Assembly (NCBI GenBank): GCA_963782915.1
Contig: CAWALK010000003.1
Location: 1-42,536 of the forward strand
Direction: 5' to 3'
From: an uncultured archaeon
GTDB taxonomy: Archaea > Thermoproteota > Bathyarchaeia > Bathyarchaeales > Bathycorpusculaceae
DNA length: 42,536 nucleotides
A program made the translations under genes and the position numbers. The notes under the pieces are model-generated. The model ran no database searches, was not told the DNA's origin, and was given only the letters and a program-made list of their open reading frames with translations. Shown here piece after piece: positions 1 to 42,536 of the stretch. Position 1 is the first letter of the stretch. Every line of letters starts with the position of its first letter.

Positions 1-1404
1 CTTAAGATCGTTTTGTTTGTTTTTTTTGAAGCAGAAAAACAAAGCAGCACCCGCGGCAAGAACGCCTCCAGCACAAGCAGTGGCAAGAGGCACAATCGGT
101 ATGTTGGGGAAAGGCGCCTCAACATCGAAGTTGATTGTTTGGGATGTGCCTTTGTTTCCGAAAGTGTCGGTAGTATATATTATGATGTTGTGGGCACCGT
201 TTGACAAGCTAAGAGTTATGTTGCCTGTGAATGTTATTGGTTCTTGACCGTCTAGACTGTAGGCTGTCGTGCTAACCGGTTTTTCCACTGCGAAGACCAA
301 AGAGACCGCGGATGTATTGTATGTTTGAGTTGTTGGCGATTGAACAGTTATTCTCGGCGGGGTCGTCTTATAGAGGTACTCGTTAAGGTTGAAGGGTTGA
401 CTGGTTGGTTCGCGATAGAGTTGTATCTGGATGTTGTTGAACAAGGGCGTTGTTTGTGGTGATTGGTTTATGTCGCTGTCTTTGTAGAGTATTTTATCGC
501 TGATCTGGCTATTTCCAAAGCCATTGTCTCTGAAATAGTTGCGGTAAACTTCGTCGGTGTAGGTGTTGTTTTCATCAGGCCAAAGAGCTGCGACAATTAT
601 CCCGCCAACACCGTTGCTGATGAAGTTGTTTTCGGAAAAAGTGTTGTCATGACCTTCCCAAGCGTAGAGACCAGAAAGGTAGATGCCATACCAAGTGTAC
701 TCTACGTTATTTCTGGTAACGTTTGAGTAAGCAAACTCACCGCTGAAGGTACATGCGAAAGTGCCTTTTGATATGTTGTTGTAGGCAACGTTTAGGTATT
801 TGACGCTACCGTATCCCTGAATTGCCGTATGTACGTTGTTAAAAATGTTCCCTATAATGTTGCAATAGGGGGATTCAGAATCAACCCAGACGCCTGTAGA
901 CCCTGCTTCAAAGTTGTTTCCCAAGATTGTGACTCTCGATGACGCGTCTATGTCAATCGCTAAACCACAGTTTTTGAATTGGATATTTTGCACGATTACA
1001 TTGTGACATTGTTTAACTATGATCCGCGCATCACCAGAGTTGCCATAATCCCAAATGCCTTGGGAAAGCGCCAAAGTGAATCCGTTACCATCAAAGATGG
1101 CGTCGTTTTTCATGATTGTTAGTGACGTGTTGGTGAGGTCTGCTTTGAGTGTATAGAGGTTTCCTTGGCGCTCAATAGGTAGGGTTGATGGTTCTATTGT
1201 GCCGTCGGCTTTGATGTAGCCATATTCTAGGGGCACTTTTTCAATGTAAACTGGGTTCCCACCCAAAGCGGGCGCTGCTGTGGTTGTGACGAGCATTGCC
1301 ATCAAAGTGAAAAGGAAAATCTGGGCTCTGAGAGTATTGCCCTCCGAATTTTTGGTTTTGAAAGATTGAAGGTGTGGCAAGCTCTTATTCTTCCATCGAG
1401 TCAT
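1..1404 (-). CDS. Secreted/membrane-anchored NosD-like right-handed beta-helix protein with C-terminal Ig-like domain and TM anchor (runs off the window edge)
   Basis: Not in the ORF track because the stop lies outside the window. Manual translation from ATG 1404 gives a hydrophobic signal-like segment, then YIKADGTIEPSTLPIERQGNLYTL...IFDGNGFTL (NosD-like start), Asn-rich repeats, YSLDGQEPITFTGNITL...GAHNIIIYTTDTFGN, and a TM followed by KKNK. The true start may be a later ATG. Confidence 0.75.
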   Translation of the reverse strand, partial: MTRWKNKSLPHLQSFKTKNSEGNTLRAQIFLFTLMAMLVTTTAAPALGGNPVYIEKVPLEYGYIKADGTIEPSTLPIERQGNLYTLKADLTNTSLTIMKNDAIFDGNGFTLALSQGIWDYGNSGDARIIVKQCHNVIVQNIQFKNCGLAIDIDASSRVTILGNNFEAGSTGVWVDSESPYCNIIGNIFNNVHTAIQGYGSVKYLNVAYNNISKGTFACTFSGEFAYSNVTRNNVEYTWYGIYLSGLYAWEGHDNTFSENNFISNGVGGIIVAALWPDENNTYTDEVYRNYFRDNGFGNSQISDKILYKDSDINQSPQTTPLFNNIQIQLYREPTSQPFNLNEYLYKTTPPRITVQSPTTQTYNTSAVSLVFAVEKPVSTTAYSLDGQEPITFTGNITLSLSNGAHNIIIYTTDTFGNKGTSQTINFDVEAPFPNIPIVPLATACAGGVLAAGAALFFCFKKNKQNDLK

Positions 1405-1419
1405 GCTTCATTTTTAGCG

Positions 1420-1449
1420 TTAAAAGGGTTTTCGTCAAACTTCCTTGAC
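1420..1449 (-). promoter_or_regulatory. Promoter with palindromic operator GTCAA-N6-TTGAC (1434-1449), BRE-like spacer and TATA (TTTTAA 1425-1420)
   Basis: Perfect inverted repeat gtcaa-acttcc-ttgac located 8 bp from the TATA box; same geometry at 1851-1879 and 10409-10439. Confidence 0.6.
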
Positions 1450-1539
1450 TAAGCTCAATTATAAAAACCCAAAAAACCCATCCGCCCATATAACCAATCT
1501 TGCAGCGGAAAAACTAACTCAAACCATACAATACCTCAG

Positions 1540-1821
1540 TTAAGCGGTTCTGTGTTTCCTAAATCGATACACTACAAGAACAACTAGGCAAACCGCAATA
1601 ACGCAAACCAGCACAATTACGGCAAGTTCAGCCCAGCCCAAACCCAACCAGGCATTATTCACCGAAACCCACTGGATGGGCGTTGAAGAAGCCATGCTCT
1701 GCTGGACTAAAACATAAGATTCGGCAACACCGAAAGAGGGTATGGTTTGTAAAATAATCAAACTTGACAGTGCAAATACCACGACAAACAATAACGCTTG
1801 GAGCTTACTCACGGTGGACAC
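1540..1821 (-). CDS. Small membrane protein (signal-peptide-like N-terminus plus C-terminal TM anchor)
   Basis: 93-aa ORF with two hydrophobic segments and a basic tail RFRKHRTA; preceded by the shared operator/TATA. Confidence 0.55.
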   Translation of the reverse strand: MSTVSKLQALLFVVVFALSSLIILQTIPSFGVAESYVLVQQSMASSTPIQWVSVNNAWLGLGWAELAVIVLVCVIAVCLVVLVVYRFRKHRTA

Positions 1822-1850
1822 CTACAACAAAACGGTTGCATTGTTGGCGA

Positions 1851-1906
1851 TTAAAGCGTTCTTGTCAACGTTTCTTGACTAAACTTAGTCCGGGTTTCTT
1901 GACTAA
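1851..1906 (-). promoter_or_regulatory. Promoter with tandem GTCAA-N6-TTGAC operators
   Basis: gtcaa-cgtttc-ttgac at 1864-1879 and a second degenerate copy ttagtc-cgggtttc-ttgactaa at ~1886-1906; TATA-like TTTAA at 1855-1851. Confidence 0.6.
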
Positions 1907-1994
1907 GTCTCAAACTGATAGGTTAGCGTTGAGTACTCCATCCTTGAGTAAAGGATCAAGAGTCAACTTGGCAGGACCTACCTACCTCAGAGGT

Positions 1995-2011
1995 ACCTCC
2001 CCTCCCCCTAT
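1995..2011 (+). repeat. Dispersed C-rich intergenic motif ACCTCCCCTCCCCCTAT
   Basis: Identical 17-mer in reverse orientation at 41611-41627; variants at 6506-6518 and 17906-17920. Confidence 0.55.
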
Positions 2012-2119
2012 AAAAAGTAACAAACGCAAATTAAATTAGCTAAAAATCACTAATAGAAACGATGATTTTTGCCTTAGGGACGGTTAAAGTCACAGTAAGG
2101 AAACATCTTAAAATCGGCC

Positions 2120-2761
2120 TTAGAAATGAATTGATTGTTTTGGTAACTGTGCTGACACCACGCCTTTCTTTATCGCCGCCAAAACCGAATCTACATTCAT
2201 TGCTGCCTCAACCTGTGTGCAAACACTAAACAACTCGGAGACTTGGTGTGCATCGCTGCCTGCGGTTCCGGGTAAACCTAGTTCTTTGGCGAATTCTTTG
2301 GCTTTTGCGTTGCCATCTTTACTGGTACCCCCGTTTAAGACCTCTATGGCGTCAACTTTTAGGCTTCGAGCCCGTTCTCCCATGCCATAGGTGCGGAATG
2401 GGTGGGCAACGATGGCTACGCCGCCGATTGAGCGGGCAAAATCCGCTACTGCTTCAGGCGTCCAAGGTTTAGGCGGCAACTCAAAAGTTCCCAAAACCAG
2501 CATGTCCCCGGTTGGCGTGCCGTCTTCTATGGTGCTGATTTCGCAGCCCGGGATAATTAGGATGTCTGGATAGGCTTTGGCGAGTTCGATTGTGGGTTTG
2601 TTGGCTCTTACACTGTCGTGGTCGGTGACTGCTGCGACTTTAATGTAGGGGTGGGCGTTTAGCATGTCAACGAGTGTTTTAGGTTGGACAAGGGAGTCTG
2701 CCGAGTAGACGGTGTGTAAGTGGAGGTCTGCGTATAGGGTGCCTGGTTTTGGCGGAGTCAT
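2120..2761 (-). CDS. PHP-domain metal-dependent phosphoesterase
   Basis: Motifs DLHLHT..S.D, AVTDHD, PGCEIST, AHPFR, IEVLNG, GSDAH; likely start ATG 2761 (MTPPKPG). Confidence 0.9.
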   Translation of the reverse strand: MTPPKPGTLYADLHLHTVYSADSLVQPKTLVDMLNAHPYIKVAAVTDHDSVRANKPTIELAKAYPDILIIPGCEISTIEDGTPTGDMLVLGTFELPPKPWTPEAVADFARSIGGVAIVAHPFRTYGMGERARSLKVDAIEVLNGGTSKDGNAKAKEFAKELGLPGTAGSDAHQVSELFSVCTQVEAAMNVDSVLAAIKKGVVSAQLPKQSIHF

Positions 2762-2889
2762 AATTGGGCTTATAGGTGATTGGGGGTAAAAAAGATATTT
2801 GAAGCTACAACCATCTAGAAGATAAAAAGGACACAAAGAAAAATGGAGAGAGAAATACTTGTTTCATCTTCCATTTTGCCTAATGCTTT

Positions 2890-3130
2890 AGCGCAGGTCA
2901 AGTCTGAGCCTTATTGTCGAGCTCGGCCCACCTAAGCATTGTCTTGGACGCCGCAGACTCTTTTCGCCGATTCGAATCTGCTGCTTTCAAGGCTTGGGTG
3001 CTTCAACACTCAGCAATGTCTCAGCCCAATGAGGCAGAGTCCTTTGTCGCGCCCCAATTTTTCGCTGTATGAATCAGGGTGCATCTGAGCCTCAGTGCAT
3101 TGCTTCTAAAGCTTGCTCCTTGACCTGCAA
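2890..3130 (-). ncRNA. Candidate structured non-coding RNA (~240 nt), family unassigned
   Basis: No long ORF. Perfect 10-bp terminal helix (2893-2902 with 3119-3128) and several internal hairpins whose G-U wobbles favour the minus strand. BRE/TATA-like cgcaat-atttatca at ~3166-3153 and a pyrimidine-rich tract downstream at ~2856-2830. Confidence 0.6.
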
Positions 3131-3240
3131 TAATCCTATGCGTTTTGGCAAGTGATAAATATTGCGACAAATCTGTTACAGAAAATACTATTGATGCATC
3201 AAATAGGACAATATGGTTAGGTTAAACAAGAAGAAGCTGC

Positions 3241-4876
3241 TTAATTTTCAGCTAACCCCTTACGCAACGCAGCCTCCAAATGGCTCAGCAGTTCCTTGGT
3301 TCCCTCAACATTCGCATCTTGAGAAACAAAAACCAGCGATTTATCCTCACAGGCTTGCTTGGCTGCTTCTTTGACCGTGTCATTCCAGAGTTTTCTGTCA
3401 TTCAGCAAAACCACAGCTTGGTAGCTGCCGCGTTTGATGAATTCTGCGGTTTGGGCTGCAACGTAGTTGACTGTTTCCAAGTCAAGGGGCAATGTGACTT
3501 CATGCTGGGAAAGCGGGTAAACCTCGTCAAGTTCCAAGGGTATGACGCCGAATGGAGCCGCATAAACACACACATGCACTTTCGCGGCTTAGTCTTCGCC
3601 TATCATTCGCAGGAGTTGGCGGATTTTCTTCATTTCGGGCGCTTTATGGAACGGTTTATTGCGCGTTTGAGGCACCAAAAACAACACCTTTGCCTCTGCT
3701 GGCGGCGTGTAGCGTTCGCTTAGGCGTTTGCGGTAATGGACGATTTCTGGGCGTACTAATCCGACTGAGTCAAAGTAGAAGAAGCCGCTGGATTTGGCGG
3801 TTGGGCTAAACTTTTCGAGGAAATCTTCGCTGCTGCGCAAACGTTTGAGCGCTGAAAGCAAGGCTGGATGTGCATGTAACCGCATTTCTGTGTGTTCCCA
3901 GAGCCTGCCGTCGCGAATCGCCTGTTTGATGCGGCGTATTTCAGCCATGCAAACGTGCAGGTTGTGTTCCGCTAGGAAGACTTCGCGTTCTTTAGCCGGT
4001 TTCCTCCGCAAGCCTTCGGGGGTTTCGGATGAGCATTTGGGGCAGCTGCATGGGAAATAATCCATTTGGTCTATGCGCCATGTGCCGTTTTCGGTCATGT
4101 AGCGGCCTTCGCGGGCGTAGAGTGCATAGGCTGCTGAATCGAATAAGTCGCAGACCAAGTGAAACAGCGAGTGCGAACATGGATGGGTGACCAGCGCCGA
4201 ATAGGTGCAGGGGGCGCTCCATTGGGATGCCCTTTTTGCAGGTTAAAATCATATCCGCCAGCACATCATAGCGGTAGTTTTCCATAACTTCTGTTGGGCT
4301 GCCCAATGCATGGATTGGGAAGGGTAATTTGCCCATTTCAACCGCGGATGATGCGACCAAGTCGAGGTGTCTGCCGCCCTGTACTGGACCGACCCAGAGG
4401 ATGTCATCTCGGGTTTTTAGTTCAAAGAAAGCTTTTGCTCTGCGCAGGGTTTCTGCTACGGTGACTTCGGCTTCTTCTTTGGTGACTTTCCAGCCCGTAG
4501 GAATGTCAAGGATGGTGGCTATGTCGCTACCGATGCCTTCCTGATAAGCAACAATCTCTTTCTGGCTGACCTCGACTTCGCCGTAAACAAGAATCTGATA
4601 AGCGCCTGAATCTGTCATGACTGCGCCGTCGTAATCGAGAAACTTGTGCAAGCCGCCCATTTCGATGGGTTTTTGGTCAAAACGTTTCTTGATGATATAT
4701 GAATTGGTGATTATGGCTTGGCATCCGAAGACTTCCTTGAGCCGCTTGGATGATATGGGTTGGTTGCTGGGGTTTATGACTGGGAATAGGAGCGGAGTCT
4801 CGACTGTGGCGCTGCGGGTTTTTAGTTTGCCGATTCTGCCAAGCAGGTCTTTTTCTTTAATTTCAAAGATGCTCAA
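3241..4876 (-). CDS. tgtA: Archaeosine tRNA-guanine(15) transglycosylase (frameshift ~4155, in-frame TAA at 3589-3591)
   Basis: MTDSGAYQ, LDIPTG, PVQGG, HLFGAGHP, CDLFDSAAY, CSCPKC zinc site, LAEHNL, YPLSQ; three ORF pieces join collinearly. Confidence 0.92.
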
Positions 4877-5066
4877 GGGGTGAAACCTACAGCTAAAGCA
4901 TATCTGTCTTATAAAAAAATGTTAGCCCAAAAGATGCAGGTGCATAACGGTTGTATACTCTTTATTTTAAATAAAGAGCCCAAGAATGCAACTGTTATAA
5001 ACAGAATCGCCCATGTCCAGGTATGGCTTACCTAAATGTAAGGTCTGCTCCTGAGGGGGAGAAACC

Positions 5067-5222
5067 ATCATCAACTTAGCCTATGCACTCTTGGCACTTA
5101 GCATCGCCTTCTTCGCAGGCATGTCAGCACTCGTAATTTTTAAAGCAAAAAAAGAAGCCCAGAAACTCACAGGCACAAAGTTGCAGGTTAGCCCTAAAAC
5201 AAAAAAGCCAACCAGAGATTAA
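5067..5222 (+). CDS. Putative 51-aa single-TM small protein with a non-canonical ATC start
   Basis: GGGGGAG SD-like motif, then IINLAYALLALSIAFFAGMSALVIFKAKKEAQK...RD*; in-frame TGA at 5052 upstream; TATA-like sequence ~4995. Confidence 0.45.
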   Translation: MINLAYALLALSIAFFAGMSALVIFKAKKEAQKLTGTKLQVSPKTKKPTRD

Positions 5223-5273
5223 GCATCTTTATATCGTGATGTTTCTCATATACCCCAAAGAAGTGGCATAAGA

Positions 5274-6026
5274 ATGGTCTGCTCAATCAACATAACCGAA
5301 AAACCTCAACTTAACGACCCAGTCCTCATCGAAGGCTTACCAGGCATAGGTTTTGTAGCAAACATCGCAGCACTCCACCTAATCAAAGAACTCAAAGCAA
5401 CATTGTTTGCACAGATTTTCTCTTCATCATTCCAAGACTTCGCCATAACAACCGAAGACGGCGGCGCACGCTCACCCATAAACGAGCTCTATTATGCTAA
5501 ACATCCAGAAGGCGGACGAGACCTCATCATCTGGTACGGCAACACACAAGCACTCACAACCATTGGGCAATATGAACTCGTCGGCAAAGTACTCGACATC
5601 TGCGCAGATTTAGGCTGCAAATTCGTAATTTCCATCGGCGGCTTCAAAAAAGACGAAGTACAACCCATCCCAGCCATCTACAGCACCGCCACAGACCTAG
5701 AAACCATGCAGGTAGCGCTGGATTTAGGCACCAAAGTCATGGTCGGACACGTATTTGGCATCGCAGGCTTATCAGTTGGTTTAGCCAGAATACGCGACTT
5801 CAAAGGCTTCTCCCTACTCGTCGACACCTTAGGCATGAACCCCGACGTCAACGCAGCGGAACACGCCATAATAATGCTTGGAAAATACCTCAAACTCAAC
5901 GTTGACTTAAGCGGCATCGAAGCAAGCGGCGAAGAAATCAAAAAAATGCTAGAATCCTTTGGAATAATTCGAAGCATAACAGAAGAAAAGAAGAAAGAAG
6001 AGCAGCAACTGCGCTGGTTCATCTAA
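5274..6026 (+). CDS. PAC2 family proteasome assembly chaperone-like protein
   Basis: PVLIEGLPGIGFVANIAALHLIKEL, VISIGG, GIAGL, PDVNAA pattern typical of archaeal PAC2. Confidence 0.88.
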   Translation: MVCSINITEKPQLNDPVLIEGLPGIGFVANIAALHLIKELKATLFAQIFSSSFQDFAITTEDGGARSPINELYYAKHPEGGRDLIIWYGNTQALTTIGQYELVGKVLDICADLGCKFVISIGGFKKDEVQPIPAIYSTATDLETMQVALDLGTKVMVGHVFGIAGLSVGLARIRDFKGFSLLVDTLGMNPDVNAAEHAIIMLGKYLKLNVDLSGIEASGEEIKKMLESFGIIRSITEEKKKEEQQLRWFI

Positions 6027-6448
6027 GCTGAAGCTTTTGCTTCACTCATAAAGGTCTCATAGACTTTTTGCACGCGATCAGCGGCTGGTCCTGAGCCTTC
6101 AACAACGCCTTTTTCGGTTAACTTAACCTTGTCCATTACCCAGATGAAGCCTTGGTCATCATAGAGTTTAACCATGGTTGGGAAAACTTTTTCGAGTCTT
6201 CCAGCGAGTGCTTTGAGGTCGAATGGTTTATCTGCACTGGATATTTGAGCGACGGTGCTTCCGTTGATTATTATGCGGTGTAGGGGTTTTCCTGCTTCGG
6301 TTGCGTCTGCTAAAACTAGGCTCATATTGTCTGGGTTGATGCCGATGAGTGTGCCGTTAATGGTTTTTCCGTTTGTGGTGACGACAGCTACAGTTTTATC
6401 TGCTAACGCTGCCACTTCTGTAAAGTATTTTCTTTGCGCTACAGACAA
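6023..6448 (-). CDS. Lsm/Sm RNA-binding protein with C-terminal extension (SmAP3 type)
   Basis: Sm fold (VAVVTTNGKTINGTLIG..NMSLVLADA...RIIING) plus C-terminal domain (FDLKALA.RLEKVFP.MVK...IWVMDKVKLTEKGV.EGSGP.A). Confidence 0.88.
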   Translation of the reverse strand: MSVAQRKYFTEVAALADKTVAVVTTNGKTINGTLIGINPDNMSLVLADATEAGKPLHRIIINGSTVAQISSADKPFDLKALAGRLEKVFPTMVKLYDDQGFIWVMDKVKLTEKGVVEGSGPAADRVQKVYETFMSEAKASA

Positions 6449-6608
6449 CTTTTTGTTTCTCCTTGATTGTTACATGTTGTTGCATTTCAACTATTTATCT
6501 ATAATACCCTCCCCCGATACCGCTATTAAGAATCAAGCGACAACGCAAATTTCAACCCTTTTAAAATAGAAAAGTCTATTAACGCTGGGAGGGTGCGTTT
6601 TGAGTACG

Positions 6609-6970
6609 ATGACCGATAGTATTGAGGCTTGGTTATTAGGCTTTGATTGTGGAAAGAAATGGTTTAACACAATCGCTGTGCCCAGAACTAAAGAAATGTA
6701 CTCAAAAGACATGAAGCAGTACTGTGATGCAGTAGGTAAAAGTCCACCTGAGCTTTTACACTTAAAATTGAAGGACTAAAAAACACTACAGAAAAAGAGT
6801 TTCAAGCCGAAGACCTTCTTGGACGGTTTTCTCTATAATAGCCCAAACATAACAGACCATATCAAAGTCTCAGATACTCTGCGCAGTTAAAAGCTTCTAC
6901 AAAGCTAATTGGCGTGAACTAAACAGCAACGTGGGCAAAAACCTCTCACTTCCAGGAGCACAAAAACACG
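6609..6970 (+). pseudogene. Truncated, frameshifted N-terminal part of a tyrosine integrase-like gene
   Basis: Pieces read MTDSIEAWLLGFDCGKKWFNTIAVPRTKEMYSKDMKQYCDAVGKSPPELL / EFQAEDLL / AVKSFYKANWREL, resembling the SAM-like core-binding region of archaeal integrases; no catalytic domain follows. Confidence 0.5.
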
Positions 6971-7349
6971 AATTATGGCTGGAGCCGCAAGGAAAAAATT
7001 TTTTCGACGTTTTAAATTTGGATAATGAAAAAAGCACGACGATATTGTCAGGAGAAATTCGATGCTTTATCAGCAATAAAGTGGCCACATTCAATTCTAA
7101 AATTCTTATTCCAATAGAAGTGTGTCTCATTTCAAGTCTTTAAAAAAATAGTGAATTGCAACATTTCATCAGAAAAAAGACGAAGATAAAGCGATTTAAA
7201 CCTAATCAAACGCTCACTCGTTTTTGTAAATAACTATTACAATTTAAGTGACTTTTTGATCTGATTTTTAGGAAGTTCATTTAAAGTCTAAAAGCAATCC
7301 AAAAGCTAATGCTCGAACGATTAAATAAAAAAGGGTTGGGATATTACCG

Positions 7350-10147
7350 TTAAGAGTATACAGCGGTAATATCCGTGTCTGAATACAGGGGGACGCTCAT
7401 GGGGCTGGAGTAGTAGCTGTTACCATTGTAATAATAGTACTGTAAACCGAACCAATAGACGTAGGGCTCAGTAGAGACATCGTAGCTACCTGGAGACAGA
7501 GCGATTGAATATGGTGTGGTACCACAGTATTGTGAATTGATGTAAACTGGTACACCATACATTTCATATCCAAGATAGTTTGAGTAGGCATGGACTGTTA
7601 AGGTGGGCATACTACCCACAACGATTCTTGTGGACGGTGACCAATTACTCCATACCCCATTGGCGCATTGCGCTTGTACTCGAACATCGTAGATACCTTG
7701 TGCCCATGAATGCGAAGCGTATACTGTCTGTCCGTTGGAACCACTGGCTTGACCGTATTGACTTCCATCGCCCCAGTCAAATCGGTAGTTAATACCGTGG
7801 AATTGACTATCGACTGCTTGTGCACTAAAATCGTATGTCCAGCCTGGATTGCCTGTTGTTGGACCGCCGATCGAAGGCGCGGTTACGTAGTCAGACGGCT
7901 GGAAGTTTCTTAAGTGTATTCGACCATTACCGTAGACACTTAGATAACAGCCGCCATAAGGCACTAGTTCGTCGTAACCACTTGGTGGGTAATCAGGTAA
8001 ATCCTCAATGATACCATTCCCATTTTTATCCATGGGCCATACAGCTTCGAACCCGTTGTATAATGGACTTTGTGTAAAGCTTTGAACTCCTGGCCAGCTA
8101 TATGCCGACGCTAAGTTCAAGGCATCGTTGACAGAGTTGTCGAAATCCAATGCAAAGTAGAAGAAGAAGGTGACCCAGACCGACCAATAAGGCGCTTGAG
8201 GATCGTCCCATGCAACTTTTTGGTCTAAAGCCAATGAACCGTAGCTGAAGCCTATGTAGCATTGAGGAAAGTCATCTGGCGCTCCGTAACCGTTACTGCT
8301 CATTTGTGAACCAGTTGGATTAGCGGTTACGATGCGATGGGTAAAACCAAATGGCATTCCTATCGGGTTACCCGTAGCTGTGAAGCCTTGACCAAATTGG
8401 TATAGGTTGCCTGACATACATGTATTAATGAAGGCAAAGTCAACTTTTGCTGGTGCGAATGTATTGTACATATCTAAGTCGTAAACGCCATGGCTAAAGT
8501 CGGTATGACCTTCCGGGTCAGTATAGTATTCTGGGGCTGTCCCAAAGATATTTCCTGAATCATCTTCAAACTGGTAATGGGCTTCGTCCTGTGGCATGTT
8601 ATAGCCTGCTTGTCCAGGAAAACCAGCCACTCCATGGTCAAAGTCGATAACAGTCACATAATCATATAGGGATGCCATAGAACTTGCCTCGGAAAGAATA
8701 GTCCCTTTATCAGCTGCGCCATAATTGTTATAGTCTGTGTAACCGTTGGAGGGTGTGAGGAAATTGTTATGGATGTAACTTGTGACAGAAGATGCCCTGT
8801 TTATTTCGCCATCGCTTTTTCGCCAGCTCCAAGAGTTATAACTCCACGCATCGGTGCTTCTTGAACCCCAGATTATGCTGCCTCGAGACGCGCTTGCGCT
8901 TGCAACTAAAGGCATGAACACAACTAATAGCATCAGGGTGCTCATGAGGATAACAAATATCTTCAAGAATTTCGGTTTATGGTTAAAAATAAGTTGGTGG
9001 TTTTTCTTTCTCCATGCAATTAGGGTAGCTGATCCTGCAATAATCGCTGATGGCAAAAGCAACCATAGCATCAAACTATAACCCGATATTTCATTGGAAG
9101 TAGTTTGTTTTTGCTCGATAGGATTGAGGGTTCCGTTCATAAGGAGTTCTGAATACAATGGCGTTATTGTGGTGTATAGTTCCTTTACACTTCTAACTTC
9201 TTTGCTGTCTGCCCAAATATCGACTTGCAAACCAAAAACTTGACCATACATCCTATCTAATGTTAGAGTAACAGTCCATACTGGATAGATTTCAAGAATA
9301 TTTTTGCTTCGTGAAGTATCTGCACCAATTGAATCGGCAAAATATAGGGTACTATCCCTAACTCTTTTCTCGTTAAGTGTTTCAGCGGTGAGGCTACTAG
9401 CATCCACTGGAATAGACCAAGAATGCTTCTGAGCAATATTTAGGGCTATTGAGACGGCTTCTTCTTTGCTTAGATTAACTACGGTGTTACCGATAGGATA
9501 TAGGTCCCAATTGTCCATAAATGAAGATAAAAATCCATCTTTAATACTTACGGATATTATTTTTGAGTATTCAGTTTTTGCATTATTAGCTGTGTAAGAC
9601 CACTTGAAGTTAGTGCTGTCGTTATAAAAGAGTACTTGAATTGATTTATCGGTCAATAGTGTGGTAATATTTCGGTTTGGTTCAACATCGGTTAAACTCG
9701 ATTCTATAGGTCAGAGAAGATTTGTTTGCTCGTGTATTTTTGGTAGTTATCTAAAAAGGATTGGGCGCTACTAACCGCGTTATAAATAATTGGTGATTCT
9801 GTTAGATAGGGAGTGCCAGTATTTTCGAGAACATAAATGCCTTGTAAATTATCGTTAACAGAGCTGAAGAAAATTCTTATACGGCTTTTTTCAGAAGTTA
9901 GATTGAAAAGGACACCGTCCATGGAGGCACCGCCGAGTTGCTCCAAACTTACGCTATTCTCTTGAGAAACTACATTGTATTTACTAAGGTCAAGATTTAG
10001 CACTTTCTGCATGACACTTAGGCTATTTTCTTTCAATGTCACCTCAGCGGCTTGTGTGCGTGGTGCTAAAGAGGCGTATATACAGGAAATTGATAAACTG
10101 ACTAATAATAAAGCTAAAATCATTTTTGGCTTAAATCGTTTATTCAT
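7350..10147 (-). CDS. Large surface polyprotein: signal peptide, PepSY-like domain, two TM segments, caspase/gingipain-fold (clan CD-like) domain, PKD, PEGA-like (frameshift ~9705)
   Basis: ORFs 9704-10147 and 7350-9656 are joined by an open bridge (ESSLTDVEPNRNITTLL). Motifs LSKEEAVSIA, YPVW.V, VDIWAD, VIDFDHG, FAFINTCMS, CYIGF, YRFDWGDGS, VYINSQYCGTTP. Confidence 0.6.
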
Positions 10148-10408
10148 TCAAATCACCTTAAGAGCAGTAAATACCTATACAGGATTTTTCGAGCTTAACA
10201 ACCTCCGTGTTGTTTGATGCTCTGCCGCTCTCTAAATGATCTTTCTGTAATAGTAGTATTTAAGATTTAATCAATTTCTGAATATCCCGGAATAAATAAC
10301 TTAAAAACGCTAAAGCCTTTTAGTAGTGGACCATCGGCAATATTTTTGCAAGGCTTTTATGCCATTTTTAAATGACATTAAGGAATTAGACTAATAAAAA
10401 TCGAGTTA

Positions 10409-10439
10409 GTCAAGAAATGTATACAAAAATCCTTTTAAA
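10409..10439 (+). promoter_or_regulatory. Operator GTCAA-gaaatg-TATAC plus BRE/TATA (TTTTAAA 10433-10439)
   Basis: Same 8-bp operator-TATA spacing as the sites at 1434 and 1864; ATG at 10463 is consistent with a leaderless mRNA. Confidence 0.55.
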
Positions 10440-10462
10440 CTAATCGATTTAATTAATTAATT

Positions 10463-11395
10463 ATGAAGCGAATAGTTGCTTTAGTATTTATTTTTACTTT
10501 AACGGCGTCCTTTATTCTCAACACTGGGGTAGTTATTGCAAATCCCTCTTTACTAACTATTTTTCCAGGAGGCACAGTACCACCGGACAATTCTACAAAA
10601 GCACCAATTATAATAATTGGCATTGAGCAGAATAAAAATTTTTCATATGGCATCATCTCGATTCCGGTTAAGGTAACAGTGGGGGAATCAAACTCGGCAA
10701 GTTTTACACAAATTAAAGAAGTCTACTATAAAGGGGATTGGCAGATTAACGATACATCGGTCTATAAATTTACCCCAACAACGTGGAACATGTCAGGCGG
10801 ATGGCCCAATAATTATACCACGCCTCAACCCTCAATAGCTGAGCTATCAACTAACTTAAACCTCTCCGAGGTACCGGAAGGAAAACATATGTTAACTATC
10901 TATGCTATGGAAGATGGACAATATAATGTACGAAAAGAGTCTCCAACAAGCATAAATGGATATGTAATGATTGGATACAATTTTAAAATCAATTCATCGG
11001 CGTCAATAAATTTTATCGTCGATACTATCTCACCAAGCATCCAACTATCAATTCAGAACAGCACATATTACACTAATGAATTGCCATTAACTCTAAAAGC
11101 CGATGAACCGCTATCTCAATTTTCATATAGTTTAGATAACCAAGCTAACGTTACATTACCAGGAAATACTACACTAACAGGCTTAACCTATGGCAGCCAT
11201 AACATAGCTGTCTATACAACGGATTCCGCTGGAAACATCGATAGACAGATAATTACTTTCAATATCGCTCAACCGCTCCCGGCGATACCTATTACATTGG
11301 CTTTTTTGGCAATTTGTGGTGGTTTGCTTACAATTTTCACAATTAAAAGGCAGGGACATTCCTCAAATAAAGAAGGGACATTGAAAAGACCATGA
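10463..11395 (+). CDS. Secreted/membrane-anchored protein with tandem Ig-like domains
   Basis: Signal peptide MKRIVALVFIFTL; LPEG-H-like repeats (VPEGKHMLTIYA, LTYGSHNIAVYTTDSAGN); C-terminal TM; C-terminal domain paralogous to that of 1-1404. Confidence 0.7.
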   Translation: MKRIVALVFIFTLTASFILNTGVVIANPSLLTIFPGGTVPPDNSTKAPIIIIGIEQNKNFSYGIISIPVKVTVGESNSASFTQIKEVYYKGDWQINDTSVYKFTPTTWNMSGGWPNNYTTPQPSIAELSTNLNLSEVPEGKHMLTIYAMEDGQYNVRKESPTSINGYVMIGYNFKINSSASINFIVDTISPSIQLSIQNSTYYTNELPLTLKADEPLSQFSYSLDNQANVTLPGNTTLTGLTYGSHNIAVYTTDSAGNIDRQIITFNIAQPLPAIPITLAFLAICGGLLTIFTIKRQGHSSNKEGTLKRP

Positions 11396-11981
11396 TTTCT
11401 TTTTTTTCCCAAATTTTTCCTGCGCACAAGTCCGTTCGCATGATTGCTTTAGATAACTCTGGGTGATGGAGCGCCGGTTTGAAAGGTAAGATAAGTCGAT
11501 ACAACTGTTCAATCCTATCGTTTGATTATAGAGGGGAAATAGAAAATTGGAGTGTCTTTAGAAAATTCGTCATTACGGTTCTCTGGGAAAAAAAAGGTTC
11601 ATATCTCCTGCATTTTAAGTATTAGCGCATTGCGGCTTTTCAATTTTCCCAGTTTACCCAAGATAATCTCAGGCGGTGCAGATCATTATATTATTCTTAT
11701 TTGGTTGTATGACCTTACTTTATTCGGAGGCAAACGAACTGAAGAATCGATTTAGGTTCTTCGGGGGAAGCGGCTATTTATCTTTGATATAAATATAAAC
11801 CGTAGATGGGAACGTTTGAGCGGTTGCTTCGGTGCCGTATACCCGCTTGTTATTGCGGCTAAAAATTGCAAATTGAACTTACCTCGCTATAGATTGGGCA
11901 TAGAGTTACTATCAGGTTATAATAGGTTGGTTTAGCACGATTGCTATGACAGTAGGCTTACAAGAAACCCTAACCAACTAC

Positions 11982-12483
11982 TCACGGTTGACTGTATAAA
12001 ATCAACGGTGCCTTGTTAGATATATACAAAGGATGCTTAGGTTTCCCATTCTTATTCTGTGCAAAACACCACAACTCCTGCTTACCCAATAGGTTTAGTA
12101 GCAATTGGTGTCTTTGGTCAGTGGCATGGTTACCCCAAGCAACCACAACTTTCGATGCAGCCCTTACATTGCTCCGAAATATGGTAGTCATTCAAGTCAC
12201 CGTTAGGATCCACAAGATCTTTTAGAGCTGAGGGGTCAGTGGAGCGATAACCATATGCATTGAGCATTACCAACTCGCCAAAACCATCTCGTCTAGCAAT
12301 AGTGATGCATTTGCGTACTGTGTTATCGTCTATACGCTCATCGGCTACGCTTGGGTTTAAACCTATGAAAACTATTTTTGGCTTCGCCTCATCCCACAAT
12401 CGATGGAGAACATAACGGTATTCATTGTTTAGCCCTGCCCAAACACAACGTGAATCAATAATATCTGTCTGTACTGGTATCAT
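11982..12483 (-). CDS. DUF1643 family protein (frameshift ~12165)
   Basis: YRYVLHRLWD, FIGLNPSVAD...DNTVRKC, NAYGYRSTDP, then in the next frame VVVAWG...PKHPLY. Confidence 0.85.
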
Positions 12484-12656
12484 GCGAACTTCAGTACTTC
12501 CTTGTTAGTTCAAGCGTTAATTTATTGCGCTTTCCAGACAGCTTTACTATGTGTTAGCGTGTGGGCTGTTTTTGGTTTGGGGTCTGGCTTGATTAAGTAT
12601 ATGAGTGTTTGACGATGGATTTTTATTATCGATAAACGTTGAAACACACGAAAGCT

Positions 12657-13079
12657 ATGACAAGCCCACAGCAAGCCCCCACTTCGAAGCTAAAAAAGCA
12701 GAGAGCAATAAGGGTGCTGTTGATGGTTGCGGGTACAGTTTGCCTCTGTTTGGGGGCATTAGGGATTTTTTTGCCTATTTTGCCAACTACACCGTTTTTG
12801 CTCTTAGCCGCTGCTTGTTACATGCGCAGTTCCGAGCGTCTCCACAAATGGCTAATAAATAACAGATGGTTTGGCGAATACATCAAAAATTATCAAGCGG
12901 GCAGAGGCATTCCTAAAAAGACAAAAATTGTTGCCTTAGCCTTCATGTGGATAGCGATATTGTACTCAACGTTTTTTGTTGTGGATGAATTCTTGATTGC
13001 CCAAATCGTGCTCCTGCTTGTTGCAGCAGGGGTAAGCGTGCACTTGATTAGGTTACCCAACTTCAAAAGGCAACTCTAA
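12657..13079 (+). CDS. YbaN/DUF454 family membrane protein
   Basis: LGALGIFLPILPTTPFLLLAAACYMRSS.RLHKWL....FG.YI..Y; start ATG 12657 or TTG 12639. Confidence 0.9.
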   Translation: MTSPQQAPTSKLKKQRAIRVLLMVAGTVCLCLGALGIFLPILPTTPFLLLAAACYMRSSERLHKWLINNRWFGEYIKNYQAGRGIPKKTKIVALAFMWIAILYSTFFVVDEFLIAQIVLLLVAAGVSVHLIRLPNFKRQL

Positions 13080-13154
13080 ACTTGGCGGGTCAGCGGTAAA
13101 TGGGAAACATTAAAAACCTTAACAATGCTTCCTTTAAGATAGGTTGATGCGGCT

Positions 13155-14450
13155 TTGAGCGACAAATATGCACCCCTCGTAGGCGACAACTATGCACCTG
13201 AAAAAATCAGAGTTATTATTCCTGTTGGTGGAAAAGCAACAAGGCTTCTGCCCCTAACAGCGGAAACCAGTAAAGCCTGCCTACGATTGCTTAACAGGCC
13301 GCTTGTCGAATTCTCCCTGCTATCCCTTGCAAGTCAGGGTATACGAAATTTTGTTTTCGGTGTTAAAGGATACACCAACTACCGAGACCTCTATGACTAT
13401 TTTCAGTCGGGTGAAGGGTTCTCCGCAAGATACAACATAAAACCGCATATTCATATTAAATATCAGCCTAATGTCCCCGATTTGGGCAGCGCTGATTCTG
13501 CACGCATAAACATGGAATACTATGAACTAAACAACCCCGTTTTTGCTGTGCAGGGCGATAACATCTTTGACCTAAAAATTAAAAACCTGATAGATTTCCA
13601 CAAAGAAAAAGAATCTGCGCTAACAATCGTGCTACGCGAAGTCGATAATGTCGAGGGCTTAGGTATAGCTGACATCGACAAAGATGGGCGCATACAAAGA
13701 TTCGTCGAAAAGCCTCTACCCAAGGATGCACCAAGCAACCTAGCAAACACGGGATTATACATGATTTCACCTGAAGTCCGCAAGATTTTCAGAGAAAAAG
13801 GTGTGCAGCAAATTCTCAAAGAAAAGAACCGCCTTGACTTCGGATATGATTTCATACCCTACGTTATCTCTACAGGGCGCCCAGTTTATGGGTACACTCT
13901 TAAGGGCAGCTGGTTTGATGTGGGCACACCTAAAAGCTATTTGGAAGCCATGAAGAACTTGCTGCATGGCGAATTTTCCACGCTCAAAGACTTTGGCGGC
14001 AGATTAAGTGATGATTGTTTAGTTTGGGTTCAAGGAGAAAGTAGCGATTCCGAGAAACGCAGACACGAAATCATCCAGAAAATTAAACAGAAAAAAATCA
14101 AAGTTGAAGGCGCAGTCTTGATTGGGCGACACTGTGAGATTGAGGATGGCGCACGAATAGTAAACTCATGCATTGACAATTTTACAAGGATAGGTAAGAA
14201 CGCTGTCATCGCCAACTCTGCAGTGATGGATCGAGTCATCATCGGCGACAACGCAGAAGTCTATGATAGCATAATCGGCCGACATGTTGTTGTTAACTCA
14301 AGCAGCATTCGACCTACAAAAGTCAGCGCTGTAAGCGTAGTTGCGGATGATGTTACCTTAGAAGAAGGCTGCACTTTGGTTGGCTCAAAAGTTTATCCTC
14401 ACCAGCATATACGGGGCGAATTCCAGAACCAAACAATAATAGCCAATTAA
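13155..14450 (+). CDS. Sugar-1-phosphate nucleotidyltransferase with C-terminal left-handed beta helix (GlgC-like / NDP-sugar synthase)
   Basis: GGKATRLLPLT...K, GSADS, GDNI, FVEKP, ANTGLY, DFGYDFIP, WFDVGT..SY; hexapeptide repeats at the C-terminus. Confidence 0.85.
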   Translation: MSDKYAPLVGDNYAPEKIRVIIPVGGKATRLLPLTAETSKACLRLLNRPLVEFSLLSLASQGIRNFVFGVKGYTNYRDLYDYFQSGEGFSARYNIKPHIHIKYQPNVPDLGSADSARINMEYYELNNPVFAVQGDNIFDLKIKNLIDFHKEKESALTIVLREVDNVEGLGIADIDKDGRIQRFVEKPLPKDAPSNLANTGLYMISPEVRKIFREKGVQQILKEKNRLDFGYDFIPYVISTGRPVYGYTLKGSWFDVGTPKSYLEAMKNLLHGEFSTLKDFGGRLSDDCLVWVQGESSDSEKRRHEIIQKIKQKKIKVEGAVLIGRHCEIEDGARIVNSCIDNFTRIGKNAVIANSAVMDRVIIGDNAEVYDSIIGRHVVVNSSSIRPTKVSAVSVVADDVTLEEGCTLVGSKVYPHQHIRGEFQNQTIIAN

Positions 14451-14451
14451 A

Positions 14452-15006
14452 CTATGCCTTAAACCATTTGAACATTAGATACTTAATTTTCTTGGTATCT
14501 AAATCTGGCACGGCAATTATGAAACGTTTCCGCACGGTCGTTGCAAGCCGACCATTTTTTACAATCTCAGTTGCAGAAATATCTGATCCTGCCTTTTTGA
14601 CAGTGACCATGTAAGGCGCATGTTCCACGCCTGGACCATACTTGTAAACTGCGAAGTCACAGCCGAATTTTATTCCAGGCGTAACGATTAAGCCGCTGTC
14701 ACGCATATCATGGTAAACAGCATATTTTTCTTCGAATTCCTCGTAGAGTTGCTTGGCTTTGATTCGGAGTTTTTTGAGATTAACTTTTTCCTCGCCAGGG
14801 TTTTCGTAAATCTCGATTTTTTCGGTTTCGGCTAGGTAGAGCCCTTCCATTAAGTCTAAAACAAGCGGTACATCGAATTCTGGAATTTTAGGTTTGGGGA
14901 TGCCCACTGGTTTGCCGTAGTAGGCGGTTTTGTAGAGTTCGGAGCCCTCTGTGGGGTTCCAGACGACAAGAAAGTTTTCGATGAGTTCAACCCTGATTTG
15001 AGGCAT
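14452..15006 (-). CDS. endA: tRNA-intron endonuclease, catalytic subunit
   Basis: GIKFGCDFAVYKYGPGVEHAPY and RLATTVRK contain the Tyr-His-Lys triad. Confidence 0.92.
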   Translation of the reverse strand: MPQIRVELIENFLVVWNPTEGSELYKTAYYGKPVGIPKPKIPEFDVPLVLDLMEGLYLAETEKIEIYENPGEEKVNLKKLRIKAKQLYEEFEEKYAVYHDMRDSGLIVTPGIKFGCDFAVYKYGPGVEHAPYMVTVKKAGSDISATEIVKNGRLATTVRKRFIIAVPDLDTKKIKYLMFKWFKA

Positions 15007-15016
15007 CGGTTTTGGC

Positions 15017-15677
15017 CTACATTATGAATGAGACTAATCGGGCTGCGTCTGCTGCGTCTTCGGCTTTGTCCGCGGAGTTCTCGAGCAATTGCAATACGTC
15101 TCGGAGGAGTAGTAGAACGGGGGTGTCGAGTTTGGCGGAGAGGACTTTGATTGTTAAGGCGCGGTATTGGTCGTCTACTATGCGTTCGGCGATTTCTACG
15201 TCTTTGGCTCGTTCGAGAGTTTTTTCGGAACCATAGTTGAGGACCATCATGGTTTCTCGTAAGTTTTAATGTGGCGTCTAGTGTTGCTAGGCTGAGTTTT
15301 AGGAGGTCTTTTTTGATTTCTGCAGGTATCGCCCAGTTGTGCTCCATGATTTCGAGCAGGTAATATGCGATGCCTTCGCTGAAGTCGGCTATTTCGCTTG
15401 ATAAGTTTGTGAATCGTAGGAAGTCTTCTCGGGCGTAGAGTATGGCGCCGATTTCTGCTAGTTCTTGGCTGACGACTCGGCGTGATTTGACGACTTCTTC
15501 TTCGCCTGCTTTTATTTCGCTGAGGAGTTTGCGGACGTTTTCTTTGTCTCCGCTGGCGAAGTATTCGACGAGTTGGGGGATTTTTCTGTTTACGTCTAGG
15601 ACCTTGCGTAGGTTGTCTTGGCAAGCGTTTAGTGCGCGCCTTTTTACGCGCTCTTCGGTTTCTGATGGCATTACCAT
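15017..15677 (-). CDS. DUF47 / PhoU-like phosphate transport regulator (frameshift ~15260)
   Basis: Helical repeat with E...R...REDF....EIAD in the first half and E...D..YR...LE..ADKAEDAAD in the second half. Confidence 0.8.
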
Positions 15678-15746
15678 ATTTTATCCCCCGCTATAATCAA
15701 CATTTTATTAATCTGGTAGTTAACACGTGTGTATTAAAAAAGGTAG

Positions 15747-17523
15747 CTACTGAGTTTTAATTATGCTTCCTAAGTCAGCGAAGTTTGCTTTGCATTCAAA
15801 GTATTTGTGTAGCAGTTGGGGTAGCTCTGTTATTGGGGTTCGGACTTGTTGCCAGCTGTCGCGGTCTCGGATGGTTACTGTGCCGTCGGTTAGGGTGTCG
15901 TAGTCGATGGTTATACCGAGTTGGATGCCTGCTTCGTCTGCTCTTGCGTAGCGTCTGCCGATTGAGCCTGTTTCGTCATATTCTGTCATGAAGCCTTCGC
16001 AGGCGAGTAGTTTTTGGATTTCTTTGGCTTTGGTGTCTAAGCCGTCTTTGCCCATGAGCGGATAAATGCCGACTTGGATTGGCGCAAGAGTACGTGGGAA
16101 GCTCAGTACGGCGCGGTCGTCTTTAACTCCGTAAGCGTATTCTAAAGCGATGTAGAAGAGGCGGTCGCAACCGAAGCTGGGTTCAACCACGTGGGGTATG
16201 AAGCGTTTGCCTCGGATGGTGGTTTTTTGTTTGCCGATTTCTACTTGTTCTTTGAAGATTTGGTAGCCTTCGACTAGGATGCTGCCGTCTTTTGCCATAG
16301 CCTCTTGGACTTGTTGTGCTGGGAGTTTGGCGAGTGCTGCTGCTGCTTTGCCTGCGTCGCCTTTGTAGACGGGGCCAATCTTTGCCATAAGTGGCTTAAC
16401 TGTTAATTCTTCGGTTTCGATTGGGGTGGCGTATTCTTTGTAGACGGTCATGTCTACGCCGCTGGCTTTCATGTGGCAGGTTAAATCGTAGTCTGTGCGG
16501 TAAGCGTGGCCTGAAACTTCTACCCAGCCCCAGCGGTCAACGAGGACTTCTTGGTCGAAGCTTTGTGTGCTGTAGTGGGCTTTTTCCCAGGTTAATTTTT
16601 CGAGGAACCGCTGCTTATTCGCGGGTACTCCGAGTTCGGTTAGGAGGCGTTTGGCTTGTGCCATAAAGAAGGCTTGCCACTCGCTTTTGATGATGCCTTT
16701 GTCGAGTGCTTCTCGGACTGTGAAGTTTGTGATGTCTTCGCATTCTTTGAGGCGAGTTTCGCATAGGAGGATTGGCAGTACTTCGTTTTCTACTTCGGCG
16801 ATTTTGTCGCATGTTGGTTCTTCGGGGTCGAAGAAGAATTCGAGGTCGGCGATGGTGAATTCTCTTAGGCGGATTAAGCCTTGGCGCGGGCTGATTTCGT
16901 TGCGCAGGGCTTTGCCGATGTTTATGCAGCCAAACGGTAAGCGTTCTCGGGCGACGGTGTAGAGGCGGTTGAATTCTACGAATATGTTTTGGGCTGCTTC
17001 GGGTCTGCCGTAGCCCACGGAGCCTGCGTATGGTCCGATGGTGGTTTCGAACATGGTTAGGTAGCGTGTGGGTTCGCCGAATGGTCCGCCGCAGTCTGGG
17101 CAGACGATTTCGTGGGTTTTTAATTCAGCTTTGATGTCGTCTAAGCTCATTTTTTCTGCTTCAGCAGAAGATGATCCCTTTTTCTTCGAGCAGGTGGTCT
17201 GCGCGGAATCGTGTGTGACATTTCTGGCACTCCACCATGGGCTCTTTAAAGTGCGCAACATGGCCTGATGCTTCAAACACTTTGGCAGGCGCAATAACGG
17301 AGGATTCCATTTCGTAGATGCCGATTTTTTTAACCATAAGCTCCCGCAGTTTCGCCTCAATATTCTGTTTAAGGCGAGTGCCCAATGGGCCGTAAGTGAC
17401 AAAACCGCCGCTTCCCCCATAAATCTCGAAACTGCTCCAGAAGAAGCCTCGGCGTTTAGCGAGTTCGTTGACTGCGACGAATCTGTCGCATTGCGGTTTG
17501 GTGCTTTTTGGTTCGCTGCTCAA
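15747..17523 (-). CDS. glyS: Glycyl-tRNA synthetase (archaeal/eukaryotic type; frameshift ~17165)
   Basis: RRGFFWSSFEIYGG, YGPLG, ASGH, RPEAAQ, RNEISPRQGLIRLREF, PHVVEPSFG, SIGRRYARADEAG. Confidence 0.95.
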
Positions 17524-18221
17524 AGTTGATTACCTGTTTTAACCCTTTTAGGCTGGATTAGGGATTAAAATGTTGTGTGTAAGAATCAGTCACTGCTTGT
17601 GTGTTTTGGCGAGTTTTAATTTGCCTTGTAGCGGTTTACCGTTGTTTTTTTAATGGTGTTTGCAGGAGTGTTGTGGCATTTTTTGCACGCAGCTCGGTTT
17701 ATGGTGAAGCAGAGGTCTTTTGCTTTGCCGACTCTCCCTTCTCGATTGTATACCCTAAATAGATGCACAAGAAAAGCAAGCACATGCGGGCGTTTGTTGG
17801 AATTGCTGGGCTTTATGCGTTTGCAGATGGGTTTGCTCGGTTGCTAGGCGTTTGTGCCAGAGGTTAAAGGTTCGGGGTTAAGTGGGCTTTGTTGCTCTGC
17901 CAAGCACCCCCTCCCCTTATATATAGACTGAATTCCTGAATAAGTTTGCAAACAATGATAGTGCAATGCATGTCGGGCACTAGCATGGCCCATTCGGTTC
18001 CCTTACGCCCGCTGCACCAGTGGAAAACAACCGCCACCCTATAAAGAATGTTCACGATCAAAAAAGCATGATAAAAACAGCCAAACAGGCCATTCAAACC
18101 TCAGGCAGGGCAAAAACCCCAGGTATTCTACGCTTGCTAAGGCTGCGCTACCCCGAAATCTTGAGCGAGTGGAATCGACCACCAATCTTATAATCAATCA
18201 AACCGACAGAAACCTCGGTAT

Positions 18222-18460
18222 CCCCTCAAAACATTAACAATAAGCCTCATAACGCTACTTTTAGCCAGCCTCTTAATATACATCCAACAACCCATAGTCA
18301 CGGATGATTCACCCGACAACACAACTTTAGGCTATGTCTTAGACTCAAAAGGCAACCCCATAGCCATCCCAAACATACACATTCAGAAAAGGCACAGCAC
18401 CTTGGCAGACCTGCAACACAAATGACTCGGACTACTATCAACTAAAACCCGACTCGGCCG
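18222..18460 (+). pseudogene. Decayed secreted-protein gene fragment (carboxypeptidase-regulatory-like domain)
   Basis: PLKTLTISLITLLLASLLIY...GYVLDSKGNPI, followed by stops and frameshifts. Confidence 0.35.
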
Positions 18461-19051
18461 TTAACAGCGTAACGAGAGCCTCGCCAAGTAACATTAAAAT
18501 CATCAAATATGCGCATTTTACGGGAACTATAGCTAAAGCATCAAACAAACAACAATCGAAAACACCCCACCAAGATGCCAGACTTCAATTCAAAATACGA
18601 CTTCACCATATCTAAGCAATACAAACAGCGCACTAAGCAATATCAAACCATCACTACACACCACTTTTGATGCATAAACTTAGTGCTTATTTCAAGAACC
18701 GCTAAGTACGATACGCTAAATCCCGACAAACAACAAAAAAGGGCTTCATCACATTTAATAAAAAACAAAACAACCAACAAACCCCCCAAGCTCAATGCAA
18801 AAACTAAAACCGACGATCGCCAATCTCACATCTTAGACAGAAAAACAAAAATGCTTTCTCAAGCAGCAGACCACTATACTATTCAATTTCAAAGTACGTA
18901 CTAATTATCGTAGCCTTTCTTTGATTGAACTTGCGTCGTTTGAACCTTTCATTGCTGGAATGCAATTATTCATTTGATTAATGCACACTGGAGTAAAGGA
19001 TTTGATGGTTATCCAAAAATTTTTTTAATGTAAACAAACTATCGAAAATGA

Positions 19052-19264
19052 ATGGTGTATCATTTGGAAAATGATAAAAGTATCAGTAAATGCCCAATTT
19101 GCGGGAACACTGTTTCCACCAATGACAAAGAAATAAAAGAAATTGAAGCTCGAAAAAATGCACAAAAAGAATTCGGAAAATATATTGTAGTTCACAGGTC
19201 TCATGCTCCAAATAATATGCAGGAAATAAATTTTCTTTCATCAAAAAAGTGTACGATCAGCTAA
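19052..19264 (+). CDS. Hypothetical protein (CxxC motif)
   Basis: AT-rich 70-aa ORF with CPICG; no recognised family. Confidence 0.35.
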   Translation: MVYHLENDKSISKCPICGNTVSTNDKEIKEIEARKNAQKEFGKYIVVHRSHAPNNMQEINFLSSKKCTIS

Positions 19265-19280
19265 ATATTCACTCACACAG

Positions 19281-19583
19281 ATGACTAGAAATTTTAAAAC
19301 AGATCCAAACCACTGGTCGCAACATCTAGATTTCGTCTTTGTTGCTGAACCAGTGGAACTTATCTACAAGAAAAAGGAGGAACCAGACACTGTCGATATA
19401 TCGACAATACTTGGAAAATTAACTTATTTAAAAGGTGAAATTGAAAATCTCTATTGGAAAGCTGATTACCATGGTCTAGATTGGGCTGGTTGCGATTGCT
19501 CCTGTAAAGAGAAAACTCATGAAAGGATGTTTAAAAGCGTAAATAACCAATTGACGAGACTTATCTTCTGCTTTATAGGTTAA
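19281..19583 (+). CDS. Hypothetical protein
   Basis: 100-aa ATG-started ORF with a CDCSC motif; no recognised family. Confidence 0.4.
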   Translation: MTRNFKTDPNHWSQHLDFVFVAEPVELIYKKKEEPDTVDISTILGKLTYLKGEIENLYWKADYHGLDWAGCDCSCKEKTHERMFKSVNNQLTRLIFCFIG

Positions 19584-19661
19584 TTTATAAAATGGAGTCT
19601 CCAGTTAAGGAACACTCAGTTTGGGATAGCTTTGCCAAAAAATAAATGTAGATAAAAAGAA

Positions 19662-19850
19662 ATGACAAAAGATAATAGATGAACCCAACCTCCATACAAT
19701 ACGAATGCTAGAAAATGCACTCAAAACAAGCGGCACATACAAAACAAAAAAAGAACTCTGGAAATCACTCCGCAAAAAAATATAATACCATTATTATTTA
19801 ACAGAGTGCAAAGATGACGTTTAGAAAGCTCCAACAAAATATCATTCAAC
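19662..19850 (+). pseudogene. Remnant of a small winged-helix-type archaeal protein
   Basis: DEPNLHTIRMLENALKTSGTYKTKKELWKSLRKK...*..LESSNKI, interrupted by a stop and a frameshift. Confidence 0.35.
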
Positions 19851-19959
19851 ATTAAAAAAATAATTGGATATAACCAGCACAATGGCAAATATGTCTTAAA
19901 ACAAACTGAACTCAATCATAGGTATTTTTTCAAACTTTGAAGATGCACATAAAGAAGCA

Positions 19960-20390
19960 CTAAAACGCTTTCGGCAATACTCGACGTATGCGAATCAACG
20001 CATATTGAAGCATAATCCGCCTACTCAACTTACTTAGCGTCCAGCGATAATAATGTACGGAAGCCTTAACAATTTGGCCTGGGCACCTCAAATCGGTATA
20101 AGTTATTGGATTCCGCTGATACTTTTCTAAATAATAAGCAGGATAATCAATGTGGAAATCGGTATAGACTTTATCGACTGCTGAAGCCCTCAGAGCCTTC
20201 GCAGAACCTATACCCAATGCAATATCGTTGTCAGGCACTAATTGATACGGGGTCTTCAATTTTAGCTATTGATCAGATGCATTAAACTCAATCACTGAAT
20301 CCTTGGTTAAAAGAGGCGATTTACTTTCTCATAGCGCGAACGGTCAGAGGAAATGTAACCTCTTCGTAGTTGACGCTGTCGTTTGAAGCC
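19960..20390 (-). pseudogene. Fragmented gene of unknown family
   Basis: Protein-like 99-aa piece (GIGSAKALRAS...DFHIDYPAYY...NPITYTDLRCPG) with interrupted upstream coding-like sequence. Confidence 0.3.
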
Positions 20391-20586
20391 GACAATACAT
20401 AAAATTGTACAATATAATATAAGCGTCTGAGGTATAATTGTATCTGCTCAACCGTTACAAATCGCTTAATTGGTTGAGATTGTGCTTAGCAAATGGCATC
20501 TGTCATTAACTAACGGTGAATCAGGCGCGGTAAGCCGCCTAGCGCCATTAATCGTTAGTGAGAACTTACAATATTGGTCAGTAGGT

Positions 20587-22183
20587 TTATCCTACAAATT
20601 CCAGCACGAATATTCTTCTTGGGTTTTCTCCAAACGTCGCATTATCGCTGATATGTGTAAAGTTGCCTGACTCGTAGAGTTGTGTGTAGATTTGTTGTAG
20701 GTTTAGTGTTGTGTTGTAGTATGGTACTGTGCCGCCGTATTCGTAGGTGAAGAGCCACTGTACCTTGTAGAGTTTGCATTGTTGGATGAGTTCGGTTATG
20801 TTGAAGTTGGGTGCGTAGGCGTCGACGGCTTGGCGTGGATACTGGAACACGGGTACTACGTTGTCGCCGTCTTCCCATAGGTAGAACCGTACCATTTCGC
20901 GGTTGAGCAAGTCGAAGGGGCACAGGACCATGATGGATTTGTTGAATGCCATGTTGGCTAGGGCGTATTCTGTGGCTTGTCGAATCTCGATTTTGATGTT
21001 GTAGCTTGAAACGTAGCTGTAGGCGTCGTTTATGCTGTAAGCTACTGAGCCTACCGCGCCAACGATCAGCAGCCCAGCCGCAACTTTGGCCAGCCGCTTC
21101 CTGTTTCTGTGTGTCTGCACATTCTTCCAGCTGCCCTGCAGCTTGCCATAGAACGCAAAGAACCCGACGGCTGCAGCGATTGCTAAGGCTGGAAACAGCG
21201 GCAATACATAACGCCAAGACCTATTCGAAATAAACGTAAAGAAGACAAAGATGGTGATGAACCAAATGAGCACATACTTGTCTTGTGGTTTGCGCCGCCA
21301 AGCAAGGAAAATCAGCCCTGCCAAACCTGCGATGTAGATGAAAATCGAGATTGGGTGGACGGTGTCGTAGGGCCAGACCATGTCTATGAAGTAGAAGATG
21401 GGGATTGGGAAGCGTTCGCTGTAGATGGAGCGTTCGGGGTTGCCGACTTGCAGCGCGTAGAGCCATTGGCTTAGGATTTGGGAGGCGTATACTTGGTAGG
21501 CGATTATGAGCCATGGAACCACCACCAGAACAGCGGTGACTATGGTTATGGTGAATTTTTTGAAGGCTGCTTTGAGCTGGTTTCTTGCCAAAAACAGTAT
21601 GCTCAAGATGAGTATTAGGCCTGCAACAATCATCTGGTACTTCGCCAAAAAGCCCAACCCCACCGCTAACCCCGTGAACACGAGCATTTTGTCTTTGCGC
21701 GTTGTTAACCAGCGGTAAAAAAAGAGCAATGCGGCTGCCACAAAGAACACCGATGAAGATTCCAACAGCGCCGATTGGGAGAGCCAAAAGTAACCCGGCA
21801 TCACACCCAGCAAAACAACCGAGAGCAACGCGGTTTTTCCCCCGTACATGTTATGGGCTAATTCGAAGACAAGCCAAAGCGAAAGAATCGAGAATAAAAC
21901 TGGGACTACTCGGGCTGCAAAGAGGCTAACCCCGAGTACTTTAAACGACAGAAAAATTACTGCCGTCAAACAGCGGAGGATAGAAGGCGGTTAGGACGAA
22001 TTTATCATAGTTTCCCCAGTAGAGAAAGTTGCCGGCGTTTAGATGCACTACTTCGTCCCATTGAATCGGATACCTTGTGAGGTTTGCGAGGAGAATGATG
22101 GCGTAGACTAATGCGAAGCCTGCAAAGGCCAATCGCCACTTGCTAAACAGTGGTTTTAGCTGATTGAAATGGAGAGCAAACAT
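20587..22183 (-). CDS. GT-C fold glycosyltransferase family 39 / ArnT-like (frameshift ~21965)
   Basis: WDE..H, YPPLF, G.S.FAAR, LGFLAKY, RYVLPLFP; multiple TM segments. Confidence 0.85.
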
Positions 22184-22298
22184 TTTATCAGCAGTATATA
22201 GCCACCCATTATTGGTGCCAAACGCATATAAAACTTAACCAAAACACCGCTCTTCCCGAAAAATTAAGTGTAGCGCCAAAAAACGGTTAGCTATTCCG

Positions 22299-23697
22299 TT
22301 AGGCCGTAAGGATGGTTTTAAGCTTCGACAACCATCCAAACTTCAGTAACACCGCCAACAGCAGCCCTGATAGCACAACCGCAAAACCCAACATTTGAAC
22401 AGCCATAAGAGGGCTATCAAGGGTTAAGGGTGTGGGATTGAGCATTGTGTATCCGTAATCGACTTGAGGCTCCACCCTATACTGCAAGTAATCGCGTGCG
22501 GAAACGGCGTTTGTATAGTACATGCTTGAAAGCAACGAAGCAACAATCAACACCACCGCCGTTGCGGCAGCTAAGTAGAGCAACTGTTTTTTGGGCTGCA
22601 CAGCCGATTTTGCTGCACCGAAGAGCATGAAGCATTTGATGATCAAGGAGCCTGCGAGTAGGGCAAAGAAGGGCAATGCTTGGTAGAGGTACTTGAAAGC
22701 GCTAAAATAGGGCACGTTAAGGTTCAAGGCAACCCCTAAAACGATGTTGACGGCTACAACAAAAACTATGCCTGATAGGAGGGCAAAATCAGCAAATAAG
22801 GGTTTGGACGCATTTTTTCTTAAACAGAAACCCAAAATTAAGGAAAAAGCGGTTGCCGCCAAAAAGAACAGCCCTAAACCATAGTTTACAAGGAAATTGG
22901 AAGCAAAAAACGTCGAAGGAGAAACACCGACTGCGGCTGGGAATTACATCCAAAAAATCGTTATGGTGGAAAATCGAGAGTATTGAGCGGCCAAGGACAA
23001 CTTGATACCACAGAAGAGTTGACAAGACCACCGGAACGGCAAAAGCGGCGATTTGGCTGAATGCAAATTTGGGCTTTTTGGGTTTAGAATAAACAAAGAA
23101 GAGGAGCAGCGGGATGAGTGCGAAAACGGCATAGAACTTTGTCAAGAAAGCCACGGCGAAAACCAGCCCCGACGCCAAAGCAAGTTTTGTTGATCCTCTG
23201 CGGACAGCCATAACTCCGATAATGAGGCAGAGTAGGCTGAAGAAGAGGCATTGCGCATCAATCAAGCCGCTTCTCGAAATCACCAAATGCCAAGGGTTCA
23301 ATGCGAAAAGCGCCGCTGCAAGCAAACCAGCGAGTTTGCCATAAAAAGCCCTGCCCAAAACATACACCAAGACGACTGTTCCAAGCCCAAAAAACGTCAC
23401 CAACCCAACAGCTGTGCCCACGGATAAACCGAAAACTGCAAAAGCCAACGCTTCAACGTAGAATCCCAACGGCGGCTGATCAATGACGGTGCCAAACCCC
23501 TGCACATAGGGGAACCCCATTTTGGCAGTGTTGGAAGCAGCCTCAAACTCCAAGCTCGTATCCCAATTGTTGAAGGGACCCAAAGAAAACGCCACCAAAG
23601 CAGCGCCTATTAAGATTATTAAGAGGGGGAAACCTTCAACCAGCACTTTTTTGGCGTCGATTTATTGAACAGTTTTTGCGTTCCTCTTTTGCTCCAT
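22299..23697 (-). CDS. Second GT39/ArnT-like glycosyltransferase (in-frame TAA near the start, frameshift ~22940)
   Basis: NWD, DQPPLGF, NPWHL..SR...D, AFLTKF, KYLY.ALPF; ATG 23697 is in frame with ORF 22789-23646 except for one TAA. Confidence 0.8.
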
Positions 23698-23832
23698 AAA
23701 CGTTTAAGCGCTACTCGTTACCTAAAAAGAGTTAATGGCTATGCTAAGCGTAATATCGTTTACGCATTTCCGCGAGAGCTTCTCCAGCAGAATTAAATAC
23801 GAAACCCACCAGAACTATTAGAGGTACTATTC

Positions 23833-24906
23833 ATGCCCTATAATGAACTCAGAAAAGATTACTTACTTAACCGCTGGGTAGTAATCGCCAAGGAACGCAG
23901 CCGCCGCCCAACCGACCTCGCCAAACCCAGAGTTGAAGCAGCAAAAACCGGGGTTTGCCCACTTTGCGTTGGCAACGAAGCCATGACACCCCCCGCCGTG
24001 TTGCTATACCAGAAAATAAACGGCGAAGTAAAACGTGCCCAGGATCCGCCGGCGGGTGAGCGCCCCAAAAATTGGTTGGTACGCACCATCCCCAACATGT
24101 ACCCAGCCTTCACCCCACCCCAACACCCCAAAGACACCGCCCAAATTTTTGTTAACCCCGAATTTGGCTACGCAATCGGTTACCATGAAGTAGTTGTTGA
24201 ATCCCCAAACCATGACGAAGACCCAGCAGACGCAGAGTTACCCCAACTGGAACAGGTCATAAACGCCTACATCGACCGGTACAAGGCACTAAGCTCTAAA
24301 TCCTACGTGAAATACGTCTCGATCTTCCGCAACTACGGCTTAGACGCAGGCGCATCCCTATCCCACGCGCACAGCCAAATCATCGCTACACCAATGATTC
24401 CCCCAACCATCCAAGACGAACAGCATGTCGCCGAAGCCTACCGCAAAGAAAGTGGCAAATGCATTTTCTGCGATATTATTGAGCGGGAAGTTAAGACTCA
24501 GCGGCTGATTTTGGAGAACAACGATTTCGCGGTTATCGCACCATACGCCAGCATTAACCCGATGGAGTTCTGGATATTCCCCAAACGGCACGCCCCAAAC
24601 ATCCAAAGCTTGACTGAAACTGAAGTGAAATCGCTTGCATTAACACTCAAAACCAGCCTCAAAGCCCTAAAAGACCTCGTTAACGACCCACCCTACAACT
24701 ATGGCATACACCAAACCATCGAAGGCGAGTACCATTGGCATCTTGAAGTTTATCCCAAGTTGGCGACGTGGGCGGGGTTTGAGAAGAGCACAGGAATCTA
24801 CATCAACACGGTTACGCCTGAAGCCGCCGCAGAAGCCCTTAAAAAAAGCAATCAAGGCCTAAATTTTGGGTTTAAGCTGCAAAACGTCTTCTACGTAGGC
24901 GCGTAA
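23833..24906 (+). CDS. galT: Galactose-1-phosphate uridylyltransferase family (HIT-like) protein
   Basis: ELRKD...WV..A.ER..RP, CPLC.GNE, PNMYPAF, GYHEVVVESP.H, AGASLSHAHSQ, HWHLE, AGFE. The true stop is probably ~24860, obscured by a poly-A slip. Confidence 0.88.
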   Translation: MPYNELRKDYLLNRWVVIAKERSRRPTDLAKPRVEAAKTGVCPLCVGNEAMTPPAVLLYQKINGEVKRAQDPPAGERPKNWLVRTIPNMYPAFTPPQHPKDTAQIFVNPEFGYAIGYHEVVVESPNHDEDPADAELPQLEQVINAYIDRYKALSSKSYVKYVSIFRNYGLDAGASLSHAHSQIIATPMIPPTIQDEQHVAEAYRKESGKCIFCDIIEREVKTQRLILENNDFAVIAPYASINPMEFWIFPKRHAPNIQSLTETEVKSLALTLKTSLKALKDLVNDPPYNYGIHQTIEGEYHWHLEVYPKLATWAGFEKSTGIYINTVTPEAAAEALKKSNQGLNFGFKLQNVFYVGA

Positions 24907-26914
24907 GGGTTCGGCGACGCTCCATGCCTGCGAGATGCAGCCGCGTGGCGCGTTGGGTGGATCGCAATCGTAGATTTCGTTGATCGTGCCCAAGCCGCCT
25001 TGGTGGATGCCAACAGTGAACAGGGGCAAAATAAGGTTCTCCAACGCCTCTTTGCGTGCTTGGGGCGAGTAATCGTTGACTTTAAGGTACGCCGACACGT
25101 ATGGGCCGAGCAGCCATGGCCAAATCGTGCCGTTATGATAGGCAGTGTCCCTGCTACGGCGGTCGCCTTCGCATTTACCCACAAACTTGGGGTCATCAAG
25201 CGACAGCGTACGCAACCCATAGGGCGTTACGAGGTCACGGTTGACAACTTCAACTATTCTGCGGCTGCTTTCTTTGTTGAGCATCGTGTAGTCGAGCGAG
25301 ACAGCGAATATTTGGTTGGGACGCATCGAGGGGTCAGCGCCGCCGGGTTCGAGTACATCATAGAGGCAGCCGAGTTTGGGGTTCCAGTATTTTTCGTTAA
25401 AGCTTCTTCGGGTCTGTTCAGCCATCGCACCATACTGCACCAATAGGGAGGGATCGCCGAATTTTTTGGCTAGCAACTCCATAGTTTTTAGTGTATTGTA
25501 CCATAAGGCTTGGATTTCAACCGCTTTCCCTGCACGGGGCGTTATCATGTCGCCTTCGACGACGGCATCCATCCATGTCAAGTCGTGGTCCATGCATAAG
25601 CAAACCGTCATCATCGAGCTTAATGCCAAACATAGTGCCATGCAGGTGATTCTCGATTATCGATTGCAGGTTCTCCCATAACTCGGATTTTACGAATGCA
25701 AAGTCGCCAGTGTACTTAACGTATTGGAGCACAGCGTTAACGTACCATAGTGTGCCGTCTACGGTGTTGTAGATGGGGACGCCTGTTTTGTCCGCGACAA
25801 AGTTGGGTATCATGCCGCCTTTGAGGTAACGCATGAAATTCTGCAAAATATCTTTAGCGTCACTGAATTTGCCCGTTACCAGAGTTAGCCCAGGTAGGGA
25901 GATGAAGGTGTCTCTGCCCCAGGGTTCAAACCAGAAGTAGCCTGCAATAACCGATTTTTGGCCACCGCTGTTTTGGACCATGAATGAGTCGGCTGCGAGC
26001 AGTATCCAGTTCAGCCAATCACTCACGGGCACTTCAGGATGGCTATGGTAGAAGATGTCAAGGAGGGTTTCTTTGGCGTTTAATTCGAGTGTATAGGCTG
26101 TGTCGATTTCTTGGGCTGTTTTGCCAATCGAATCCAAGATTTGCCCAGCATCTTTCGCGTCATGGCTGGCGGCGCAGGTCACCGCAAACTGCTTTTCTAC
26201 CCCAGCCGGAACCGACAATTCAAAATATCCCGGCTGGAAGCAATCATCAAAATCAGCTTCACCCCTCTCAGCCTCATCACGGTAATGCAAACGCTCGACC
26301 CAATTCAGCCCCTCCACGAAGCATCCATCGGTTATTCGGCAAGCTATGGTGGCTTCCGGGCGCATAAAGCTGGTTTGGAAGCTGTGGCTCTCGCTTTCTT
26401 GGGTGAAGTTTAGGGGGATGCGCATGCGGTCGATAACTGTGTGGTAGTAGCGGCATGTTAAGAGTGGGTATAGCCTTAGTTTTGCATTCGAGTTATTCCT
26501 GTTTGAGATTTGATATAGGATGGCGGCTGCATTTTTTTGTTGGGGCAAAAAAACTGTTTTCTTAACACCGACATTTCCGATGTCATAGGTGTAAGTGGGG
26601 TTTGGGTCAAGTTTGAACTCTCTAATCAACCGGTAGCCTTCAGGAAAGATTACGTCGCTGAATTCGTTGGAACCCAACCGAAACATCGATTCGCCGACAA
26701 ATAAGTCCTCATCAACCTTGGATAAGCAGACAGTGCGGTCACCCGGCGGATTAAGCGCAGCAACCAGCAAACCATGATACTTGCGTGAGTTAATGCCCGG
26801 TACTGTTGAGGAAGCATAGCTCCCTAAGCCGTTGGTTATTATCCATTCCTGCGCCATAACCTCGCCAAACCGCGTAAGCGAATCTTTTGGGATGGTTAAA
26901 GCGGGCAGTTTCAT
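24859..26914 (-). CDS. Glycogen debranching enzyme (amylo-alpha-1,6-glucosidase, archaeal type; frameshift ~25590)
   Basis: EWIITNGLGSYASST, RKYHGLL, IAGYFWFEPWGRDTFISLPGL, TWMDA, PRAGKAVEIQALWYN, YHNGTIWPWL, GCISQAWSVAE. Confidence 0.92.
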
Positions 26915-26915
26915 G

Positions 26916-27797
26916 TCAGGTCATCAGTTTAGCTACGTTTTTATCTCTTGGAACACAAAAATAGTTGGCTACAGGAGCACATTTTGTTCTAAACATTAAC
27001 AGGTGCGGTTTGGTTAATTTGTATTCCGTTAAGGTTTCTGCGTAGCCCATTCCTTTGGCGAAGACAAGTTCCGCGGAGTCGTAGACTTTTAGGAATTCAG
27101 CGGAGGCTTCTTTCTTTTGGAGTCCTACTGCGTCGCAGCCGGTAGTTATGACTTCATCAGCCATTTTATCCATGTTGCTGATTTCAGCGTCTTCCATGGT
27201 GGCATCGTTAATTACGGGTCCACCCTTCACGACGTAGGTGACTTTTAAGCCCATGTTCTTGAGTTGCTCAACCAACAGGGTATCAAAAACGATTTCTCCG
27301 GCATTATCCGACAAGTATAGGATGCCCTGTGCCTTCTTCGCCAACTCATAGGCAGCATCAATGTCGTCAATGACGAGGTCTTTGCTGGCTTCACGCATCA
27401 CCGTTGCCAAATTATTCAGTGAAAACTTGTGTCCGGGAATGTCAAACTCCATAATGTTGCCTACAATTGCGCATAGGCAGGCTTTTTTGAAGCGTTCCTG
27501 CTGATTATAGCCGGATTCAACCATTTTTTTGGCGTGCGGCAGCATTTTGAGTGCTTTTTGGTTAGCTAATTTCTTGTTGTACAAGTAGGGGTCATTGCAG
27601 CCTGATAATTGGCGTATGATGCGGTCTCTTTTTGTGCCGATTTCGGCGGCGCATGAAGTGGGCTTAAACTCTTTGTTTAGCAGCTTCACTATTTCGGCTA
27701 AGCACCTAAAACGGAGCGCTGGGTTAGTGGTGGCTTGGTAAGTTTGGATTTGTGCCCGCGATAGCAGGCAGGATTCACATTCTGGTTCAACTTTCAA
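26916..27797 (-). CDS. DUF89/ARMT1-like damage-control phosphatase
   Basis: MKVEPECESCL, DPY..KK..N, AIVGN, DNAGEIVFD, INDAT, AKGMGYAETL, KC.PVA. Confidence 0.9.
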   Translation of the reverse strand: MKVEPECESCLLSRAQIQTYQATTNPALRFRCLAEIVKLLNKEFKPTSCAAEIGTKRDRIIRQLSGCNDPYLYNKKLANQKALKMLPHAKKMVESGYNQQERFKKACLCAIVGNIMEFDIPGHKFSLNNLATVMREASKDLVIDDIDAAYELAKKAQGILYLSDNAGEIVFDTLLVEQLKNMGLKVTYVVKGGPVINDATMEDAEISNMDKMADEVITTGCDAVGLQKKEASAEFLKVYDSAELVFAKGMGYAETLTEYKLTKPHLLMFRTKCAPVANYFCVPRDKNVAKLMT

Positions 27798-27804
27798 GGC
27801 AAAC

Positions 27805-28551
<747 letters not shown>

Positions 28552-28688
28552 TTATCGGGGGCAGCAATGGTCGTAACGGCTTGCAATCACAACCATTTAA
28601 CTTACTTATGAAACATTGAAAATAGTGGGCAATCCCAAATACCCTGATTTTTTAAAAAAATGATTTTTTGGTTGGGAGGTGAAATCAA

Positions 28689-30170
28689 ATTTCAGAAAAC
28701 AAACCTAACATACTAATCATGTTTGGCGACGACATCGGCTGGTGGAACATCAGCTACAACAACAACGGCCAAATGGGCTACCGCACACCCAACATCGACC
28801 GAATCGCAAACGAAGGCCTTGCATTCACAGATTATTACGGCCAACAAAGCTGCACAGCAGGACGAGCAGCCTTCATAACAGGCCAAAACCCCGTCCGCAC
28901 TGGCCTAACAAAAGTTGGATTGCCAGGCGCCGATCTCGGTATAAGACCAGAAGACCCAACCATCGCAGAATTAATCAAACCCATGGGCTACATAACGGGC
29001 CAATTCGGCAAAAACCACTTAGGCGACAAAGACGAATTCCTCCCCACCAATCATGGCTTTGACGAATTCTTCGGCAACCTATATCACTTAAACGCAGAAG
29101 AAGAACCAGAATTGCCAGATTACCCCAAAGACCCAGAGTTCAGAAAAAAGTTTGGTCCTCGTGGAGTAATCCACAGTTATGCAGGCGGAAAAATCGAAGA
29201 TACAGGTCCCTTAACCAAGAAACGTATGGAAACAATAGATGATGAAATAACAGATAACACCCTTAGATTTATCGAAGAGTGCAATAAGGCAGGAAAGCCC
29301 TTCTTTATTTGGTATAATACTACGGCGATGCATTTTAGAACGCATCCTGCTCCAAAACATTTAGGCAAAAGCGGCAAAGGCGGATTCTACAACGACGTCA
29401 TGGTGGCTCACGACGAAAACATCGGAAAATTACTGAAGAAACTAGACGACCTTGGCATCGCTGACAACACCCTTGCAATGTATTCAACCGATAACGGTCC
29501 ACACTACAACGCTTGGCCTGATGGCGGAATAACACCATTTAGGAGCGAGAAAAACACTAACTGGGAAGGTGCTTGGCGTGTTCCAGCATTTGCTAGGTGG
29601 CCAGGCAAATTCCCCGCAGGTACTGTTCTCAATGGGATAGTTAGTCATCAAGACTGGCTGCCAACACTCCTATCGGCCGTTGGAGAGCCTAACATTGCAG
29701 AAAAACTTCTCCAAGGTCACCAGGCAGGCACAAAAAGATTCAAAGTTCACATCGACGGATACAATATGCTACCCTACTTCATGGGCCAAACCAAAGAAAG
29801 CCCACGCCAATTCTTCTTCTACATCGATGACGACGGACAACTTGTGGCGATTAGATACAATGATTGGAAAACAGTTTTCCTAGAGCAGAGAGCCAAAACA
29901 TTGGCGCTTTGGGCTGAACCTTTCGTGCAACTGCGTATTCCTAAGATTTTCAACTTACGGCGAGACCCATTTGAACGAGCAGATCATAACTCCAATACCT
30001 ATTATGATTGGCTTCTTGATCATGCCTTCTTACTCGTCCCAACACAAGCTCTTGTTGCACAACAAATACAAAGCTTCAAAGAGTTCCCTCCCCGCCAAAA
30101 ACCAGCCTCATTCAATTTAGATAAAGTATTGGAGCAACTGCAAAAGGCATCTGATGCTGGCCAGCACTAA
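28689..30170 (+). CDS. Cys-type arylsulfatase
   Basis: KPNILIMFGDDIG, SCTAGRAAFITG (CxxxR formylglycine motif), GKNHLG, STDNG, EKNTNWEGAWRVP. The frame extends back to ATT 28689, which follows GGAGGTGA. Confidence 0.93.
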   Translation: MSENKPNILIMFGDDIGWWNISYNNNGQMGYRTPNIDRIANEGLAFTDYYGQQSCTAGRAAFITGQNPVRTGLTKVGLPGADLGIRPEDPTIAELIKPMGYITGQFGKNHLGDKDEFLPTNHGFDEFFGNLYHLNAEEEPELPDYPKDPEFRKKFGPRGVIHSYAGGKIEDTGPLTKKRMETIDDEITDNTLRFIEECNKAGKPFFIWYNTTAMHFRTHPAPKHLGKSGKGGFYNDVMVAHDENIGKLLKKLDDLGIADNTLAMYSTDNGPHYNAWPDGGITPFRSEKNTNWEGAWRVPAFARWPGKFPAGTVLNGIVSHQDWLPTLLSAVGEPNIAEKLLQGHQAGTKRFKVHIDGYNMLPYFMGQTKESPRQFFFYIDDDGQLVAIRYNDWKTVFLEQRAKTLALWAEPFVQLRIPKIFNLRRDPFERADHNSNTYYDWLLDHAFLLVPTQALVAQQIQSFKEFPPRQKPASFNLDKVLEQLQKASDAGQH

Positions 30171-30196
30171 AAACTACAGCTATTCAATAGGCTACA

Positions 30197-30217
30197 ATTT
30201 TCTTTTTTTCTTTTTTT
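30197..30217 (+). terminator. T-rich tract after the sulfatase gene (possible archaeal terminator/attenuator)
   Basis: ttttttcttttttctttttt-type run downstream of the stop codon. Confidence 0.4.
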
Positions 30218-30237
30218 AAAATGTTGAGGATTAAAGA

Positions 30238-31438
30238 ATGGTCAAAACAGAGCTAACCCCCCTTCATGCATTTCATGTCATGGCAAAACCGACTGGTTCA
30301 AGATGCAACCTTAACTGTGACTACTGCTTCTTCTCAAAAAAGGGGTATTTGTATCCAAAAAGCGATTTTCGCATGTCAAACGAGGTTATGGAAAGCTATA
30401 TTCGCCAAACCATCCAAGCCCATAACGTACCAGAAGTTACGATTGCTTGGCAGGGCGGCGAACCAACCCTAATGGGGCTAGATTTTTTCCGTCGCTCCAT
30501 GGAAGTGATTCGTGATGCAGGCGCAGGCAAACAAATCGAAGTAACACTGCAAACCAACGGCGTTTTGATTGATGAGGAATGGTGCCGATTCTTTCATGAT
30601 AACAATTTTTTGGTGGGCTTAAGCATTGATGGACCCAAAGCAATGCATGATGCCTATCGAAGGGACAAAATGGGCAAATCAGTTTTCGATAGAGTAATCG
30701 AAAGCGCCAAATTAATGCAAAAATATAACGTTGAATTCAATGTTCTCTGCACAGTCAACGCCCTAAACAGCCAGCATCCACTGGAGGTTTACCGTTTCTT
30801 CCGCGACGAACTAAAAACGCCATATATCCAATTTATCCCTATAGTTGAGCGAGATAATCAAACAGGAAACCAACAAGGAAACCGTGTTACTGAACGTTCG
30901 GTTAATCCATTGCAGTATGGCAGGTTTCTAAACGAGATCTTTGATGAATGGGTCACGAAACGATGTGGGCTCAATGTTTGTTCAGTTCTTCGATGGAGTA
31001 TTAGCGTCCTATGTCCGCGGATACTCTTCACTTTGCGTTTTAAGCCCAAGATGCGGGGAAGGTGTAGCGTTGGAGCATAATGGCGATCTTTACTCATGCG
31101 ACCACTATGTGGAACCGCATTATTTTTTGGGAAACATAACCCAGACCCCGCTTGTCAAGCTTGTTTTGGGTGAGAAGCAGCGTTCTTTTGGAAAAGCCAA
31201 ATCCGATTCACTGCCCAACTATTGCAGGAAATGCGAGTTTTTGTTTACCTGTTATGGTGAATGCCCAAAAAACAGGGTATTGACGACCCCCGAGGGTGAA
31301 GAGGGGTTGAATTGGTTATGCAGTGGATTAAAAGCGTTTTTTTCCCATTCTAAACTCTACATGCAACTGATGGCGACTCTGCTACGGCAGGGGTATTCTG
31401 CTTGTGAAATAATGAAGATATTGGGAACGAAAAAATAG
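30238..31438 (+). CDS. Anaerobic sulfatase-maturating enzyme (radical SAM + SPASM; frameshift ~30958)
   Basis: KPTGSRCNLNCDYCFF, WQGGEPTL, QTNG, SIDGP, YSCDHYV, C..C.....C.GECPKNR, LCSG. Confidence 0.93.
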
Positions 31439-31462
31439 ACTCAAAAGTGCCTATTTGATTGA

Positions 31463-33149
31463 TTAGGTTACGGCGGCAGCTTTCATTTGAATAGCAGCTT
31501 TTTTAGCGGCTTCCTCAGTTAACATACCGATAAGTTGCCCATTTTTGACCATGGCGGCTCTTCGGATGCCCTTCTCGGACATAAGTTTCATTGCTGTAAT
31601 CATTGATTCGTCGCTTTCAAGCATGATTAGCGGGGTAAACTTGAGGTCTTTAGCCAATGTTTTGGTGGGGTCTCTTTGGTGTTCAACGATTTCTCGCAGA
31701 ACATCCCTGTCGTTTATGACGCCAATCGGTTTATGATGCTCTGTGATGAGAACGGAGTTAACGTTGTTTTGCAGCATCTTATCAACGGTCGCTGCTACAG
31801 TCTCTGTAGTTGCAACTTCGATTGTTGGAAGTTTGGTGCCTGCTTGACTGCTGATTTCAGTTATGTCTATGCCGCGTTTCCAGATGTCGTTTAGCATTTC
31901 GCTGACACGTTCGATTTGGCTGGGATCGGTGGAGTAGAAGGTATCTGCTAGAGTAGAAAGCTGATTCAGTTCCGAAGTCGCTTAGCGGCGGATTCTTGAA
32001 CATAAACAGGTGCTTGTTATCCACAAGCATCATAGTCATGTAACTGATGGGCACATGCTTGATTTCATAGTGCATGGCGAGTTTTTGGGCTGGCTCCAAA
32101 TTGTCCAAATCGATGGATGCCATTAAACGGACTTTCAAGCCTTTTTTGAAGAATTTGATGAGCGGATCGTCTTCGGCTAATCGGTTGATGCTCTGGGAAG
32201 AGGTGATGACTACGACCTCTTTTTTAGCGGATTCAATCACTTTGATAACTTTGTTCCATGCTTCCTCCGCACCTTTAATGACTAATGTTTCGCCCAGCGG
32301 TATGCCGCTTCTGAGTTCGTCGATGCGGCGGGTGGCGTCTACTCCGCTCTGCCACATCTGCACAAAAAACGCTTTCAAAACGGAAATGAACATTTTATCG
32401 TTAATCCACAACCCCTCATCCTCAAGGTTAAGTACCGATGCTTCGTTGCCAAATGGTGCATAGAGGATGGCTTCTTCTTCGTCTTTTATGAGGAAGCGTG
32501 GGAAAAACTTGGAGTTCATGTTTACATGGCGTAGTTTGATGTTGAGTTTGTCTTCGGTTATGTTTCGGTCGATGCGTTCGACTACTTTTAGGTTTTCTGC
32601 GGAGATGTCAGTGATGATCTGAACTTGTACATTGCGTTCCTGAGAAGGCTCGACTGCAGCGTCGAATATCCCAGCGATGTCTTCCTGGATTAAACCCAAA
32701 GCGGTGGTTAATACGATTACTTCGGATTTGGATTCTTCAATCATGTTTAGCATTTTTGAATGAATCTTTTTCTTCCCGGTAATAATCGAGAATTTAGCGA
32801 CCGGATACTCGGATTCGGGGGCACTAATCGATTGCCAAGCAGTGAGTAAATTCTGTTTTTGGTCGTTTAAGTTTACGACTTCATTCTTTTTTGCAGTAAT
32901 AAAATTATCAACTAAAGCCGAGAAGGGAACAATCGTGAAACGCGTAGGCCTCTCCAATGTTGCTTCAATGAAGCCTTTTTCTTGTAGCTTCTTGAATGTA
33001 CGATAAGCCTGCACACGCTCCATCTTTAGCCGTTTAGCGACAAAGCTGGTCGATTGCACGCCGCTCTTGGCTAGAAACATGTAGACTTGTATTTCCCGTT
33101 TAGATAATCCTAGAATCTGCAGGAATCTGGTGACGTCTTTTTCACTCAT
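31463..33149 (-). CDS. TrmB-family regulator with duplicated effector domains and a C-terminal CBS pair (frameshift ~31950)
   Basis: N-terminal wHTH (LGLSKREIQVY..L...RVQAYRTFKKLQEKGFI..RP). Two TrmB/PLD-like domains end FVQMWQSG and LNDIWKRG. The bridge LADTFYSTDPSQIERVSE links to the CBS ORF. Confidence 0.8.
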
Positions 33150-33253
33150 CAGTTAACCGCCGTTAAAATCCGCTGTTGCTATAATCACAGTATGCTAAAG
33201 CGGTTAATAAATTGTATCTTTTTTGACACAACAAAACACAATAATCCGGAAGG

Positions 33254-33919
33254 TTAACCCAAGGTTTTTTGCAGCGTACCATACTCAGCTTTAGCTCGTC
33301 GCGCAGGCTCCCAAGATTTCCTAACACAACTCGGGTAATCACCATCATGCTCACTGAGTAAACGCTTTAAAAAACCCAAAGTTTTATCGTCAGTTAAGTA
33401 TCCAGTGCCAAAATCGCCATATTTCACTTTCAAGTTTTCGATTTCGCGGTCGCGATCCACCTTTGCGATGATTGAAGCAGCTGAAACAACGGGATAAGTC
33501 CGGTCAGCTTTGTGGCGGGATATGATTGTTGTTTTGGTTGTTAGGCACTCTTGGATATGCTCGCCGAACCGTTCCTGAATCACATCTGCTGCATCCACGT
33601 AGGCTTCGTCGGGTTTTAGTTCTTCTATGATTTTAGCCATGGTTTGGGCTTCGAGCCGGTTTAGTTTGTAGAGTGTTCGGGTGCATCGGACGGCTTTGTC
33701 GATTAAGTATGGGAGAACTTTTATGGTGTGGTGGTGCTGGGTGAGTTTTAGTATTTCCGGGTAGAGAGCTTCGCGTTTTTTGGCAGTTAATAGCTTGGAA
33801 TCTTTTACGCCTAACTCCATGAGTAGGGGTAGGTTTTCTGTTTTTACAGCTACGCCAGCGACGACTAATGGTCCTATTACGCAGCCTCGCCCTGCCTCGT
33901 CAACACCAGCGATTAACAT
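33254..33919 (-). CDS. rnhB: Ribonuclease HII
   Basis: GVDEAGRG, GVKDSKLL, YVDAAD, HKAD..YPVVSAASIIAKV.RD, GTGY, RKSW. Confidence 0.96.
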   Translation of the reverse strand: MLIAGVDEAGRGCVIGPLVVAGVAVKTENLPLLMELGVKDSKLLTAKKREALYPEILKLTQHHHTIKVLPYLIDKAVRCTRTLYKLNRLEAQTMAKIIEELKPDEAYVDAADVIQERFGEHIQECLTTKTTIISRHKADRTYPVVSAASIIAKVDRDREIENLKVKYGDFGTGYLTDDKTLGFLKRLLSEHDGDYPSCVRKSWEPARRAKAEYGTLQKTLG

Positions 33920-34160
33920 GCCATTTTTTCTTCCTTGAGTGAATTGGGTTGGGCTGCTAGACTATATTGCTTTTCTAAAAGGCACCCTTAAAACACGATG
34001 CGTCTTTGATGCAGTTCGCCAACTGCGCAAGTTAATTCTTTAATACAAAAACATAACAGAGGACTTTTTCCCAAATTTAATAAGGGTAAACAATACAGTA
34101 ACTAGTAGCGCAGAAACGCTTGAACATTAATCAAACAAGTGTTTAGAAGGTTAGAACTGG

Positions 34161-35226
34161 ATGAAGAAAAAATTAATCACTATCATGATAATTGGACTTT
34201 TAGTTTTTTCAACCGTAGATTTAACGCTCGCAGCTAAAGTAAAATGCCCAACATGCAATGGAGAAGGGAGTTATGAATGCACAAACTGTAACGGCACAGG
34301 CAAGTTGACAGGTGACGAAGCAGTTGAATGTTCCCATTGCTCAGGCTCAGGCACATTAACGCCCTCAATAATCAAGAAGACAATGGACGCCAGCCAAAGC
34401 GGAGGAGTAACCACCGTCAATGCAGTCTTAGTAAATAAAGAAACTGTGGAAGCTACAGCTACAGTTACCGCAGACCTTGATGGACACACAGCAACCTCCG
34501 AAGAGACAACATTTCCGCCAGACGAAGAAGTCCCAATAGAATTAACCATCGATTACGTGGGAACCTACACCAGCTTACAGCTCATAAGCAAGGTGACCTT
34601 GACTGTCAATGCCGCAGAGATCACTTGTCCCTACTGCGACGGAGAGGGAACCACCACCGATTCATCAATTTGCCCTGACTGCGATGGTAGATGGAACATT
34701 AAAATGCCCCGACTGTAAAGGCTCAGGCTACATCACTGAGGGCGCAGTCATCAGTGGAAGCGGCAAAAGCGCCAACAGCAGTTTTGATTGGACACTCATT
34801 ATAGGCATAACAGGAGCAGTAGTAGCTGTTGCTGCGGTGGGTGGAGGCGGCTTCTTCTTGCTCAAAAAGAGACGGGTAAGCGAGAAAAGTTTGAGACGCC
34901 TTTCAAGCGGCGAATTCCAAGGTTGGGTCCTCAAACGTTTAGACGGAAAACCAGCCACTTCAAAAGACATCGCCATGGGCATCGACGGTTTCTCACGATT
35001 AAACCAGCCTATATCGATTAAGCAGTCAGATTCGGTTGGCATGAATGCGGTTGATCTTTTTGCTGCATCTTTGGCAAAAAACCGTGCGACAGCGGGAATG
35101 ATGGTGGCTTTCGGATTCAGCGATGACGCCATCAGAGGAAAAGTACGTGCCCGAACAAACTACCGCTTAGACATCCAAATGATGACTGTAAGGGAATTAA
35201 TAGAGAGCAAACATCCAGGCTATTAG
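34161..35226 (+). CDS. Membrane protein: signal peptide, six DnaJ-type CxxCxGxG repeats around a beta-rich insert, TM helix, Mrr-like nuclease domain (frameshift ~34690)
   Basis: Removing one A near 34689 gives CPDCDGDGTLKCPDCKGSG, joining the two ORFs. The C-terminus has LS..EF..WV, GIDG, PISIKQ, VG...VD.F, GMMVAFGFSDDA. Confidence 0.7.
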
Positions 35227-35774
35227 ACTGGCATGTGCATTTCGCCCACTGAGTAGTGGACGATTTCGCCTCGCCTATTCATGACGGCGAGGATTAATTC
35301 TTTCTTTTGGCTTTGGCATTTTGAGAGTGCATCGGCTAAATCGTTAATGGGTAATGGTTTGCCTTCTTGAGTGACAAGGATCAGGTATGGTGCGGTGTCT
35401 TTGCCGTATGCTCCGCGGTCGTATATGCGAAAATCGATGCCTGCGCCGAAGCCCTCACGGACCACGTAACCGCGGCTTCTTAGATCGCGGTAGACGAGGT
35501 AGTTTACCCATGCGTTTTCGTTTAGGGTTTCATAGCAGTGCAGAAGACCCTGGAAATCTACGGTTACGCCCTCTTTGGTTTTGGCTTCCAGCATGCCTTT
35601 GTCTTGGAGGTAGAGTGCTTCGAAGAAGGCTAAAGTGAAAACTTTGTTTTCGAGTGTTCCGTATCCGCGGCTGGTGAGTTGGTCGATGCTGCTTTGTTCG
35701 GCGACGACTATGCCTTTTTCGGTTTGTATGCCGCTTGTTTTGAATTCAACAGGTGCCTTCTTGACTTCGCTCAT
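35223..35774 (-). CDS. tRNA-intron endonuclease, structural (non-catalytic) subunit
   Basis: L.FFEALYL, YLVYRDLRSRGYVVREG, DFRIY; lacks the GPG..H catalytic His loop present in 14452-15006. Confidence 0.85.
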   Translation of the reverse strand: MSEVKKAPVEFKTSGIQTEKGIVVAEQSSIDQLTSRGYGTLENKVFTLAFFEALYLQDKGMLEAKTKEGVTVDFQGLLHCYETLNENAWVNYLVYRDLRSRGYVVREGFGAGIDFRIYDRGAYGKDTAPYLILVTQEGKPLPINDLADALSKCQSQKKELILAVMNRRGEIVHYSVGEMHMPV

Positions 35775-35855
35775 CTCTTAAGCATCCGATATAGGTTTGA
35801 TTTGGGTTTGTCTGCTCTTTAACATTATGCTCTGATATTCTGCGATGCTATTTTG

Positions 35856-36881
35856 TTAAAGCTGGAATTTTGGGCTGAACTTTTTAAAGTCTTTCTTGGT
35901 GTAGATGCCGCTTTCCGTTATAATGCCTGCAACATATTTGAGGGGTGTCGCATCAAACGCAGGGTTGTAGACTGCGACTCCGTCGGGGGCGGTTTGTTGG
36001 CAGCCGACATGGGTGACTTCTTCGGGTTTGCGTTCCTCAATCTCAACATCTGCTGCTTTGCGGGTTAAATCAAAAGTTGATTTTGGGGCGGCAACATAGA
36101 AGGGGATGCCATGTTCATGCGCCAATACTGCGACGCCGTACGTACCGATTTTGTTGAAAACTGCGTCTTGTACGATTCGGTCTGCGCCGACTATGACTTT
36201 GTCTACGAGACCTTTGCTCATGACGTATGCTGCCATGTTGTCGGTGATTAATGTGACTGGGATTCCGTCGCGTTTAAGCTCATAAGCGGTTAATCTTGCG
36301 CCTTGGAGTAGCGGACGGGTTTCGTCGGCGATTACTTTGATTTTTTTGCCCTGCTCCCACGCAGCCCTAACAACGCCCAATGCGGTGCCGTATTCGACTG
36401 CACAGAGTTCGCCTGCGTTGCAGTGGGTTAGGATGGTGTCGCCGTCATCGATTAGCACTGACCCGTTTTTGCCCATTGCATGGTTGTTGGCGGCGTCTTC
36501 GTCGGCGATTAGCTGGGCTTCCGCGATTACGGCGGCTTTAAGCTGGTCGATTGTGCCTTGGGTGGCTTTGGCTTTGTTTAGAACACGGTCGACTCCCCAG
36601 AATAGGTTAACTGCTGTGGGCCGCTGGCGTTTAATGAGTGTGCCTGCTGCTTCAAGTTCAGCTAGAAATTGCGCGGAGGTTTTGGCTTTGGAGTGGTATG
36701 CGGCTATGGCGACGCCGAAGCCTGCGGCTGCACCCAACAATGGCGCGCCACGGACGCGGAGCGTCTTTATGGCTTCCGCCATCTGCTCAACCGATTTAAT
36801 CTCTAAGGTGACTTCTTGGAGGGGAAGTTTTGTTTGGTCAGGAGTAATTACTGTGCCGTTTTGCCACTTTATCATCCGCAT
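35856..36881 (-). CDS. mtnA: Methylthioribose-1-phosphate isomerase (eIF2B-like family)
   Basis: DQTKLP, VRGAP, RPTAVNL, LTHCNAG, YGTALG, DETRPLLQGARLTAYEL, GADRI, NKIGTY, NPAFDATP. Confidence 0.93.
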   Translation of the reverse strand: MRMIKWQNGTVITPDQTKLPLQEVTLEIKSVEQMAEAIKTLRVRGAPLLGAAAGFGVAIAAYHSKAKTSAQFLAELEAAGTLIKRQRPTAVNLFWGVDRVLNKAKATQGTIDQLKAAVIAEAQLIADEDAANNHAMGKNGSVLIDDGDTILTHCNAGELCAVEYGTALGVVRAAWEQGKKIKVIADETRPLLQGARLTAYELKRDGIPVTLITDNMAAYVMSKGLVDKVIVGADRIVQDAVFNKIGTYGVAVLAHEHGIPFYVAAPKSTFDLTRKAADVEIEERKPEEVTHVGCQQTAPDGVAVYNPAFDATPLKYVAGIITESGIYTKKDFKKFSPKFQL

Positions 36882-36927
36882 ACTGTTTGCCTCAGCTAAT
36901 GTTGCTGGATAGTTGGTACATGAGAGT

Positions 36928-37341
36928 TTAAAGTTTTTCTGGTGGCGGACGCTTAAGTGGTTGTATTAAGTCGATGAGGTTGCCGTAGAGGTCTTCGAAA
37001 ACCGCGTCTATACCCCATTCGCGCTCTTCAGGATGTGTTATGAAATTGACGCCTTTGGATTTCAGCTCGTTATAGTCTTGGTCGAAGTTATCTGTCCTTA
37101 TAGTCAGGAAAATATGTTCTGCTGTTTGTTTGCCTACCGCCATTTCTTTCTCTTCAGTGTCAGCTAAGACAAAGGATATTTCAACGTCAGGTTGATCTTT
37201 GAGCGAAACAGTTACCCAGCGTATGCTGCCGAACCAAACTTTGGAGTCCACATGTTTGATGAATCCGAGTTTTTCTGTGTAGAATTTTAGGGCTTCATCT
37301 TGGTCTCGGACTAGCAGGGTAATGTGGCGGATTATTTTCAC
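36928..37341 (-). CDS. VOC/glyoxalase family protein
   Basis: HITLLVRDQDEALKFYTEKLGF, RWVTV, KGVNF, WG..AVFEDLYGN. Confidence 0.9.
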   Translation of the reverse strand: MKIIRHITLLVRDQDEALKFYTEKLGFIKHVDSKVWFGSIRWVTVSLKDQPDVEISFVLADTEEKEMAVGKQTAEHIFLTIRTDNFDQDYNELKSKGVNFITHPEEREWGIDAVFEDLYGNLIDLIQPLKRPPPEKL

Positions 37342-37430
37342 AGCTTCGTCTCCAAGATTAATACCTATGGAGTTAGGATTTAACCTTATCTTACAAGTGT
37401 TTTAAGCGCGATTTTAAGGCGGATAGGGCT

Positions 37431-37829
37431 TCAGGTTGGGGGCATTTTGGGGCGCTGTACAAGATTGATTAAGTTGCCGTATAAGTCCTCAAATGTTACA
37501 ACTTTACCCCAAGGATGGTCCTCTGGATAGGTTATGAAGTTGACTCCTTTGGCTTTCATTTCATTGTAGTCACGTATCAAATCGTCAGTTTCTAGAAACA
37601 TAAAGACATGCTCAGGGGTTTGTTTGCCGACTGCACATATTTTTTCGTCACTATCCGCTAAGACGAGTGTTAACGCTACATCAGGTTGGTCTTTAGGTGA
37701 GATACTGACCCAGCGAATGTTGACCCAAGTTATTTGGTCCACTCGTTTTACAAAACCCAGCTTCTCAGTATAGAACTTTATTGCTTCATCAATATCCTCT
37801 ACTAAGAGGGTGAAATGCCCAATTCTCAC
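37431..37829 (-). CDS. VOC/glyoxalase family protein (tandem paralog)
   Basis: HFTLLVEDIDEAIKFYTEKLGF, AVGKQT, KGVNF, WG....FEDLYGN. Confidence 0.9.
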   Translation of the reverse strand: MRIGHFTLLVEDIDEAIKFYTEKLGFVKRVDQITWVNIRWVSISPKDQPDVALTLVLADSDEKICAVGKQTPEHVFMFLETDDLIRDYNEMKAKGVNFITYPEDHPWGKVVTFEDLYGNLINLVQRPKMPPT

Positions 37830-37908
37830 TTTTACTGCCCCTAATTATATTTGATGTAGTAATAACTTAAGGCTATGCTTTAAAAATGAATAGAGGCTAA
37901 AAAAGCCC

Positions 37909-38661
37909 TTAGGAGGATGTATCAAAGGGGGATTTTAGGTGGGTGACAACTTCGACTGGGCTGTCTTCGCCTGATTTTAGTCGTTTCTTCCATTCCTCTC
38001 CAACAGCGATTAAGGAGAAGATGCCTGAAACTTCCGCTTTGGACTTCTTTACCAAGTTGACAAGCGCTTCTTGGGTTTCGCCGCTCTTAATCATGTCATC
38101 CACAATTAGAACGCTGTCGCGTTTTTTGATGGATTCTTTGGGTATATAGAGTGTAACTGTGACGCCTGAGTCTCTTCCGAGGATGTAGGTTTCTTCGAGG
38201 AATACTTTAACGCCGACTTCTTTGTTACGTTTACCAACGATAAGGTTAACGCCCAAAGCGTTTGCCACCATAGTTGCTAAGGGTATGCCGTCGGTGGCTG
38301 CGGTTAATACTTTTGTGACGCGTTTACCCGCAAAGTTGGCGAGGGCATGGTTAGCGGCTTGTTGGAGAATGTTGTAGTCCCCGACGATTTCGGTATTGTC
38401 AAAATAGCCTAAATCATCGAATTTAATGCGGCTGCGCAGTTCCGCTTCGAGACCGACAAGTTTTGTGAGTACCCGCCAGAGTTGTTTTGCGCGTGTTGTG
38501 TTTGGGAGCACATGTCCTTTTGCGTATCTGCTTAGCACTGTGACGGGTAAGCCTGTTTTTGACGCTAATTCCCGATAAGTAATGTTTCGCTTGTACTTTG
38601 CAGTACGTAGAAGCTCAATAGTCATTAATCTTAATTTTAGGTCTTCTGCGTGAGTACTCAA
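37909..38661 (-). CDS. HTH-phosphoribosyltransferase (PurR-like archaeal regulator / purine PRTase)
   Basis: N-terminal HTH TYRELASKTGLPVTVLSRYAKGHVLP; PRPP motif VLIVDDMIKSGET. Confidence 0.85.
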   Translation of the reverse strand: MSTHAEDLKLRLMTIELLRTAKYKRNITYRELASKTGLPVTVLSRYAKGHVLPNTTRAKQLWRVLTKLVGLEAELRSRIKFDDLGYFDNTEIVGDYNILQQAANHALANFAGKRVTKVLTAATDGIPLATMVANALGVNLIVGKRNKEVGVKVFLEETYILGRDSGVTVTLYIPKESIKKRDSVLIVDDMIKSGETQEALVNLVKKSKAEVSGIFSLIAVGEEWKKRLKSGEDSPVEVVTHLKSPFDTSS

Positions 38662-38797
38662 ATCCCTCTGTCTCCCAATTTACATTTATGCGTCAAATAT
38701 TATAATGTTTCTTAATATGGCGGCTTGGAGATTTATAACTTTCCGTTACAAATCTTAGCAGGAAACCGCAGAAACGCTAAAGATAGCGAGGGAGGAG

Positions 38798-39163
38798 TTA
38801 GTATTTTGCGAAGTAAACTATGCCGTCTTCTTTAAAACCCCTAAGCAACTCGCAATGGCGCAGCACAGCAAATTCCCGCTCAAACACCTCGGCGGATAAA
38901 CCCAAAGTTGCCATTAGGTCTTCTTTGCTGATTCTGCCCCTCTCAACTACAAGGTTGTAGATTTTTCTTTGGAGTTCGCTTAAGCCCTCAGTGCCCTTTT
39001 GCCCAAGCTCCCTACGCACATTCAGCGTGGAGGAAACAGCGGTTGGGTCGCAGGTTTTAGGTGGACTCATCAAATCAAAGCAGCAATCCTCACAGAGCAA
39101 TTTGCCCTGATAGGCGGTAGCTTCATTTTCTGGCAGTTCTGTTTGGCAACGTTCACACTTCAA
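38798..39163 (-). CDS. Zn-finger (CxxC...CxxC) plus winged-helix protein
   Basis: MKCERC...LCEDC, CDP.AV, C-terminal wHTH ending FAVLRHCELLRG. Confidence 0.7.
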   Translation of the reverse strand: MKCERCQTELPENEATAYQGKLLCEDCCFDLMSPPKTCDPTAVSSTLNVRRELGQKGTEGLSELQRKIYNLVVERGRISKEDLMATLGLSAEVFEREFAVLRHCELLRGFKEDGIVYFAKY

Positions 39164-39270
39164 TTGATTACCCTCAGGTGCTTAGCTGGTTTGATAGTTA
39201 ATGATTCTTTCCATAAAACCCCAAAAAATGATTAAGGTTTTTAAAAGCGAACAGTGACTCCTATACTCTA

Positions 39271-39834
39271 ATGGGGGAAATGGGACGCAGAGGCTACAGC
39301 GACTATTCATAATCGCGCTTTTCGGCGCCATCATATTCGTCGCCAACGTGTTCCTGCCGCCGCCACTAAACTACCTCATGATGGTAGTCCAATCTGTGCT
39401 TGTTGGCGTTGGCTTCGCTGTTTATCCATAAAGTCGGCGCAATGTATGTTGGTGCAGTCGGCGGATTGTTAACTGCGCTTGTAAGCCCAGCTTTGGGATT
39501 GTTCACCTTTGTCTTCGCTTTCCTCTATGGCGTCTATGTGGACGTTTGTTTGGCTGTGTTTAGGGTGAAGGGTTCGCCTCAGGGTGTAAACCGCAACCGA
39601 CTCATGGCAGCCATGGCAGTAAGCACCCTACTCATAGCCGTTTCCAGTTACTCGGCATTCGCTGTATTCCCAGAATTCTTCAACGCACAAGGATTAGCCT
39701 ATTTCAGCTTATTCATTCAGCGCAGTCCAATGTTGGATATGCTTGTGCTGTTTATGGGTCCCGCCACAGGCGTCACAGCGGGCTACGCAGCCGCTTATCT
39801 GTGGAACAAGTACCTGCGCCACATCTGCGTCTAA
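39271..39834 (+). CDS. Polytopic membrane protein, ECF S-component-like (frameshifts near the 5' end and ~39398)
   Basis: The upstream frame RLFIIALFGAIIFVANVFLPPPLNYLMMVVQSV joins LALASLF..KVGAMYVGAVGGLL; ~5 TM segments. Confidence 0.55.
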
Positions 39835-39835
39835 G

Positions 39836-40108
39836 CTACTGTTTGTAGGTGGCTTTGATTTTTTGGTCCACAATCTGCGCAATGAACAAGTTAGAGATAA
39901 AGATGTATTTCACGCCCAGTAGCTCGGCGAGTTCGGCGGGTTTCTGGTCCTGAGTTACCAACAATAAGCCATGTTTGAGGGCATATTCGACTACAGCTCG
40001 GTCCTTAGCCGCTTTCAAGCCCGCTTCCTGTGCAGTTATGACTTCGTAGCCTAAGGTTTCGAAGTATTCTTTCAATCCAGCGTACATTTCGTCTAGTAAA
40101 AGCTTCAT
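39836..40108 (-). CDS. DUF5615 / Mut7-C-like PIN-domain protein
   Basis: MKLLLDEM...L...L...GYEV...GL..AKD..V..YA....LLVTQD. Confidence 0.8.
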   Translation of the reverse strand: MKLLLDEMYAGLKEYFETLGYEVITAQEAGLKAAKDRAVVEYALKHGLLLVTQDQKPAELAELLGVKYIFISNLFIAQIVDQKIKATYKQ

Positions 40109-40164
40109 AGCATCCAATCCCAGATTAGGCACTAAAAATATTTAGGGTTTGCCCAAAAATGGGC

Positions 40165-40797
40165 TTAATCGATAAGCAAAAGAGCGAAAGAATCCGCGTT
40201 TTTAGTGAATGGGAAATTAAATGCGATACCAGCATTCGCCGCTGTCTTTTTCACGTTAACCCCTATCGCGTCCTCTGACATACGCATCAACTCTGGGTGC
40301 CTGCAAATCTTTGTTTCCAAGTTGCATGTGTCGCAGAGTTGGCAATGCCCCGAAATAAACGAAATCGCTAAACTATAGCCCTGCTTCATGGCGGCTTTTT
40401 CTAAGCCCACGACGGATTGGAGCATTTTGTGTTTATCGTCTTTCCAGTCTTGCCAGAATTTAGCGGCTTTCTCTTTGATGTCTTGTGGGGTGGAGGGGTC
40501 GGATTCGTAGGTCATTAGGTGTTTGTAGACTTCTTGGTCGGCGGTGGCGTTTGTGGTGAATTTCATGAACATTGCATAACTGTATTCCGAGACGATTTTT
40601 CGGAATTCCTCTGCTGAGGGCGTGTAGGGTGGGCAGGCGAGGGTTTTGCCGTAGTGGTTGCAGCCTACTTTGCATTTGAGGACTACGCGGTCTTCGACGA
40701 CGACAAGGTTGGTTGGGATGATTTTGGCGTCGGTTGCGCCTGCTTCGAGGGCGAGTTTGGTTAGGAACTGGTATTTTTCTGCGTCAGTCTGGGACAT
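40165..40797 (-). CDS. DUF2284 metal-binding protein
   Basis: LKCKVGC..YG....CPP, LEK.A...GY, GHCQLCDTC, CRHP...R.S..A.G.NV. Confidence 0.85.
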   Translation of the reverse strand: MSQTDAEKYQFLTKLALEAGATDAKIIPTNLVVVEDRVVLKCKVGCNHYGKTLACPPYTPSAEEFRKIVSEYSYAMFMKFTTNATADQEVYKHLMTYESDPSTPQDIKEKAAKFWQDWKDDKHKMLQSVVGLEKAAMKQGYSLAISFISGHCQLCDTCNLETKICRHPELMRMSEDAIGVNVKKTAANAGIAFNFPFTKNADSFALLLID

Positions 40798-40884
40798 AAA
40801 GGGTCACGGTTTTGTTTGGTTGAGGCGGGCTTTTGATATAATGTTTACGGCGCTCTTCTAACCAATTGCAAGGTGCCCCAACTA

Positions 40885-41430
40885 TTACATATGAATAGAC
40901 TTCGTTTGTTTCTTTGCTAAAATCAAGGTAGCTGTACCCGCAGCAATAATTAATGCAACCACTGTTAGTACCGCTGGAAATTCGGGGACGCTAGGTGACG
41001 GTGATGCAGTGGTTCCCTCGATTGTTATAGTATAGCTCTGTATGTTGGCAGCGCCTATTTTTAGGTAGTAATCACCACCTTGCCCTTCATGCACGTAGGT
41101 GACGCCGCTTGTGGTGATATCAGCCGTTTCCATAAGACTCGCTGCAAAAATTGTTGTTTCACCTTTAGGATAAGCAAAGAATGAAAAAACAGCTAACGAG
41201 GGGTAAGACGGGTTGGGAACGTAGCTCCAAGATATTCGCCACTCGCCAGTTGGTACATAAAAGTAATCTGTTGTCTGGTCACTTGACCCTGTTATTGTTT
41301 TAATTTGTTGATAAGACTGCGCTTCAACCAATGTAGATAAGGATGCCAAAATAATTACCAAAGTTACAATTAACGTAACCGAAATTATCGCTTTCTTTAC
41401 TAAAATGACACCCCTTTCAAAAATACGCAC
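40885..41430 (-). CDS. Secreted protein with a PEF-type C-terminal sorting signal
   Basis: Signal peptide KKAIISVTLIV...VEA; C-terminal SPSPSVPEFP followed by a TM and a basic tail. Start uncertain (41454, 41430 or ~41406). Confidence 0.7.
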   Translation of the reverse strand: MRIFERGVILVKKAIISVTLIVTLVIILASLSTLVEAQSYQQIKTITGSSDQTTDYFYVPTGEWRISWSYVPNPSYPSLAVFSFFAYPKGETTIFAASLMETADITTSGVTYVHEGQGGDYYLKIGAANIQSYTITIEGTTASPSPSVPEFPAVLTVVALIIAAGTATLILAKKQTKSIHM

Positions 41431-41610
41431 AAGAAAAACCTCAAAATAGAACAACCCAAAGCATCATAAAAAATTGCTGGCAAGCCCAATAATGACCTTC
41501 AACGAGGTAAACAAAAAAGTGGTGCTTGTAGCAAAAGGTGTCCAAAAAACTTGTTACTGCTTACACCTATCAGTCATTATTCACAGTGCAAATGAAGAAT
41601 TCTCCTTCAA

Positions 41611-41627
41611 ATAGGGGGAGGGGAGGT
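41611..41627 (-). repeat. Second copy of the ACCTCCCCTCCCCCTAT motif
   Basis: Exact reverse complement of 1995-2011. Confidence 0.55.
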
Positions 41628-41711
41628 CACTGAGAGCAACAAACGCTTTCCTACAAAAGAGCACGTTTAATATAACAAAACCATTTCTTGTTTTAGACTT
41701 GAAGGGCTAAT

Positions 41712-42500
41712 ATGGATTGGATTCTGCTCCTGCTTGGCTTCTTAATCGCTGTTTTTGCAGCGATAACTGGTGTAGGCGGCGGAGTCTTATTCGTTCCATT
41801 ATTGACTTTGGGTTATGGGTTTTTGCCTGCACAGGCGATAGGTACAAGTTTGATGGTTATGGTTTTCGGCGGGTTCGGTGCAACTATCGGTTATGCTTTT
41901 CAAAAGAGGGTTTATTTTAGGGCAGGGCTTTTGCTTGCGTTGGCTACAGCGCCCGGAGCGGTATTGGGGGCTTATTTGACTGCGATTTTGCCGAGTACTG
42001 TTTTAGGGGTTGCTTTCGGAGTTTTTATGGTACTATTGGCGGCGCGGATGATTTTTGCAAATCGAGCCAAAGCAAGGGATACTGCGAAGTCGCCGATGGT
42101 AACGTGTGAAGCGGACTGTTTTAGGAACAAAAAACGGTTACTGCTAGGGTTTACGTTAGCCTTTTTCGCCGGCATATTATCTGGCTTGCTGGGCATCGGC
42201 GGCGGGGTTATGCTTGTGCCGATACTGCTGCTGGTTATGGTTGTACCTATGCATATTGCGGTCGGTACATCGATGTTTCTGGTGGCGTTAACGTCTCTCT
42301 CAGGGGCTTTTCAGCATTTTACATTGGGTAATGTTGATTTGCAATTTGGGGTTTTGCTCTCTGTGGGAGCGTTTGTTGGCGCAATAGTCGGCGCTTGGAT
42401 AAGCAAGCGGCTTTCTGCTAAGAGGGTTCAGCTTGTGTTTGCTTTGGCGTTGATTGCGGTTGGTTTTGAGATGATACTGAAATATTTAGGGTTCTTTTAA
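41712..42500 (+). CDS. TauE/SafE family sulfite exporter
   Basis: Duplicated G.GGG...VP motifs (TGVGGGVLFVP; GIGGGVMLVP), A.GTS in both halves, ~8 TM segments. Confidence 0.92.
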   Translation: MDWILLLLGFLIAVFAAITGVGGGVLFVPLLTLGYGFLPAQAIGTSLMVMVFGGFGATIGYAFQKRVYFRAGLLLALATAPGAVLGAYLTAILPSTVLGVAFGVFMVLLAARMIFANRAKARDTAKSPMVTCEADCFRNKKRLLLGFTLAFFAGILSGLLGIGGGVMLVPILLLVMVVPMHIAVGTSMFLVALTSLSGAFQHFTLGNVDLQFGVLLSVGAFVGAIVGAWISKRLSAKRVQLVFALALIAVGFEMILKYLGFF

Positions 42501-42536
42501 GCCCTCCTCAACTCCACAGTCAGTTGTCATTAAAGT

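Follow-up and report, generated by a model that had tools for sequence, protein, structure and literature searches.

The locus examined here lies in a window of 42,536 nt, the whole stretch of archaeal DNA that was analysed, and raises the question of what is made from a short, structured segment of its minus strand and what becomes of the product. An initial annotation had proposed a standalone structured non-coding RNA gene driven by its own promoter, a proposal now borne out by promoter conservation and by covariation. The gene encodes an RNA of 236 nt (minus strand, window 3128..2893) bounded by a 10-bp terminal stem, GCAGGUCAAG...CUUGACCUGC, and represents an uncatalogued non-coding RNA family of Bathyarchaeia with a standalone gene. 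Taken as a whole, the explanation regarded as probable is that this gene gives rise to a BHB-cut, RtcB-closed and pseudoknotted circle of 209 nt, which is the partner of a PD-(D/E)xK nuclease-like protein.

Promoter, transcript and surroundings of the gene

The BRE/TATA promoter, gtcgcaat-atttatca, is located at 3153..3168 on the minus strand, its centre ca. 28 nt before RNA position 1. Of the 23 aligned genus copies, 22 have a GTCRCAAAAnnTTATA block at the same spacing, and TTTGTGCAAAAGnCTTATATA occurs upstream in most of 30 loci from other families; the TATA-like box noticed earlier upstream of the RNA is thus conserved in relatives at a spacing of ca. 28 nt. The one genus copy that does not align at the promoter block is a rearranged copy (G013). 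The minus-strand orientation, also proposed earlier, is fixed by a U-G pair that is invariant (60/60 sequences).

The primary transcript would span 2839..3128 (minus strand), from RNA position 1 (3128) to a run of five T residues (2843-2839), both ends following from the promoter spacing and the T-run in the sequence. Leading into this T-run is a 3' trailer hairpin, AUGGA...UCCAU (2843..2874, minus strand), and the two together are probably a terminator element. A pyrimidine tract had been placed directly 3' of the RNA, but the T-run lies ca. 50 nt past the stem, behind the small hairpin. When the alignment is read by eye, GUGGA...UCCAC-UUUU is seen at the equivalent site in about half of the aligned genus copies, and the trailer hairpin is absent at the 30 loci of other families. 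Downstream of the RNA gene a PHP-domain gene occupies 2120-2836, also on the minus strand, with the RNA gene ca. 130 nt upstream of its likely start. The region had been described as free of any long ORF; short ORFs of 49-52 aa overlap it. Folding energy, which the initial annotation had put forward as a check, falls below that of shuffled controls (z = -2.22 for the minus strand, -2.98 for the plus strand), although this is weak evidence alone and does not discriminate between the strands.

Comparison with known RNA families

Searches of the whole window against Rfam 15 at the gathering threshold returned no matches, in agreement with the earlier expectation that no family matches the RNA gene, and at E <= 10 the RNA locus gave a lone chance lncRNA match on the opposite strand. 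Nine loci of other families, comprising short forms and two long forms, likewise gave nothing in Rfam except a neighbouring tRNA, and no tRNA was found in the 42,536-nt window itself. The models for RNase P RNA (RF00373), SRP RNA (RF01857) and 5S rRNA (RF00001) do not match at the RNA locus. These identities were rejected because the corresponding genes lie elsewhere in the genome: RNase P RNA at C15:218743-219046 (184.5 bits), SRP RNA at C23:11973-12288 (154.2 bits) and 5S rRNA as three genes. The initial annotation was therefore right in holding the RNA to be neither RNase P nor SRP RNA, ordinary copies of both being present. A DNA repeat or MITE, considered for the terminal inverted repeat and the several copies, was rejected because of the G-U pairs, the compensatory changes and the syntenic paralogues. 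A survey of the openly accessible literature on Bathyarchaeia non-coding RNA, archaeal circular RNA and the BHB motif gave no description of this RNA.

Fold of the RNA

The structure was evaluated on MAFFT alignments that were not fitted to the model, with 60 distinct sequences for the long form. In the long form 88.6% of cells are paired and 70 of 83 pairs show compensatory changes, and in the short form, described below, the corresponding values are 93.9% and 37 of 48; for neither form did any of 500 shuffles do equally well. Covariation in relatives, named earlier as a check, is accordingly strong. The data strongly support, at the level of aligned sequences, a three-way junction from which two homologous fold-back arms extend, each locked by a loop-bulge pseudoknot.

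Arm 1 (RNA 25-117; 3012..3104, minus strand) is delineated by covariation and contains helix X (25-29/113-117), helix P3a (32-44/90-102), an A-rich hinge and helix P4a (47-57/70-80), with compensatory changes in 5/5, 10/13 and 11/11 pairs of X, P3a and P4a, respectively. Arm 2 (RNA 121-214; 2915..3008, minus strand), likewise delineated, repeats this plan with helix Y (121-125/210-214), P3b (129-141/188-200), a hinge and P4b (145-155/169-179), where compensatory changes are found in 10/13 pairs of P3b and 11/11 of P4b. Helix Y is paired in 70% of cells, a low value that we think reflects MAFFT misalignment outside the genus. An A-rich asymmetric loop (A / GAYAAAGA) folds each arm back on itself and brings the apical loop, C-R-G-C, to a bulge at the base of the arm, G-C-Y-G, with which it pairs. 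Pseudoknot 1 joins CAGC (RNA 62-65; 3064..3067, minus strand) to GCUG (RNA 104-107; 3022..3025, minus strand) and is paired in 98.8% of cells, with double changes in 3 of 4 pairs. Pseudoknot 2 joins CGGC (RNA 160-163; 2966..2969, minus strand) to GCCG (RNA 202-205; 2924..2927, minus strand), is paired in 95.3% of cells and shows double changes in all 4 pairs. The third branch of the junction is P2, a short hairpin that would be closed in the circle by a new UCAG loop.

Several earlier pairings have a place in this fold. The terminal 10-bp stem is compensatory in 10/10 pairs and paired in 97% of cells across the 60 distinct sequences, its GAGC/GCUC extension is kept in 100% of cells, and the GCAGAUUC/GAGUCUGC stem forms part of the covarying helix P4b. 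Most of the internal stems did not stand: UGCACUGA/UCAGAUGCA, GGGGC/GCCUC, CUGAG-A-CAUUG/CAAUG-CUUAG, GUGU/GCAC and CUUG/CAAG are paired in 67.3% of cells against 67.8% in shuffles, and 461 of 500 shuffles did as well as these five. The proposed AGCCUU/AAGGCU pseudoknot was also replaced, AAGGCU pairing instead with AGCUUU at positions 16-22. Two other pairings were set aside, namely an RNAalifold consensus joining GCAYUGAGGC to the distal GCUUAGGUG, replaced once the short forms gave the module boundaries, and a local linker hairpin, AACA/UGUU, given up in favour of helices X and Y, which agree with other families.

Binding of the RNA by L7Ae or Sm proteins, suggested earlier, is unsupported. 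At the conserved hinge, a k-turn of the kind bound by L7Ae would put P3 one pair out of register with the covarying pairs 42/93 and 44/91. The four CUGA motifs, which had been likened to box D or k-turn elements, are not conserved as C/D boxes when the alignments are read by eye; outside GGGCUGA they are unconserved, and no RUGAUGA box C is present in the RNA. An Lsm gene lies at 6023-6448, 3 kb from the RNA gene, and tblastn gave no Lsm matches at other RNA loci that would make it a conserved neighbour.

The BHB motif and the splicing enzymes

The BHB motif is defined by a 4-bp helix and two 3-nt bulges (PMC7714728). Read in this light, the terminal stem together with GAGC/GCUC forms a canonical hBHBh' splicing motif. 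The 5' half of the BHB consists of GAGC (RNA 11-14) and the bulge AAG (RNA 15-17) at 3112..3118 on the minus strand, with the putative cut at A16/G17, and the 3' half of GCUC (RNA 220-223) and the bulge AGA (RNA 224-226) at 2903..2909 on the minus strand, with the putative cut at G225/A226. The central helix of 4 bp (G11-C223, A12-U222, G13-C221 and C14-G220) is 100% paired in the 60 distinct sequences, and pair 11/223 is exchanged between GC (29), GU (22) and AU (9). The bulges stand on opposite strands, flanking the central helix, and are themselves conserved: the 5' bulge is A-N-G in 58/60 long and 25/25 short forms, and the 3' bulge is AGA in 57/60 long and 24/25 short forms. The outer flanking helix is the covarying 10-bp P1, whose 5' strand (RNA 1-10; 3119..3128, minus strand) and 3' strand (RNA 227-236; 2893..2902, minus strand) would both be removed on processing. 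The inner flanking helix (C18-G219, U19-A218 and U20-A217) is 95.6% paired and nearly invariant, and competes with an alternative P2 register. Readings of the GAGCA/UUAGAC loop as a k-turn or sarcin-ricin element were dropped because the BHB register and the junction explain this loop.

The enzymes that such a pathway would need are encoded in the genome. Genes of the tRNA_int_endo (EndA) family are located in the window at 14491-14736 (97.2 bits) and 35259-35510 (80.9 bits), and one RtcB gene is present in the genome (591.7 bits). A control is provided by the BHB of a tRNA intron in the same genome, where the anticodon loop comes to 7 nt only when both cuts are made after the second bulge nucleotide; applied to the RNA gene, this rule predicts a G225/G17 junction. 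Together, the RNA contigs and gene content point to a mechanism in which an (alpha-beta)-type tRNA-splicing endonuclease would cut each bulge behind its second nucleotide, whereupon RtcB would ligate G225 to G17.

Evidence for a circular product

The junction so predicted is found in assembled metatranscriptome contigs, which are k-mer assemblies. RNA contigs from 4 runs cover 2900-3112, and in those of two studies position 225 is joined directly to position 17, the exact BHB cuts predicted. In record 15 of run X7, 3112 continues straight into a relative's version of 2904-2923, and in records 9 and 10 of run X2, 28 nt of the 3' part of the RNA stand immediately before position 17. The X7 and X2 runs belong to separate studies and carry distinct sequence variants. 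The contigs end or join at 3112, the partner at the junction being the homologue of 2904, and the bridging contigs derive from relatives rather than from this exact locus. The 225/17 join was read from mapping tables other than the automated joint table, which lists no joint. Record 11 of run X5 reaches 2900, 4 nt beyond the predicted cut, which shows that linear or precursor forms occur as well. The contigs give no cover at 2500-2870 and 3129-3600, a lack that is not taken as evidence.

DNA can be present in RNA libraries, and the junction was also sought in DNA. In the 120 genus genomes 5 of 8 short-pattern matches were inspected, none of which stood in the context of the RNA, and in metagenome contigs the junction gave 0 matches against 45 for the linear form as control. 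Given the BHB motif and an RNA junction 225/17 that DNA assemblies lack, the most likely mature product is a circle of 209 nt (RNA 17-225; window 2904-3112, minus strand). Metatranscriptome mapping had been suggested earlier as a check for a discrete transcript; contigs do cover the minus-strand RNA, but the linear molecule of ca. 236-240 nt is most likely the precursor.

Distribution across Bathyarchaeia

Two covariance models, R1 and R2, were used on genome samples from the genus (120), the order (151), the class (151) and other classes of the phylum (131). With R1 the RNA is found in 95/120 genus genomes at 1-4 copies per genome, in 64/73 of the high-quality genus genomes and in 73/151 genomes of the order. 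R2 recovers it in 27/151 genomes of the class Bathyarchaeia and in 0/131 of those sampled from other classes of the phylum. Among named genomes, 41 of 80 pattern matches were confirmed by R1, all 41 labelled archaeal and mostly Bathyarchaeia. The initial description as lineage-specific thus gives way to an RNA that is multi-copy and found across the class. Its presence there is patchy, many Bathyarchaeia families having no match with R2, and it is therefore not a universal housekeeping RNA.

The RNA takes two forms, a two-arm long form (ca. 225-236 nt) and a one-arm short form (ca. 133 nt), the latter carried by relatives with small genomes, where a single copy occupies a conserved place. Within the genus the contexts of the copies differ. 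Paralogous loci of different species are syntenic and fall into groups of 3-4 with common neighbours. The suggestion that relatives be searched downstream of tgtA did not prove a guide to the family, since the RNA is not tied to tgtA and just 1 other locus has the tgtA-RNA-PHP arrangement.

A candidate protein partner

At 16 of 30 loci, and at 9 of 17 in another set, the RNA gene has as its divergent neighbour the gene of an uncharacterised protein of ca. 215 aa. The two genes are unlinked in the present genus, where the protein gene of this genome is located at G000:C20:87057-87683. When stretches upstream of the protein gene were fetched from 20 further genomes, 8 of them contained variants of the RNA, as did loci L250 and L251, with a different interior and the BHB base kept; this base is the sole part retained in all distant variants. 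In the class sample the protein is present in 25/27 RNA-positive genomes and, without detectable RNA, in 49/124 RNA-negative ones, and of the 120 genus genomes 92 have both, 3 the RNA only, 13 the protein only and 12 neither, counts in which related genomes do not stand for independent cases and the last class is swollen by incomplete genomes. One family (f24) has the protein in 27/27 genomes; R2 found the RNA in 0/5 and none was seen upstream of the protein gene in 8 genomes examined, which does not establish its absence.

The protein occurs in single copy, with 49-74% identity across orders, and has no match in Pfam or NCBIfam. Its fold is predicted with a pLDDT of 88.8. Foldseek gave no PDB match at E <= 0.001, the best row being a CdiA-CT toxin domain with a weak E of 1.2e-3. 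VIA-align of residues ca. 50-203 returned best structural matches that are all PD-(D/E)xK: 3dnx (Z 9.7, rmsd 2.9 A, 106 aligned), XisH 2okf (Z 9.2, 3.2 A, 113 aligned), AF1548 (1y88; Z 8.5, 3.4 A, 106 aligned) and NucS (Z 7.3, 2.6 A, 95 aligned). Residues D82, E95, E97 and K120 are invariant and may be catalytic. In the protein atlas just unnamed Bathyarchaeota clusters are found, with one PDDEXK_14 cluster at 0.85 as a lead only; the family numbers 2972 members in the database, and the 120 listed all lack a name. The protein is thus a candidate partner of the RNA. In the least certain step of the proposed mechanism, a rigidly folded, exonuclease-resistant circle would serve the PD-(D/E)xK nuclease-like protein as its RNA partner, whether scaffold, regulator or specificity subunit.

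Alternative explanations

The 209-nt circle has to be weighed against a linear RNA of ca. 236 nt, closed by P1, as the functional molecule, with the junction a minor by-product, an assembly artefact or the trace of an unsampled permuted gene. This is unlikely on present evidence. P1 covaries and is thus under selection, one contig runs 4 nt past the predicted cut, and the data are contigs for which the automated joint table is empty. However, a processing stem would be selected equally, and the junction appears in two studies and in two variants exactly at the nucleotides given by the BHB rule. Neither the 120 genus genomes nor the metagenome contigs, where the linear form has its 45 matches, yielded the junction, and the BHB base alone is retained in every distant variant. 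The gene is still less readily seen as a cis-acting, riboswitch-like leader of the downstream PHP-domain gene (2120-2836, minus), an idea suggested by the common strand and the spacing of ca. 130 nt but scarcely credible: a hairpin and the T5 run intervene, PHP lies downstream at just 2 other loci, one of them a near-duplicate in the same genome, and the downstream gene is convergent in other families.

The remaining alternatives give the RNA and the protein other roles. A selfish 'orphan intron', that is, a mobile element delimited by a BHB and carrying its own promoter, with the PD-(D/E)xK-like protein as a homing-type endonuclease, would suit the 1-4 copies per genome, their differing contexts within the genus and the patchy spread across the class, and PD-(D/E)xK homing endonucleases exist. 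We judge it improbable, given the synteny of paralogous loci between species, the single copy at a conserved place in small genomes, the strong selection on interior tertiary structure, the single-copy protein conserved across orders, and the lack of any target-site duplications or insertion into host genes among the loci seen. That the RNA might be the antidote or regulator of a nuclease toxin, in a type III-like toxin-antitoxin or defence module with the PD-(D/E)xK-like protein, is about as improbable. Head-to-head genes, an abundant structured RNA with a nuclease-fold protein and the weak CdiA-CT row speak for it, but the protein is vertically conserved, single-copy and not mobile, the RNA is without ToxI-like tandem repeats, and the many genomes that have the protein without detectable RNA would not be tolerable for a toxin.

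Relation to known systems and significance

Known substrates of BHB cleavage and ligation are tRNA introns, rRNA precursors and a single permuted SRP RNA. Archaeal tRNA introns and circular pre-16S/23S rRNAs share with the present RNA the motif (4-bp helix, opposite 3-nt bulges, flanking helices) and, as read from RNA contigs, a junction at the bulges, and EndA and RtcB would be the same enzymes. Here, by contrast, the gene is a dedicated one with its own promoter, its 'exons' would amount to no more than a leader of 16 nt and a short trailer, and what is excised would be the conserved, structured product itself, in place of an intron or an rRNA intermediate. In the Y RNA/Ro system (rsr-yrlA) a non-coding RNA gene also stands beside the gene of its protein partner, and the RNA combines a basal stem that is conserved with a distal part that varies, as does the present RNA beside its candidate partner gene. 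This likeness has its limits, as the present RNA has no Rfam match, the protein has a predicted PD-(D/E)xK-like rather than a Ro/TROVE fold, and the basal stem would be removed. The arms recall P4-P6 in having an A-rich asymmetric loop between similar helices (13 and 11 bp) and one covarying tip-base contact per arm; the contact here takes the form of a Watson-Crick pseudoknot of 4 bp rather than a tetraloop-receptor, and the likeness is architectural only.

Circular rRNA forms have been reported in Bathyarchaeia (PMC12918454, PMC7714728). The SRP RNA of Thermoproteus is encoded by a permuted gene and circularised at a BHB, so that this stable RNA needs cleavage and ligation at the motif to reach its functional form (PMC4731332), the route that would also form the present RNA; that RNA belongs to a known family and is permuted, whereas this one is encoded colinearly, falls outside the known families and comes from a genome with a normal SRP RNA. 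Circular C/D box sRNAs and other small circular non-coding RNAs have been described in Sulfolobus, Pyrococcus and Nanoarchaeum (PMC3326292, PMC3491384). Like the probable circle described here, they are small, circular, non-coding and archaeal; in the accessible portions of those reports no tie to a BHB motif is described, and, compared with the circular C/D box sRNAs as presented there, this RNA lacks conserved C/D boxes, is 2-4 times larger and has pseudoknotted arms.

In the present case the BHB pathway appears to serve a dedicated gene, of which the excised circle is the only conserved product. The tertiary fold of the circle, established by covariation, is elaborate, with duplicated pseudoknotted fold-back arms, and has been conserved across a class of abundant, uncultured archaea. 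In its one-arm and two-arm forms the family illustrates modular duplication in the architecture of a natural RNA. The RNA would give catalogues a new structured-RNA family and would show archaea using circularisation for stable functional non-coding RNAs beyond rRNA, and, with an uncharacterised nuclease-fold protein family, it provides a testable candidate RNP. It is conceivable, if on the doubtful side, that dedicated, promoter-driven Bathyarchaeia genes give rise, through the tRNA-splicing machinery, to a family of viroid-like, pseudoknot-locked circles, and that the circle is the RNA subunit of a new RNP whose protein is the conserved PD-(D/E)xK nuclease; the latter might, for instance, be regulated or targeted by RNA. 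If true, this would be the first known archaeal RNP requiring a genome-encoded circular RNA.

Gene layout and exclusion of known RNAs

The gene is located on the minus strand of the window at positions 3128 to 2893, spans 236 nt (RNA position n being window position 3129-n) and is almost beyond doubt a real, conserved, structured ncRNA gene. Terminal repeats GCAGGUCAAG (3128-3119) and CUUGACCUGC (2902-2893), read on the minus strand, flank the region, with a TATA-like box (3160-3153, minus) approximately 28 nt upstream and a small hairpin with a T5 run (2843-2839, minus) approximately 50 nt downstream. Spacing of the promoter block is fixed in the genus copies, and the block is also kept in other families. 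Genus copies additionally carry a conserved block, GGTGCA..n..TTTTGTnnCA, upstream of the BRE/TATA (window 3170-3215, minus), with none seen in other families; it could be an inverted repeat or the binding site of a regulator.

Folding energy by itself is not persuasive, with z-scores of -2.22 (minus strand) and -2.98 (plus strand), and the region overlaps with short ORFs (49-52 aa). The initial annotation, having proposed a structured ncRNA, suggested a comparison with Rfam, and no known family was matched: the whole window gave zero matches at gathering thresholds, while the sole match of a permissive scan at the locus was a chance one on the opposite strand. Normal genes for RNase P RNA (184.5 bits) and SRP RNA (154.2 bits), together with three 5S rRNA genes, are found in the window's own genome (G000), all away from the locus, and the RNA is therefore none of these.

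At G000:C25:81043-81180 (L002:1501-1638), 4.3 kb away from a 5S rRNA gene, this genome carries a separate 138-nt sequence that scores 33.7 bits (E 2.8e-7) against the archaeal RNase P model, matching it at the ends, ACAGAAGGCGGGUUAC included, and missing 154 of its positions. The full RNase P RNA is encoded apart from it on contig C15, and this second sequence may be an RNase P-like RNA in mini or degenerate form.

Long and short forms

The RNA exists in a long form of ca. 222–236 nt, present in the genus of the window and in a number of other families, and a short form of ca. 133 nt in relatives with small genomes, comparison of which reveals two copies of one module within the long form. Structures were written by hand and pairs counted on MAFFT alignments fitted to no structure. 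The short-form alignment (27 sequences, 25 distinct) has 93.9% of cells paired and compensatory changes in 37 of 48 pairs; none of 500 shuffles does as well, and slid controls are 25-46% paired. For the long form (66 sequences, 60 distinct), 88.6% of cells are paired and 70 of 83 pairs are compensatory, again with 0 of 500 shuffles as good.

The helices of the long form are P1 (RNA 1-10/227-236), P2 (16-22/216-222), X (25-29/113-117), P3a (32-44/90-102), P4a (47-57/70-80), Y (121-125/210-214), P3b (129-141/188-200) and P4b (145-155/169-179). P3 and P4 are separated in each arm by an A-rich asymmetric loop, with A opposite GAYAAAGA, and a C-R-G-C stretch of each arm's 13-nt apical loop pairs back to G-C-Y-G, which lies in a bulge at the arm base. 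These pairings, PK1 (62-65/104-107) and PK2 (160-163/202-205), are 98.8% and 95.3% paired, with double changes in 3/4 and 4/4 pairs, respectively. Given the similar lengths of P3 (13 bp) and P4 (11 bp), each arm would be expected to fold back on itself.

Other internal stems listed in the initial annotation were not borne out, being 67.3% paired against 67.8% in shuffles, with 461 of 500 shuffles reaching the former value. Its suggestion of L7Ae or Sm binding is likewise unsupported, as a k-turn at the hinge would require a register at odds with covarying pairs, and the Lsm gene to which it drew a link is not a conserved neighbor.

The bulge-helix-bulge motif

The archaeal splicing endonuclease motif hBHBh' is defined as a 4-bp helix between two 3-nt bulges (PMC7714728). 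By its predicted pairing, the terminal stem of the RNA is a strict hBHBh' motif. Inside P1, the 3' strand bears a 3-nt bulge (A224 G225 A226), followed by a 4-bp central helix (G11-C223, A12-U222, G13-C221, C14-G220), a 5'-strand bulge (A15 A16 G17) and a further helix. The GAGC/GCUC extension of the initial annotation is real pairing and corresponds to this central helix, which is paired in 100% of cells across 60 distinct sequences (pair 11/223 being GC in 29, GU in 22 and AU in 9). Almost all sequences have A-N-G and AGA as their bulges, and this base is the only part common to distant variants, the interiors of which are quite different.

An intron-containing tRNA from the same genome (G000:C18:190722-190849), its sequence read by eye, served as control. 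Its bulge-helix-bulge (BHB) consists of AAGGA/UCCUU followed by CUCA/UGGG, the bulges being AGA and AAA. An anticodon loop of 7 nt results only when each bulge is cut behind its second nucleotide, and the predicted cuts in the RNA are therefore A16|G17 and G225|A226. ARAGORN assigns this tRNA as Ser(CGA); spliced according to the BHB rule, it would have the loop CUCAAGA with anticodon CAA, the discriminator being A, and tRNA-Leu(CAA) is the more likely identity.

A gene for the ligase RtcB is present in the genome. The window itself also encodes two paralogues of the tRNA-splicing endonuclease EndA (tRNA_int_endo) on the minus strand, at 14491-14736 (97.2 bits) and 35259-35510 (80.9 bits), suggesting the heteromeric (alpha-beta) type.

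A probable circular product

Contigs on window 2900-3112 are present in four metatranscriptome runs, which stem from at least three studies. In run X7, record 15 (182 nt, depth 62.7) passes from 3112 at once into 19 letters, a relative's version of 2904-2923, and then continues through 2924-3064. In run X2, records 9 and 10 place 28 nt from the 3' portion of the RNA (...GGGCUUAG) immediately before position 17. Both runs give the same junction, G225|G17, in two different sequence variants, as read by eye from contig-match tables (the automatic joint table lists none) and on the basis of assembled contigs rather than reads, the bridging contigs coming from relatives. One RNA contig extends 4 nt beyond the predicted cut.

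A junction already present in the DNA was searched for in 120 genus genomes, where a short pattern occurred at 8 places versus 1 for the reversed control; five of these were inspected, with the RNA context in none, and the other three lie on contigs without a match to R1, the covariance model built from 22 genus copies. Across metagenome contigs the 21-letter junction pattern was found 0 times and a linear pattern of the same length 45 times. Because G225|G17 is in RNA contigs and was not found in DNA, we infer that the mature product is a 209-nt circle (window 2904-3112) with P2 capped by a new UCAG loop. Processing of the RNA at the BHB into a circle is considered probable.

Copies and distribution

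R1 detects the RNA in 95 of 120 genus genomes (1-4 copies each), in 64 of the 73 of high quality, and in 73 of 151 genomes of the order, including 19/19 of one genus and 20/20 of another. R2, the short-form model, matches 27 of 151 genomes of the class, other orders among them, and 0 of 131 from the phylum's other classes. Named genomes, scanned with a sequence pattern, gave at least 80 loci; among the matches listed, R1 confirms 41, all with archaeal titles (mostly Bathyarchaeia or Bathyarchaeota), and rejects 38 bacterial-titled loci and one 'uncultured archaeon'.

G000 holds three copies: the minus-strand window locus, C19:182130-182423 (96% identical to it) and C1:119285-119525 (80%). The C19 copy is accompanied by copies of the downstream PHP gene and small ORF. 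This segment (G000:C19:180630-182459, L036), with its PHP gene at 91.6% amino-acid identity and a 93-aa ORF, sits at the extreme contig end; recent segmental duplication and separate assembly of a strain variant are the two explanations. Neighbours differ between copies, the order tgtA-RNA-PHP recurring in just one other genome; groups of 3-4 loci from different species have common neighbours, and the paralogous loci are therefore stable.

Several individual loci were also observed. A tandem pair of full genes, approximately 860 nt apart and each with its own promoter block, is found in one relative (G015:C18:56917-58009, L021). Another (G013:C12:34746-35061; L025, L245) carries a rearranged copy with an extra module and three overlapping R2 matches in ca. 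320 nt, which suggests ongoing arm duplication in the family. In the window, tgtA (TGT + DUF5591; 3241-4876, minus) falls into three frames that overlap or adjoin one another (3992-4876, 3589-4158, 3241-3579). Its orthologue in G034 (L007) is a single open frame, and the split reflects either assembly errors or a pseudogene with two frameshifts.

A candidate partner protein

In small-genome families the RNA gene divergently adjoins an ORF of ca. 215 aa in 16 of 30 loci, and in other orders it adjoins this ORF in 9 of 17; its other neighbor in the small-genome families, a DNA ligase, is not retained in other orders. Upstream of the ~215-aa gene in 20 further genomes, RNA variants occur in 8, with the same BHB base and differing interiors, as is likewise the case at loci L250 and L251.

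The protein belongs to no Pfam or NCBIfam family and has 2972 database relatives, the named rows among the 120 listed all being 'hypothetical protein'. Its confident model (pLDDT 88.8) has no Foldseek match at E <= 0.001, and the structures best matched by VIA-align all resemble restriction endonucleases: 3dnx (Z 9.7, rmsd 2.9 A, 106 aligned), XisH 2okf (Z 9.2, 3.2 A, 113), AF1548 (Z 8.5, 3.4 A, 106) and NucS (Z 7.3, 2.6 A, 95).

Of the 27 genomes with the RNA in the class sample, 25 encode the protein, the other two being 85% and 68% complete. Against a link, so do 49 of 124 RNA-negative genomes, as well as 27/27 sampled genomes of the Bathyarchaeia family f24, with no RNA found in those examined. 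Within the genus the two genes are unlinked (the G000 protein gene is at C20:87057-87683), with both present in 92 genomes, RNA only in 3, protein only in 13 and neither in 12, counts which, as for the class, include related, non-independent genomes. That the RNA acts with this PD-(D/E)xK-like candidate partner is a tentative and rather doubtful proposal.

Relation to known systems

In its probable biogenesis the RNA resembles tRNA introns and circular pre-rRNAs, and also the SRP RNA of Thermoproteus, a functional ncRNA which passes through BHB ligation. Full-text searches of the main text of open-access papers found no description of the RNA, and it belongs to no curated RNA family. It constitutes a new RNA family, in which a known maturation pathway is probably put to new use.
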